Positions 1 through 64,000 of a stretch of DNA of 64,000 nt are shown here, in pieces. Location of the stretch: positions 51,274,001-51,338,000 of the forward strand of contig NC_135821.1 of the NCBI RefSeq assembly GCF_964213995.1, given 5' to 3'. This stretch comes from Mustelus asterias. Lineage: Eukaryota. The first letter of the stretch is position 1. Each line of letters starts with the position of its first letter. Made by a program: the position numbers and the translations under genes. Below the pieces are notes generated by a model. That model did not search any database. It was not told where the DNA came from and was given only the letters and a program-made list of their open reading frames with translations.

Positions 1-556
1 GAATTTCAGACACACACCATCCCCAGGAAGAAAAGGGTTATCCTGATACCCCCTCTAACCTTGAACCTGTGTGGTCTAGGTTATTACAAAGCAAAGTCGG
101 CTCTAGGAGAAGCACTGGGTTCAAACTAACCTACGTTGCACAGATAATTGCTTGAACTTTATTTCAGATTTTTTGTGTTTAGCTTTTGGCAACTATTGTA
201 AAGATTTTCTTCCCACCCATATATTTTTCCTCAGGTCACACAAGTGAAATCAAGAAATACATACTGGAATACCTCCAAAGGAGTTCTGGTATTGTAAATG
301 AGATTACTGCATCAAAGTCAATGCATAGCAACAAATATGCAGGACGTACGTAGCAAATTAACAAATTTAATGTGATTTTAGAGGCTATTTTGGTAACTGA
401 ATCTGATCTACAAATAATTGCAATGAAGGGATATGTTCATAGAAAACACCAGTCCATCACTGGGGATGTAACAACCATCAATTCTCACCTCACAGACTGC
501 AATACTATAACTCATTGCAGAATAAAATGACTCTTGCAATGACTGTGTCAAAAATA

Positions 557-890
557 GGGGCGGCTTGGTGGCACAGTGGTTAGCACTACTGCCTCACAAT
601 GCCAGGGACCTGGGTTCAATTCCCAGCTTGGGTGACTGGCTGTGTGGAATTTGCACATTCTCCTCGTGTCTGTGTGGGTTTCCTCCAGGTTCTCTGGTTT
701 CCTCCCACAGTTCAAAAATGTGTGGGTTAGGTTGATTGGCCATGCTAAATTGTCCTTTAGTGTTCAGGGGATGTCAGGGGTGTTAGTAGGGTAAATATGT
801 GGGGCTATGGGGATAGGGCTTGGGTGGGGTTGTTGTTAGTGCAGGCTTCATGGGCCGAATGGCCTCCTTCTGCACTGTTGGGATTCTATA
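557..890 (+). mobile_element. HE1/V-type tRNA-derived SINE
   Basis: GGTGGCACAGTGGTTAGCAC A-box head, GGTTCAATTCC B box, GGGTTTCCTCC core, CR1-like tail. Confidence 0.92.
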
Positions 891-1019
891 ATGTTTCTGT
901 CAGAACATTATGGTCATACTAACTAAACAGAACATTCAAGCTATCATGGTGGGACATGAAGACAGATGACCTACTGCCCATCAATAGGACAGACTTTAAA
1001 TAATATGTTTTAACAATTT

Positions 1020-1645
1020 TGTTACAAGAGGATTTGAGTATTGGAGAAAACATGTCTTATTATAATTATATATAGCCTTAGTGAGACCACACCTTGAGTA
1101 TTGTGTGCAGTGTAGATCTCCTTACCAAAGGATCCAACTAAGGTTCATCAAAATAATTCCTGGGGTACAGGCCCTGTCCTATGAGGAAAGATGAAATAGA
1201 CAGGGCCTTTATTCTCTAGAGTTTAGAAGAACGAGAGGTGATCTCATTCAAACGTACAACATTATTACAAGGCTCAACACAGATCTGGAGGGCCGAAGGG
1301 CCTGTTCCTGTACCATATGTTTCTTTGTTCTTTTGACAGGATAGATGCAGGAAGGAGGTTTCCCCTGGTGGTCCAAACCAGGGGGCACTCTTTCTGAATT
1401 TAGCATTGAGATGAGGAGCAATTCCTTCACTGAGAGGGTGGTGAGTCTTTGGAATCCTCTGCCCCGGAGGGCTGTGGTCATTGAGTATGTTGAAAACTGA
1501 GATCAATAATTTCTACACATTAGAAACATCAAGGAGATAAAGCAGGAAAATGGTTTTGAAATAGATCAGCCACGATCACATTGAATGGCAGAATGGGCTC
1601 AAAGGCTGAATGGCCTACTCATGCTCCTATTTCTTATGTTCTTAT
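1020..1645 (+). mobile_element. Old CR1 3' fragment shared by both FUCA1 intron-1 copies
   Basis: [10 protein letters not shown]-like remnant and CR1 tail; paralogous to ~33570-35060. Confidence 0.8.
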
Positions 1646-1744
1646 AAAAATAATGGATAAGTGCAGTAGATTGTAAAAATACCCAACTCCAAAGGTTCGG
1701 TCACAGTAATCTTATCTATCAACAACAGAACCCATTTGGAAATA

Positions 1745-2085
1745 GAGAGTCATTGGGTTTTACAGCACAAAAAGATGTCCTTTAGCCCATCGCGTCTGCA
1801 CCAGCCATAAAGCACCTATCTATTCTAATGCCATTTTCCAGCACTTCATCCACAGCCTTCTGTGCTGTGCTGTTTGAGGTGCTCATCTAAATACTTCTTA
1901 AATGTTGGGTTCCCACCTCTACTACCCTTTCAGGAAGTAAGTTCCAGATTCCCATCACCCTCTGGGTGAAGTTATTTTTCGTCAAATCCCTTCTAAATCT
2001 CCTGCCCCTGACCTTAAGTCTATGCCCCCTGGTTACTGACCGCTCTATGAAGGGGGAAAGTTCCTTTATATTATAAATCCTATCT
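1745..2085 (-). mobile_element. CR1 3' fragment
   Basis: TRGHRLKVRG...FTQRVMGIWNLLP. Confidence 0.8.
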
Positions 2086-2403
2086 GTATCTGAGCTCGGC
2101 ACAATGCCCTAAAATACTTGCAGCCAGTCCCCACAGCACAGGGAGTGGAGAGAGAATGGGGATGTGGTACTGATCTCACTGGGGACAGACCATATCCCTG
2201 TTTCAATATGATGCCAGAGTGTGGCTGTGGGTGACTCTTTGCGAACTATGTATGGCATGATTTGAACGGATAGAACGCAAAGCAACATTTTTCACTGTAT
2301 CTCAGTACATGTGACAATAATAAATCAAAAATCCTTGATAATTTTGTACACCTCAATCAGGTGCCCACACACCACCCTCAGCCTTCTGGACTGTGAAATA
2401 ACC

Positions 2404-2750
2404 ATGATGTGGAGATGCTGGTGTTGGACTGTAGTGGGCACAGTAAGAAGTCTCAGAACACCAGGTTAAAGTCCAACAGGTTTATTTGGTAGTACAAGCC
2501 ACTAGCTTTCAGAGCGCTGCCCCTTCATCAGGTAAGTGGGAGTTCTGTTCACAAACAGGGCATATAAAGACATAAACTCAATTTACAAAATAATGGTTGG
2601 AATGCGAGTCTTTACAGACACTCTTGAGAAAACTCTTACAATCACCAGGCAAGAGTGTTATCTTCCTGTTGGGGAACACTTCAGTGGTCATGGGCATTCG
2701 GCCTCTGATCTTCGGGTAAGCGTTCTCCAAGGCAGCCTTCACGACACACA
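2404..2750 (-). mobile_element. Penelope-like element fragment with an inverted GIY-YIG segment and a hammerhead motif
   Basis: 2404-2617 matches 34213-34430; 2641-2750 is the GIY-YIG C-terminus (LPVGEHFSGHGHSASDLRVSVLQ) on the opposite strand. Confidence 0.85.
2499..2535 (-). ncRNA. Minimal hammerhead ribozyme motif (Penelope type)
   Basis: TAC CTGATGA A GGGGC-AGC-GCTCT GAAA GCTA GTG: intact core, stem II and palindromic AGCT stem III. Confidence 0.65.
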
Positions 2751-3052
2751 GCTTTTTCCCAGGTCGGAGGTGACGATCACGAGAGGTCACGGGCTCAAGG
2801 TGAGAGGGGCGAAGTATAACTCAGATATCAGAGGGACGTTTTTTACACAGAGGGTGGTGGGGGTCTGGAATGCGCTGCCAAGTAGGGTGGTGGAGGCAGG
2901 CACGCTGACATCGTTTAAGACTTACCTGGATAGTCACATGAGCAGCCTGGGAATGGAGGGATACAAACGATTGGTCTAGTTGGACCAAGGAGCGGCACAG
3001 GCTTGGAGGGCCGAAGGGCCTGTTTCCTGTGCTGTACTGTTCTTTGTTCTTT
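2751..3052 (+). mobile_element. CR1 3' end (same subfamily as 44011-48316)
   Basis: LFPRSEVTITRGHGLKVRG; (TTCTTTG)n tail. Confidence 0.9.
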
Positions 3053-3426
3053 GGGATAGCTGGCGCAATGTCATTCCCAGGTATGTATCAAGTGATCATG
3101 CACCACATTGTGAAATGTCATGTGGTCCGAGCATCATATGATCAAACCTCAAGTAAATGCCACCAACCAGTTTAGCAACTCTGTTGAAATCAGCATTAAA
3201 GTGATTTTGCTGATATTAACCACACCCAGAATCATTAAAAAGAAAAATACTGCCGGTTTGTTGAGCAAAACATTTGATAAAACTGACAAACGCCCTTTTC
3301 AGTTTAAATTTGTGACATTTTTTGATGTCTTATCAACACTATTATAATCACCGCTCAGTGAATATTAACTTTCACCACTAACTCATTCATAACATTTTCT
3401 GGGATTTACAAGTTCTTCTTTGTTAC

Positions 3427-3782
3427 CTGGCTCCGGATTTCCGAAACACCTCTGCCCACTGATCCGGATCAAAGAACTCTGCGGTGAACTCCGGGGCGAA
3501 CTGGCTGTATGTGAACCCCTCTGGGTAGTTCTTTTTCATGAAGTCCACATACTCCAGTTGATGCAACTCTCGCAAATTCCACCAGAACCACTCGTTGCCG
3601 AAGCTGGGCACGGAAAAGACACCCCAGTGGATGAAAATCCCAAATTTACCCTCGTCGTACCAGGCGGGCAGGGGTCTGCTGTCCAGACTCTTCCAGTCCG
3701 GCTGGTAGCGGCGAACGGGAGCAACACCCGGCCATAAAATCCCAGTTATACAAACACAACTGACAAAACTCTCCCAGCCCAT
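3427..3782 (-). CDS. FUCA1: Alpha-L-fucosidase tandem paralog (copy B), exon 1; remainder lies left of the window
   Basis: 356 nt, open frame, ATG 3782-3780, donor AG|GTAACA; 347/356 nt identical to copy A exon 1; intron 1 and upstream DNA are collinear with copy A. Confidence 0.93.
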
Positions 3783-3915
3783 ACTCAGCAGCTAGCGCTC
3801 CCTGCAGTAGCTAATGCGGAAATTGTCCCTCACGTTACTTCTTCCTTAAAGGCTAGGCTTGCAATGGTACAGGAAATGTTTAGCAGTAGAATTCCCTTGT
3901 TTATTTTCAAACGCC
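3783..3915 (-). promoter_or_regulatory. 5'UTR/proximal promoter of FUCA1 copy B
   Basis: Aligns with 36792-36924 upstream of copy A; interrupted at ~3918 by a TIR element. Confidence 0.55.
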
Positions 3916-3917
3916 TA

Positions 3918-5247
3918 GGGGGCGATCTTACCAGAATTTGGCAGAGTGTGGGTTCCTGGGGGTGAATCCTGCCAATGGCTCTGGTGTAATTTCTGATCGG
4001 ATTTAAGCCCCATTGACAAAACTTTTTACGGCCACGAGAATCACACGACACCCTCTGCGGCTTCCCTCTGATTCGCCCGCCACGGCTCCACTTAATCGCA
4101 CCAATCGTTGGGGAGCTGCATATAAATGGCTCGCCAGCACTTGTTCCCCAGCGACTGCTGTCGGCGGGAATGGCGGTGCTGCGCTTTGTGAGCTGGGTAC
4201 TGCTATGGCTTGTATTGAAAGACGTGCCTACATTCTTGGTGTTTGGTGTTCGAAAGGGTTAACCTGCATCCCCAGACTAGATCTAGCTCTGGCTATTAAA
4301 CTGGCATGCTGGATTCCTCAAGGTATCGTCAGTTAGTCGCCCTGCCAACAACATCTATCTTGACCAGACACAGCTGAATCCCGAGAGGTCTGCAATTAGC
4401 TTTTGAACCAATTCCCTAGAGGCCACTCTCATCCTTTGGGGTCTTCAATGCTGTGCACTTAAGCAGCTTTGCATGAGAACAATCAACGCACTCTCACTGC
4501 TGGACTTAAGAGTCAGATTTCACTGAGAAGTGGATTTAAACCCTTCTGCCCTCGCACTATTAGAGAGTGAGGGTTGTAGGTTTCATTGCATTGGTCCTCC
4601 CGCAAGTGAGAGGGTCTTTATGTCTCAGCCCCGGCCCCAAGCTACATTTGTGTGCATCCCCAGCAAAAAGATACAAAATTCTGAGGACATGTCCCAACTG
4701 ACTCAAGAACAGCTTCTTCCCTGCTGCCATCAGACTACACAATAGCTATGACTGTAACACTACATTCTGCACTCTCTTCTTTCCTTCTCTATGTACAGTA
4801 TGCTTTTTCTGTATGGCACGCAAGAAACAATACTTTTCATTGTATACTAATACATGTGACAATAATAAATCAAATCAAATCCGCATTCTCCCTGGTGCCC
4901 CTTGCGTGTTGGGCTGCCCGGGAAGTAATGACCACCTGAGCGCTGACCTCCAATATCCCCCTCGGAGGTGACAGTACCAGGTTCACACTTATGTAGAGCT
5001 GTTGTAAATGGTGCCGATGTGTCGTCATGCCAGCGCCAGCTGAATATTTGATGCAGATTCAATATTCGGAGTAAGTGCTCGCTCATGATATGCTGATGGC
5101 ATGTTCCATATCACTCTGCTGGTGAGGCTAGCTCGAATCGGAAAACCTGATGTTGCCGGCGAGAATCACATTTTTGCAAACTCTCCTCATTTTGAGCCCA
5201 CATCGCCAGCCCCTCGGACAACAAACATTGGCTCAAGATCCCACCCC
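3918..5247. mobile_element. Non-autonomous TIR DNA element (Harbinger/PIF-like) with nested inserts
   Basis: Ends GGGGGCGATCTT / AAGATCCCACCCC; TA-containing target duplicated; the empty site is visible in copy A at ~36925. Confidence 0.8.
4640..4881 (+). mobile_element. Rex1/Babar-like LINE 3' end
   Basis: LKNSFFPAAIR remnant and (AAATC)n tail; the same tail occurs at ~2270-2330, 36209-36429 and ~51845-51960. Confidence 0.7.
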
Positions 5248-5478
5248 TAGTGTAACGATAAAGCACTCATCCCCAGAATTGTAATTCTTTTGACAGCAAT
5301 TGTTATCGCCAGTAAATATTTGAAACAAATTATGATCACCAGATGAAAATTAGCGTAATGGGGTCTTCCTTGGAGAATGGAAAATCTTTTGAGATATCAG
5401 TGCCATCCTAAATGATATCATTTACAAGTAATACCGATCTGTGCTCAGCATGATGTAAATAATTGTGTTGTGTGCTTT

Positions 5479-8400
5479 GTCCTCTTTGAAGAGACCAGTA
5501 AGGGTTTATGGTCAGTAACTATAAAAAACCATTGATCGTAGACAAATTGATGGAACCTCTTCCCAATAAATACGGCTGCCAACCCTTCCTTCTCAATTTG
5601 AGAAAATTGTTGCTCTGCTTCCAAAAAGGTCCTGAGGCACGCTCCATGGGCTTCTCCATCCCGTCTTTCCATCGATGTGACAGCATTGCACCAACCCCAT
5701 ATGGGGAAGCATCACAGGTTAAAATAAGTTCTTTCCTGGGGTGGAAATTGGCCAGTTAAGTTGGATGACAGTAACTAGTGGTTAACCTTAGAAAAAGCTT
5801 CTGCCTCGGGAGCTTCCCAAGACCATCTGTGATTATGTTTGTAGCAGGGAATGTAGTGGGGAGCCAGCATAGAAGCCAAATCTGGGATAGATTTTCTGTA
5901 ATAATTGACTAACCTCAGGAAGGGTTTTAGCTCTGTGGTATTCCTTGGGGTCAGTGCCTCCTTGATGGGTGGCACAGCGGTTAGCACTGCTGCCTCACAG
6001 CGCCAGGGCCCCGGGTTCGATTACCAGCCTGGGTCACTGTCTGTGTGGAGTTTGCACATTCTCCTCGTGTCTGCGTGCGTTTCCTCCGGGTGCTTCGGTT
6101 TCCTCCCACAGCCCAAAGATGTGCAGGTTAGAGGGATTGGCCATGCTAAGTTGCCCCTTAGTGTCAGGGGGACTGGCATGAGGTTATGGGGATAGGGCCT
6201 GGGTGGGATTGTGACTGGTGCAGACTCGATTGTCCGAATGGCCTCCTTCTGCACTGTAGTATTCTATGATGGCCTTTACTTTATCCTCTACTGGATGGAA
6301 CCCCTTGCCATCTACTCGGTAGCCCAAATAGGTTACTTTGGCCAGCTGGAAAACGCACTCCTCCCTCTTCCAGTGAACTCCCGCCCTGGAAAATCACTGT
6401 AGGATAATTCTAGTTGGGCCAGGTGTTACTTAGGTGTACTGCTATCATGGATAGCCCTTGAAGGATGTTCTCCATAACTCTTTGAAAGATGGCATATACT
6501 GAAGAGACCCCGAAAGGCAAAAGGGTATACTTGTAGAGTCCCTTATGTGTGTGGATTGTCACACATTTCCAAGAGTACTCGACCAATTCAAGCTGGAGAT
6601 AGGCATGGCTCATATCCAACTTGGAGAACACCTTCCCACCTGTTAGCTTGGCATACAGATGTTCGATCCAGGACATAAGGTATCAATCGAGTTAGGAGAC
6701 CTGATCAACCATTAGTTTATATTCTCTGCAAAAAAAAAGTGATTTGTCGAGCTTAAGAACAGAGACTACAGGAATGGCCCATTCTGAAAATTGCACAGAT
6801 CTTATTATATCCAAGCTTTCAAGCCACCTTCGTTCAATTTCCACCTTCTCCCTGGAGTAAGGGATAGGCCTGGCTCTGAAATATCTAGGTGTAACTTTGG
6901 AGTCAATGCAGATCTTGGCCTTGGCTCCTTCTATTTTCCCCAGGCCCTCCTGAGAGACTCCAGGGTATCTACTGATAATCTCGTATAGTCCTCCCACACC
7001 TAGCCTGGAGATCTCCAATCAGTTGAGTCGAATCTGCTGGAGCCAATCTCTCCCCATAAGGCTTGGTCCATGTCCCCATACAACAATGAGTGGGAAACAA
7101 GCTGACTCCTGTCTATAAGTTGCTGGGGCCATTGTGGTGCCTTTTATTTGTAAAGATTCCCCCTTGTAGGTGGGTAGTCTGGCCTTTGTATCTTCCAACT
7201 TCAGGAGTTGGATAACCAAATGGAGGTCTGTTCTCCACTAATGGAGACTGTGGTTCCCATGTCCACCTCCATTGTCAAGGAATGGTCATTTACTAGTTAT
7301 TTCACCATTATCAGGGCAACATTTATTGTTGCAATATGATTCAGTTAGTGTCCCAGTCTCTGGAAGAGGGGATACCTGCATGGTATGATCAGGTACCAGC
7401 CTTGCGTTTTTTCCTCAGCAGCACACAATTTGCCTGTCCCTGAAACAGTGCCGTGGCTGTGTCCTTTGACAGTGCTCAGAATAATCCATCCACTGGCAAC
7501 TATGTCTTTCAGAAGTATGTTCTTTAATACTTTTAAAGTATGCACTGCCATTCCTGGACTCTCTGGTGATGACATTAGGATTCCTATATCGAATGGGGCC
7601 CTTTAATACCTGATTGACACAAGAACTCTCCATTGAGGGCTGGTTGCATGAGATCCCTCTCCCTAGTTGGATGACCTTGCTGCCTGATTCCTCTTGTAAC
7701 TTCTGAGCCCTCTTTTCCGCATTCTCAGTGACAACGCTATCTCAATGGCCTTTTTAAATTCCAAATTGGGTTCTGTCAACAGGTTCTTTTGCATAATTTA
7801 TGCCACATACCAATTTGTCCCACAACATTTCATTTAGAGGTGGTCCAAATTCAGTGTTCAGCTTGTTTCCACAGCCTAGCCAAGAACTATGTGACAAGTT
7901 CCTCAGGGGGGTCTCCCAGCCATGTTGAAGTGATATCGCTGGAGAATTATCAGGGGCTTTGGGTCATAGTGCAGTTTTTTAAAACCAGGTCTACCAATTT
8001 ATTAAAATTTTTCAAGTTGGGGCACCCAGATAGGTCGGATGTATTATCCTGAAAGTCGGGCAGTGCATGCTGTTAGCAATATCACTTTTTGCTCTCCATT
8101 TCCTTCAATGTTATTAGCATGGAAGAAGTAATGCATGCACTTAGTGTATTGGGCCCAGTCTTCCCCACTGGTGTCATAGGGCACGAATTTCTCCCAAAAC
8201 AAATCATGGCTTTTTCTTACTGGAGAAATTCTTGACGTTCAGAGGTTTCCGGAGGGAAAGATGGAGGAAAAAAAAATCATTTTTCTCCTCGTCACCAATG
8301 TAGTACTTCAGCCAAATGCCAGTTTCCCGTCACTAGCACTCTTTATTTTGCACCAAAGGAAAAGGCTGAACCCATGGCTTACAGTCAGCTAGTCTTCACC

Positions 8401-8520
8401 TTGGGGCCTACAACTCTGGTCCAGGTAAAGTTACAGGCTTAAAAACCCCTGCTGGCTGCTTCCTATTGCGGGGAGCACCTGCTTGCTCAATAAGGCAGCT
8501 TGTACTCCGTGAGGCCCATG
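5479..8520 (-). mobile_element. Decayed Gypsy/Ty3 LTR retrotransposon (5'LTR, PBS, gag, PR, RT, partial RNase H; 3' part missing)
   Basis: LTR end ...ACA at 8299 followed by PBS TGGTGACGAGG; PR MEVDMG; RT FSKLDMSHAYLQL, LPFGVSS; RNase H SQIEKEGLA, TDHKPL. Confidence 0.9.
5967..6270 (+). mobile_element. HE1 SINE nested in Gypsy RT
   Basis: Full head, core and tail; flanking TGATGG duplication. Confidence 0.92.
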
Positions 8521-8995
8521 GGCATATCTATTGATGGATAGCCTTTGTGGTCATCAAAACAAATCCATTTTAAGTTTTGGAATTGTATAAATTCTGGCTG
8601 TGAACAGCCATTTTGTGTGCAGAATCTTCTGGAACATCGTGTGAAAGGTACCCTGAAGCAGGAACTACTTCTCAACAAGGAGCAACTGAGGGAGGTTTGC
8701 AGAAACAGCTGTTGGACTGCTGTTCTGAATCAGGCTACCAAGAACCACCATCAGCTGTGCCATAATGTGAAAACAGGAGCTTTCACTCACTCCTAGAACC
8801 TCTTCTGTTTGTTGAGTGCACTTGCAAAGGCAAACTTCAACTCTTCAACACTAGAAACCATCACAGCTGTTAAACCAAACCTCAAGTTTCAACCCCTTCA
8901 TTTCTGAACAAAGGAATTCAAGCAACAGGCCACAGTTATATCTCACCGAGAGGGACCGGAAATCTTACCTTTAACTATCTTTATATCTTTACATC

Positions 8996-9660
8996 GTGGG
9001 TATGCAGGTATACAGTTTCCTAAAAGTGGCAACACAGGTGCCCAAAGTGATTAAGAAGGCATATGGCATGCTTGCTTTCATCAGCTGGGGAATTGAGCAC
9101 AAGAGTTGGGAAATCATGTTGCAGCTATACAAAACCTTGGTTTGGCCACTTTTGGAGTATTGCATGCAGTTCTGGTTACCACACTACCAGCACGGCATGG
9201 AAACTTTGGAGAGAGTGCAAAGAAGGTTTACCAGGATGTTGCCTGGTCTCAAGAGTGTTGGCTATGAGGAGAGGTTGAATAAACTAGGATTGTTTTCACT
9301 GGAAAGACAGAGGCTGTGGCGAGATCTGATAGAGGTCTACAAAATTATGACAGGGTAAGGCTTTTTCCCCAGGGTGGAAGTGTCAATTACAAGAAGACGC
9401 AGGTTTAAGGTGGGAGGGGGAAAGTTTAAGGGAGATATGCAGGGGAAGTGTTTCACAGAGTGGTGGGTGCCTGGAGGTGGTGGAAGCAGGCACATTAGCA
9501 ACATTAAAGAGGCATCTGGATGAGTACATGGGTAGGGAGGGAATGGAGGGATACGGACTAAGGGCAAAAGGTTTTTTTTAATTTAGTTAGGGCATCATGA
9601 TTGGCACAGGCTTGGAGGGCCGAAGGGACTGTTCCTATGCTGTACTGTTCTTTGTTCTTT
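8996..9660 (+). mobile_element. CR1 3' fragment
   Basis: KKAYGMLAFI...LERVQRRFTRMLPG; CR1 tail. Confidence 0.92.
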
Positions 9661-10883
9661 AATCTCTGTGTCTGTATTTTAGGTAATACATTTATCACAT
9701 GTACCTAAGTAACTTTCAGCAGTGCTTTTTAATAAACTTCTATGCAGTGAATCTGTGATATTTCTTACTGTGTACACCATTCTTGGGACACATGTCATGG
9801 AGACAAGACACAATTACCAGACATGGAGTTGGGTCCTGTAGCCTGGCCAGTTGTGTAAATACGGCTATGGACAAAGCTTTAAACTAATCAGGGGTGGGGG
9901 TGTTCGGCTGAAGGGATATTTAGAAATCCGAAGAGAAATGTCAAGGTAATGTGCGTAAGGATACTCTTACCCAAATTATGGGATGTGACTGAAAGAGTCG
10001 GTGCAGACTCAATGGGCCAAATGGCCTCCTTCCACACTGTAGGGATTCTACGATTCTATTCACTGCAATGACTGGAACAGTTCAAAAAGGCAGCTCATCA
10101 CCACCCTCTCAAGGGCAATTCAGGATGGGCAATAAATTCTGGCCTAGCTGAAGTCAGCCACATCCCATAAATGATTTTTAAAAATAACCTAATTCGCCAA
10201 TGTGCATTTTTTGTTAAACTCTGTCCTTTCCCTTCCTCTCCCACACTACTTGTCCTTACCCATATTAGCATATCTATCTCAAAGCATGAACTGAGGCTGG
10301 AAGATAGTGATTTTGTATTGATCTTTAAATCTTAATGATATTAATTGTACAATTTACAACAAACACCTAATAAATAGCTCAGCCTTTGAAATTCTATAAA
10401 TTTGACTATAATGTTTGAAAAATTAGGGCCATTTGGATGTAGGGGTTCGGAGTCTCCGAAAAATCTCGACTTTGTGAGAGTCTGTATTTATCACTTTTGA
10501 TGAAACTGCTACTCCCAAATATCTTACTTTAAACAATTGATCATTTTGTGGAATGACCTGCAAACCTGCCTGAGCTAGGATCATAAGCAATTCATCCAGT
10601 TGGGACAATTGTTCGTTCACAGTTTCAGTTGCCAACAGAATGTAATCAACATGTTGCAACAAGCAGTCAGGTCTAGACAAGTCTCTCAAAATGGCTGTTT
10701 GTAAAATATTATAGGAGTATTGTGAAATCCCAGTGAACAAACAAGTCCAAGTGTAACTCTGACCTTTAAACATGAAAGCAAATTTGCACGGATCATTTTT
10801 TTGTAACATAAATGCTCCAAAATCCATTAGTGATATCTCAGGTGGAAAAATTCTTGGAACCAACTGGGATCTTTGACAAGAGT

Positions 10884-11213
10884 CATAGAATCATAGAATT
10901 CTACACTGCAGAAGGAGGCCATTTGGCCCATTGAGTCTGCACCAACCACAATCCCACCCAAGCCCTATCCCCATAATCCTGTACATTTACCCTAGCTAAT
11001 CCCCCTGACACTAAGGGGCAATTTAGCATGGCCAATCCACCTAACTAGCACATCTTTGTACTGTGGGAGGAAACCGGGGCACCCGGAGGAAACCCACACA
11101 GACACAGGGAGAATGTGCAAACTCCACACAGACATTGACCCAAGCTAGAAATCGAACTTGGATCCCTAGCGCTGTGAGGCAGCAATGCTAACCACTGCGC
11201 CACCGTGCCGCCC
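10884..11213 (-). mobile_element. HE1 SINE nested in the retroviral RT
   Basis: Full-length reverse copy; AGTCA duplication. Confidence 0.92.
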
Positions 11214-12671
11214 AGTCAGGGCACCTCACACAGCAAGAGACCAGGCTGATGTTTCAGTATTAAGTTTACAATAAATTATTGTTAATCTCCAACTACCATC
11301 AGGTTTCTTTATGGGCCAAATAGGTGAGCTGATTGTGAATATGCCTTGTCTTAAACTTTGATGAGGGGCTGAATTATTCCTCTGATGTACAGTTGACTTT
11401 CTTTAGGGATTGGATACAGCTTAACAAATTCATGAGAGTTTCTATCACGTTTCCTCTCCTTTCATTCACCCACAATCATGTTTACTTGTCGCAAAGGCAA
11501 CAATGTCTCCTAATTAACTGTTCAACTCAGTCATTTTCAAGTTTGGGGGGATCATACAAGTAAGCTTTTATATTGCAGATACAGAATGAACATCTGAGAT
11601 TACTAGTCTTTTCATTTTCTGATCCAGCCTACATACAGTTATGATTTTAATCTATAATTGCACCTTACCGATTCAATACATAGCTTCCCAATATCCCTAT
11701 TTCTATTGGTATGTTCATAGACATTGGTTCATCAACTAGATAGGTGAGACTTCCCAACTGGAGTTCAGTAACCTCTCCTCGAAGCGGAAATTGTTCACAA
11801 CCATCATATCCTCTTAATTCTATACAACCCTTGTCTGCTGCCACGTGGTGTTCAGGGTATGAGGTATGGATGATTGTAACTGCAGAACCTCTGTTAATTA
11901 ACATAATCTATTGGCAGCCTCCATCAAAAACAACAGGAATGACTGCACTTCAATCACAATCATGTTGGAACCCCATTACCAACCATTCGAAGAGGCTCAA
12001 ATCCCTCCTTTGGGATCCTATTTGCGATCGACTTGCTGATGAGACATTCTGTTGGATATTGCTCATCATTCTTTGCATCAGTAAACTGATCTTTAATAAA
12101 GATAGGTATCTCTTTCATTTGATTCTTGATTTTACATGAGATCAAATCAACATGGTTTTGGTTTGGTCCTCTATGGCCTTTCTGGGCAGGACCAGGGATT
12201 TTTCCTTATAATCCCAAAGTGACCAGTTTTACTACAATTGCAACAGGGATAGTGAGACACTCTTAGGGCTCGTAGATTATTTCTAGAAAAGGGGTGGTTT
12301 TGACTTTCTACTGTTGCAGCTTTCTTTCTGGAAGCAGGGGAGAACCTTTGGTTGTTCTTTTAATGAATCTCTAACCGACTGCCTCCATAGCTTTTTACTC
12401 AAAATGTGCCAGTGATCAGCTACAACCAAAAGTCCCAAAAGCACTCTTAAAGTTTGGATGTAAATTCCTTATAAATGTCCTTGTGTTCATCTCTTTCTGG
12501 ATCTGCATTTTCCTTTGGTTTCCTTGTACAAGCAGTTAAAAGAATTTGTTTCCAATCACTGTCTTCTAGTTCTGAGTGATCTCTCCTAAAGTTTGCCCAA
12601 CGTCTGCCCACTTCTAAGGGGTCATCGCCATCCTTAATCATTCCCAATTCATGGACACAAGCTTGTATTCA

Positions 12672-12878
12672 TGGCGGGCACAGTGGTTAGCACCGCTGCC
12701 TCACAGCGCCAGGGGCTCGGGTCCGATTCCCTGCTTGGGTCACTGTCTGCATTGGCTATGCTCAATTCACCCTCAGTGTACCCAAACAGGCGCCGGAGTG
12801 TGGTGACTAGGGGATTTTCATAGTAACTTCATTGCAGTGTTAATGTAAGCCTACTTGTGACTAAATAAATAAACTTTA
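12672..12878 (+). mobile_element. V/HE1-related SINE with the alternative 3' tail (GTAACTTCATTGCAGTGTTAATGTAAGCCTACTTGTGAC)
   Basis: tRNA head plus a tail also seen alone at 15176-15257, 33640-33809, 50070-50140, 59970-60038 and 63450-63520. Confidence 0.85.
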
Positions 12879-14273
12879 ACAACTACCTGTGTGAGAAAGA
12901 GGGCCAGACTTTTTCCCTTCCCATGATGTTCTTGTTACTACTGCAACACGAGCTGGTTTGTTTTCAGATGGGAATGGGGGAGTGGGGGAGTTATGACTGG
13001 AGGAGTAGAAATAACAGTGCACAATGCTGCAATAGGAGAATCCGAAGTTTCAACTTCTTCAGCAATACTCAATGCCTCAATGCTAGTGTCACCCTGATGA
13101 TGCAACATGGAAACTGTACAATCTATATCTAACTATAAGGCAAGAATATTCATTTCTTGCTCCACTTTCCTTAACTTTATCTCTTTACTCAAAGTTCCTA
13201 TTCTTGGCCTAACTCCAATTTTAACTTTTGAATGACATTACCATTTTCCCTAACACAAAAGGATGCACTTAATTTCAAGAATTCTTTATCCTTTTTTTAA
13301 TCAAGATTTTGAGGAGATCTTGTCATCTATATCTTTGAACTAAAATTCATTTGTCTGACACATCAAATAGTGTGTTTGAAACCTGGACCATATATTTGGC
13401 CTGTCTTTTCTTTGTACAGGGCTGCAAGAGGTTTCATTCTAATAAGCCTCTGTTTGTCAGGATATTCTGATAGCGATATTGAAATAATTTTAGCTCAGTC
13501 TATCCATTCTCGTGGTTTCTCTGTTTCATCCAACAGAACGTTTAGCAAAGAGTTAACATCTTTTACTGAGAGAATTCAAAACATGAAGTGAAACTAGAAG
13601 GTTTCTCGAGGTATGAATGAAGTAACAGAGATGGCATTAGATTTCTCTGCAACTGTGACGTCAACTGTTAGTTGCCGAGCTGTGGTGTTCACTCAATTCA
13701 GTTACTGAGACACCAAGGTCAGATCTCTAATTCCATTCTTTCTTTCTCGCTCTTACTAGAATAAATCGATTGCACTAACAAAATATTTATTCTTTTTTCA
13801 CAACCTTTTAAAATTCACTTACCTGAACACCAAGCCTTTTAATCTTGTCCCTGTAAAGTGGTTGGCAAATGATGGATTTTTTGGATGAATTTCAATTGGA
13901 AACAACCCAATTCACCAGTAATTCATTAACTCTTGGGTTTCGAACAAGACTTTAAACCCACAAGGAAAGGTGAGACTCTTCAGATGGTGAATCCAAAGTT
14001 TTATTTAAAGAAAAATATCAATTAGGATGGAGATGTAATACAAAATTAGATAAATCAATGTCAGAATTATGCATCCAGACAATTGAACCTTCTCATGAGC
14101 ATTGTTCTGTCTTCTTTCTACATTAAACTAATTTCATGTACATCACCTAAAATAACTCATGCTCATTTTACCCAAAAGATCTCTATAACTTTCAATGGGT
14201 GATCAGTTCCATGAAAGCATGTATCTTCTTTCATCTTCTGGACAAGCAGATGGCTAACATCTTATCAAACGAT

Positions 14274-14790
14274 GGGGGAAATCCTACCAAAAACTGGCAG
14301 TGTTGTTTCTGGTGAGAAAACCAGTGTGTTTCTCCGAGAAACAGGCCAGTTTTCTATCCAGAACATATGACATCTGCCTAAAATAAAATCAAAGGGTACA
14401 TTTCACGCTGTCATGCAGAGGGACGGGGAGTGCTCAACACACTGCCAAAACCCAGCTGCACTGAGGTCAGGGTGCCATCCTTAAAGGGCGCCTTCTCATT
14501 CCTTTCCCCACTCCACAACAAATCATCGGCCCCTTCATCCCCCACTCTCTACCCCTCTCAAATGGCCATTGCTGGCATCCCCCTGCTCCTCCGTCCACTC
14601 CCGGCCCACAACCAAATCTGAATTAATCCCCCTATCCCATGAGGCTCCCACTGGGGCCCATCCCTTGGAACAGATATGGTGCCAACCTGTGCCAAGGGAC
14701 ATTGACAGGCCACTGTCTGGCCGTGTCCATCTCCCTCGGGGACTATAGTCACCTTTACGCCCTCAGAGACCCACAAGACAGATTCACATA
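14274..14790. mobile_element. Partial GC-rich TIR/MITE element
   Basis: Starts GGGGGAAATCCTACC like the other TIR elements; GC-rich block within AT-rich retroviral DNA. Confidence 0.55.
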
Positions 14791-16310
14791 AGTGATTGTC
14801 AAGGAATCATATGTTACTTCAAAGCTGGCTTCATTTGATCCTGTTAGTTTATTCAATAAGGTTAGTCTGAGAATTATTTTTACTTAAAAGCACCATCCAA
14901 GCTTACTTACATTCCCCAGATTGTGTGAGAAATATTTAATCAATATACTGATCCCTCATCATCCTTTCAAATCTCTACCTTCATTTTGCATGTAATGACA
15001 AATAGACATTGTTCCAAATTGTTAACCTTTCACTTTACACTGATCAAGCTCATAGTTTCTATGGTTAAAACAATGAATACGGTTACACCAAATATTTGTG
15101 ATATCATCTTGTCCCATAATAGAATCCCAATAGTTTGTCCCAAATTATACTGATTTCTCTTAACTCCAAAGTAAAAAGTAAAGTTTATTTATTAGTCACA
15201 AGTAGGCTTACATTCACATTGCAATGAAGTTACTGCGAAAATCCCCTAGTCGCCACAAGTATCTCTTCCTTAAGTTCCATGTTTTGTTGTTGTAGAATAC
15301 AAAAGTGTCAATAAGAAGTTTCAATCCTTTTTATTAGATCTGTCAGATATTCAGGTACCGGAGAGATGTCATATCCAAATTTACTAATGTATTGATCTAG
15401 TCGATCCTTGCAATCATCTAAGACTCTGGTGTTTAATTACTCATGAACGTATATGTTATCTAAAACTTGTCTTCCTATCTGGACTGACATCATCTTCCTG
15501 GATACAAATAGAATTACTGGAATTTCTTTCATTTTACCACTGATGCCAACATAATGTCACAAAACTAAAGGAATCAACTTAATTACGCTTTGTGTTGGCA
15601 CATGTATTTTAAGGGTGTCTGACCTATACCCATGTATGATTAACTGTCCGTTTCTCTCACAGACCAAATTCTGTTACATCACGAACTGTTGGTTTTGTCC
15701 ACTTGAAGTAGGTTCCTTTTGGACCGAGATCAAGGGCCGATTTCCAAATGGTTCTTTAAATATTTTGAGTTCCATCTTCTTTAATATAGATGACTGCTAA
15801 GGTCAGGTGAAACAAGACTGTCAAGATCCACAGCTTTCCTCTTCTTCACTCACCTGTAAGACAAGTGCAGTCTACTCTTTTACAGAACCTGTGAGGAGCT
15901 CCTCTGCCAATCACAGGCTGTTCTACTCTCATGCTTGCTGCTGACAGGCTCAATCAGCAGCAAAAGCGAAAGGGAAACAGCGTGTGATTGGAGGAGCAGT
16001 GAGAAAGTGGGTAGTGGCACATCAGCCTGAGCACAGGAGCGACAACAACTCCAACCTGTCACATTCCCAGCCACAATTTTTACCTCACAAAATTTGCCAA
16101 CAATGAGGGTTCTGCAGAAGACAGGCGGGAGTTGACATAATATTCAATAATTCCACCCAATGACATTATTGGTTCCAATGATGCAACGTTAACTTTGTGT
16201 TAAAGCAATTCTCACATTTCAGCTGCAGAACCGCGACAAGAGACACCAACAGGTTTTAATAAGTTTCTTGTTTTGGCACCTGTTGTGAGCCATATCAAGT
16301 GGTTATATGT

Positions 16311-16316
16311 TTTATT
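16311..16316 (-). terminator. Candidate polyadenylation signal (AATAAA) of FUCA1 copy A
   Basis: First AATAAA I could find on the minus strand after the stop codon, ~810 nt downstream. Confidence 0.4.
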
Positions 16317-16565
16317 GCAACTAGGATGTTTCAGTATTCAGGGGTTCCAATTTATGTCTCATTAAATCACAGGTGATCATACAATGCTGGAGTGTACTAC
16401 CCACCTGACCATTAATATTTTTAAGGGACTGCAGTTAAGAGACTCATTTGGCACAAGGCAACTCCATAAGTTGTGCCAAATAGTTAGAAATTTATAGCAA
16501 ATTAACAAAATCATATCGATAGGTTCCAAGTTAAAAGTTTTAAGTCCATGTATAGTAAATATTAT

Positions 16566-16662
16566 TTGACGATGGGTCATCTAGACTTGTAATGTTGGCT
16601 CTATTCTCTCCCCACAGATGCTGTCAGACCTGCTGAGATTTTCCAGCATTTTCTGTTTTTGT
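16566..16662 (+). mobile_element. Penelope 3' remnant with a decayed hammerhead, antisense within the putative FUCA1-A 3'UTR
   Basis: TTGACGA TGGGTCATCTAGACTT GTAATGTT...CAGATGCTGTCAGACCTGCTGAGATTTTCCAGCATTTTC; same family as 40393-40712. Confidence 0.7.
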
Positions 16663-17128
16663 ATAAAAAATATTATAAAATCTTGGGTACTGCTCCGTTT
16701 TGTAAGAAAGGAAATCTTCAACATAAACGCAGAAGGAATATTTCTACGCGACTGAATCACTTAAAACAGGAATTAATGAGAATGAAAAAGCAGCCCCTGA
16801 AAACAGAATAGTTATCCCAAAACTGTGTCAAATTCTGCTTGCAATGTTTAGTCAGGTGACATAAGCTACGATCTGTACAATAACCTATCGTCATATTTTC
16901 TATCTATTTTCTTGCCACTACCAAACCCCACTTCTACTTGCCGCTTCCAAAGACAGCAGTGCAACAAATGCTTTCAAGTTATCAAAAAATGAATCATGCT
17001 GATTTATATCAAAAATTTTGAAGCAATTGTTTTGTCACATAAGTGCGAAGTCACTCAAAACCTTTTTAAACCAAGAGCTGCTTCAAAGGACCGAGCTTCT
17101 TCTCAAGTAAACAGACAGCTTCTCCCGA

Positions 17129-17269
17129 TTATGAAACTCCTTCGAGTTTCACTGTCCAACCATTTTCCGATGGGAGATTGAACGGAGAAATAGGGGACAA
17201 GTAGATGAGGATTCCCTGCCCTGGAGAACTCTTCCATTTCAGAGGATCAGGAATTCCCAGCATCGTCAC
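17129..17269 (-). CDS. FUCA1: FUCA1 copy A exon 8 (coding part, stop TAA)
   Basis: tctcttcag|; 141 nt; [46 protein letters not shown]; the 8 exons sum to 1365 nt = 454 aa + stop. Confidence 0.96.
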
Positions 17270-17561
17270 CTGAAGAGAGAACACAAAAAGATTCAACACA
17301 GCAAGCTCACTTCTTTCCCAGTCTACACAATTTCCTGAGAAAAGTTCTCTCAGTCCCTCCCCTGTTTCCCGTACGCAAATCCAGCACTTGCAATGCTCCT
17401 TCAGACCTGTGCTCCATATTTCTCAGCATGATATGATGGTGGTCCATGAAGGTAGCTGATGAAACCCTCAAGTTTCATGCAGCTTTTTACATCTCTACTT
17501 GGATTCATCCTTTTGAGTTTTGACTACGATGTAGCCAGATATTATCTCAAAGAGAGATAGT

Positions 17562-18583
17562 GGCCGTGATTTTACCGGTTTGCCCCTCACCCCGCCCAGT
17601 GAGCCGGTAAAATTGCACGATAATTGAGAAATCAGGATCCAATTTCCTGGCTCTCGCAATCGTACCATACCGGATTTCCGATGCAGTCAGCCTCTCACCC
17701 ATTTCCTGCAAGAGGCTGAATATATTAAGTTAATTTATTCCAATCTTCATTTACATCTGCTTAGTGAGCTCGGCGCTCAATCGTCCAGGCGTGCGTGCCT
17801 TTGTGGCCTTGTCGGGAGGTTCTATCCAGCAAGGAAAACACCTGCTCCCCATGAATGGGGATCAGTCGTGTTGCTCTTGCCGGTAGAATCAGAGGCCATT
17901 AAGGCACCCCTGGGGAGGCCGAGGGCAAGGAGCCACTTGGGCAGTGCTTCTGGCAGTGCCAGCCAGGCACCTTGGCCCTGACAGCCTGGAACCAGTGGCA
18001 GGACCTGAAGGGGCGGCCTGGTCAGGGAGGGAGGGAGGGTGGGCCACCGCGTACTCTGCAGCTGCAATCGGTGGGGGAGCAAGAGGGGGCCCCACTGCTA
18101 CTCTGCATCAGATCGGTGGAGGAAGGAGGGTGGAGGGGCACTGCTGCTCTGCCTGTGATCGGCAGAGGAAGGGGGGGCCCTGCTGCCGCAGGAGGGGGGC
18201 ACGATCAGTCTGGGCGGTGTGGCCTACATTTTCAGGTGTGGGGCTCGCGATCGGCCATGGGCCCCTCCAATTGCAGGGGTTGGTGGGGGGTTGGGGGGGG
18301 GGGGGGTTGGTTGGTTCAGGCTGGCTCCAACAGCAGAGGCCTGCCAGCTCTCTCTCTCTGTGTCAAGCCTCTGCTGTTGGAATTGCGCATGAGGTCTGCA
18401 CAGGTGCAATAGGTCCCTCTGCTGCTGGCTGGCGAATTAAGCCCTGCCCACTGCCTCGAGCTCATTTTTTCATGCACCATATGCTCAAGATTGGGAGTAA
18501 AAACTCACACAAAAGACGGATCTGCAACTCTTCCATTTTCACGCTAGCTGGACACTTAGAATTTTTCCTGTAAAATTCTACCC
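17562..18583. mobile_element. Non-autonomous TIR element (Harbinger-like MITE)
   Basis: Ends GGCCGTGATTTTAC / GTAAAATTCTACCC; GC-rich interior. Confidence 0.7.
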
Positions 18584-18749
18584 ACTGGATCAGTCAACAG
18601 CAGCATGGAGTTTTGTGAAGGGGATAGTGACTGAGGACAGGGAAGTTAAGAATGACTAAATAATTATTTTGTGATTTTGTTACTAGTCAAAGAGGGGATG
18701 TGGAGGAGGGAGGTGCAGAAGGGAATGAGATATCTGGGTGCAAAAGGAG

Positions 18750-20957
18750 CATGAGGAAATCATGCTCGACAAATCTGTTGGAATTCTTTGAAGATGTAAC
18801 TAGTTGAGTTGACAGGGGGAACCAGTAGATGTGGTATATTTGGACTTTCAGAAAGCGTTTGACAAAGTCCCGCACAAGAGATTATCATGCAAGATTACAG
18901 CACATGGGATTGGGGGAAGTGTATTGAGATAGATATAAAACTGGTTGGCAGAGAAGATACAAAGAGTAGGAATTAATGGGTGCTTTTCAAATTAGCAGGC
19001 AATAACTAGTGGGGTGTCACAGGGATCGGTGCTGGGACCCCAGCTATTCACACTATGGGCCCGATTTTACCATTTTCATTCGAAGTGCTGAATCTGGGCG
19101 CAATTCAGATCCGACTTGGAAACCTGTTCTCAGATGCCCCCATACGCACTGAGCTTGAAAAAGAAATCACGGGTCTGAATCGCACTGTGGGCGGGGCTTA
19201 TCACACCTGAAACGATCGGAGCTTTGAACTGTGCATGCGCAGTGAGAAAAAAAATTTGAAAAATGCGCCCCTGTCACATCACTCCCGGGCTGCAAAAAGC
19301 AGATAAAGCGGCTCAAGAGCGAACAGCAGGAGCGATGGCCCCCACAGACATCGCCCCACTCCCACAACATAACTGTCCCCCTTATCCACCCACTGCCCCC
19401 CTCCCCCACTACCCAGACCGATCACGACCCTCTGCCCCCTTTCCCCCCACCGATTGCCCGCAGAGTGGCAGCGGACCCCCCTGCCCCCCGTCTCACCCCC
19501 CACCAGAGAATGATCGGGCCTCCTCCCCCACCCCCCCACCAACCAGAAAGCAATCTGGCCTCCCTCGCCCCCATCACCAGAAAGCAATCGGGCCTCCCTC
19601 TGCCCTCCTCCCCCACTCCCCAGAGAATGATCTGGCCCACCTCCCTCCCCCCTCCACCACCAATCTGAATCAGAGAGCCGTTGGAAGCTCTGAACTTACC
19701 TCTTCAGAAGCTGGAGCGCTCAAAACAGACCTTTGCCGAGCAGATCTGTTTCGCGCCGAATCTGGACACGCGAACGCGATGTTAAAGGGGGAAATGCTGG
19801 TAAAGTTGGGCAGGCAGCCCATTAATTCAATTTAAATGCATGCAAACGCATTTAAATCGCCGTTGCGTCTGTTTCAGACACGAATAGGATCGCGGCCATT
19901 TTTGGGCCTTGGTAAAGTGGGCATCTGCGCAGACCCGGGCGCAGATCGCGTTAATGGCCTCACGCCTGACTTTACCAAGTTTTCACGCCTGAAAGTGGGC
20001 GCGCGCAATGGTAAAATCGGACCCTATATATTAATGATTTGGATGAGGGAACAAATGTAACATCTCTGAGTTTGCAGATGATACCAAGTTGGGTGGGAGG
20101 GTGAACTGTGACAAGGATGCAGAGATCCTTCAGAATGACCTGGACAGGTTGGGTGTGTGGGCAAATCAATGGCAGATGCAGTATAATTAGGATAAATGTG
20201 AGGTTATTCACTTCGAAAGCAAAAACAAGGTGGCAGATTACTACCTGAATGGCTGTAAATTGGGAGAGGGGAGTGTGCAGCAGGACCTGGGTGTCCTTGT
20301 GCACCAGTCACCGAAGGTAAGCATGCAGGTCCAGCAGGCGGTAAAGGCGGCAAATGGCATGTTGGCCTTCATTGCGAAAGGTTTCGAGTACAGGAGCAGG
20401 GATGTGTTGTTGCAATTATACAGGGCCTTGGTGAAGTCACACCCAAAATATTGTGTGCAGTTTTGGTCTCCTTTTCTGAGGAAGGATGTCCTTGCTCTCG
20501 AGGGAGTGCAGCGAAGGTTTACCAGGCTGGTTCCAGGGATGGCGGGACTGATGTATGAGGAGAGATTTACTAGGTTAGGATTGTTTTTGCTGGAGTTCAG
20601 ACTAATGAGGGGGATCTCATACAGACTTATAAAATTCTAACAGAGCCAGACAGGATTGATGCAGGGAGGATATTCTCAATGGTGGGGAGTCCAGAACCAG
20701 GGGTCACAGTCTGAGGATTCAGGATAGACCATTTAGGGCATTTCTTCACCCAAAGAGTGGTGAGCCTGTGGAACACATTACCAAGAAAGTAGTTGATGCC
20801 AAAACATTGAATGTATTCAAGAGGTGGCTGAATGGGATCAAAGGTTACAGGGAGAAAGCAGGAAAGGGCTATTGATCAGCCATGATCGTAATGAATGGTA
20901 GAGCAGGCTCCAAGTGCTAAATGGCCTCCTCCTGCTCCTATCTTCGATGTTTCTATG
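18750..20957 (+). mobile_element. CR1 RT/3' fragment split by a MITE
   Basis: KSCSTNLLEFFE, GVSQGSVLGPQLF, FADDTKLGG, CR1 tail. Confidence 0.92.
19057..20024. mobile_element. Harbinger/PIF-like MITE, 968 bp
   Basis: 18-bp TIR GGG(C/T)CCGATTTTACCATT with 1 mismatch; 3-bp TSD TAT; internal C-rich imperfect tandem repeats at ~19400-19660. Confidence 0.92.
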
Positions 20958-21139
20958 AGGGTGATTTCAGGCTGCAGTGTCCTTAGCATCACAAGAGAAG
21001 GTAAAAATATTACTACAATTTCCTAAAGTAAAATAAAAATTATCGTAGCAAGTTACACCAAACATGCAAATTCCAAAAGACATTTAGTACACTGAAGAAT
21101 TAACAAAAGTACATAAATACCTGTTGCTGTTGTCTTCAG

Positions 21140-21575
21140 TTATGTGGCACATTTAATGCCATAAAAGATCCCAAGATGTTTCACAGGAGCATTATAAAGC
21201 AAATTCTCACTGAGCCATGTAATGATATTAGGGTAGATAATCAAAAGCTTGGTTAAAGAAATAGGTTTTAAGGAGAGTCTTATGGTGGAAAGAGAGATTC
21301 CAGAGCTTAGCTTCTTGCCAGCTTAATGCACGGCTGCCAGTGATGGAGTGATTAATATTGGGGATATTTCACAGGCCGGAATTAGAGGAGAGCAGACATC
21401 TCAAGAGGGATGTGGGGTTGGAAGAGCACGGATGAACGTGAAAACAATGGAATTTTAAAGTTGTGTTGTTGCTTAAAGTTGTGGTGTAGAACAGCCAGCA
21501 GAGTGGGGGATGGGTGAAGGGAACTTGGTGCGAGCTAGGTCAGAAGAGATTCGGATGATATAAAGTTTGTGGAAG
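21140..21575 (-). mobile_element. Old L2-like LINE 3' fragment
   Basis: AGCTTGGTTAAAGAAATAGGTTTTAAGGAG-type L2 3' sequence. Confidence 0.55.
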
Positions 21576-22018
21576 TTAGAATTTGAGAGCAAGGGATGTT
21601 GTGAGTGGCAAAAGAGAAACATAGTTAAAGATTAAAAGGTGAGAGTGAGACAAAGGAATAAGAGAGGTTAAGTAGAGCTTGCAAAAAGCAAAAATAATGG
21701 ATTTAACAAGACAAAAAGAAACAAAGTTCAAATGACGAAGAAATATCAGACAACTGAGCTTTTCTCTATTCAACCTCATTGGACCTTATTAATCAATTGC
21801 AGAACCCGAGTAACATCTATGCAGATTCAGCAACTTGATAACTACCAGAGGCAAAACCAACAATGGAGTGTCACTGTCTGCTGGTCCACGGGGTTAACAG
21901 TGATCTCAAATACGTCAGATGTCCAGCTCCTCCTGTGGTTCCAGAGGAGACAGCTGTGCACAGGTCAGATAAAGGTGAAGAAACAGCCACAGAGGAGAAC
22001 AAATCCCATGGCACTTAC

Positions 22019-22118
22019 TTTGGTGTTTGGTGAGGTCTTCGGAGATTCCAGATCTAGGAGATCATCACTGGGCCACTTAATGAACACCGCATAAACTGAA
22101 GATCCCTTACTAGTGTAC
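22019..22118 (-). CDS. FUCA1: FUCA1 copy A exon 7
   Basis: gcctccag| ... |gtaagt; 100 nt; YTSKGSSVYAVFIKWPSDDLLDLESPKTSPNTK. Confidence 0.96.
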
Positions 22119-22240
22119 CTGGAGGCAAAGACACATCACACAGGTAAACACCAAATTAAAGACAGAGGCTTGTGAGAAATGTGATTTTTAAATATTCATT
22201 GTTCAACATAACCTCTACTGGAAATGGGGATTATATATAT

Positions 22241-22568
22241 GGGCGGCAGAATGGCACAATGGTTAGCACTGCTGCCTCACAGCACCAGGGACCCGGATTA
22301 GATTCCCAGCTTGGGTCACTGTCTGTGTGGAGTTTGCACGTTCTCCCTGTGTCTGCGTGGGTTTCCTCCGGGTGCTCCAGTTTCCACCCACACTTCAAAG
22401 ATGTGCGGGTCAAGTTGATTGGCTATGCTAAATTGCCACTTAGTGTCAGGGGAACTAGCAGGTTAAATATGTGGGACTACGGGGATAGGGGCTGGGTGGG
22501 ATTTGATGGTCGGTGCAAATTTGATGGGCCGAATGGCCTCCTTCTGCACTGTAGGGATTCTATGATTC
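22241..22568 (+). mobile_element. HE1 SINE
   Basis: Full head, core and tail. Confidence 0.93.
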
Positions 22569-23059
22569 TTTATCCATGATACATGAACACAGAGCATTTA
22601 CAATCTCAGGTTTCATGGAGAACATGAGTGTTGAAATTGTGCAAAGGTACATCTGAGTTTGACACAACAGTTAGAAGCCAGATCGTAGGAAGTAACATCT
22701 CTTTCACAAAACTAATGTTTATCAATTGCACACAGATAGTTATTACAGAACTCAACACTGTCCTTAGGGCATTTTCAATACTCAGATCATAAGCCATGAT
22801 TTTACTGTTGTTGGTCCATGCAGGAATCACCACTGGAAAATTCCCTTCAAAAGAAATGATAATTGAGAACTGAATAGCATTATAGAATCTGCTGCTGCAC
22901 ATCCAACAATTGTATGAAAAGCTGCATGTCAGCTCTCTTGCAGGCTGTTTATTACCTGGTGTGAAAGACCACAGACCATTGAAGTCCTAAGATTGATATT
23001 CAAATGTTATACTAAACCCAGTGTTATAACTGAATTTTGATACTGATGTTGGAGAATAA

Positions 23060-23470
23060 GTTTTTTTTTACCATTTACAGCATTTTTTGCCCATCGCTAT
23101 TTGCTCTGGAGAAGGTAGTGGTGAGCTGCCTTTTTGAACTGCTGCAGGGCCAGTGTACTGTGGTGTCGGTACACCCACAGTGCTGTAAGGGAGGGAATTC
23201 CAGGATTTTGACCTGGCAACAGTGAAGGAACGGCAGTATATTTCCAAGTCAGGATGGTGAGTGACTTGGGAGGGGAACTTCCATATGGTGTTCTTCCCAT
23301 GTGTCTGCTGCTCTTCGCCTTCTGGAAGAGTCTGGAAGGTGCTGCCTAAGGAACTTTGGCAAGTTCCTGCACTGCATCTTGTAGATGTCATCTTGTCTTG
23401 TACACACTGTTGTCACTGTTTGTTGACGGTAAAGGGGAAGAATATTTGTGGATGGGGTACCAGTTAAGTG
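23060..23470 (-). mobile_element. CR1/L2-group LINE 3' fragment (second family)
   Basis: WKFPS..HTILTWKYTAVP..SKSWNSLP..FKKAAHH; same family as 53820-54860. Confidence 0.8.
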
Positions 23471-24013
23471 AGCTGCTTTGAAATATACTTAGTGAGAAGA
23501 GATCAATGTGTTGTTGTAGAAACACTAAAGTCAATCCACAAAAATTACTTAGTGAAAGTGATTTTTTTTCAATATTTGTTGCTTTCATACCTTTGTTGGC
23601 CATGGTTCTTGATCTTTGTTCAAGCCCCTCCATCGCCACATCTGAAACAACCTCAACGATCACTGCCAGCTACATCCCTCCGCCTCTCTGAAATCTCCTT
23701 GTTCCCCACACTCTCCACTCCACCATTGATGACTGTTCATTCATTCACTGTGTACCTGTCCTCTAGAGCCCCAGTCCCTCTGACCTCTCACCTCTTTCCC
23801 TCCCACAGCCTCTCTTTTTCACTTTCCCCCCTTCTGCTTAGTATCTATTCCTTGTCCATTGCACTCTCTGCATATCAGCAGTATCAAAGTTGTTCTATGT
23901 TTCTCACTTTGTATTTAAGCACGAGGTTCAACTAAAGATAACTATGAAGAAGGGGGCAATAAAGTGAAGGGAGGAGAAACAGCTATGCTATATTTAACCC
24001 TGACAGACTTTAC

Positions 24014-24201
24014 CATATGTCTGTAGAGTTTTCCTTCTGCACTCGCCATGGCTTTGATGCATATATTGCTTCACCATTAACATTTAACCATTGTCCAATG
24101 GCCTCCAGCCTTTCTTGGAAAATGACAGGGATAGTGCCTTCTTTGGTCGGACCAATATTAAGCAGCAAGTTGCCTCCAAAAGACACAGCGTCCATCAAAT
24201 T
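24014..24201 (-). CDS. FUCA1: FUCA1 copy A exon 6
   Basis: cttcgacag| ... |gtaaag; 188 nt; [55 protein letters not shown]. Confidence 0.97.
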
Positions 24202-25042
24202 CTGTCGAAGAAAGAAAAGTCAGTGAGATAGAGCTACTGTCTATATTGTCCATTGTTGCTGTTTTAAGCTTCGGCCTCATAACAGTAATGGAACACCATG
24301 TTTTGGCAGTTTTACAGCACCCAACATATGCAGAGTATTTACCTTGTTCCCATTATCTACATCCTTTCAATACCTGCTGAATAAATAGCCCTCATTTCAT
24401 TTGATTAACATGGACAAAACAATGTGGCAAACATTTTTCCATTTATTTGTAAACCCCATAAACACTGATATAAATCATGTCAAAGCACATTAAAACCTGA
24501 ATGCTCATTTATCTCCCTAAGAAAAATAAATGGTTTGTCAGTCATTTTTTTGTCAAACAATCCCCATTTAAATATACAGAATTACTTTATGCTGCTGATT
24601 ATTGCAGCTCATCAATTTTCTCCCCTCTGCCTCTAAAGTTCCTTCAGCTCCTTCTATCATTTGGATTGATAGGAACTTTCAAAGCCTTATGGTTATGTGA
24701 GAGTGGTGATTTGGAGCATCAACAGGCTATTTAGTGCAGAGGCATCACTTCTGTACCCAACATCCATGCACTTTCAACATAGCGGGCTTGCTGGTAATCA
24801 AAAGCATCCTTCCCAAATTCAGCAAGATTCAGGCCAATTGTAATATCTCAGCACAGACTGTGTAACAACCTGGAAACCTCCCTGATAACATTGGTACAGC
24901 TGACCTTTAGAAATACTCTGATTCACTTGTTAGCAAAGGTAGCTCACACCAGAGCTCCAATGCACCTTCACCTGAACTTATCATTCTAGTTCTTTTGTTG
25001 TTCTTTAGTGCTGTTCACTATTGATTAATCAGGAGCACGTAC

Positions 25043-25243
25043 ACTGATAATGGATGGCACATCCAATACTTCACTCAAGTGCATGTTTCTGCGATATCCC
25101 CATGACTGTTTGTCGACTGTGGTGCATTTCTCCCACTTGTGGTTTTGAAGCTTGGTGGGGCTGTATTTGTCTGCGCAGTTGAAGAATCCGCCATGTTTAC
25201 AGGAACAACCAGCTCCCCAACGATCATTGGTTACCACAGTATC
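25043..25243 (-). CDS. FUCA1: FUCA1 copy A exon 5
   Basis: ccttttgctag| ... |gtacgt; 201 nt; [27 protein letters not shown]...[17 protein letters not shown]; the NCxDK motif resembles FUCA1 rather than FUCA2. Confidence 0.97.
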
Positions 25244-25259
25244 CTAGCAAAAGGAACAG

Positions 25260-25425
25260 ATATTTATATAGTGCCTTTCACAATTCTTAGGATGCCACCG
25301 AGCACTTTGTATCCAATGCAATGCTTCTGAAGTGCAGTCACTGTTGAAATGTAGGAAACATGGCAGTTAACTGATGCACAGCAAGAGCCCAAAACAGAAA
25401 CGTGATAATGGCCAGATAATGTCTT
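25260..25425 (-). mobile_element. Deu-domain SINE (SacSINE/AmnSINE-like) remnant
   Basis: Minus strand CTTGCTGTGCA...GTTTCCTACATT..ACAGTGACTGCACTTCA...GTGAAAGGCACTATATAAAT. Confidence 0.75.
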
Positions 25426-26268
25426 TTTTACTTACACAATGTTGGTTACAAGATCGAGTTCAACAATTCTGATCACGATCTTTGCCCATTTTTTGGAGCA
25501 CAGCATTTGGTAATGATTCTACTATTCCCACTTACCTCTCCTCCAGACACACCTTTTTGGTTCTTTATGTCTCCCATTACTATCTCCTTGGTCTTGTAAA
25601 TCTCTCTTGCCAATCACTGAGTTTCTCCTTTTGTCCTGCCCTGCCTCCCCACTAACCCTTTCCCCTACATTGCACAGAAATTGTTACATCTCTCAGTTGC
25701 CTCAGTTCTAACAAAGGATCATTCGCCTGAAGCACTAACTTGGTTTCTTGCTCCACAGAATTTTACAAATATGTAAGATTTGGAAATGGGTGGAAGGGTT
25801 TGTGGTGGTGCTGGGAATGGTCTGTCTGCATGTCATGCGATGTGATGAAAAGTAGCTTCCTAGGGAAATAGAAACCATTCAGAGGTTACATGGCACTCAG
25901 AAAGGATGGAGTGGACAAAAAGCAGGCATCTTTATGTCTCCATACATGAGGGACACTTGGAAAGACAAAGCAATGGATCCTGCTAAAGGTAGGAAGTGAA
26001 CATCTCTAATGTGGAGAAAACTCCAAGCTAACACAATGGATGTTGTAATAGACAACCAGGTTTGCATAGGTATAAAGGCAATCCAAAAAAATAGGATAGG
26101 AACTTAGATTTGGAATATGATTTTAAAGTACATTTCTATTATTTTAATACAAACTCTGAAAAATACATGCAGTTCATAGCCCAATTTGGCAAGACAATCA
26201 CACGAGGCAGTGCTCAGCTTATGCTGTGTCAAGAAACAGAGGTAGGTTTAAGTGATCGCTATTTGTAT

Positions 26269-27436
26269 TGTGAAATATGAGAAATAAGGTATAGATTTAA
26301 GTGAGTTTAATTTAGTGTTTTTGTGTAAGGGGTGCAAGTCTAGTTAGATTCATGTTAAACAAGGATGTTTGCATGTCTGGAGGTTTGGGTTTCAGTTCAA
26401 ACTGGGTTTCAATTGTGTTAAGTGAGTTTACGACAGGAAAAGTAAACACAAGCTTGCGGAAAGAATACAATGCTGCTTCGCAACCAGGGGTCACTTTTAG
26501 GGGGAAGACCTTTTGAGTTTTAGTGTTTAACCTGATCCAGGCAGTTGGTATAGGAAGCCAGAGAGGGAACAGCTCTCAACTCTGCTAGCAGCAGGAAAGC
26601 CATGCAATGGAGTAATGCGCACAAGAAAACAGCTCCAGAGGAACTAAAGGACAGTTTGCTCTTGAAACCAGGGAATGGAAAAGAAACTACAGGAATATTG
26701 AAGTAAAAAGGAACAAAGGGGAACTGCCATTGGAACAGGATGTTGTTCACTGAAGTTAAAGTGAGACATGGTGAGGCTGGCTATAGTAGAGCTACATATC
26801 TGAAGAAATCATAAGTTTGGTGTCTTTACTTCCAACCTTTGAAAACAACAGTATTCTTTTGGGAAATGAGTATTTGAGATGTTGTGTGGACATTTGGATG
26901 CATGTTGCAATTCAAGACAAAGGAATAAGGAAGGGAGAGTTGGAAAACCTAGAGGATCTGCCAATCGTTGCTAAAACAGCCGAGATTGGTTTGGAAGAAG
27001 ATGTTAACAGGCATCTTTTTGTGAGTGGATATCAGAAATACTTGTGTGATAAACATCTGGGGGGAATTTCAGGAAAAATCCGCGGAAGATTGATCGAGTG
27101 GCACCTGCCAATTGGTTTCAGAGTGGGGTGTTATCTGAGAACTTCTAGCCTGTTGGGTTACAGGAACTGCGTTTACTGAAAACATTATGACATAAAACAT
27201 ATTTTGTATCCTGTGCGATCCTTAAAACATGTAAACATTTGTAAAGATAAGAGTGAAGGAATGTTGTATTATTGTCAAACGTTTCACGTTAATAATTTTT
27301 TGTTGTTAGAAGCTAAATGGCAGCCTTGTGACTTTTCCTCCACGTTTTCTAAAAAAGTTAAAGTTACTGTCTTTTGAGCTAGGGATCCATTCTGGGATCT
27401 TTCCGTCCAGTTGTAACATCAATTAGGATTGTAACA
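26269..27436 (+). mobile_element. Probable solo LTR in FUCA1-A intron 4
   Basis: TGTGA...GTAACA termini, LTR-like composition, no ORF; TSD not clean. Confidence 0.55.
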
Positions 27437-27840
27437 GCTGATTTGTCAATAACCCAGAATTCAAGCATCGATTCTTATAAGAGGTATACTAGGTGGAGGT
27501 TATACTATCCCTACAGGTGGAGAGGAAGACAGTGACCACAAAACGCTTGAATTTAACATGAGCTGCAGTCAGGAACATCCAGGATCAGAAGACAAATATG
27601 TAATTTTAACACAGCTAAATTAAATGAAACGAAGGAACAACTAAAGCAGGTAGAAGCTGGGAGGGAGGGGAATTGTTCACAAGAGAAATGGAACAACTTT
27701 TAGACATAATGCTGAATATGCAGGGTAAAAAAAGAACAAAAGAACGGTTTAACATACCTCATCCCCAAATAGATAAACAAATTAAAAATGAGTTAATTAT
27801 AATCGCCAACAATGATCTTGTGAATATTGCTAATAAGTAC

Positions 27841-27946
27841 CTTGACAGGGCTATCGTTGTAAAGCCAGGCCAGAAATCCAGTGGAGTTCCAGTAGGTATC
27901 TGGTGCTTCCCAGTCTCCATCTGACCAGATGATATCTGGTTTATAC
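27841..27946 (-). CDS. FUCA1: FUCA1 copy A exon 4 (catalytic nucleophile Asp in IWSDG)
   Basis: ccccaccag| ... |gtactt; 106 nt; [35 protein letters not shown]. Confidence 0.97.
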
Positions 27947-29221
27947 CTGGTGGGGAAACATTCACATGTTAGGAAATAGAGATGATTTTAAACAAGTTAT
28001 ATTAGTTCTGTTGGTGTTAGGAATAAGCTATAGCTTTAAGTTTAAGTTTGATTGTGATGGCAGTTTAAACAACTTTAAATGCAATCTTTATATCTTTCCT
28101 TAAAGGCACACAAGATGCTTACTGACTTGTAACAGGATTATTGACACTGAAAAATGAGTGCCATCTTTTAGTATCTATCCTGGATGGGGTCAAAAACTAA
28201 CAAGGAGGAATTACGAAAAATCATACCACCTTAGCTATAAGCCTGGACATTAAACTGTGCAATATTATTGTTCAAACACTCCATTACGTGTCTGAAAGGA
28301 CTCTGCTGTTATCTTAACAAGGTTGTTTAACCATTTGGAAAAAAGAAATGTGATGTTTCACACAGTAATATCACACTGCATCATTTCCAGGCAGGTTTAC
28401 TTACTGAGGGGCAGCATTGTGACCTTTCAATTGAGATGGCAGAGCGGATAATTCTTGGCAATTTTAGAATTAATTCCGCTTGAAAAATTCTTCCATACTG
28501 GACACATGCCCCCTCTCTCCTCTGCCCTCAGCACCATTTAAACCGATACTCCAAGCAAACTGTCGGGTTTGAATTACATTTTGGTCTACGTAGCAAAGCC
28601 AAAGAAGTGAGTAGAGTCCGTGGTCAATGCCACCACCCTGTGCATACACACTGACCGGAATTTTCCCCAATATCAGCGAAGGGCAATGTCGGGCAGGAAA
28701 AGCAGCGTTGAAGCCGCTGATGGTAATGGTGGCTTTCACATTTACATGATATATCACACATGTCACATGACATATCGATGATTCGCTAACCCTGCCATCA
28801 AATCAGACACTCAGTGATCCAGGCGCCATTTTTAAGAGCCACCCCAGCACACAGCTAGCAAATCAGGAAATAATCTTTACTCGGGTGCACCCCGTTGCAC
28901 CCGCCTGGCATCAAGCTGGCACTACCCTCTCCTTCCTGAGCACTGAGTGCACTTCCAAGCTCCCCTGGGAGTAGTGCTCGCCAGGTGCACGCCTTCTGAG
29001 ACCAGTCGTGCTTCACATCATTCGCATATGCTGTGAGTGGATTTTTTGACGTGGGGGTGATTGTGGTGTATGGGCCTGATAATTATATGTTAATTTATTA
29101 TAGTGAGGTTCCCGATGTTGAACGTTGGGAAACGCAGTCAGTCAGTGGCGGCGGGGGGGCATTGTGTCTCAGTAATGATGTGCGCTCACAGACAATATTG
29201 TACAAGTACATATTCCATTAC

Positions 29222-29359
29222 CTCATGACCAACTCGTACAGCTCTGGTAATGTTTTCTCCACAACAAATTTCTGGGTCTTGAAATGGTTCTGTTTATCAT
29301 GCAGGTAGAGAGGATGAAACCACTCAAAGAGAGAATGGTACACTCCGTAAGTCAAATTC
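29222..29359 (-). CDS. FUCA1: FUCA1 copy A exon 3
   Basis: gcaacag| ... |gtaatg; 138 nt; [45 protein letters not shown]. Confidence 0.97.
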
Positions 29360-29467
29360 CTGTTGCAACAGAAGGACATGTTTGATGTATTAAATTTCAA
29401 ACTGGACCATTCAGTTTGTTTTCAATATATTCAAATATTTAAGATCAATAGTGAAACAACTATAGCA

Positions 29468-30950
29468 AACATAAAAGCACATAAACTAGGAGCAGGAGTA
29501 GGCCATTTGGCCCGACAAGCCTGTTCCACCATTCATTATGATCATGGCTGGTCATCCAATTCAGCAACCTGTTCCCACTTTCCCCCCATATCCTTTGATC
29601 CCTTAAGCTCCAAGTGCTATATGTAACTCCTTCTTAAAATGTTTTAGCCTCAACTGCTTTCTGTGGTAGTGATGTTCACAGGCTCATCACTCTGAGTGAG
29701 GAAATTCCCCCCCCCCCCCCCCCCCCCCCTATTTCAGTCCTAAATGGTTCACCCTGTATCCTTAGACTGTGACCCCTGGTTCTGAACTCCCATCTACCCT
29801 GTCTAGTCCTGTTAGAACTTTATACATTTCTGGGAGATCCTCCCCTCATTCCTCGAAACTCCAGCAAATATAATTCTAACCAACTCAATCCCTCCTCATA
29901 CGTCAGTCCCGCCATCCCAGGAATCAGTCTGGTAAACATTTGCTGAACTCTCTCTATAGCAAGAATATCTTCCTCAGATAAGGAGACCAAAACAGTCACA
30001 ATATTCCAGGTGTGGTTCCACACTGAATAATTGAAGTAAGACATCCCTGCTCCTGCACTTGAAACCTCTTGCTATGAAGGCCAACATACTATTTGCCTTC
30101 TTTACCACCTGCTGCACCTACATGCTTAATTTCAGCGACTGAAGGTCTCAATGCACATTCCCCTCTCTTAATCTGCAACTGTTCAGATAATCTGCCTTCC
30201 TGTTTTTGCTACCAAAGTGGATAACTTTACATTTATCCACATTAAACTGCACTTGTCATGCATTTGCCCACTCACTCAACTTGTCTAAATCACATTGAAG
30301 GCTCTCTGCATCCCCGTCACAGCTGATCCCCCACCAGCTTTGTGTCATTTGCAAATTCGGAGATATTACATTTAGTTCCCTCATCCAAATCATTTATATA
30401 GTGACTAGCTGGGGTCCCAGCACTGATCCCTGCAGTACCCCACTAGTCACTGCCTGCCATTCAGGAAATTAATGTTTTGTTTCCTGACTGCCAACCAGTT
30501 TTCTATCCATCTCAATACAGTACCTCCAATCTCATGCACTTCAATTTTACACACTAAACTCTCACGTGAGACATTATCAAAAGCCTTCTGAGAGTCCAAA
30601 TAAACTACATCGCCTGGTTTCCCCATCGTCACTCTACTAGTTACGTCCTTGAAGAATTGCAATAGATTTATTAAGCGTGATGTCCCTTTCATAAATCCAT
30701 GCTGACTCTTCCAATCCTGCCACTGTTTTCCAAGGGTTGTGCTACTAAATCTTTTATAACGGACTCTAGAATTTTCTCCACTACCAACGTCAGGCTGACT
30801 GGTCTATAATTCCCTGTTTTCTTTCTACTTTCCTTTTTAAATAGTGGGGTTATATTTGCTATCCTACAATCTGTATGAAGTGCTCCAGAGTTTATAGAAT
30901 CTTGGAAGATGGCCACTATTTCTAAGGACACTTCCTTAAGTATTCTGGGT
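29468..30950 (-). mobile_element. CR1 RT/3' fragment
   Basis: GNYRPVSLT, VVYLDSQKAFD, ERVQQMFTRLIPGM; tail at ~29470. Confidence 0.92.
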
Positions 30951-31853
30951 AGGTATAAATAACCTCAGAAGCAATCTTCTTATTCTTTTTACAAGATAGG
31001 TAAGGCACTAGATGAAGAAAACTGGAGCTCACATTTGAGAACCCATGAGATTGTAACTAATAAAGATGCAGAACAAAAGATGTGGCAATGGGAATAAAAG
31101 CCTCAAATGCATTGGCTGAGTCTGTAATGAGGGAAGGGGTAAATGTTGAGAAGGCTGGGGGATAGGTTTTTAAGAGTGCTTGTGAAACTTTTCAAGATTT
31201 AGCTAGACCATTACCCACAGCAATACATTTCAATGGCTCAGACCCTGCAAATAATCCTCGTTCTTTGAGAATAAAAACCTTAGCTAAACGTTAACAGTTT
31301 ATTTTAACACAGCCCTCCCTCCCTTTCCCTTAACCCCGAATGATATGTGTTTGCTTAGGCATACATTTGCCACCTGAAGTTTCGAAAGCTAAAAAATGGA
31401 AATGCTAAAGTTTTGGCAAACTTGTCAGCAAGTTTCACTTCAATTTCCAATATCCCCACAATGGGGATATTCCTGTTAATGTCGCAGAAAATAAAATAAT
31501 GATTACAAGGCATTCCTGTAATTTTAGTTAACATTTCTGTAAATACAAGAAATAAAAACAAAATCCCATCATCACAAAGCCTGCTTTAGGACAGTTGAGT
31601 AGCTGTAGGGATTCCCTACACAGGAAAGTCTATGCACATTGAACCAGGTTACTAATTCCCAGTGTGTTTCCAGTTGGGTGTTAAACTTTTGTGAAGACAC
31701 CATTGATCAAATCCTGGTTGACTCAGAATGGTGTATTTTGGTACCACTCTGTTTATATTCTATGGGATTAGCATGGGTTTTAATTGTCAATATGCATCAA
31801 TGTGATTGTAAATACATTGCAATTTCCCCAACTACACAGAATTAAATACAAAC

Positions 31854-31988
31854 CGTTTTCGAACTGCGACTCCCAGGTCACCCACCAAGTCTCGATGAGG
31901 ACCCGTGTCAATTGAGTTCCAGTTCCAGGACACGGATGATCCCCAGTTTGTGAATCCTTCATGGTGTTTGCTTGTCAGAACCACATAC
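31854..31988 (-). CDS. FUCA1: FUCA1 copy A exon 2
   Basis: ttgtgctttcag| ... |gtttgt; 135 nt; [44 protein letters not shown] (GH29 KHHEGF motif). Confidence 0.97.
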
Positions 31989-32217
31989 CTGAAAGCACAA
32001 ACCACAAGAAAGCTGCTTGAGAATCAATACCAATGTCCCCGACACTTCTGGATATTCTAGATCATTTCAAACTAAGATCAGCTCTATGAGAAGCAAAGGA
32101 TTCAAACAAAAACTACTTAGCTTGCTCTTCCATTGAGATTTTCCAAATTAGTTTTTGGCAAGTGTTGTAAAGATTTTCTTCCTACCAATGTTTTTCCTTA
32201 GGCCACACAAATGACAT

Positions 32218-32565
32218 TAGAAATATAGAAAATAGGAGCAGGATTAGGTCATTCGGCTCTTTGAGCCTGTTCCAGCACTCAATATGATCATGGCTGGTCC
32301 TCTATCTCAACGACATACTACCGTGCTCTCCCATACCCCCGACACCTTTAGAGTCCATCTATTTTCTTCTTAAATATATTCAGCGACTTGGCCTCTGCAG
32401 CCTTCTCTGGTAGCGAATTTCACAGGTTTACCACCGAGTGAAGATATTTTTCCTCATCTCAGTTCTAAATGGCCTACCCTATATCCTGAGACTGTGACCC
32501 CTTGTCCTACACCATCCTGCTAGAGGAAACATCATCATCTAGTCTGTCCAGTCCTGTTAGAATTA
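32218..32565 (-). mobile_element. CR1 3' end, specific to copy A intron 1
   Basis: ATAGGAGCAGGATTAGGTCATTCGG tail; absent from the paralogous site at ~245. Confidence 0.8.
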
Positions 32566-34212
32566 GCTGTTGCTGCATTCCCCTGAGAAACCCTCTCCCC
32601 CAGCAGTATCCAAAATGAAAAACCTGTTAGAAAGGGAGATGGACCCATGGGACTCCTGCACTACCTGACTAGTGCTTTTGCTCTGCCGAGCAGTTACCCA
32701 TTCCCTTTCTGCCGGTGCACATTTTACCTGCAAATGTGGTCACATCACTGTACATGCTATCCACGAATATCTCATCCTTGCAGATGCTCCACAGTGACTC
32801 CAGCCACAGCTCCAGCTCCGAATTGCAGACTTCAAGTAATTGCAACTGGAGAAGTAGAAATACTCACCAGGCCCTATTTAGCAAGGCCACCAACTCTTCT
32901 TTGTCCTAACCCTAACTTTCACCAAACTCCAATATAAACACTCGGAGTGTTGCTTTGGGCTGCATCAATCAAGAAATACAGAATGGAATACTCTCAAAGG
33001 AGTTCTCGTGTTATAATTGAGATTAATGTATCAACATCCATGATGGAGTTCAGAGTATTTTCAATGCACAGCTACAAAATCGGCAGGAAATATATAGCAA
33101 AGAAACAGATTGAATGTGATATTAGGATGTATTTTGGTAACCTAATCTGATTTAGAAATAACTGCAATAAAGGGATATGTTTAAAGAAAACGCTAGTCCA
33201 TCACTGGGGATGGAACATCAGTCAATTCTCAACTCAAAGACCGCAGTGCTGTTTGCCCATAATCCACTACAGAATAAAATTAATATTGCAGTGACTATGT
33301 CACAAATATAATTACCAAAACCATACCACCCAGCCCGCCCCGGAATTGGGGTGGGCGAGGTTCCCAAAACAGAAATTTCCATTGGCCTCAGGTGGGATTT
33401 TATGATCTCGCCTGAGCAAGGCTGTAAAATCCCACCCAATGTTTCTGTTAGAACATTATAGGCACATTAACAGAACATTCATGCTATCATGGCGAGACAT
33501 AAAGAGGGTGATCTTCTAGACATCAATTCTATACTTCAATTCTAATAAAATGTTTTAACAAATTTATTTTACAAAAGGATTTGCGTTAAGTGGTAAACAT
33601 GTCTTATTGCAATTATATAAGCCTTGGTTTTTAGTTTTAAAAGTTGATTTATTAGTGTCACAAGTAAGCTTACACTAACAGTGCAATGACGTTACTGTGA
33701 AAATCCCCGAATCGCCACACTCCAGCGCCTGTTCGGGTACACTGAGGGAGAATTTAGCGTGGTCAATGCACCTAACCAGCACGTCTTTCTGACTGTGGGA
33801 GGAAACCACACTTGGAGTATCATGTGCAGTTTTTGTCTCTTTACCAAAGGAAAGATATAATTGCACTCCTGGTGCAACTAAGGTTCACCAAATTAATTCC
33901 TGGAATTAAGGTATTGTCCTATGAGGGAAGAGTAAATAGACTTGGTCTTTATTTGCTGAAGTTTAGAAAAATGAGAGGCGAGCTCATTCAAATATACAAA
34001 TTTGTTACAGGGTTTGCAGCATCTGTGGTTACAGCACAGGACTATTGGCCAGATGCAGGAAGGCGGGATTAGAAAGGGCACCTGGGAATCATTGGGTTGG
34101 CATGGAGAAGATGGGCTGAGTAGCCTCCTTCTGTGCTGTAACTTTTCTATGATTCTATGGCTGGACAGGGAAGATGCAGGAAGAATATTTCCCTGGGTTG
34201 GTTGTTCTAGAC

Positions 34213-34855
34213 ATGATGTGGAGATACGCCGGCGTTGGACTGGGGTAAACACAGTAAGAAGTTTAACAACACCAGGTTAAAGTCCAACAGGTTTATTTGG
34301 TAGCAAATACCACTAGCTTTCGGAACAGGCTGTCCCTTCGACAGGTGGAGTGGAGAAATGCTCACAAACAGGGCATACAGAGACACATACTCAATTTACA
34401 GAATAATGATTGGAATGCAGTCTTTACAGATAATCAAGTCTTAAAAGGTACAAACAATGTGAATGGAGGGAGCATTAAGCACAGGTTAAAGAGATGTGTA
34501 TTGTCTCCAGACAGGACAGCCAGTGAGATTCTGCAAATCTAGACAAGCTGTGGGGGTTACAGATAGTGTGACATGAACCCAAGATCCCAGTTGAGGCCGT
34601 CCTCATGTGTGCGGAACTTGGCTACCAGTCTCTGCTCAGCGACTCTGCGCTGTTGTGTGTCATGAAGGCTGCCTTGGAGAACGCTTACGCGAAGATCAGA
34701 GGCCGAATGCCCGTGATCGCTGAAGTGCTCCCCAACAGGAAGAGAACAGTCTTGCCTGGTGATTGTCGAGCGGTGTTCATTCATCCATTGTCGTAGCGTC
34801 TGCATGGTTTCCCCAATGTACCATGCCTCGGGACATCCTTTCCTGCAGCGTACCC
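34213..34855 (-). mobile_element. Penelope-like element 3' part (GIY-YIG endonuclease C-terminus plus tail)
   Basis: RCRKGCPEAWYIGETMQTLRQWMNEH...EQRLVAKFRTHEDGLN; hammerhead-like motif at 34310-34348. Confidence 0.92.
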
Positions 34856-35852
34856 GGTAGCTAGCACCAGAGAACACTGTGTCACAATAAGGGTAGGTCA
34901 TTTAGGACTGAGATGAGGAGGAATTTCTTCCCTCAGGGGTTGATGAATCTTTGGAATTCACTGCCCCGGAGGGCAATGGAGGCTCAGGGGTTCAAGAGTG
35001 AGATCAATAATTGCTCAAAGGTCTGAATGGCCAATCCTGCTCCTATTGTTTTATGTTTTTATAAAAATGGATAAATGCAATGGAATACAAAGAAAATACA
35101 CCTAATCCCGTAATATTCAAATAATCGTATTTAGAACAGCAGAACCCATTTCCAAGTACTTTCCTGTATCTCACACATCCACCATCAATAAACTTTACTC
35201 CAGTATCTAATAAGGAGCCTGAACAGAGGGAGTTGGAGCTCAATACAGATTCAATTGGTTTTGGGACCAGGGGTCAGAAATGCGAACAAGTTTCTGCCAG
35301 AACAGCTTTTCTGTTTTCAGAAACTATTGGACTGACTGTGTTTTCAACATTTTCTGCTTACAATTCAAATTTCCAGTTTGTAACCTCTGTCACTGCTGTG
35401 ATACAATTGTGAAGAAAAAATTCAGGGAATTTGCTTCAGTTTTCACACTGAGGAAGGTGGATACAATACCAGTGAAGGGAAGCTGACACAAAACCAGCAA
35501 AGATAATCAACCACACTGAACAACACAGGGATAGCTGGCGCAATGTTATTCCCAGGTATGTATCAAGTGATCATGCACCACATTGTGAAATATCATGTGG
35601 TCCGAGCATCATATGATCAAACCTCAAGAAAATGCCACCAACCAGTTTAGCAACTCTGTTGAAATCAGCATGAAATGATTTTGCTGATATTAACCCACCC
35701 AATACAATTAAAAAGAACAATACTGCCGGTTTGTCAACCATCACATCAGACAAAAGTGACAAATATTCTTTTTTATTTAAATTTGCAACTATTTTTAATG
35801 TCTTGTCAACTCTATTATAATCATCGCTCAGTAAATATTAACTTTCACCACT

Positions 35853-36172
35853 ACGGCACAGTAGCACAGTGGTTAGCACTGCTCCAGGGTTCGATTCCCG
35901 GCTTGGGTCACTGAGTGTCTGGAGTTTGCACGTTTTCCCCGTGTCTGCGTGGGTTTCCTCCGGGTGCTCCAGTTTCCTCCCACAGTCCAAAGATGTGGGG
36001 GTTAGGTTGATTGGTCATGCTAAATTGCCCCCTAGTGTCCCAGGATGCATTGGTTAAAGGGATTAGTGGGTAAATATGTAGGGATATGGGGATAGGGCCT
36101 GGGTGGGATTGTTGGTGCAGACTCGATAGGCTGAATGGCCTCCTTCTGCACTGTAGGGGTTCTATGATTCTA
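35853..36172 (+). mobile_element. HE1 SINE
   Basis: Head, core and tail; absent from copy B. Confidence 0.92.
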
Positions 36173-36208
36173 CTTGTTCATAGCATTTTCTGAGTTTAGA
36201 CGTTCTTC

Positions 36209-36429
36209 AGCAGCTTCTCCCCTGCTGCCATCAGGCTTTTGAATGGACCTACCTTTATATGAGGTTGGTCTTTCGCTATACCCTAGTTATGACAATAACA
36301 CTACATTCTGCACCCTTTCCTTTCCTCTCCTTCTCCCCTAGGTACCCTATGCTTTGTCTGTATAGCGGGCAAGAACAATACTTTTCACTGTATACCAATA
36401 CATGTGACAACAATATATCAAATCAAATC
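36209..36429 (+). mobile_element. Rex1/Babar-like LINE 3' end abutting the FUCA1-A exon 1 donor
   Basis: SFSPAAIRLLN remnant and AAATCAAATC tail; absent from copy B. Confidence 0.8.
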
Positions 36430-36435
36430 TTGTAC

Positions 36436-36791
36436 CTGGCTCCGGATTTCCGAAACACCTCTGCCCACTGATCCGGATCAAAGAACTCTGCGGTGAACTC
36501 CGGGGCGAACTGGCTGTATGTGAACCCCTCTGGGTAGTTCTTTTTCATGAAGTCCACATACTGGAGTCGATGCAAGGCTCGCCAGTTCCACCAGAACCAC
36601 TCGCTCCCGAAGCTGGGCACGGAAAAGACACCCCAGTGGATGAAAATCCCAAATTTACCCTCGTCGTACCAGGCGGGCAGGGGTCTGCTGTCCAGACTCT
36701 TCCAGTCCGGCTGGTAGCGGCGAACGGGAGCAACACCCGGCCATAAAATCCCAGTTATACAAACACAACTGACAAAACTCTCCCAGCCCAT
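36436..36791 (-). CDS. FUCA1: Alpha-L-fucosidase (GH29) copy A, exon 1 of 8
   Basis: ATG at 36791-36789; signal-peptide-like N-terminus, then [43 protein letters not shown]...[15 protein letters not shown]; donor AG|GTACAA; 356 nt, phase 2. Confidence 0.97.
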
Positions 36792-37148
36792 ACTCAGCAG
36801 CTAGCGCTCCCTGTAATAGCAAATGCGGAAATTGTCTCTTGCGTTACTTCCTCTTTAAAGGCTGGGCTTGCAATGGTACAGGAAATGTTTAGCAGTAGAA
36901 TTCCCTTGTTTACTTTCAAACTCCTGGTGTAACTATAAAGCACCCATCCCTAGACTTGCAATCCTTTTGACAGCGATTGTTATCGCCAGTGAATATTTGA
37001 AACGAATTATGATCGTCTGACAGAAATTAGCTTTAAAGTGGAACCGTCTTCCTCGGAGAGTGGGAAATCTTTTGAGATATTATTGTCATCCTAAATGATG
37101 CCATTTACAAGTAACACGGCGCTGTGTAAATAATTGTGTTATATGCTT
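36792..37148 (-). promoter_or_regulatory. 5'UTR/promoter region of FUCA1 copy A
   Basis: Conserved with copy B (3783-3917 plus 5250-5478); contains an ETS-type GGAAGT. Confidence 0.55.
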
Positions 37149-37254
37149 CATAAACCCCCCAAAAATAGGTTCCTCAGACACTGCTCCCTTGAAGACACTT
37201 TCCACTTAATATATCTCATTCGTGTGGGGCTTTTTGACTGGTGATTTCTACTTA

Positions 37255-37540
37255 GTTCATAAATTCATAAGATATAGGAGCAGAATTAGGCCATTCGGCC
37301 CATTGAGTCTCCTCCGCCATTCGATCATGGCTGATATGCTCCTCATCCCCATTTTCCTGCCTTCTCCCCATAACTCTTCAACCCATTACCAATTAAAAAT
37401 CTGTCTAACTCCTTGTTAAATTTACTCACTGTCCCAGCATCCACCGCACTTTGGGTAGAGAATTCCGCAGATTCACAACCCTTTGGGAGAAATAGTTTCT
37501 CCTCAACTCTGTTTAAATTTGCTACCCCTTATCCTAAAGC
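37255..37540 (-). mobile_element. CR1 3' end
   Basis: CATAAGATATAGGAGCAGAATTAGGCCATTCGGCCC tail. Confidence 0.85.
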
Positions 37541-37914
37541 TGCTGATGCTATAAAGATGCATTCACAGAAACAGAAAATCAGCGCAGGCCTTTAGAAGTG
37601 AATGAACCTTCTGTGTCAGCAGTGATGGTTAATATGTAGATTTTTCTTTATGACTTTGGGGTTTACAGCAATGTAGATGAATACAGTTCTCCCGTGAACC
37701 ATGAACTGATTGTTAGGTGCAGCAGGTTCAAGGCACTGATTGACCGACTCCTGATCCTATGTTCTGTTGCACATTAACTCCTGAATGTACGATGACAAAG
37801 AAGTGTAACTTTGCCAACAAAGTCACGATGCCAGTTTATGATTCCCACATAGTGAACACACTACTGTGGCACGCCTTAAAAGATAAGTATGTGTAGAAGC
37901 TTTCTGTATATTTG

Positions 37915-38490
37915 AACAAAGAAAATTACAGCACAGGATCAGGCCCTTTGGCCCTCCAAGCCTGCAACGACCATGTTGCCCGATTAAACTAAAACCTCCT
38001 ACTCTTCCGGGGACCATACCTCTAGAACATAGAACATAGAACATTACAGTGCAGTACAGGCCCTTCGGCCCTCGATGTTGTGCCGACCAGTGAAACCAAT
38101 CTAAAGCCCATCTAACCTACACTATTCCAATATCATCCATATGTTTATCCAATGACCATTTAAATGCCCTTAATGTTGGCGAGTCCACTACTGCTGCAGG
38201 CAGGGCATTCCATGCCCTTACTACTCTGAGTGAAGAACCTACCTCTGACATCTGTCCTATTTCTATCACCCCTCAATTTAAAGCTATGTCCCCTCGTGCT
38301 AGCTATCACCATCCGAGGAAAAAGGCTCTCACTGTCCAATCATCTTGTATGCCTCTATTAAGTCACCTCTTAACCTTCTTCTCTCTAACGAAAACAACCT
38401 CAAGTCCCTCAGTCTTTCCTCATAAGACCTTCCCACCATACCAGGCAACATCCTGGTAAATCTCCTCTGCACCCTTTCCAATGCATCCAC
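37915..38490 (-). mobile_element. Two adjacent CR1 3' ends
   Basis: (AGAACAT)n tail; DALERVQRRFTRMLPG. Confidence 0.85.
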
Positions 38491-39125
38491 ATCTGGGACT
38501 ACCACATAACTGTTCATTTGCAGGGCATGGATGTCTACCATTGCCAGCTTGTCATGGCCACGTACGGTCTGAATCCTGACCGTTTGACCAGGTGTTGGAG
38601 AGTCAGGTCTGTGGGCATTTCGATCATAGTGCGTTTTGCTTCTCATTCAGCGTCGCATAAGGGCATCATTCACGTTGGTTCCAAATTTGGGTTGCAGCAG
38701 GGCCTTAGCAGTAGAAATTGTTGTCCTGGTGCGCCTAGAAAAGAGTCATGCTGGCGAGGGCAGGTCCTGTTGTAGATTTCCCAAGCTAAGGAGTGCAGCA
38801 TAAGAGTCTGTGTGACCCCGTGTACATTTCACTAGAAGATGCTTAGCTGAGCATTTGTACTGCCCGTTCTGTCAAACCATTTGTCTGTGGATCTGGGGAC
38901 TGCTCATAATATGCTCAAAGTCTCATGTGTGCGTAAAGTTTCAAAATTCAGTGGAGATGTGTTGGCGAGCATTGGCTGTCGTGAGTCTCTGCGGGACGCC
39001 GTGTGCAGCGAAGTGTCTCTTGAGCTTGATGATGACTATTATTCATCGTGTTTGGCAGGTAGTCGAGTTCAAACCACCTGGAATATAAAGCAACTAAGAC
39101 TAGGTGTTCCATTCGAATATGTTGA

Positions 39126-40286
39126 CTAGTGAGCTTGCGCACGCCAGTGGGAGAGAGACTGCAGCTGGAGTGAGATTCAGCCTGGGTGAGATTCAGCCAG
39201 AGAGAGAGTCTCGGAAATTTGAAGCTGAGGGGGAATTTGGTGCTGAGGGGAAAGAGGTGCTCATCTTCGGGAGAAGTGGAGAGGTGGACCTGTGAGGGAG
39301 ACTTGAGGGCAAGTGAGAGGTAGAAAGAAATCGAACTATAAGTCACAGCCAGCAGGTAAGTGATTGGCTGATGACTGGTAAGTAGCTTTTTCTTTTTTTC
39401 TCTCTCTTTTTCTCTTGGCATTGTAGTTGTTGTTGTAAGATAACTTAAGGATTAAATCATGGCAGGAGATCCCAGACCCGTGTCATGCTCCTTTTGCGCG
39501 ATGTGGGAATTCAGGGACCTTTCCCGTGTCCCTGGCTCTTTCACGTGCAAGAAGTGTGTCCAACTGCAGCTCCTGTTAGACCGCTTGACAGTTCTGGAGC
39601 TACAGATTGATTCACTTTGGAGCATCCACGATGCTAAGGAAGTCGTGGATAGCACATTCAGTGAGTTGGTCACACCGCAGATAAAAATTACTGGGGGGGG
39701 ATAGGGAATGGGTGACCACCAGACAGAGGAAGAGTAGGAAGGCAGTGCAGGGGTCCCCTGCGGTTATCTCCCTCCAAAGAACACCATTTTGGAGACTGTT
39801 GGGGGAGATGGCTCACCAGGGGAAGGTGGCAGCAGCAAGGTTCATGGCACCGGGGCTGACTCTGCTGCACAGGAGGGCAGGAAAAAGAGTGGCAGAACTA
39901 TCGTGATAGGGGACTCAATTGTAAGGGGAATAGACAGGTGTTTCTGCAGACACAAACAAGACTCCAGGATGGTATATTACCTCCCTGGTGCAAGGGTCAA
40001 GGATGTCTCAGAGCGGTTGCAGGGCATTCTGGAGTGGGAGGGTGAACACCCAGCTGCCGTGGTGCATATAGGCATCAACAATATAGGTAAAAACAGGATG
40101 AGGTCCTACAAGCTAAATTTAGGGAGTTAAGAGTTAAACTAAAAAGTAGGACCTGAAAGGTAGTAATCTCAGGATTGCTACCAGTGCCACATGCTAGTCA
40201 AAGTAAGAATGTCAGGATAGCTAAGATGAATACGTGGCTTGATGGATGGTGCAACAGGGAGGGATTCAAATCCTTGGGACATTGGA
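39126..40286 (+). mobile_element. CR1 5'UTR plus ORF1 (Zn-finger, SGNH esterase), 3'-truncated
   Basis: CSFCAMWE..FTCKKC; IVIGDSIVRG; LPGARVKD; VHIG. Confidence 0.9.
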
Positions 40287-40392
40287 CAGCACCTCTATTG
40301 TCATGATGTCTCTGTCTTCCTCACGATCTGTCTGGTCTGTAGGTGGGTAGAAGGCTCTGAGGAGGGCATCCACCAAGTACAGCTCCTTACCA

Positions 40393-40712
40393 AAAGAGAG
40401 AATGCTGTTAAATCACAGCAGATCTGGCAGCATCTGTAAGGAGAGAAAAGAGCTAACGTTTCGAGTCTAGATGACCCTTTGTCAAAGCTGTCGGAGAGAA
40501 GAGCAGTACTTCTTCAGGGTAGGCATTCCTGGAAGAGAAGTGGCAGTGAGTTAAACACTGGATAAAAGCAAATTACTGCAGATGCTGTAATCTGAAACCA
40601 AAAGAGAAAATGCTGGAAAATCTCAGCAGGTCTGGCAGCATCTGTAAGGAGAGAAAAGAGCTGAAGTTTTGAGTCCAGATGACCCTTTGAAGGGTCAGCT
40701 CTTTTCTCTCCT
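40393..40712 (-). mobile_element. Penelope pseudo-LTR insertion (tandem plus inverted ends) with hammerhead motifs
   Basis: Two tandem copies of the terminal unit, a short inverted piece at ~40697-40716, and flanking TACAGCTCCTTACCA duplication. Confidence 0.85.
40451..40489 (-). ncRNA. Minimal hammerhead ribozyme motif with U3-A8 core variant
   Basis: AGCT TTGACAA A GGGTC-ATCTA-GACTC GAAACGTT AGCT. Confidence 0.65.
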
Positions 40713-42943
40713 TACAGCTCCTTACCATGTTTGTAGATGATGCTGAGATTGTACCATTGCAGCTTCAGCTACCACGCGTTGCAGCCATGGAGAGGCTTTA
40801 TCAGATAGTTATGAATGGCTGACAATCCGTGTCAACAATTGCAGGACAACCATATATAAAGTCATGAAATTTCTGACAGACGAAGACTGAGGCAAGGAGT
40901 TCCTTTTTGACCTGTGTATAACAAGTCTCAGTGTCAGTGAAGGCCCTTGAAGCAAAGGCTATCGGTCTGCCATTCTGAATCAGACTGCTCCAAGTCCATG
41001 CTGGGAGGCATCTGCTGATATAAGTACTGGTGCTCGAATGTTAAAGTATTGTAGCACTGGTAGCGCTGTGAGTGACTGATTCTGCTGAAGACCGCCGTGT
41101 GTGCGTGCTCTTGCCAGCACTATTTGATGCCCTCGTGGAAAAATTGACAAAGGAGGTCCAGTGACCTCACTATAACACGGAATGAAGTTAGAAAGATAAT
41201 TTGTCATATCAAGCAAGTGCTGTAGAGCATGCTTGTCCAATGGAATGGCCATCTGACACATAGACGTGGCCTTGTCTGGATCAGGCTTTACACCATTGGC
41301 TGTGAATAGATGACCTATTTAAGGAACCTGGTTGATCCTGAATCTGCATTTTTGCTGGGTTAAGCTTCAGCTGTTTCGTCCTGATTCTGTCAAGGATGAG
41401 GCGAATATGTGCATCATGTTCTTGCATAGTACACCTCCAAAGCAGGATGTCATCAATAATGATGTTGTAAGGTTGGCCTGCAAACAGTTGCTCCATGCAC
41501 CACCGGAATACCTCACTGCCCGTGGAGATCCCATAGGGCATGCGAAGGAAACGATATCTGCCCACTGGAGTCATGAATGTGGTCAGTTTCAAAGATTCTT
41601 CATCTAATGGAATCTGTCAGAACCCACATTTCATGTTGAGGATGCCGAACACCTTGGCATTTGGCATGACCACTATCACCTGTTTCATTGTCTTCAAAGA
41701 GTGATGAGGGCTTAGTGCCTTGTTCAAGTGCACTGGGTCAATGCAAATCCTGACTGTGTCATCTTTCTTTACTGCAGCTACTATTGCTGAAACCCAATCT
41801 GTGGCCTTACCTTTGGAGTTATGATACCTAGTGTTGTCATCCGATGCAGCTCAACTTTCTGCTTCATTGCTATTGATACTCTTCTCAGAGCACAAACTAC
41901 TGGTGGTACCAATTCATCTAGTCTCATGCGGTATAAAACTGGTAGCTTACCAATGGCATCATAATCAAAGGGGTTTTTGTATGCTAACATTTCTGGGGCC
42001 TGGTGTTGTAAAGCATGCATTTCTGGACCGAGTTAAATGAGCCCCAATGTAATGCTGTCCTGAAGATCTTGTGGAGGCCTTAGGTCTTGCAACTGCCCTG
42101 TGTGCAGTGGAGATCAGCTATACTTTGGTATGGATGGTTCGTCTGCCATAAGCCACAAGGTCCACCCTTACGTGTCTACTTCCCAGAGCATTCGGCTGGA
42201 CAATATGTCAGTTACATTTTGCTCCAGTGTCAATCTTTACCTTCAGTCTTGAGTTGCTGCAGATCATGTTGAGGGTGGTGAAGATCTCACCCTTTTCTGT
42301 GACAGTGTTGACACTGGAGGCTCTGTAGTTTTGTTGCTTTGGCTGAGCTCCAATTCATTCACCTTCCTGACACTTCTACACCTGGAGTACTGACTGGCTG
42401 CCAAGCCGCTGACGGCAGACGAAGGCTGCTGTGATTTTAATCTGCAGCATTTCGCAAAATTATTCCATTTTACACATTTGTTCCATCATTTACCACAGGC
42501 AGGACAAGCTGTTCTGTTCGGAAGGTGATGGCCACTGCAGTTGGAGCAGGGCGCTCCCTGTACTGCAAATACTTTGGTTTCCATAGAATCCCTACAGATG
42601 GAGGCCATTTGGCCCACTAAGTCTGCATCGATTCTATGAAAGAGCATCTTACCGAGGCAGCAGTGCTAACCACTGTATCACTGTGCCGTGTAAAATCTCT
42701 GCTTTTTCTCATTGCTTATTTAACATGCAGATGCTAATGGCTGTTTGTAAAGTTAAACCGTTCCCTTGCAGCAGCTGTTGGCAGACTAGATCACTCTGGA
42801 CCTCAGACTAGCTCATCAGTGAAGGTGCCAAATGCACACTTCTTTGCGAAGATTTGCAAAGTGTATAAGATCACATTGATTCATCTGCTTGTTGGTTTGT
42901 TGAATTAAACGTATGCCTGTGGAGGATTTTTTTAAAAACCAAG

Positions 42944-43655
42944 TGTGATGATACTGTGCTTATTTTTATATTTTGTGTCTGAGGTGGGGTTACCTTAAGA
43001 GACAGTGTTTTGTAACAAGAGTCAATTTGTCTGATAAACATGTAGCTCTACGCTAAGAATGCAGGCCAATAATTGATTTTAGTTAGGAATCTGTTACATT
43101 GTAGAGTTAATGGACCTTTTGTTTCTTTAGGTTCTCCTGGGGTTTCAGACTAGGTATACAGAGCCATGTGGTTAATGGGAGGAGCTAACCTTGCAGGGAA
43201 GAAATGCTGCTTCAGTTTCATTTTAAAAATACAAGCAGCCTGGATGCTGGAAGAAAACAGTGGCTCGCTCTCTCCCTCTAAAAAGACATCTGAGAGCTCC
43301 AGGGCTGGTAACCCAAGTCATAGCAAGTATGCCTTTATTTTGCTTACTAATTTTAAAGAGGTTTACATCTATAAGAGGAATATTGCTTGAATTGGAACTT
43401 ATAGCGATACGTTAGCAGTTAAGACTTATATCTTGTCATGTTTAAGTATTGTTCAATTGTTAAAGGTTAAGCTAATTCATTTGTTATAGTTAAACTGTGT
43501 TGTTAAGTTTGTTTTGATAAAAGCTTCCCATTCTGTCAGTAAAATCGTTACTGGATTGTAACAGCTTATCCTCACACTAATGCCAAAATAGAAAATTGTT
43601 GGGTTCTAGTCCGGCTTCATAACATACCTGGGGTTTCTGATCTGGCACCCTAACG
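42944..43655 (+). mobile_element. Solo LTR inserted in Gypsy gag
   Basis: TGTGATG...CCCTAACG termini; 4-bp flanks CAAG/CCAG; interrupts the gag frame. Confidence 0.7.
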
Positions 43656-44010
43656 CCAGAAGGTAAATATTCTCGAGCCATCTAGAGTTATTTCAGGTTC
43701 CAGTTTTTCCTCCTCCATCTGGAAAATAATTTGAATTTCTCGAGGGCCTGCGAAGTTTAATAAGGTGTAAGCTTGTAACTCTTTTGACTTGTCAGATAAA
43801 GCATCACCGCAGTAAATATGCCATTCCTTCTTGAATTTTTCCCAATTGTCTGCAATGTTTTCATCAAAGACGAGCGAGTCGATGTAGCAAAGGTTTTGTG
43901 CCATCCTGCCAACTCCTGACATCACGTATATGTGTTGGGTTCTCAAAACACTGACAGCAAAGGGCATGTAACAAACAATAGTTCATTCACTAGCTGAGAA
44001 GATACAAGGC

Positions 44011-47000
44011 TGAGGGGAGTGATTTGAGGCCACAGTAAAAAGGGTAAGGGATCGACTTTTATTACTTACCTTTTCGCGGGGTTTCTTTGTTACTAACTTT
44101 AAGGGAAAAGCGGAAGTAGACCGGGCGCGGGGTGACCTGGGAAGAAAATTTGTTTTTTTTTTAAGCACGCGGGAGGTTTAAAAGCAGGCCGCACTATCCA
44201 GCAGGCAGCGTCGTTAGCGGGCAGCGGAGTGAGCAGGGAGCAGAGTGAGAGCTAAAGGGCTTTGGCTCATCGGGCTTTGGCGTAAACAGGCAGAGGCAGG
44301 GTAGGTACTGTTCTTCGTTCATCCAGTAATTTAAAGAAAGGGGTAATTATGAGTGGGAGGCCAATTTTTTTCTGTCGGTGTCGGATGGGGAGTTCATGGA
44401 GTCGCCTAGCCTCCCGGAAGTCCATATCTGCGCCAGGTGCGTCGAACTGCAGCTCCTGAGAGACCGCGTTAGGGAACTGGAGCTGCGGCTCGATGACCTT
44501 AGTCTAGTCAGGGAAAATGAGAATTTAATAGATAGAAGTTACAGGCAGGTCGTCACACCAGGGCCACGGGAGGAAGACACGTGGGTCACGGTTAGGAAGG
44601 GTAAAGGTCACGTACCAGAGAGTACCCCGGTGGTTGTCCCCCTTAACAGTAAGGGATGGGTGTCAGACCGGAGAGAGGAGGGGAGAGAGCAGTCAGTGAT
44701 GGTAGAGGTTGTCCCCCTCCAAAATAAGTATACCATTTTGGATACTGTGGGGGGGGATGATCCTCCAGGGGTAAGCCACGGTGACCAGGTCACTGGCACG
44801 GAATCGGGCTCTGTGGCTCAGAAGGGAATGAGAGGAACCAGGAGAGCAATAGTAGTGGCAGATGAAATAGTTAGAGGCACAGACAGGCGGTTCTGTGGGC
44901 GTGAACGAGACTCCAGGATGGTAGTCTGCCTCCCTGGTGCCGGGGTCCTGGATGTCTCTGAGCGGGTAGGAAGCATCCTAAAAAAGGCGGGTAACCAGAC
45001 AGACGTCATTGTCCACATTGGTGCAAATGACATAGGCAGAAAGAGCAGGGAGGTCCTGCGAGAGCAATTCAGGGAGTTGGGTAGTAGGCTAAAAAGCAGG
45101 GCCTCTCGAGTAGCAATATCTGGACTACTCCCAGTGCCACAAGCTAGTGAGGCTAGGAACAGGGAAACTTCACAGCTGAACGCGTGGCTAAAGGACTGTG
45201 CAAGAGGGGGGGTTTCGAATTCGTGGATCACTGGGAAGTCTTCATGAGAAGATGGCACCTGTACAAGAAGGACAGGTTGCACCTAAACTGGAGGGGCACG
45301 AATATCCTAGCTGGGAGTTTTGCTAGTGTGGTTCGGGTGGGTTTAAACTAATGTGGCAGGAGGGTGGGGATCAGAACAATAGGTCAATAAGCATAGAGGC
45401 TGGGGACGAGGTTGGGGCCAAGACAAGGCTATCGAAGAGGAAGAGCATTCTGGGGGAGGATGACCTCAGTGGGCCTGGAGGTCTGGAGTGCATCTGCTTC
45501 AATGCAAGGAGCGTCACAGGCAAGACAGACGAGCTTAAAGCCTTAATGCTTGCGCGGAACTTGGATGTGGTTGCAGTGACGGAGACTTGGTTCAAAGGAC
45601 AGGACTGGCAGCTGAATATTCCGGGGCACAAGTGTTTTAGGCGAGACAGAGGAGGGGCGAGGAGAGGTGGGGGAGTAGCAATGCTGGTTAGAGAACATAT
45701 TACAGCGGTACAGAGGGTGGACAATATGGAAGGGTCAGGTAACGAGTCACTGTGGGTGGAGCTCAGAAACAGGAAGGGCGCAGTCACTATGCTGAGGGTA
45801 CACTACAGGCCTCCCAACAGCCCACGGGAAGTTGAGGAACGGATATGTAAGGAGATTCTGGACAGGTGCAGAAAAAATAGGGTTGTTGTCATGGGAGACT
45901 TTAATTTCCCTTGTATAGACTGGAAATTGCTTAGGGCTGGGGGCCTGGACGGGGAAGAATTTATAAAATGCATACAGGAAGGTTCTTTGGAACAATATGT
46001 TGACAGTCCAACTAGAGAGGGGGCTATACTGGACCTAGTACTGGGGAATGAGCCCGGTCAGGTCATCAAAGTTGCAGTAGGGGAACATGTGGCAAATAGT
46101 GACCACAATTCTGTAAACTTTAGGATAGTAATGGAAAAAGATGAGTGTTGTCCTATGGTGCTGAATTGGGGGAAGGCTAACTACAGCCGGATTAGGCAGG
46201 ATTTGGTGGCTGTTGATTGGGAGAGGCTGTTCGAGGGTAAATCCACATCTGGCATGTGGGAGTCTTTTAAGGAGCAGTTGATAGGACTGCAGGACAGGCA
46301 TGTGCCTGTAAAGAGGAAGGATAGGAAAGGTAGGATTTGAGAGCCAGTGAAATTGTGGGTCCAATCAAAAAGAAGAGGCATACATGAGGTCCAGGCAGCT
46401 AAAAACAGATGGAGCACTGGAGGAATACAGAGAAAGTAAAAAAAAACTCAAACAGGGACCTGGAAGGGCAAAAAGGGGTCACAAAATGTCCTTGGCAGAC
46501 AGGATTAAGGAGAATCCTAAGGCATTTTATACATACGTTAGGAACAAGAGGGTTGTTAGGGAAAGAATCGGACCTCTCGGGGACAAAGGAGGGGAATTAT
46601 GCTTAGAACCAAAGGAAGTAGGTGAGATCCTAAACGAGTACTTTGCATCAATATTCACAAAGGAGGGGGACATGTTGACTGGTATTGTCTCAGAGAGGTG
46701 TGTTGACCCGTTAGAAAAAATCTCAATTACAAGGGAGGAAGTGTTATGTTTTTTAGGAAACATTAAGACAGACAAATCCCCAGGGCCAGATGGCATCTAT
46801 CCTAGATTCCTCAGGGAGGCGAGAGATGCAATTGCTGGGTCGCTAACAGAAATCTTTGTCTCTTCACTGGACACAGGTGAGGTCCCAGAGGATTGGAGGA
46901 TAGCAAATGTGGTCCCGTTATTTAAGAAGGGTAGCAAGGATAACCCGGGTAATTATAGGCCGGTGAGCTTGACGTCCGTGGTAGGGAAGTTGTTGGAGAA

Positions 47001-48316
47001 GATTCTTAGAGATGGGATATATGCGCATTTAGAACTGAATAATCTCATTAGCGATAGACAGCATGGTTTTTTACGAGGGAGGTCATGCCTCACAAATTTG
47101 GTTGAGTTTTTTGAGGTGACAAAAACGATTGACGAGGGAAGTGCCGCGGATGTCGTCTATATGGATTTTAGTAAAGCGTTTGACAAGGTCCCTCATGGCA
47201 GGCTGGTGCAAAAGGTTAAATCTCACGGGATAAAAGGTGAGCTAGCTAGATGGGTGGAGAACTGGCTTAGCCATAGAAGACAGAGGGTAGCAGTGGAGGG
47301 GTCTTTTTCCAGTTGGAGGTCTGTGACTAGTGGTGTTCCGCAGGGCTCTGTACTGGGACCTCTGCTGTTTGTGATATATATAAATGATTTGGAGGAAAAT
47401 GTAACTGGTGTGATCAGTACGTTTTCGGACGACACGAAGATTGCTGGAGTTGCGGATAGTGATGAACATTGTCAGAGAATACAGCAGGATATAGATAGGC
47501 TGGAACATTGGGCAGAGAAATGGCAGATGGAATTTAATCCAGACAAATGCGAAGTGATGCATTTCGGTAGATCTAATGTAAGGGGGAGCTATACAATAAA
47601 TGGCAGAACCATCAGGAATATAGACACACAGAGGGACCTGGGTGTACAAGTCCACAGATCCTTAAAGTTGGCAGCACAGGTGGAGAGGGTGGTGAAGAAG
47701 GCATATGGCATGCTTGCCTTTATTGGATGGGGCATAGAATATAAAAGTTGGCATATGATGTTGCAGCTGTATAGAACGATGGTTAGGCCACACTTGGAAT
47801 ACTGCATCCAGTTCTGGTCGCCACACTACCAGAAGGACGTGGAGGCTTTGGAGAGAGTACAGAGAAGGTTTATCAGGATGTTGCCTGGTATGGAGGGTCT
47901 TAGCCATGAGGTGGGATTGGGTAAACTGGGGTTGTTCTCCCTGGAAAGACGGAGGATGAGGGGCGACCTAATAGAGATGTATAAAATTCTGAAGGGCATA
48001 GATAGGGTGAACAGTGGGAAGCTTTTTCCCAGTCGGAGGTGACGAACACAATGGGTCACGGGTTCAAGGTGAGGGGGGCAAGGTTCAACACAGATGTCAG
48101 GGGGATGTATTTTACACAGAGGGTGGTGTAGGCCTGGAATGCACTGCCAAGCAAGGTGATTGAGGCGGACACGCTGGGATCGTTTAAGACTTATCTAGAT
48201 AGCCACATGAACAGACTGGGAATAGAGGGATACAAAAGAATGGTCTAATGGGCACTTGAGCGGCGCAGGCTTGGAGGGCCGAAGGGCCCGTTCCTGTGCT
48301 GTATTGTTCTTTGTTC
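44011..48316 (+). mobile_element. Near-full-length CR1 LINE (5'UTR, ORF1 esterase, ORF2 APE-RT), inactivated
   Basis: ORF1 ~44350-45350; APE CFNARS, VAVTETW, GDFN, SDH; RT PQGSVLGPLLF, FSDD; stop at 46338-46340 and frameshifts; TTCTTTGTTC tail. Confidence 0.96.
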
Positions 48317-48974
48317 ATGCTTGTATCTGCCTGCACTCCCAGGGATAACACCCGTGCTCCCTACATGTTACTCTTTGGTAGCCTAGATTATATCAAGTCG
48401 TTGAGTGATGGGGGGTTTAAATTTACAACATTCTGAAAGGATGTTAGTCAAGTACACGTATTTCTTCAGCACTCCTGCTTCCACCCCATCCCTATTAGCA
48501 TTATCACTTGATTGTTGGCCTGCTGAGGAGAATTGTCACAATCTAATGTAGTCCAGCCACATTAATAGTTCATTTTTACTATTTCAACTTGGAGATTATG
48601 GAGGTTTGTTTACAAGTCCTAGCAAACTTATTTTGGGATGGACACATCAAATTGGGTCAATGGGAGAGGAACTCACAATATTAGGTGCAAATTAACTGAT
48701 GATTCATGGTTGACTGGATAATTACGTAAAAGCCAGAGGAGGAAATATTAGAAAGAGGAATCAAAGTTGAAGAGTTGAGTTTAATAAGGATCTTAAAGGA
48801 GGTGAGAGATTTAAAGAGGGAGGGAAATGGAGGCAGAGAGATTTGGGAGGAAATTCCAAAGCACAAGATCTCTGTTACTAAAGTTGCATGCGCAGGGGAT
48901 GAACAAGAGGCCTCAGTTAGAGGAGCAGAATTCCCTGGGGGAAGGTGTGGAGAAAGTTAGTAAAGAATAGAAAA

Positions 48975-49690
48975 GCAGCATGTTATTTAGATGGAGAGAG
49001 ATACTGTAGACCTCTGCGTGTCTTGGTACACAAATCACAAAAAAAATATGCAGGTACAGTAAGTGATTAGGAAGTCAAATTGAATGTTGTCATTTATTGC
49101 AACGGGAATGGAATAAAGATGTAGGAATGTTTTGCTACAGTTGTACAGGGCATTGGTGAGGCCACATCTAGAGTACTGTGTCCAGTTTTGGTCTCCTCAT
49201 TTAAGAAAAAAGACATAATTGCATTATAAGTAGTTCAGAGAATGTTCACTCAATCAATTTCTGGGATATGGAGGTTATGAGGAAAGATTGGACAGGCTGG
49301 GCCTGCATCCATTGAAATTGAGAAGGTTGAGATCTTAATGAAATATATAAGATCTTGAGGGGACTTGACAGAGTCGATGCTGAAAGGACATTTGCCCTGG
49401 TGGGAGTGATCAGGGTACACTTTAAAAGTAAGGGATCTCCCATTTAAGACTGAGATGAGGAGAAATGTTTTTCTGTCAGAAGGTCATGAGTCTGTGGAAC
49501 ACTCTTCCCTAGAGAATGGTATGATCACTGAATATTTTTAAGGCAGAGATAGATTGATTCTTGGCTAACAATGGGGTCTAAGGGTATCGGGGTAGGGCGG
49601 AAGTGACATTGAATCCACAATCAGATCAGCCTTTTCTTTGTTGAATGGTGGAGCAAGCTCAATGAGCCAAATGGCCTACTCCTGCTCCCA
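48975..49690 (+). mobile_element. Old CR1 3' fragment
   Basis: [19 protein letters not shown] remnant and tail. Confidence 0.85.
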
Positions 49691-50243
49691 ATTATATATT
49701 GCTGTGTACATCCAGAAGGATTAAGAAAAGTGGCACTAAAATAAATTGGAATAAGGTTTACTATAAAATGTTTTCATGTTCACTTGTTTCTAAAATAAAT
49801 TATTGATTTAGCACTGGCCGCAGTGAGAAGACTGGAGAAGCACCTGTAGCAACAAAACTGGAAGTACAGCATTAAATTCATACAACAGTAAGTGTGATTG
49901 TCCTGAACCCAGGACACTATTCTAGGGCTAGATACAGGGCAATAGAAAGTAAGTTCCTTATTGTAAAGAATGAGGTCTTATGAAAAAAAAAAGACCAATA
50001 ATAATGAAACTAAGAGACCATCTGGCTGAAACCCCAAATCCGAAAATTTACTCAGAGAAGCAATGCAGATTCACAGTAACTTCATTGCAGTGTTAATGTA
50101 AGCCTTACTTGTGACCAATAAATAAACTTTACTTTTACTTTAGATAATTGATCCACAACTTTCAGGTCGGCTGTACTGAAAGCGTCATCTCCAAAGCACA
50201 GAAAATTGCAAGTGACTGACACAGTTTGTGAAAAATGTTCAAT

Positions 50244-50249
50244 TTTATT
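50244..50249 (-). terminator. Candidate ZBTB8A polyadenylation signal
   Basis: AATAAA on the minus strand followed by a TGTGTC/T-rich downstream element, ~2 kb after the stop; other AATAAA sites also exist. Confidence 0.4.
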
Positions 50250-52252
50250 TTCATTTCAGTTATTTACACACTGTTGAATAATCAGATTTTATTTCCTGGT
50301 CCCTAAAGTACAAAGTCATTCTAGACTTACAACTTGGACATGATTTAAAAACACTGTTGTTCTAAAGCTAATATAATGCATTACACATCTCAGCTATTAA
50401 ACTCATACGCATATAACCATATAAAACATTTCATCCACTCGATCCATACCTTAATTAAATAATCAGTCCCACGACAGAACCTCGCTTTTAATTCTGAAGA
50501 TTTGAATTCCGAACAAAACACAGTCATACAGGGTAATAAACCATATTGTATTGGAGCAAGCTTATTAACTCCTTTAAAATCAAATCCAACAAACATTTTT
50601 AAAATAGATTTTTTAAAATTCCATTCATTTCAATAGTATACAACTATTCTGGATCAGTCTTAATTAAAAATTTGGACCTTGACATTTTAATCCATGATCG
50701 CTTGAAAGCAAATTCTGTGTCTTCCTTTTCACACAGCTATGTGAACTGGATCCAAGTTGGCACCAAGGCTGGTTAATAAATAATACATAAACATATATCC
50801 CACAGTGCCTACAGATCATGGAAGGCATCCAGTGAGTGGGTAAACACTCGACACTGGTACTCAACATGTCACCTGAACATGCACCATAATTTAAAGCTTC
50901 AGCATGCATCAGAGAGGCCACTTCTAAGCAATCTTCTACATCTGGAGATGGCAGGACGACCAGTAATACCTTGATAACCCTGGATCATGAAGAGGAATTG
51001 AAGGTAATGGTAATAAATCAGTCAGTAATGATCCTTGTGGAATGAGTTACTAATTACAAAGGCAAACAGAGGATTAGGTTGACCTAGTTTGACCTTATTA
51101 AAGGTGCTGCATTGTTGTTGTATGTGTGAATACTATAATTCTGAATGACAAGAAATCCAAACACCATGGACATTTTATAAACTTCCATATATCTTAGCGT
51201 GATCAATTATTTTAGCTTGATCGGTGAGCCGAAGAGATTGAAGAATCTGCACTTGAGGAGTAAAATAGCTAGTGATATGGAATGCTTATTCCCTACACTT
51301 CAAGTGACCAAAAAGCAAATAATATAGTTTCAAAAGTGAAACCTTTGGAAAGATTATGCCGACAAAATTTGATTTGGCAACAATGATAAGCAAATCAAAA
51401 TGGGTTTTATTTTAACTCCCTACTATTGAGAATGATTGATCAGATAGCGATTTTGATGGATGAACAAACTGGGGCTGCCTGCAGCACTACACTGGCTGGA
51501 ATTAATCTGATCATATAATTTTCCTTTCCCTTTCCACAGATTCTTGCATTTCTAGAGCAAGCCAAAACATGAGCTTTGCATTTGTTCATGTCAGACTATT
51601 AACACGATTCAAGAGCAATAAATGCTGGCCTTGCAAGTGGCACTCAGATCCCATGAATAAAAGAAATACAATTGCAGGACCATTTGGAGTACAAAATGTT
51701 GCTGCTGAATAACTCCAGCCTATATACAATACTATAAGACAGTTTACCAAGTGAACTGAACATTTGGCAGCTGAAATACTTTTCTCAATATTACAGCATG
51801 ACAGAAACCCAGAGAGAGATTTATTCAGATCAAATTCTGAAGATTCATTATCTTTGATTTATTATTGTCATATGTATTAGCATACAGTGAAAAGTATTGT
51901 TTCTTGCGCGCTTATACAGACAGAGCATACTGTTCATAGAAGGAAACGAGAGAGTGCAGAATGTGTAAAGAGATTATCTCTTTAACGAACAAAAACTGAC
52001 AAAGCGGCTCTCCATTGTAGAACTGAGTTCCTGGTATTTTTTTTTTAAATGTCCATCATATAATAAAATAAGTTTTAAAATTGTAACTAGATATTTATAT
52101 AATAATTAACCCGACCTCCCTTGAACAGGAATGAGAAACAACAATCACAATTGATGCCTTTAAAATTTTAAGAGGCAAATAAATTGCTGAGACATGTCTC
52201 AGGGACCCTTCTTCCTTCTTTAAAAAAAAGATCTGACATACAATATGTTTAC

Positions 52253-52615
52253 TCAGTCACTGTTCTCAATTTTCTCATACATTTGGGCTTTTTCATCTGC
52301 ATCGTCTAGGATTTCTTGTACTGCATGAACTTCGTTGCTTCCTGGACCTTCTCCTCCTGAGCTCAGGACCTCAGTCTCCCCATCTGGCTCCGTGGATATC
52401 CATCCAGATTCTTTGTCGCTTTCCTGAAATTCCAAATCCTGGTCCGGCTGCGCATCCAGATCAATGGGTTCATCGTCATGACCAGAGTTCATCAGACATG
52501 CACAGTTATTGCACAGCCCGTAGCACTTGCCATCATGTTGCACAATTTTAGCTGCAATGCCAGTGAATGGCTTCCTGCAGACTTTGCAGATAACAAGCTT
52601 TCCAGATTTGTGGAT
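52253..52615 (-). CDS. ZBTB8A: ZBTB8A last coding exon (CxxC...CxxC motif and acidic tail, stop TGA)
   Basis: ttttcccag|; 363 nt; IHKSGKLVICKVCRK...YGLCNNC...acidic tail; the three exons sum to 1473 nt = 490 aa + stop. Confidence 0.92.
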   Translation of the reverse strand: MHKSGKLVICKVCRKPFTGIAAKIVQHDGKCYGLCNNCACLMNSGHDDEPIDLDAQPDQDLEFQESDKESGWISTEPDGETEVLSSGGEGPGSNEVHAVQEILDDADEKAQMYEKIENSD

Positions 52616-52639
52616 CTGGGAAAAGTTCAAACAAGATAT

Positions 52640-52980
52640 AAATAAGGATGAAACTAAAGCTATACCTAAAATCAGGGACAGGTCAAGACTTCCAGCTAGT
52701 AGCAGCATGGTCGGTAACTAGGGGACGCTGATTTAAGGTAATTGGCAAAACAAAAGAGGCAACACGAGGAAATATTGTTTCATGCAGCGAGGTTGTGATC
52801 AGGGTGGCGGAAGCACCTTTGAAATTAACTTTCCAAAGGAAACTGGATAAATGCTTGAAGAGAATAAAACATGAGCTGTACAGAAAGAGCAGAGAAACAA
52901 GACTATTTTGATAGCTCGAACAAAGAGCCAGCGTTGGCAAAATGGATTTAATGGCCACTTTAGTGCTGTTCTCATTCTAT
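52640..52980 (+). mobile_element. Old CR1 3' fragment next to the ZBTB8A last acceptor
   Basis: ACTAGGGGAC..TTTAAGGTAATTGGC; AAGGAAACTGGATAAATGCTTG. Confidence 0.65.
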
Positions 52981-53819
52981 AGGCTCACTGTTCATAACTT
53001 CAGTTCCATCACACAATTGTGACATTTTTGTGTTTTAGTGGATGGGGGGCAAAGTGACGTGATTCTGAGAAAATGTAGAAAGAAAATTAATGTGCAATGA
53101 GTGTAGATACTGTCCACTGATCATATTAGGTGATCAGTAATGCAACAGTAAGATTTATTTTGTAATCAACAAGCTAATTTTCAAGTTGAATTCCTCCTCT
53201 GCTAAATGGAACTAGCTCTACCATACAGAGCCACAGCTTTGAAAGACAATGCAAGAGGTTGAATAAAAGCAGAGTTCTATCAGTTTTAGAAAGTCTTAGT
53301 TATCCATAAATTATCTGCAATCAAATAGACATTGTGAATTTACTATAGTCTGTTATTTTGTACGGATATAAAATGTTAAGCAAGGATCTGGTGAACTGAG
53401 TTGGCTAAAATGTGGTTCAGAATAACACCAATAACACAGGCTCAATTCCTCTTGCGGTTAAGATAGATTTGGGACCTGCCTCCTCTCACTGCCCCTGAAA
53501 GTGGAGGGCATTGGCAAACCCCCACTGACAAAAGCGGCCAAGAAGAAGGCTCAAGATGAAGTATCAGCAGACAATGAGTCAAGGATAGAACATGCTTGAA
53601 TGAATTAAGTGGTGCTTTTTTGTTAAGAAATAAAAGTGGAAGCCCAAAGGATAGCAGGAGAGGAAAACAAGATGAAGTCACAGAATAGCTTGATCAGACT
53701 AAACTTAGGATTTAAAACGCAGTACAGTGGAGGAGGAAGGTGAAAAGAGGTAAAGAGTGGCTGATTTCACCCATGTAATCATTCTGGTACTGATCAGGGT
53801 TACTTCTCCCCATTCCAGT

Positions 53820-54860
53820 TTTCTTTAAATTCATTTTTATGGGATGTGGGCGTTGCTGGATAGACCAGCATTTTAATTGCCCATCCCTAGTTGCCTGGAC
53901 AAGGTGGTGGTGAGTTGCCCTCTTGAAATACTGCAGGCCTTGATGTGTAGGTACACCCACAGTGCTATTGGATGGTGAATTCCAGGATTTTGATCTAGCG
54001 ACAGTGAAGGAACAGTGTTAAGGAACAGAATAGTGAGTGACTTGGAGGAGAACTTCAAGGTGGTGGTGTTCCCAACTATCTGCTACTCTTGTCCTTCTAC
54101 ATGATAGTGGTCGTGGGTTTAGAAGATGCTGCCTAAGGAACTTTGGGAGTCCCTGCAGTGCATCTTGTAGATGGTACACACGGCTGCCATTGTTTGTTGA
54201 TGGTGGAAGGAGTGAATGTTTGTGGAAGGGGTAGCAATCAAGCGGGCTGTTTTGTCCCGGATGGTGCCGAGCAGTGTTGTTGGAGCTGCACTCATCAAGG
54301 TAAGTGCAGATTATTTCACTCCTGACTTGTGCCTCGTAGATGGTGGACAGGCTTTGGGAGTCAGGAGGGGAGTTACTTGTCACAGGATTCTTAGCCTTTG
54401 ACCTGTTCTGGTAGCCACAGTATTTATATGGCTAGCCCAGTTCAGTTTCTGGTCAATGGTAACCCCTAGGATATTGATTGTGGAGGATTCAGTGATGGTA
54501 ATGCCATTGAATGCCAAAGGACGATGGTTAGAATATCTCTTTTGGAGATGGTCATTGCCTGGCATGAATATTACTTGCCAGCCCCAACCTGGATATTGTC
54601 CAGGTCTTGCTGCATTGACATGCACTGCTTCAGCATCTAAGGAGTCACGAACGGTACTAAACATTGTGCAGCCATCGGCAAAAATCCCCACTTCTGACCT
54701 TATGATTGGAGGAAGGTCATTGATGAAGCAGTTGAAAATGGTTGGGCCTAGGACACTACCTTGAGGAACTCCTGCAGTGATGTCCTGGAGCAGAGATGAT
54801 TGACCTTCCACAACCACAACCATCTTCCTTTGTGCCAGGCATGACTCCAACCAGCAGAGG
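53820..54860 (-). mobile_element. CR1/L2-group LINE RT/3' fragment
   Basis: GVPQGSVLGPTIFNCFINDLP..IFADGCT; ILGVTIDQKLNW. Confidence 0.9.
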
Positions 54861-54968
54861 CTTACTGTTTATGGTATTGTACAGCAGATATTGTTGGCCC
54901 TACAGACGTTATAGGAAATTAAAATGCTGCTTTTACTGTGACTAATATTGCAAAGATTTCACACTCAC

Positions 54969-55147
54969 GGTTAGAACATGACTACGGAGATGTTCAAGTC
55001 GCGTGAATCTCTTCCCACAGGAGTCGCAAGGATATGGACGCTCTCCTGTATGTGATCGAAGATGCCTCTTCAGGTCAGATTTCCGCTTCACTGTATGCGT
55101 ACAGAATGGGCACTTGAATCTCATTTTTGGTAACATATTGCAGTCTC
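54969..55147 (-). CDS. ZBTB8A: ZBTB8A second coding exon (two C2H2 fingers)
   Basis: tttctaag| ... |gtgagt; 179 nt; [51 protein letters not shown]; phases are compatible with both neighbours. Confidence 0.96.
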
Positions 55148-55651
55148 CTTAGAAAAATGCAAATGTTCAGTACAATTATAAAAAAATTTAAGTATTTATA
55201 GTGTTCTAAATCTGCACATAACCAGATGAGAGAATGCAAATATAAAACTTATATTTTTAAAAAGCTGGTCAGCGGCATTTAACTTGTTGGTAATCTTGAA
55301 ATAAGGAAAATGCTGCTACATTTAAAACTGCACTCTCATCAAAATCTTTTGCACTTGTTCAATTCACACACAAAGAGACAATACTGTCTTCTTACCGTCT
55401 TCTCTCCTGTACATCTGAAATTTGCAATTAGACATCAATTAAAATGAGCAACAGTACCTGTCCAATTACTGAACTATTGAAATACCTACACACAACCAGA
55501 ACTTACACAGAATTGATCTGATATATTTGGGGATTACTGTCTGCACAATAAAGGGACGAGATAAAGCAGCTTTACTCAAGGAGACAAAAACATCCAGACA
55601 TTGAAACACCCTTCACTCCATTCCTAAATGAACAACATGCAACACTTTTAC

Positions 55652-56582
55652 CTGCACCTTCTCCACTCCAGTCACCCACAACTTCCAGAATTGTAGGCAT
55701 TGGAGGATACCAGTCTTCAGTCTTTCGACCTCTACCTCGAGGTTGCCGTATTGAGTCACCGTTTCTTCGTGGCAATGGCCAGTCTCTGGGCAAAGCATCT
55801 GGCTCATGTCTGAACTGATAACTCATATGAGGGACACTCAGTTCAGAATCCGATATTCTTTTCTCCTCAGCTTGGGAAACTGTGTTTATGTTTTCAGATG
55901 TTCTTGCATTCACACCAGAACCACACACACTACTGACTTTGAAAACAGAGAGTTCATGTGTTTCCTGATGTGCTCGATTATTGACAAAAGAGTTTGGCAG
56001 CTGATCTCTGGGAGAATGCTGAAGGTTTGTGACTGGCTGGTGAAAGTTGAGGTTTCGCCAAGAGTGCCCAACAATAGCCCCCAGATCTGTGTTTTTCTGA
56101 ACATGAACAGAGCTATTTTCCAAACCTCGGCTGCTGGTATACAGAGATGACATATCCCCGCATTTAGTCTCACCATTACTGGAATGGTTGAAGTATCTCT
56201 CTTTCTCACTGATGTCCAGAGAGGATTTGATGAAGCTTTTGCAAACACTGATCACATCAGTCATTTGCAAGTAGCTGGCAGCCGACATCACGTCAATCAC
56301 ATTTTGGCTTGTGAGGCTCAGCCTCCCTGAATATATGAACTCCAAAATAATGGTAAAGGCATCAGCAGAAAAGACGTCGAAAGTGGCTACTGTGGGCTGT
56401 CCCACATCCTGTGCGTTATGCAGGAGAAGCATCCGAAAGTAGCCACTGCTGGCAAACAAGACGTTACGATGACCTTTGAAGACTCTTCCCTCCACGATAA
56501 TGCTGCAGTCACAAAACATTTCTTGTCTGCGCTGTTCATTTAACTGTTGAAGCAAACGGGCTTGGTGAGAGGAGATCTCCAT
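55652..56582 (-). CDS. ZBTB8A: Zinc finger and BTB domain protein 8A, first coding exon (BTB/POZ plus linker)
   Basis: MEISSHQARLLQQLNEQRRQEMFCDCSIIVEGRVFKGHRNVLFASSGYF...VCKSFIKSSLDISEKE matches my recollection of the ZBTB8A N-terminus; acceptor cag| at 56612, donor CAG|GTAAAA; 931 coding nt. Confidence 0.94.
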
Positions 56583-57504
56583 TTTGAGAGCAGCCCCGCA
56601 GTGACCTCAGCCTGTTGTGAACATGAAGAACATCACTTTACTAATGATAAGTCCCAATCCATTCTCAGTAGCATTATAAAAAGTCTGTATTAGGCAATAA
56701 GGAAGAGTGATGTAAAAGGTAATACATTATACTTCATTTAAAATATATTAATACTAGGTTCTCAGAGTGATCATCTAAATTGCTTTGTAATAAATCTATA
56801 TGTGATGTACAATTCTTAGTTGATTCCTGTTCCTGATTATTTCCTATACTTTAACACTGTTGCTCAAGCCCAACCTTAAGCAAACATTCTAGTTCGAAAG
56901 CTCCCCAATAACATCACAAACAACAAACAGGATGTAGGCCTAATCATTTCCACCGAGTAGAACCAAGTAGTACTAAGGAGTGTTTTTGGATTGTGACTCT
57001 ACGGGTGACGCACAAACTAAGTTGCTTTTCTGAAAATACAAACTCCTCCACCACCACCAGCACTGCCCCCCAACCAAAACTTATAAATGTAGAATTTCAT
57101 ACATTTGAGTGTCAGCATCAAGTCAGCCATTTTATTTGCTGAATTCAAACCAAAAGATTAACTTACTGCATTCTTTCTCATCTCCAATCATGTGCTGTTT
57201 TTGAAATACACAAAGATGACCATGTGTCCATTAAATAAAACACATAATGGCCTGCAACTTCCAAGCTCCCTAGCGCTAGATTTGGGGGCACACTAAAGAT
57301 GCTCTGGGGGAACCCACCCTCCATGGAATGTCAAGCATAAAGTTTTGCACAGCAATTGCCTAGAAGTGCTAACTTGCTCTGGACAATTGCCCTGCACTGG
57401 GAAACATCCGAAAATGTGACTTAAATGGCTAACTTCAGATGGTTGCGACCATGTTGCACAAGTAGTTACCCAGAAAAAGTTAGAACAATTAAAATTTCTT
57501 CCAA

Positions 57505-58037
57505 GTTCTGGTCATCCTATTATAGAAAGGATATTATTAAACTAGAAAGAGTGCAGAAAAGATTTACTAGGATGCTACCGGGACTTGATGGTTTGAGTTA
57601 TAAGGCGAGGCTGGATAGACTGGGACTTTTTTCCCTCGAGCGTAGAAGGCTGAGGGGGGATCTTATAGAGGTCTATAAAATAATGAGGGGCATAGATAAG
57701 GTAGAAAGTCAATATCTTTTCCCAAAGGTAGGGGAGTCTAAAACTAGAGGGCATAGGTTTAAGGTGAGAGGAGAGATACAAAAGTGTCCAGAGGGGCAAT
57801 TTTTTCACACAGAGAGTGGTGAGTGTCTGGAACAAGCTGCCAGAGGTAGTAGTAGAGGCGGGTACAATTTTGTCCTTTAAAAAGCATTTAGACATTTACA
57901 TGGGTAAGATAGGTATAGAGGGATATGGGCCAAATGCAGGCAATTGGGATTAGCTTAGGTGTTTAAAAAAAAAAGGCAGCATGGACAAGTTGGGCCGAAG
58001 GGCCTGTTTCCGTGCTGTAAACCTCTATGACTCTATA
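57505..58037 (+). mobile_element. CR1 3' fragment
   Basis: FWSSYYRKDIIKLERVQKRFTRMLPG; CTCTATGA tail. Confidence 0.92.
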
Positions 58038-58040
58038 ACT

Positions 58041-58390
58041 TAGAATCATGGAATCCCTACAGTGCAGAAAGAGGCCATTCGTCCCATCACATTTGCACTG
58101 AGTCTCCAAAAGAGCATCTTACCCAGGTGCACACCCTCACCCTATCCCTGTAACCCCACACATTTATCATGGCTAATCCACCTAAACTGCACATCTTGAG
58201 ACAATAAGGGGCAAATTAACATGGCCAATCCATCTAACCTGCACACTTTTGGTTTGTGGAGCACATGAAGGAAACCCATGCAGACATGGGGAGAACATGC
58301 AAACTCCACACAGCCCCCCCCCCCAAGGCCAGAATCGAATCCAGGTCCCTAGCACTGTGAAGCAGCAGTGCTAATCGCTGTGCCACCATA
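58041..58390 (-). mobile_element. HE1-like SINE
   Basis: Reverse-complement head, core and tail. Confidence 0.85.
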
Positions 58391-59529
58391 CCATACTTTT
58401 GGGTAACTATTGTAAAGACGTAGGCCAGCCTTCCCATAAGACTCCCCACACCATTTATGCCCAGGCAACTCCATCCACCCCCAACTCATACCTTCCCACC
58501 CTACAAATGGTATTTCCCAAACTGACCCCTCCCTGGGAAACCCAGCCCCTCCCCCCACGATGTCTGATAGCCCTTTCACCCCCGCCTCTCCTGTGATACT
58601 GTAAAAAGGAGCATGTTCCCTTCAATTCACCTCTCCTGCACTTCGATGTTAGGCTTCGAGGACTGTCATGCTGCCTGAATCGGAAGATAGGACGAGACAA
58701 GAACAGAAGAAATTTTGAGTAAGTATTTGGGCAGAGTGGCAATCCAATGCTGACTGCCACTCCAAGGTTACAGCTCATCATCTCACAATAAAGCAGCTTC
58801 TTCCAGTGTCACCCCCATTAATTTCAAAACTAGGGACCATAAATTTAACATAGTCACTAATGAATTCAACTGGGAATTCAGAAGAAACTTATTTATACCC
58901 AGACAGTGGTAGAAATGTGGAACTCACTACCACAGGTAGAAGTTGAGGGAAATAGTATCGATGGATTCAAAAGGAAGCCGGATATGCAGAGGAGGAAGAA
59001 AAGATTAGAAGTATATGCAGATAGGATTAGATAAAGAGAAGGGGAGGGGGAGGCTAGGCTGCAGCATAAGCAGCAGCATAGATCAGTTTGGTTAAATGAC
59101 TTGTTTCTGTGCTAGATACTGTGAATTTCACAGTACAGGAGGATCTAGCCTCACTGTAAAATGCACTATCTTCCTCTTAATGCAAAAATCAAACAAAAAA
59201 AAAAATCAGCCGTTAGAATGGTGGCAGCTAACCCACCCATAAAGAAACCTCAATATAATAAAGGTTGGAAAGTTGAATAATACTAAAGTGAAATGTTTTT
59301 AACTTTTACTGCTTGCTTGTTTTTGTGGAGCAAGCAGACATTTCAGTTTCCTCTTATTGGAAGCGTAACTTGTAGCCCTTCACCTTAGAAGGTTAAATAA
59401 ATTAGGGAGAATCTAATAACCATGTAAATGCATAGTGAGGTGGTGAGAGAGTTTAAACAACTTAAAATATGACAATCTGTCTGAACATTCTGAATCTAAT
59501 CCATTTGCAATCCTCCTATTCACTCAGAG

Positions 59530-59960
59530 TTAGAGCCAGAGTCATTACAGCACACAAGACCATTTGGCCCATCAAGTCCCAAGAACAATCCAATCAGTCT
59601 CATTTCAGCTCCCTGACCTTGCCATTTATTTCCCTCAAGTGACCATGGAATTTCCTTTTGAAATTATTCACCATCCTCATTTCCACCACTCTTTTTGGCA
59701 GTGCATTCCAGGTCATTACCACTCACTGTATAAAAAGGTCTTCCAGATCTGCATTCCTTACCAAAGCCTGTGTCCCCTGGTCCTTGTGTCGTCAGCTAAC
59801 AGAAACAACTTTTCTTTAAACCTCATTTGAACCTATCATTATCTTGAGAGCCTATATCAAATCTTCGAAGAGCAACCCCAGCTTCTCTAACCTAAACTTG
59901 TAGCTAAAATCCCTCCGCCCTGAAAACATTCTGATAAACCTCCTCTATATCCTCTCAAGG
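59530..59960 (-). mobile_element. Old CR1 3' fragment
   Basis: CATTTGGCCCATCAAGTC tail and ACCACTCTTTTTGGCAGTGCATTCCAG segment. Confidence 0.65.
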
Positions 59961-60189
59961 ATCCACACAACTAGAGGATTTTCACAGTAACTTAATTGCA
60001 GTGTTAATGCAAGCCTACTTGTGACACTAATAAATAAAATGTTTATCACTTGAGGAGTACTTGGAGTAAGTGGCGCCCTGAAAGCCAGAATTGGACAATG
60101 AGGAGAATGCATTTTTTTCTTCCTGTCTTAAAATATAAGTTTCCCCAAAATGAAAAAAAAGCTCCAGCTCCAAACATGGCCTGAGCTCA

Positions 60190-61620
60190 ACTGCGACTGA
60201 GCGGATTGCGCGCGCAGTGTCGCTCATATATCCCGCCTATTCTCTATACTGGACTGTAATTGGGCAATTCAGATGCCAATCAAATGGCAACGAGCCAATG
60301 GATAACAATAGCCGGGACCCGCGCGATCCAATCCCACCCCCGCGGCTCAGAGAGAGCACGCGAGCAGCCCGGACCCAATCCCACCCCCGCGGCTCAGAGA
60401 GAGCACGCGAGCAGCCCGGACCCAATCCCACCCCCGCGGCTCAGGGAGCGCGCGAGCAGCCCGGACCCAATCCCGCCCCCGCGGCTTAAAGTGCGCGCGA
60501 GCAGCCCAGGACCCAATTCCGCCCCCGCGGCTCAGAGCGCGAGCAGCCCGGGACCCAATCCCACCCCCGCGGCTCAGAGAGCGCGCGCCAGCAGCCCGGA
60601 CCCAATCCCGCCCCCGCGGCACAGGGAGAGCGCGAGCAGCCCGGGACCCAATCCCACCCCCGCGGCTCAGAGAGCGCGCGCCAGCAGCCCGGACCCAATC
60701 CCACCTCCGCGGCACAGGGAGAGCGCGAGCAGCCCGGGACCCAATCCCACTCCCGCGGCTCAGAGAGCGCGCGCCAGCAGCCCGGACCCAATCCCGCCCC
60801 CGCGGCTCAGGGAGCGCGAGCAGCCCGGACCCAATCCCACCCCCGCGGCTCAGAGAGAGCGCAAGCAGCCCGGGACCCAATCCCGCCCCCGCGGCTCAGG
60901 GAGCGCGAGCAGCCCGGACCCAATCCCACCCCCGCGGCTCAGGGAGCGCGCGAGCAGCCCGGGACCCAATCCCACCCCCGCGGCTCAGAGCGCGCGCGAG
61001 TAGTCTGGATTCAACCGCCCGCGCTCGAGACCAACTGCCCACCATCAACAATCCGTCTGGCCACCAACTGTCCACCCCGCCCTGCCCATTCCGTCCATCC
61101 ATCCTCCCGCGCTGCCAACCACCTCACCCCACTCGACCGGCCCCGTTCTGCCCACCACCGCCACGCCGCCCGCCATCCACCCCACGCCGCCCGCCATCAA
61201 CCCTCCACCCGCCATCTCCTGTCCGCCCGTTCTTGGGACGAGCGCCAGCCCGAAACAAACGGCCCCGCGACGCGACGCCCCGCTGACTGAAACAGCCACC
61301 CCCCCCGGGGCCAGTCACCGCCGCGGTGGCAGCGGACCCTTGTTGCACAATCCCGGCCACTGCCGCCCGCTCCGTGCGGAGCCCCAGCCCCCGGTGCCGG
61401 GGGGGGGGGGGGGGAGGGGGTGACTGACACACTTTCCCCTCCCCGCGGGTCAGCGGTCCCGGGTGTTTTCCCCCCAGTGTTTCTGAGTGAATCTTTGCCG
61501 AAAGCCCGAACCCCTTTTTCCTTACCCGCCACCGACGCTGCACTCCGCCCGGCCCGACCCGGACGTGCTTTTTAACGCCCGGATTTACACCCGGAGGCAC
61601 TTAAAGGCGAAATCCACCAT
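60190..61620. promoter_or_regulatory. CpG island / ZBTB8A promoter region
   Basis: Only extended CpG-rich non-TE stretch in the window, 3.6-5 kb 5' of the ZBTB8A coding exon; contains GC boxes and CCAAT boxes. Confidence 0.8.
60328..61000. repeat. GC-rich minisatellite, 15 units of 42-47 bp
   Basis: Unit ~ CCAATCCC(A/G)CCCCCGCGGCTCAG(AG)nCGCGAGCAGCCCGGAC; CCAAT counted 15 times from 60328 to 60966. Confidence 0.97.
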
Positions 61621-61660
61621 GAGCCACTCAAAACTGTTCAGTCCCATTGCAGTGATTGTA
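61526..61660 (-). other. Putative non-coding first exon of ZBTB8A (5' end uncertain)
   Basis: Strong donor CGG|GTAAGG at 61525-61520 at the edge of the CpG island; the ATG-bearing exon has an acceptor, so an upstream exon is required. Confidence 0.5.
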
Positions 61661-61971
61661 CTGTGTTAGCTGCCTTTGAGCTTCCTGACTGCCGAGGTTG
61701 TCATTTTTTTTTTAAAGGTTTAATCTTGAGAACAGCCTCCCGCTATTTTCCATTGAGTTGCCCACACTCCCCAGGGTTGGTTTGACATTACAGGAGTAGC
61801 GGCTGTTATAGTTAGCATTTTGCAGCTAGCTTAGGGGACATTCTTATGTACATTTATCCAGTGGGGCTGTTAACAAGTAAAATACTATAAACTGATAAAA
61901 CAAAACCTCAGCACAAAGCTGGGGGAGGGTCTTGAGCTCCCTGCTGTAACGCCCAATTTCAAAATAGTTTA

Positions 61972-63448
61972 GGAGTGAATATTGGAAGAAATCGTTCACA
62001 AATTGTGGACTATTTGTATGATGCTGTGTATTAGGTTTCAAACCTTAAAAATACAGCACCAGGATGGGACTGAATAATGGTCAGAATAGAGCAAATTTAA
62101 TACATTCACATTGCAGGACAAGGTTGGGTTGTTCAAGCATTTTTAAAATCCATACAAGACAACTTTCATTCTATTCTCTTCATCAATCTTCTCTGTTACT
62201 TCCAAAAATTCGATCAGATAGGTCACGCCTTTAACAAATCCATTATTTAATTAATTCAAACCTCTTGTGTACCTGTTGTTTGTATTCCCCAATTATTATT
62301 TCCGAAACCTTATTCACCATGGATGTTAAACTGACTGGCCTGTAGTTACGAGGAATGTGTTTGCCCCCTCTCTCGGCATTCTCCATCCTCTACCACAGGG
62401 TTTTCTGCTGTGGGATACATCCAGAGGTTCCCAGGAATCCAGGATGTATAAAATTTTGAAAAATGCTATGAGGTAATCAGAAACTGGTTTCCTCCTGCAT
62501 TGGCTGCTGATAGGCTCACTAGCTAATCTTTTTGGTGGTTAACTATGTTCCTATGGCCCAGTTCCAGGCCCCTGCCTTGGCCAGAGGCTAAGTCCAGTTT
62601 GGTTAATGATGCATGCAAGGTTGGTTCAGGGCTGACCCAGTTCCCACCCATCCCCGGCTGTCCATGGTGCTCTTCCAGGGCTCTAACCGGGGAAAATCCA
62701 GTCCCTTACACAAGGGGAAGCGAGCCATGGCCAGGTGTCAGGCCGCCACTTTTCCACCGGCCGAAAAAAGGACAAAAATCTGAAGAAATTCGAGCCCAAA
62801 CAACTGTCCAGGCGGCAGCCCGGGTCGGTCTCCACAATCCTGGAAGCTCGAGCAGGCTTCTGGAATAGAAAGCCAATTTTCGATTTTCCACCTCCTTGGG
62901 AGTGAATATTGGAAGAAATCGTTCACAAATTGTGGACTATTTGTATGATACTGTGTATTAGGTTTCAAACCTAAAAAATACAGCACCAGGATGGTATTGA
63001 ATAATGGTCAGAATAAAGCAAATCTAATACATTCACATTGCAGGACAAGGTTGGGTTCTTCAAACTTTCTTAAAATCCATATAAAACAACATTCATTCTA
63101 TTCCCTTCATCAATCTTTGTTACTTCCAAAAATTCGATCAGATAGGTCACACCTTTAACAAGTCCATTATTTAATTCATTCAAACCTCTTGTGTACTTGT
63201 TGATTGTATTCTCCAATTAATGTTTCCGTAACCTTATCCACCATGGATGTTGAACTGACTAGTCTGTAGTTACGAGAAATGTGTTTGCCCCCTCTCTTGG
63301 CCATCATCTACCTCAGGGTTTTCTGCTGTGGGATACATCCAGAGGTTCCCGGGAGACCAGAGTGATGTATAAAATTTTGAAAAATGCTATGAGGTTGTAA
63401 TCAGAAACTTGTTTCCCCCTGATTTGGCTGCTAATAGGCTCACTAGCT
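61972..63448. repeat. ~550-bp direct duplication (61972-62524 and 62899-63448)
   Basis: Both copies run from GGAGTGAATATTGGAAGAAATCG to AGGCTCACTAGCT; roughly 90% similar by eye. Confidence 0.93.
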
Positions 63449-63777
63449 GTTTAAATGTTTATTTTATTAGTGTCACACGTAAGCTTACATTAACACTGCA
63501 ATGAAGTTACTGTGAAAATCAGGAAAGGCTCACTAGCTTAGACAAGCTGAAATCAATAGGAAAGGCTTATTAAACAAACTGGAATCAGCAGGAAAGTAAG
63601 TCCTCCAAGGTTGGGGTGAGAGAAAGGGAGAGTGGACGGTGGAGCGAGGTAGGCAACAACCTTGGGACAGGAGGACCAGTGACCTTGGAATGAGGGAGGA
63701 AGCGGTCACGGAACAGGGGAGAGAGAATATGTGTGCCTGTGTGGAAGAGAGGGAGGAGTGTGAATGAGAGGGGAGTT

Positions 63778-64000
63778 GGGCGGCACAGTGATTAGCACTG
63801 CTGCCTCACAGCTCCACGGTCCCGGGTTCAATTCCAGCTTCAGGTCAGTGTGTGGAGTTTGCACGTTCTCCCCGTGTCTGGGTTTCCTCCGCATGCTCCA
63901 GTTTCCTCCCACAGTCCAAAGATGTGCGGGTTAGGTGGATTGGCTATGCTAAATTGCCCCTTAGTGTCCTGGGATGTGTAGGTTAGCAGGGATAGGGGTG
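63778..64000 (+). mobile_element. HE1 SINE cut by the window end
   Basis: GGGCGGCACAGTGATTAGCAC head and core. Confidence 0.9.

Follow-up and report, generated by a model that had tools for sequence, protein, structure and literature searches.

Identical and diverged tracts in a tandem FUCA1 gene pair of the shark Mustelus asterias

The tandem FUCA1 genes and their surroundings

The window (the whole 64,000-nucleotide stretch of Mustelus asterias DNA that was analysed) and 150 kb of neighbouring DNA contain two complete, eight-exon FUCA1 genes arranged in tandem on the minus strand, and the two near-identical exons within the window are the starts of these genes. The upstream gene spans 36791-17129, and the downstream gene runs from 3782 to a point 11.9 kb left of the window. 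All introns of both copies are GT-AG, and the eight spliced exons translate exactly to the Mustelus asterias proteins XP_078093950.1 (upstream copy) and XP_078093949.1 (downstream copy). The exons are located as follows:

3427..3782, minus strand: first coding exon of the downstream copy, of the N63/L70/D176 type
G000:C21:51262111-51273740, left of the window, minus strand: exons 2-8 of the downstream copy
36436..36791, minus strand: first coding exon of the upstream copy, of the ancestral-like S63/W70/E176 type
31854..31988, minus strand: exon 2 of the upstream copy, with 3 silent differences at 33 silent sites, preceded by 63 identical intron bases
29222..29359, minus strand: exon 3 of the upstream copy, unconverted, silent divergence 0.28
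27841..27946, minus strand: exon 4 of the upstream copy, with the nucleophile D219 (human D225)
25043..25243, minus strand: exon 5 of the upstream copy, carrying D270, the acid/base (human D276), and largely unconverted, with silent divergence 0.29
24014..24201, minus strand: exon 6 of the upstream copy, the second inferred conversion tract, which reaches 28 bases into intron 6
22019..22118, minus strand: exon 7 of the upstream copy, C-terminal domain, unconverted
17129..17269, minus strand: exon 8 and stop codon of the upstream copy, unconverted

The identity of these genes as FUCA1, proposed in a first-pass annotation, is confirmed by their domains, fold and active-site residues, which place the predicted enzymes among the GH29A alpha-L-fucosidases. 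Both copies pass the Pfam cut-offs (Alpha_L_fucos, 446/453 bits; Fucosidase_C, 77/78 bits), and the fold comparison, made for the downstream copy only, returns human FucA1 7PLS as the top structure match (E 9e-64, TM 0.89). All 12 active-site residues (F50, H52, E64, W65, H127, H128, Y171, W217, D219, R253, D270 and W293; human FUCA1 numbering is shark numbering + 6) are the same in both copies, the set being the fucose-binding residues of Table 10 of PMC11796335. The equivalents of D219 and D270 are described as the nucleophile and the acid/base in animal FucA1 in the available text of PMC9548408. Similarly, human Glu70 and Trp71 (E64 and W65 here) are given in PMC11796335 as binding fucose O3 and O2/O3, respectively, in agreement with the earlier placement of this Glu-Trp pair at the fucose ring. 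Human FucA1, as presented in the available text of PMC9548408, thus has in common with the shark copies both Pfam domains, the fold and the 12 active-site residues with their Asp nucleophile and Asp acid/base; the shark genes, unlike the human enzyme, form a tandem pair of which the downstream member carries N63, L70, L175/D176 and F181 beside the pocket. The downstream copy also retains 4/4 N-glycosylation sequons and a full open frame. Both genes are intact. The copy labels of that annotation run in reverse of coordinate order, as its GSEW copy "A" is 36436-36791 and its GNEW copy "B" is 3427-3782.

Humans have one FUCA1 gene. The Mustelus genome has only two close copies, and the genome search found no third. 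A distant GH29 gene at G000:C15:3515191-3525007 (minus strand) has 51-66% identity and other exon borders, and is probably FUCA2. A false duplication of two haplotypes was considered as the origin of the pair and rejected, because the introns differ by 8-24% and carry different insertions.

Several other features are present around the FUCA1 pair. Upstream of it are two BTB-domain coding exons on the minus strand, one at 55572-56606, which matches PF00651, and the other at ~104163-105308, beyond the window's right end, which has a similar start; these exons look like a ZBTB8-type tandem pair. A LINE-like element at 44330-48042 (plus strand) has three frames, namely a GDSL/OSK-like ORF (weak), an endonuclease and a reverse transcriptase, and pieces related to this element are found in the introns of both FUCA1 copies. 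The right part of the window contains a GC-rich tandem repeat with ~90-base units and long open frames on both strands (60322-61024), as well as a local direct duplication of ~560 bases with 90% identity (61969-62524 / 62896-63448).

The exon-1 patch within a mosaic gene pair

Alignment of 3427-3782 with 36436-36791 bears out the first description of the two exons. Of the 356 aligned bases 347 are identical, and the 9 that differ are all confined to the 44 bases at 3554-3597 / 36563-36606 (P = 2e-7 for 9 uniformly placed differences spanning <=44 bases). The differing bases fall in 8 codons, three of them with silent changes (62, 69 and 76) and five with replacements, which are N63S, L70W, E72A, Q75R and E77Q (downstream/upstream copy). 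The identity also covers 22 bases 5' of the ATG, as the first-pass annotation had it, and 3 bases of intron 1. The patch, the tracts on either side of it and the sequences near their outer ends are as follows:

3554..3597, minus strand: unconverted patch of the downstream copy, codons 62-77 (pairwise alignment)
36563..36606, minus strand: patch of the upstream copy, codons 62-77 (pairwise alignment)
3598..3804, minus strand: 207-base tract identical to 36607-36813, comprising 22 upstream bases and codons 1-62; inferred conversion tract
3424..3553, minus strand: 130-base tract identical to 36433-36562, comprising the remainder of exon 1 and 3 intron bases; inferred conversion tract
35854..36433, no strand assigned: two dispersed repeats, inserted in the upstream copy 3 bases inside intron 1, which bound the 3' identical tract
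3917..5242, no strand assigned: ~1.3 kb present only upstream of the downstream copy, partly repeat-derived

The patch had been called hypervariable, a description that does not fit the rest of the gene pair. Patch divergence (20%) is similar to that of unconverted DNA, and 9 differences in 44 bases do not exceed the unconverted background when compared with the mean intron rate (P = 0.14) or the deep-intron rate (P = 0.59), the comparison with the rate of exons 3, 5, 7 and 8 giving P = 0.03. Within the patch, synonymous divergence (0.44, from 8 silent sites only) exceeds non-synonymous divergence (0.14). Furthermore, positions 75 and 77 vary freely among orthologues, and position 72 is also variable. 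Since 9/44 is ordinary for unconverted DNA, the patch represents surviving old divergence with no accelerated change. It is the identical flanks, rather than the patch, that are anomalous.

The coding sequences of the two copies differ at 75 of 1365 bases. Silent differences per silent sites amount to 0/62 in the exon-1 flanks and 3.5/8 in the patch, followed by 3/33, 7.5/27, 2/21 and 11.5/40 in exons 2, 3, 4 and 5, and by 0/42, 3/23 and 5/35 in exons 6, 7 and 8. Across the aligned intron blocks 906 of 6681 columns differ (14%), with divergence of 8-11% beside exons and 19-24% in deeper blocks. The deep blocks of intron 1 differ at 18-22% of aligned columns, deep introns have 0.21-0.30 differences per site between copies, and each copy has repeat insertions of its own, in line with the earlier claim of an old duplication with copy-specific transposable elements. 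At the mean intron rate, the absence of silent differences has P ~1e-4 in the exon-1 flanks and P ~2e-3 in exon 6, where a single replacement (316) is found. The longest identical coding run is 192 vs 85 expected (P = 0.0007, exons concatenated), and imperfect near-identical tracts are also present elsewhere in the pair.

Identical tracts that are far longer than paralogue divergence predicts, silent sites included, are the mark of interlocus gene conversion. Conversion very probably made these tracts, as their sequences suggest, and the 44-base patch would then be a remnant of old divergence fenced by two of them; on the homogenisation of the exon-1 flanks the first-pass annotation has held up. 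The fencing tracts end at copy-specific insertions or diverged upstream DNA. The 1.3-kb insertion ends the 5' homology 134 bases before the downstream ATG, and the intron-1 repeats of the upstream copy give 9 and 52 blast rows, counting themselves, in 214 kb. GC-biased conversion was considered and rejected; GC3 is 0.68-0.69 in exon 1 but 0.42 in exon 6, and there is therefore no general GC-biased pattern.

The patch is not exceptional within an otherwise homogenised gene, as exons 3, 5, 7 and 8 and most introns are unconverted. These four exons hold 28 of the 35 amino-acid differences between the copies, and the patch is not the sole protected region that it had been taken to be. In exon 3 the upstream copy has F175/E176/L181 and the downstream copy L175/D176/F181, and exon 5 differs at 256, 259, 290 and 291. 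Exons 7 and 8, far from the pocket, contain 17 of the 35 differences and are equally unconverted, so that unconverted sequence is not peculiar to the active site.

These findings bear on a neutral explanation of the mosaic, in which the patch is a gap between two independent tracts, mismatches in a tolerant loop block further conversion, the downstream copy is relaxed, and dosage or expression keeps both genes. Such an origin is quite possible, although we do not expect it. It accommodates patch divergence at the level of the unconverted background, the free variation of positions 75 and 77, the large unconverted regions away from the pocket, the termination of tracts at insertions, and the 1.3-kb insertion, which sets the upstream regions of the copies apart. 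In addition, local divergence in less constrained sequence can be a false positive, according to the available text of Osada and Innan (PMC2588116). The distribution of the amino-acid differences, described below, is less easily accommodated.

Related species and the age of the duplication

Contigs of four public runs, of which X11 reached the exon end only, were aligned to 36400-36587, an interval that takes in the 3' half of exon 1; no contig covering it showed the upstream patch type. The downstream-type N63/L70 letters are found in the runs of organisms A, B and C. In a contig of organism C exon 1 runs into exon 2 with downstream letters (L004 is matched without mismatch, the upstream copy with 1), and because this contig joins the two exons the downstream type is spliced in C. 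Organism B has both intron-1 types, which join one 90-base contig with A at 36495, a silent position of codon 99. Both Mustelus copies have G at this position and organisms B and C have A; we read this as a substitution that would have spread to both Mustelus copies after the split from B, on the strength of one site read from the ends of contigs, which drop variants. A replacing change, T91K (window 36520, codon 91), was also observed in organism B, in a downstream-type contig at a contig branch point.

The same reads address an assembly or polishing artefact, in which identical flanks were copied between loci during assembly. In its favour, run X3 is possibly the source sample, and its aligned contigs did not show the upstream patch. 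The independently built X3 contigs nevertheless contain no other letter over 36436-36562, and the downstream-copy contig ends 231 bases past 36582, equivalent to 36813, where identity ends. Organism B likewise has both intron-1 types on one shared flank. An artefact would also have to produce tracts of only 130-207 bases within well-diverged DNA, along with the imperfect near-identical tracts elsewhere in the gene, in a genome with just two close copies, and we consider it extremely improbable.

Several FUCA1 genes per genome are annotated in other elasmobranchs, including S. canicula (2), S. torazame (2), Carcharodon (3) and Cetorhinus (4), and also in Heptranchias and Amblyraja. In a 23-row protein tree the copies cluster by lineage with 95-100% support, and the skate and sevengill duplicates form separate clades. 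The Amblyraja radiata paralogues (P0031, P0118, P0119), which form a clade of their own, differ at 21-22 residues; 6 of these are within codons 69-76, in the loop that carries the Mustelus patch. A search of exon-1-sized shark protein fragments gave 1 match among 1069 candidates (E 1e-45, 66% identical), which is uninformative, and no further shark paralogues were found among the best 120 of 428 full-length search matches.

The first-pass annotation anticipated that the patch would group by paralogue. This expectation is consistent with the close relatives, where the downstream type is found in two related species (organisms B and C), and fails across shark orders, where the exon-1 patch does not sort by paralogue and the L175/D176 pair of exon 3 does. 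The codons of the Mustelus patch also vary between paralogues in lamniforms and skates, and in S. canicula one patch is common to both genes. When paralogue classes are defined by residue 176, D176 marks one class in Mustelus, S. canicula, Carcharodon and Cetorhinus, which represent two orders; this class also has L175 in 3/4 and, in part, F181 and R259/R291. Both S. torazame genes are of the E type, and F175/E176 is found in 15/15 apparently single-copy elasmobranch genes.

In exons 3, 5, 7 and 8 the Mustelus paralogues differ at 28/192 residues, as compared with 30-39 for Mustelus-lamniform orthologues, whereas in exons 1, 2, 4 and 6 the paralogues differ at 7/262 residues and the orthologues at 27-34. 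This pattern fits one old duplication followed by conversion. On sequence grounds we lean slightly towards a duplication of roughly the same age as the divergence of ground sharks from mackerel sharks; no usable shark substitution rate for dating it was found in the literature. Comparison of Mustelus with other sharks gives 2-3 paralogue-type sites vs 31-39 species-type sites, the latter bearing on conversion only if the duplication is shared between species. The Mustelus D copy is equidistant from the Carcharodon D and E copies in exons 3, 5, 7 and 8 (36 and 36), and all five between-lineage quartets have 0 cross-type sites. Given these site counts and D copies that are no closer overall, independent duplications with convergence are possible.

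Independent origins would mean separate duplications in houndsharks, catsharks, mackerel sharks and skates, recurrent F175L/E176D and R259 changes, and conversion in the houndshark pair only. The protein tree by lineage, with its separate skate and sevengill clades, is consistent with this scheme, as is the lack of excess similarity among D-class copies beyond a few sites, and one or two base substitutions suffice for each shared change. The scheme does not, however, account for unconverted Mustelus exons that are as distant as orthologues of different orders, for deep introns 0.21-0.30 per site apart or for the absence of cross-type sites from all five quartets, and it requires the same adjacent changes three times. 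It is therefore judged unlikely; if true, the pair would have another age and history, and selection on the same loops would still be implied.

Proposed selection on the pocket-side loops

The downstream copy alters three residues that are nearly invariant in a homologue set that includes isoforms and close relatives, namely W70 (present in 183/185 other homologues), S63 (180/185) and E176 (172/184). W70L is also seen in the FUCA1 records of rabbit and Bombina, and Leu is found at the equivalent Thermotoga position, so this change may be mild. Differences between the paralogues lie beside pocket residues at 63-77 (around E64/W65), 175-181 (after Y171), 256-259 (after R253) and 290-291 (before W293). 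In the catalytic domain, 8-13 of the 18 Mustelus paralogue differences are near the 12 active-site residues, as opposed to 12-31 of 95 orthologue differences, which is 2-4 times as often (P 0.0009-0.019 across four window sizes and five orthologue pairs). Pooled shark and skate pairs give P <0.05 in 16/16 enrichment tests; the variable-site background was taken without the isoform entries P0090 and P0101 and four non-elasmobranch rows, and a stricter test was made without the Rhinoraja-Leucoraja pair. Moreover, 9 difference sites are common to Mustelus and the lamniforms (P = 0.0015). One feature of the Teshima-Innan divergence-peak signature, a local peak inside homogenised flanks, is present within exon 1.

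The neutral explanation does not predict the active-site excess over orthologue differences, a comparison that already allows for tolerant loops, nor does it predict that near-invariant S63, W70 and E176 have changed, that these changes are shared with other species, or that 9 difference sites are common to Mustelus and lamniforms. The earlier view of the patch as specificity-determining is retained in part. N63 and L70 lie at near-invariant sites, but residues 72, 75 and 77 are variable, and the Glu-Trp pair and the rest of the active-site set are identical in both copies. In the structure model the patch has pLDDT 53-67 (low confidence).

Changes at conserved positions might also be expected from a decaying duplicate, a downstream copy impaired at conserved sites and mostly repaired by conversion. 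The downstream branch is indeed longer than the upstream one (0.064 vs 0.018), the rate asymmetry between copies being significant with 2/7 outgroups only, and near-invariant sites have changed. A decaying gene would not be expected to keep its open frame, canonical splice sites, complete active-site set and all of its sequons, or to have the same patch type in other species, where in one case it is spliced, and we regard decay as very unlikely.

The explanation that best fits these data, although we hold it with no more than even confidence, is a mosaic pair produced by repeated conversion of longer homologous stretches together with selection keeping the loop changes of the downstream copy. 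Interlocus gene conversion would have repeatedly overwritten longer homologous stretches and would have been favoured where exons keep long homology. Selection would have kept the downstream copy's changes in the loops beside the fucose-binding residues, and these changes are predicted to give the downstream enzyme a different substrate preference; the first-pass annotation had proposed a difference in substrate or pH preference. Conversions crossing codons 63-70, 175-181, 256-259 or 290-291 would erase this division of labour, and the chances that selection purged them for this reason appear evenly balanced. The predicted difference is most likely one of aglycone or linkage preference, rather than of catalysis itself. 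In AlfC, Y37 and W40 of the equivalent loop help form the second-sugar subsite (PMC7718225, available text), making an effect on linkage preference plausible, with its transfer to the shark enzyme inferred.

Similar patterns have been described in other gene pairs, and the comparisons that follow draw on the available text of each source. The primate red/green opsins, to which the Teshima and Innan model was applied (Fawcett and Innan 2011, PMC3924837), resemble the FUCA1 pair in their tandem arrangement tens of kb apart, their homogenised flanks and a divergence peak near ligand sites; the opsin peak consists of silent and replacement differences around ligand-near sites, as in the FUCA1 patch. 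The opsins differ in having proven functional sites and homogenised introns, whereas the FUCA1 introns are degraded, several regions are unconverted and the effect of the differing residues is a prediction from sequence. Leptodactylus frog ATP1A1 (Mohammadi et al., bioRxiv 10.1101/2020.08.04.234435) is likewise a tandem duplicate with a few paralogue-defining residues common to species and most sites grouping by species, but the frog case is proven by 12 residues, by sampling across the genus and by protein engineering, in contrast to 1-3 residues across shark orders for FUCA1. The Drosophila transporter pair CG18281/CG17637 (Osada and Innan 2008, PMC2588116) is also a sequence-based candidate with clustered paralogue-type sites among species-type sites; its test used nucleotide sequences of both copies from two species, as compared with partial DNA of relatives for FUCA1. 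No published report of a shark FUCA1 duplication, or of a FUCA1 tandem duplication with gene conversion, was found in a search of mostly open-access papers, and the elasmobranch fucosidase literature yielded unrelated papers only. The FUCA1 pair is a fresh example of a known conversion-versus-divergence pattern; what is claimed for the patch becomes narrower, and what is claimed for the gene family broader.

Little has been mapped of what determines substrate preference outside the fucose pocket of animal alpha-fucosidases. Two natural enzymes that share the same sequence over much of the catalytic domain and differ at 18 residues, 8-13 of these near active-site residues, provide a short list of candidates. 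If the pair reflects selection, a housekeeping lysosomal enzyme would be added to the few vertebrate cases of selection resisting gene conversion; if it is neutral, it would be a clear example of conversion tracts mimicking a protected patch. The expansions of FUCA1 in sharks and skates are not known to have been reported before. We tentatively propose, as a speculative extension that we think somewhat unlikely, that one ancient duplication is common to ground and mackerel sharks, that conversion has homogenised almost all sites, and that an L175/D176/F181/R259 signature at the pocket rim has been preserved by selection in one copy across both orders, with N63/L70 as a houndshark addition and a parallel expansion in skates. 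If this is true, the D copy would encode an additional fucosidase with a specialised role, acting for instance on dietary or mucosal fucoglycans, and the handful of residues that govern linkage preference in animal GH29 enzymes would have been singled out by concerted evolution.
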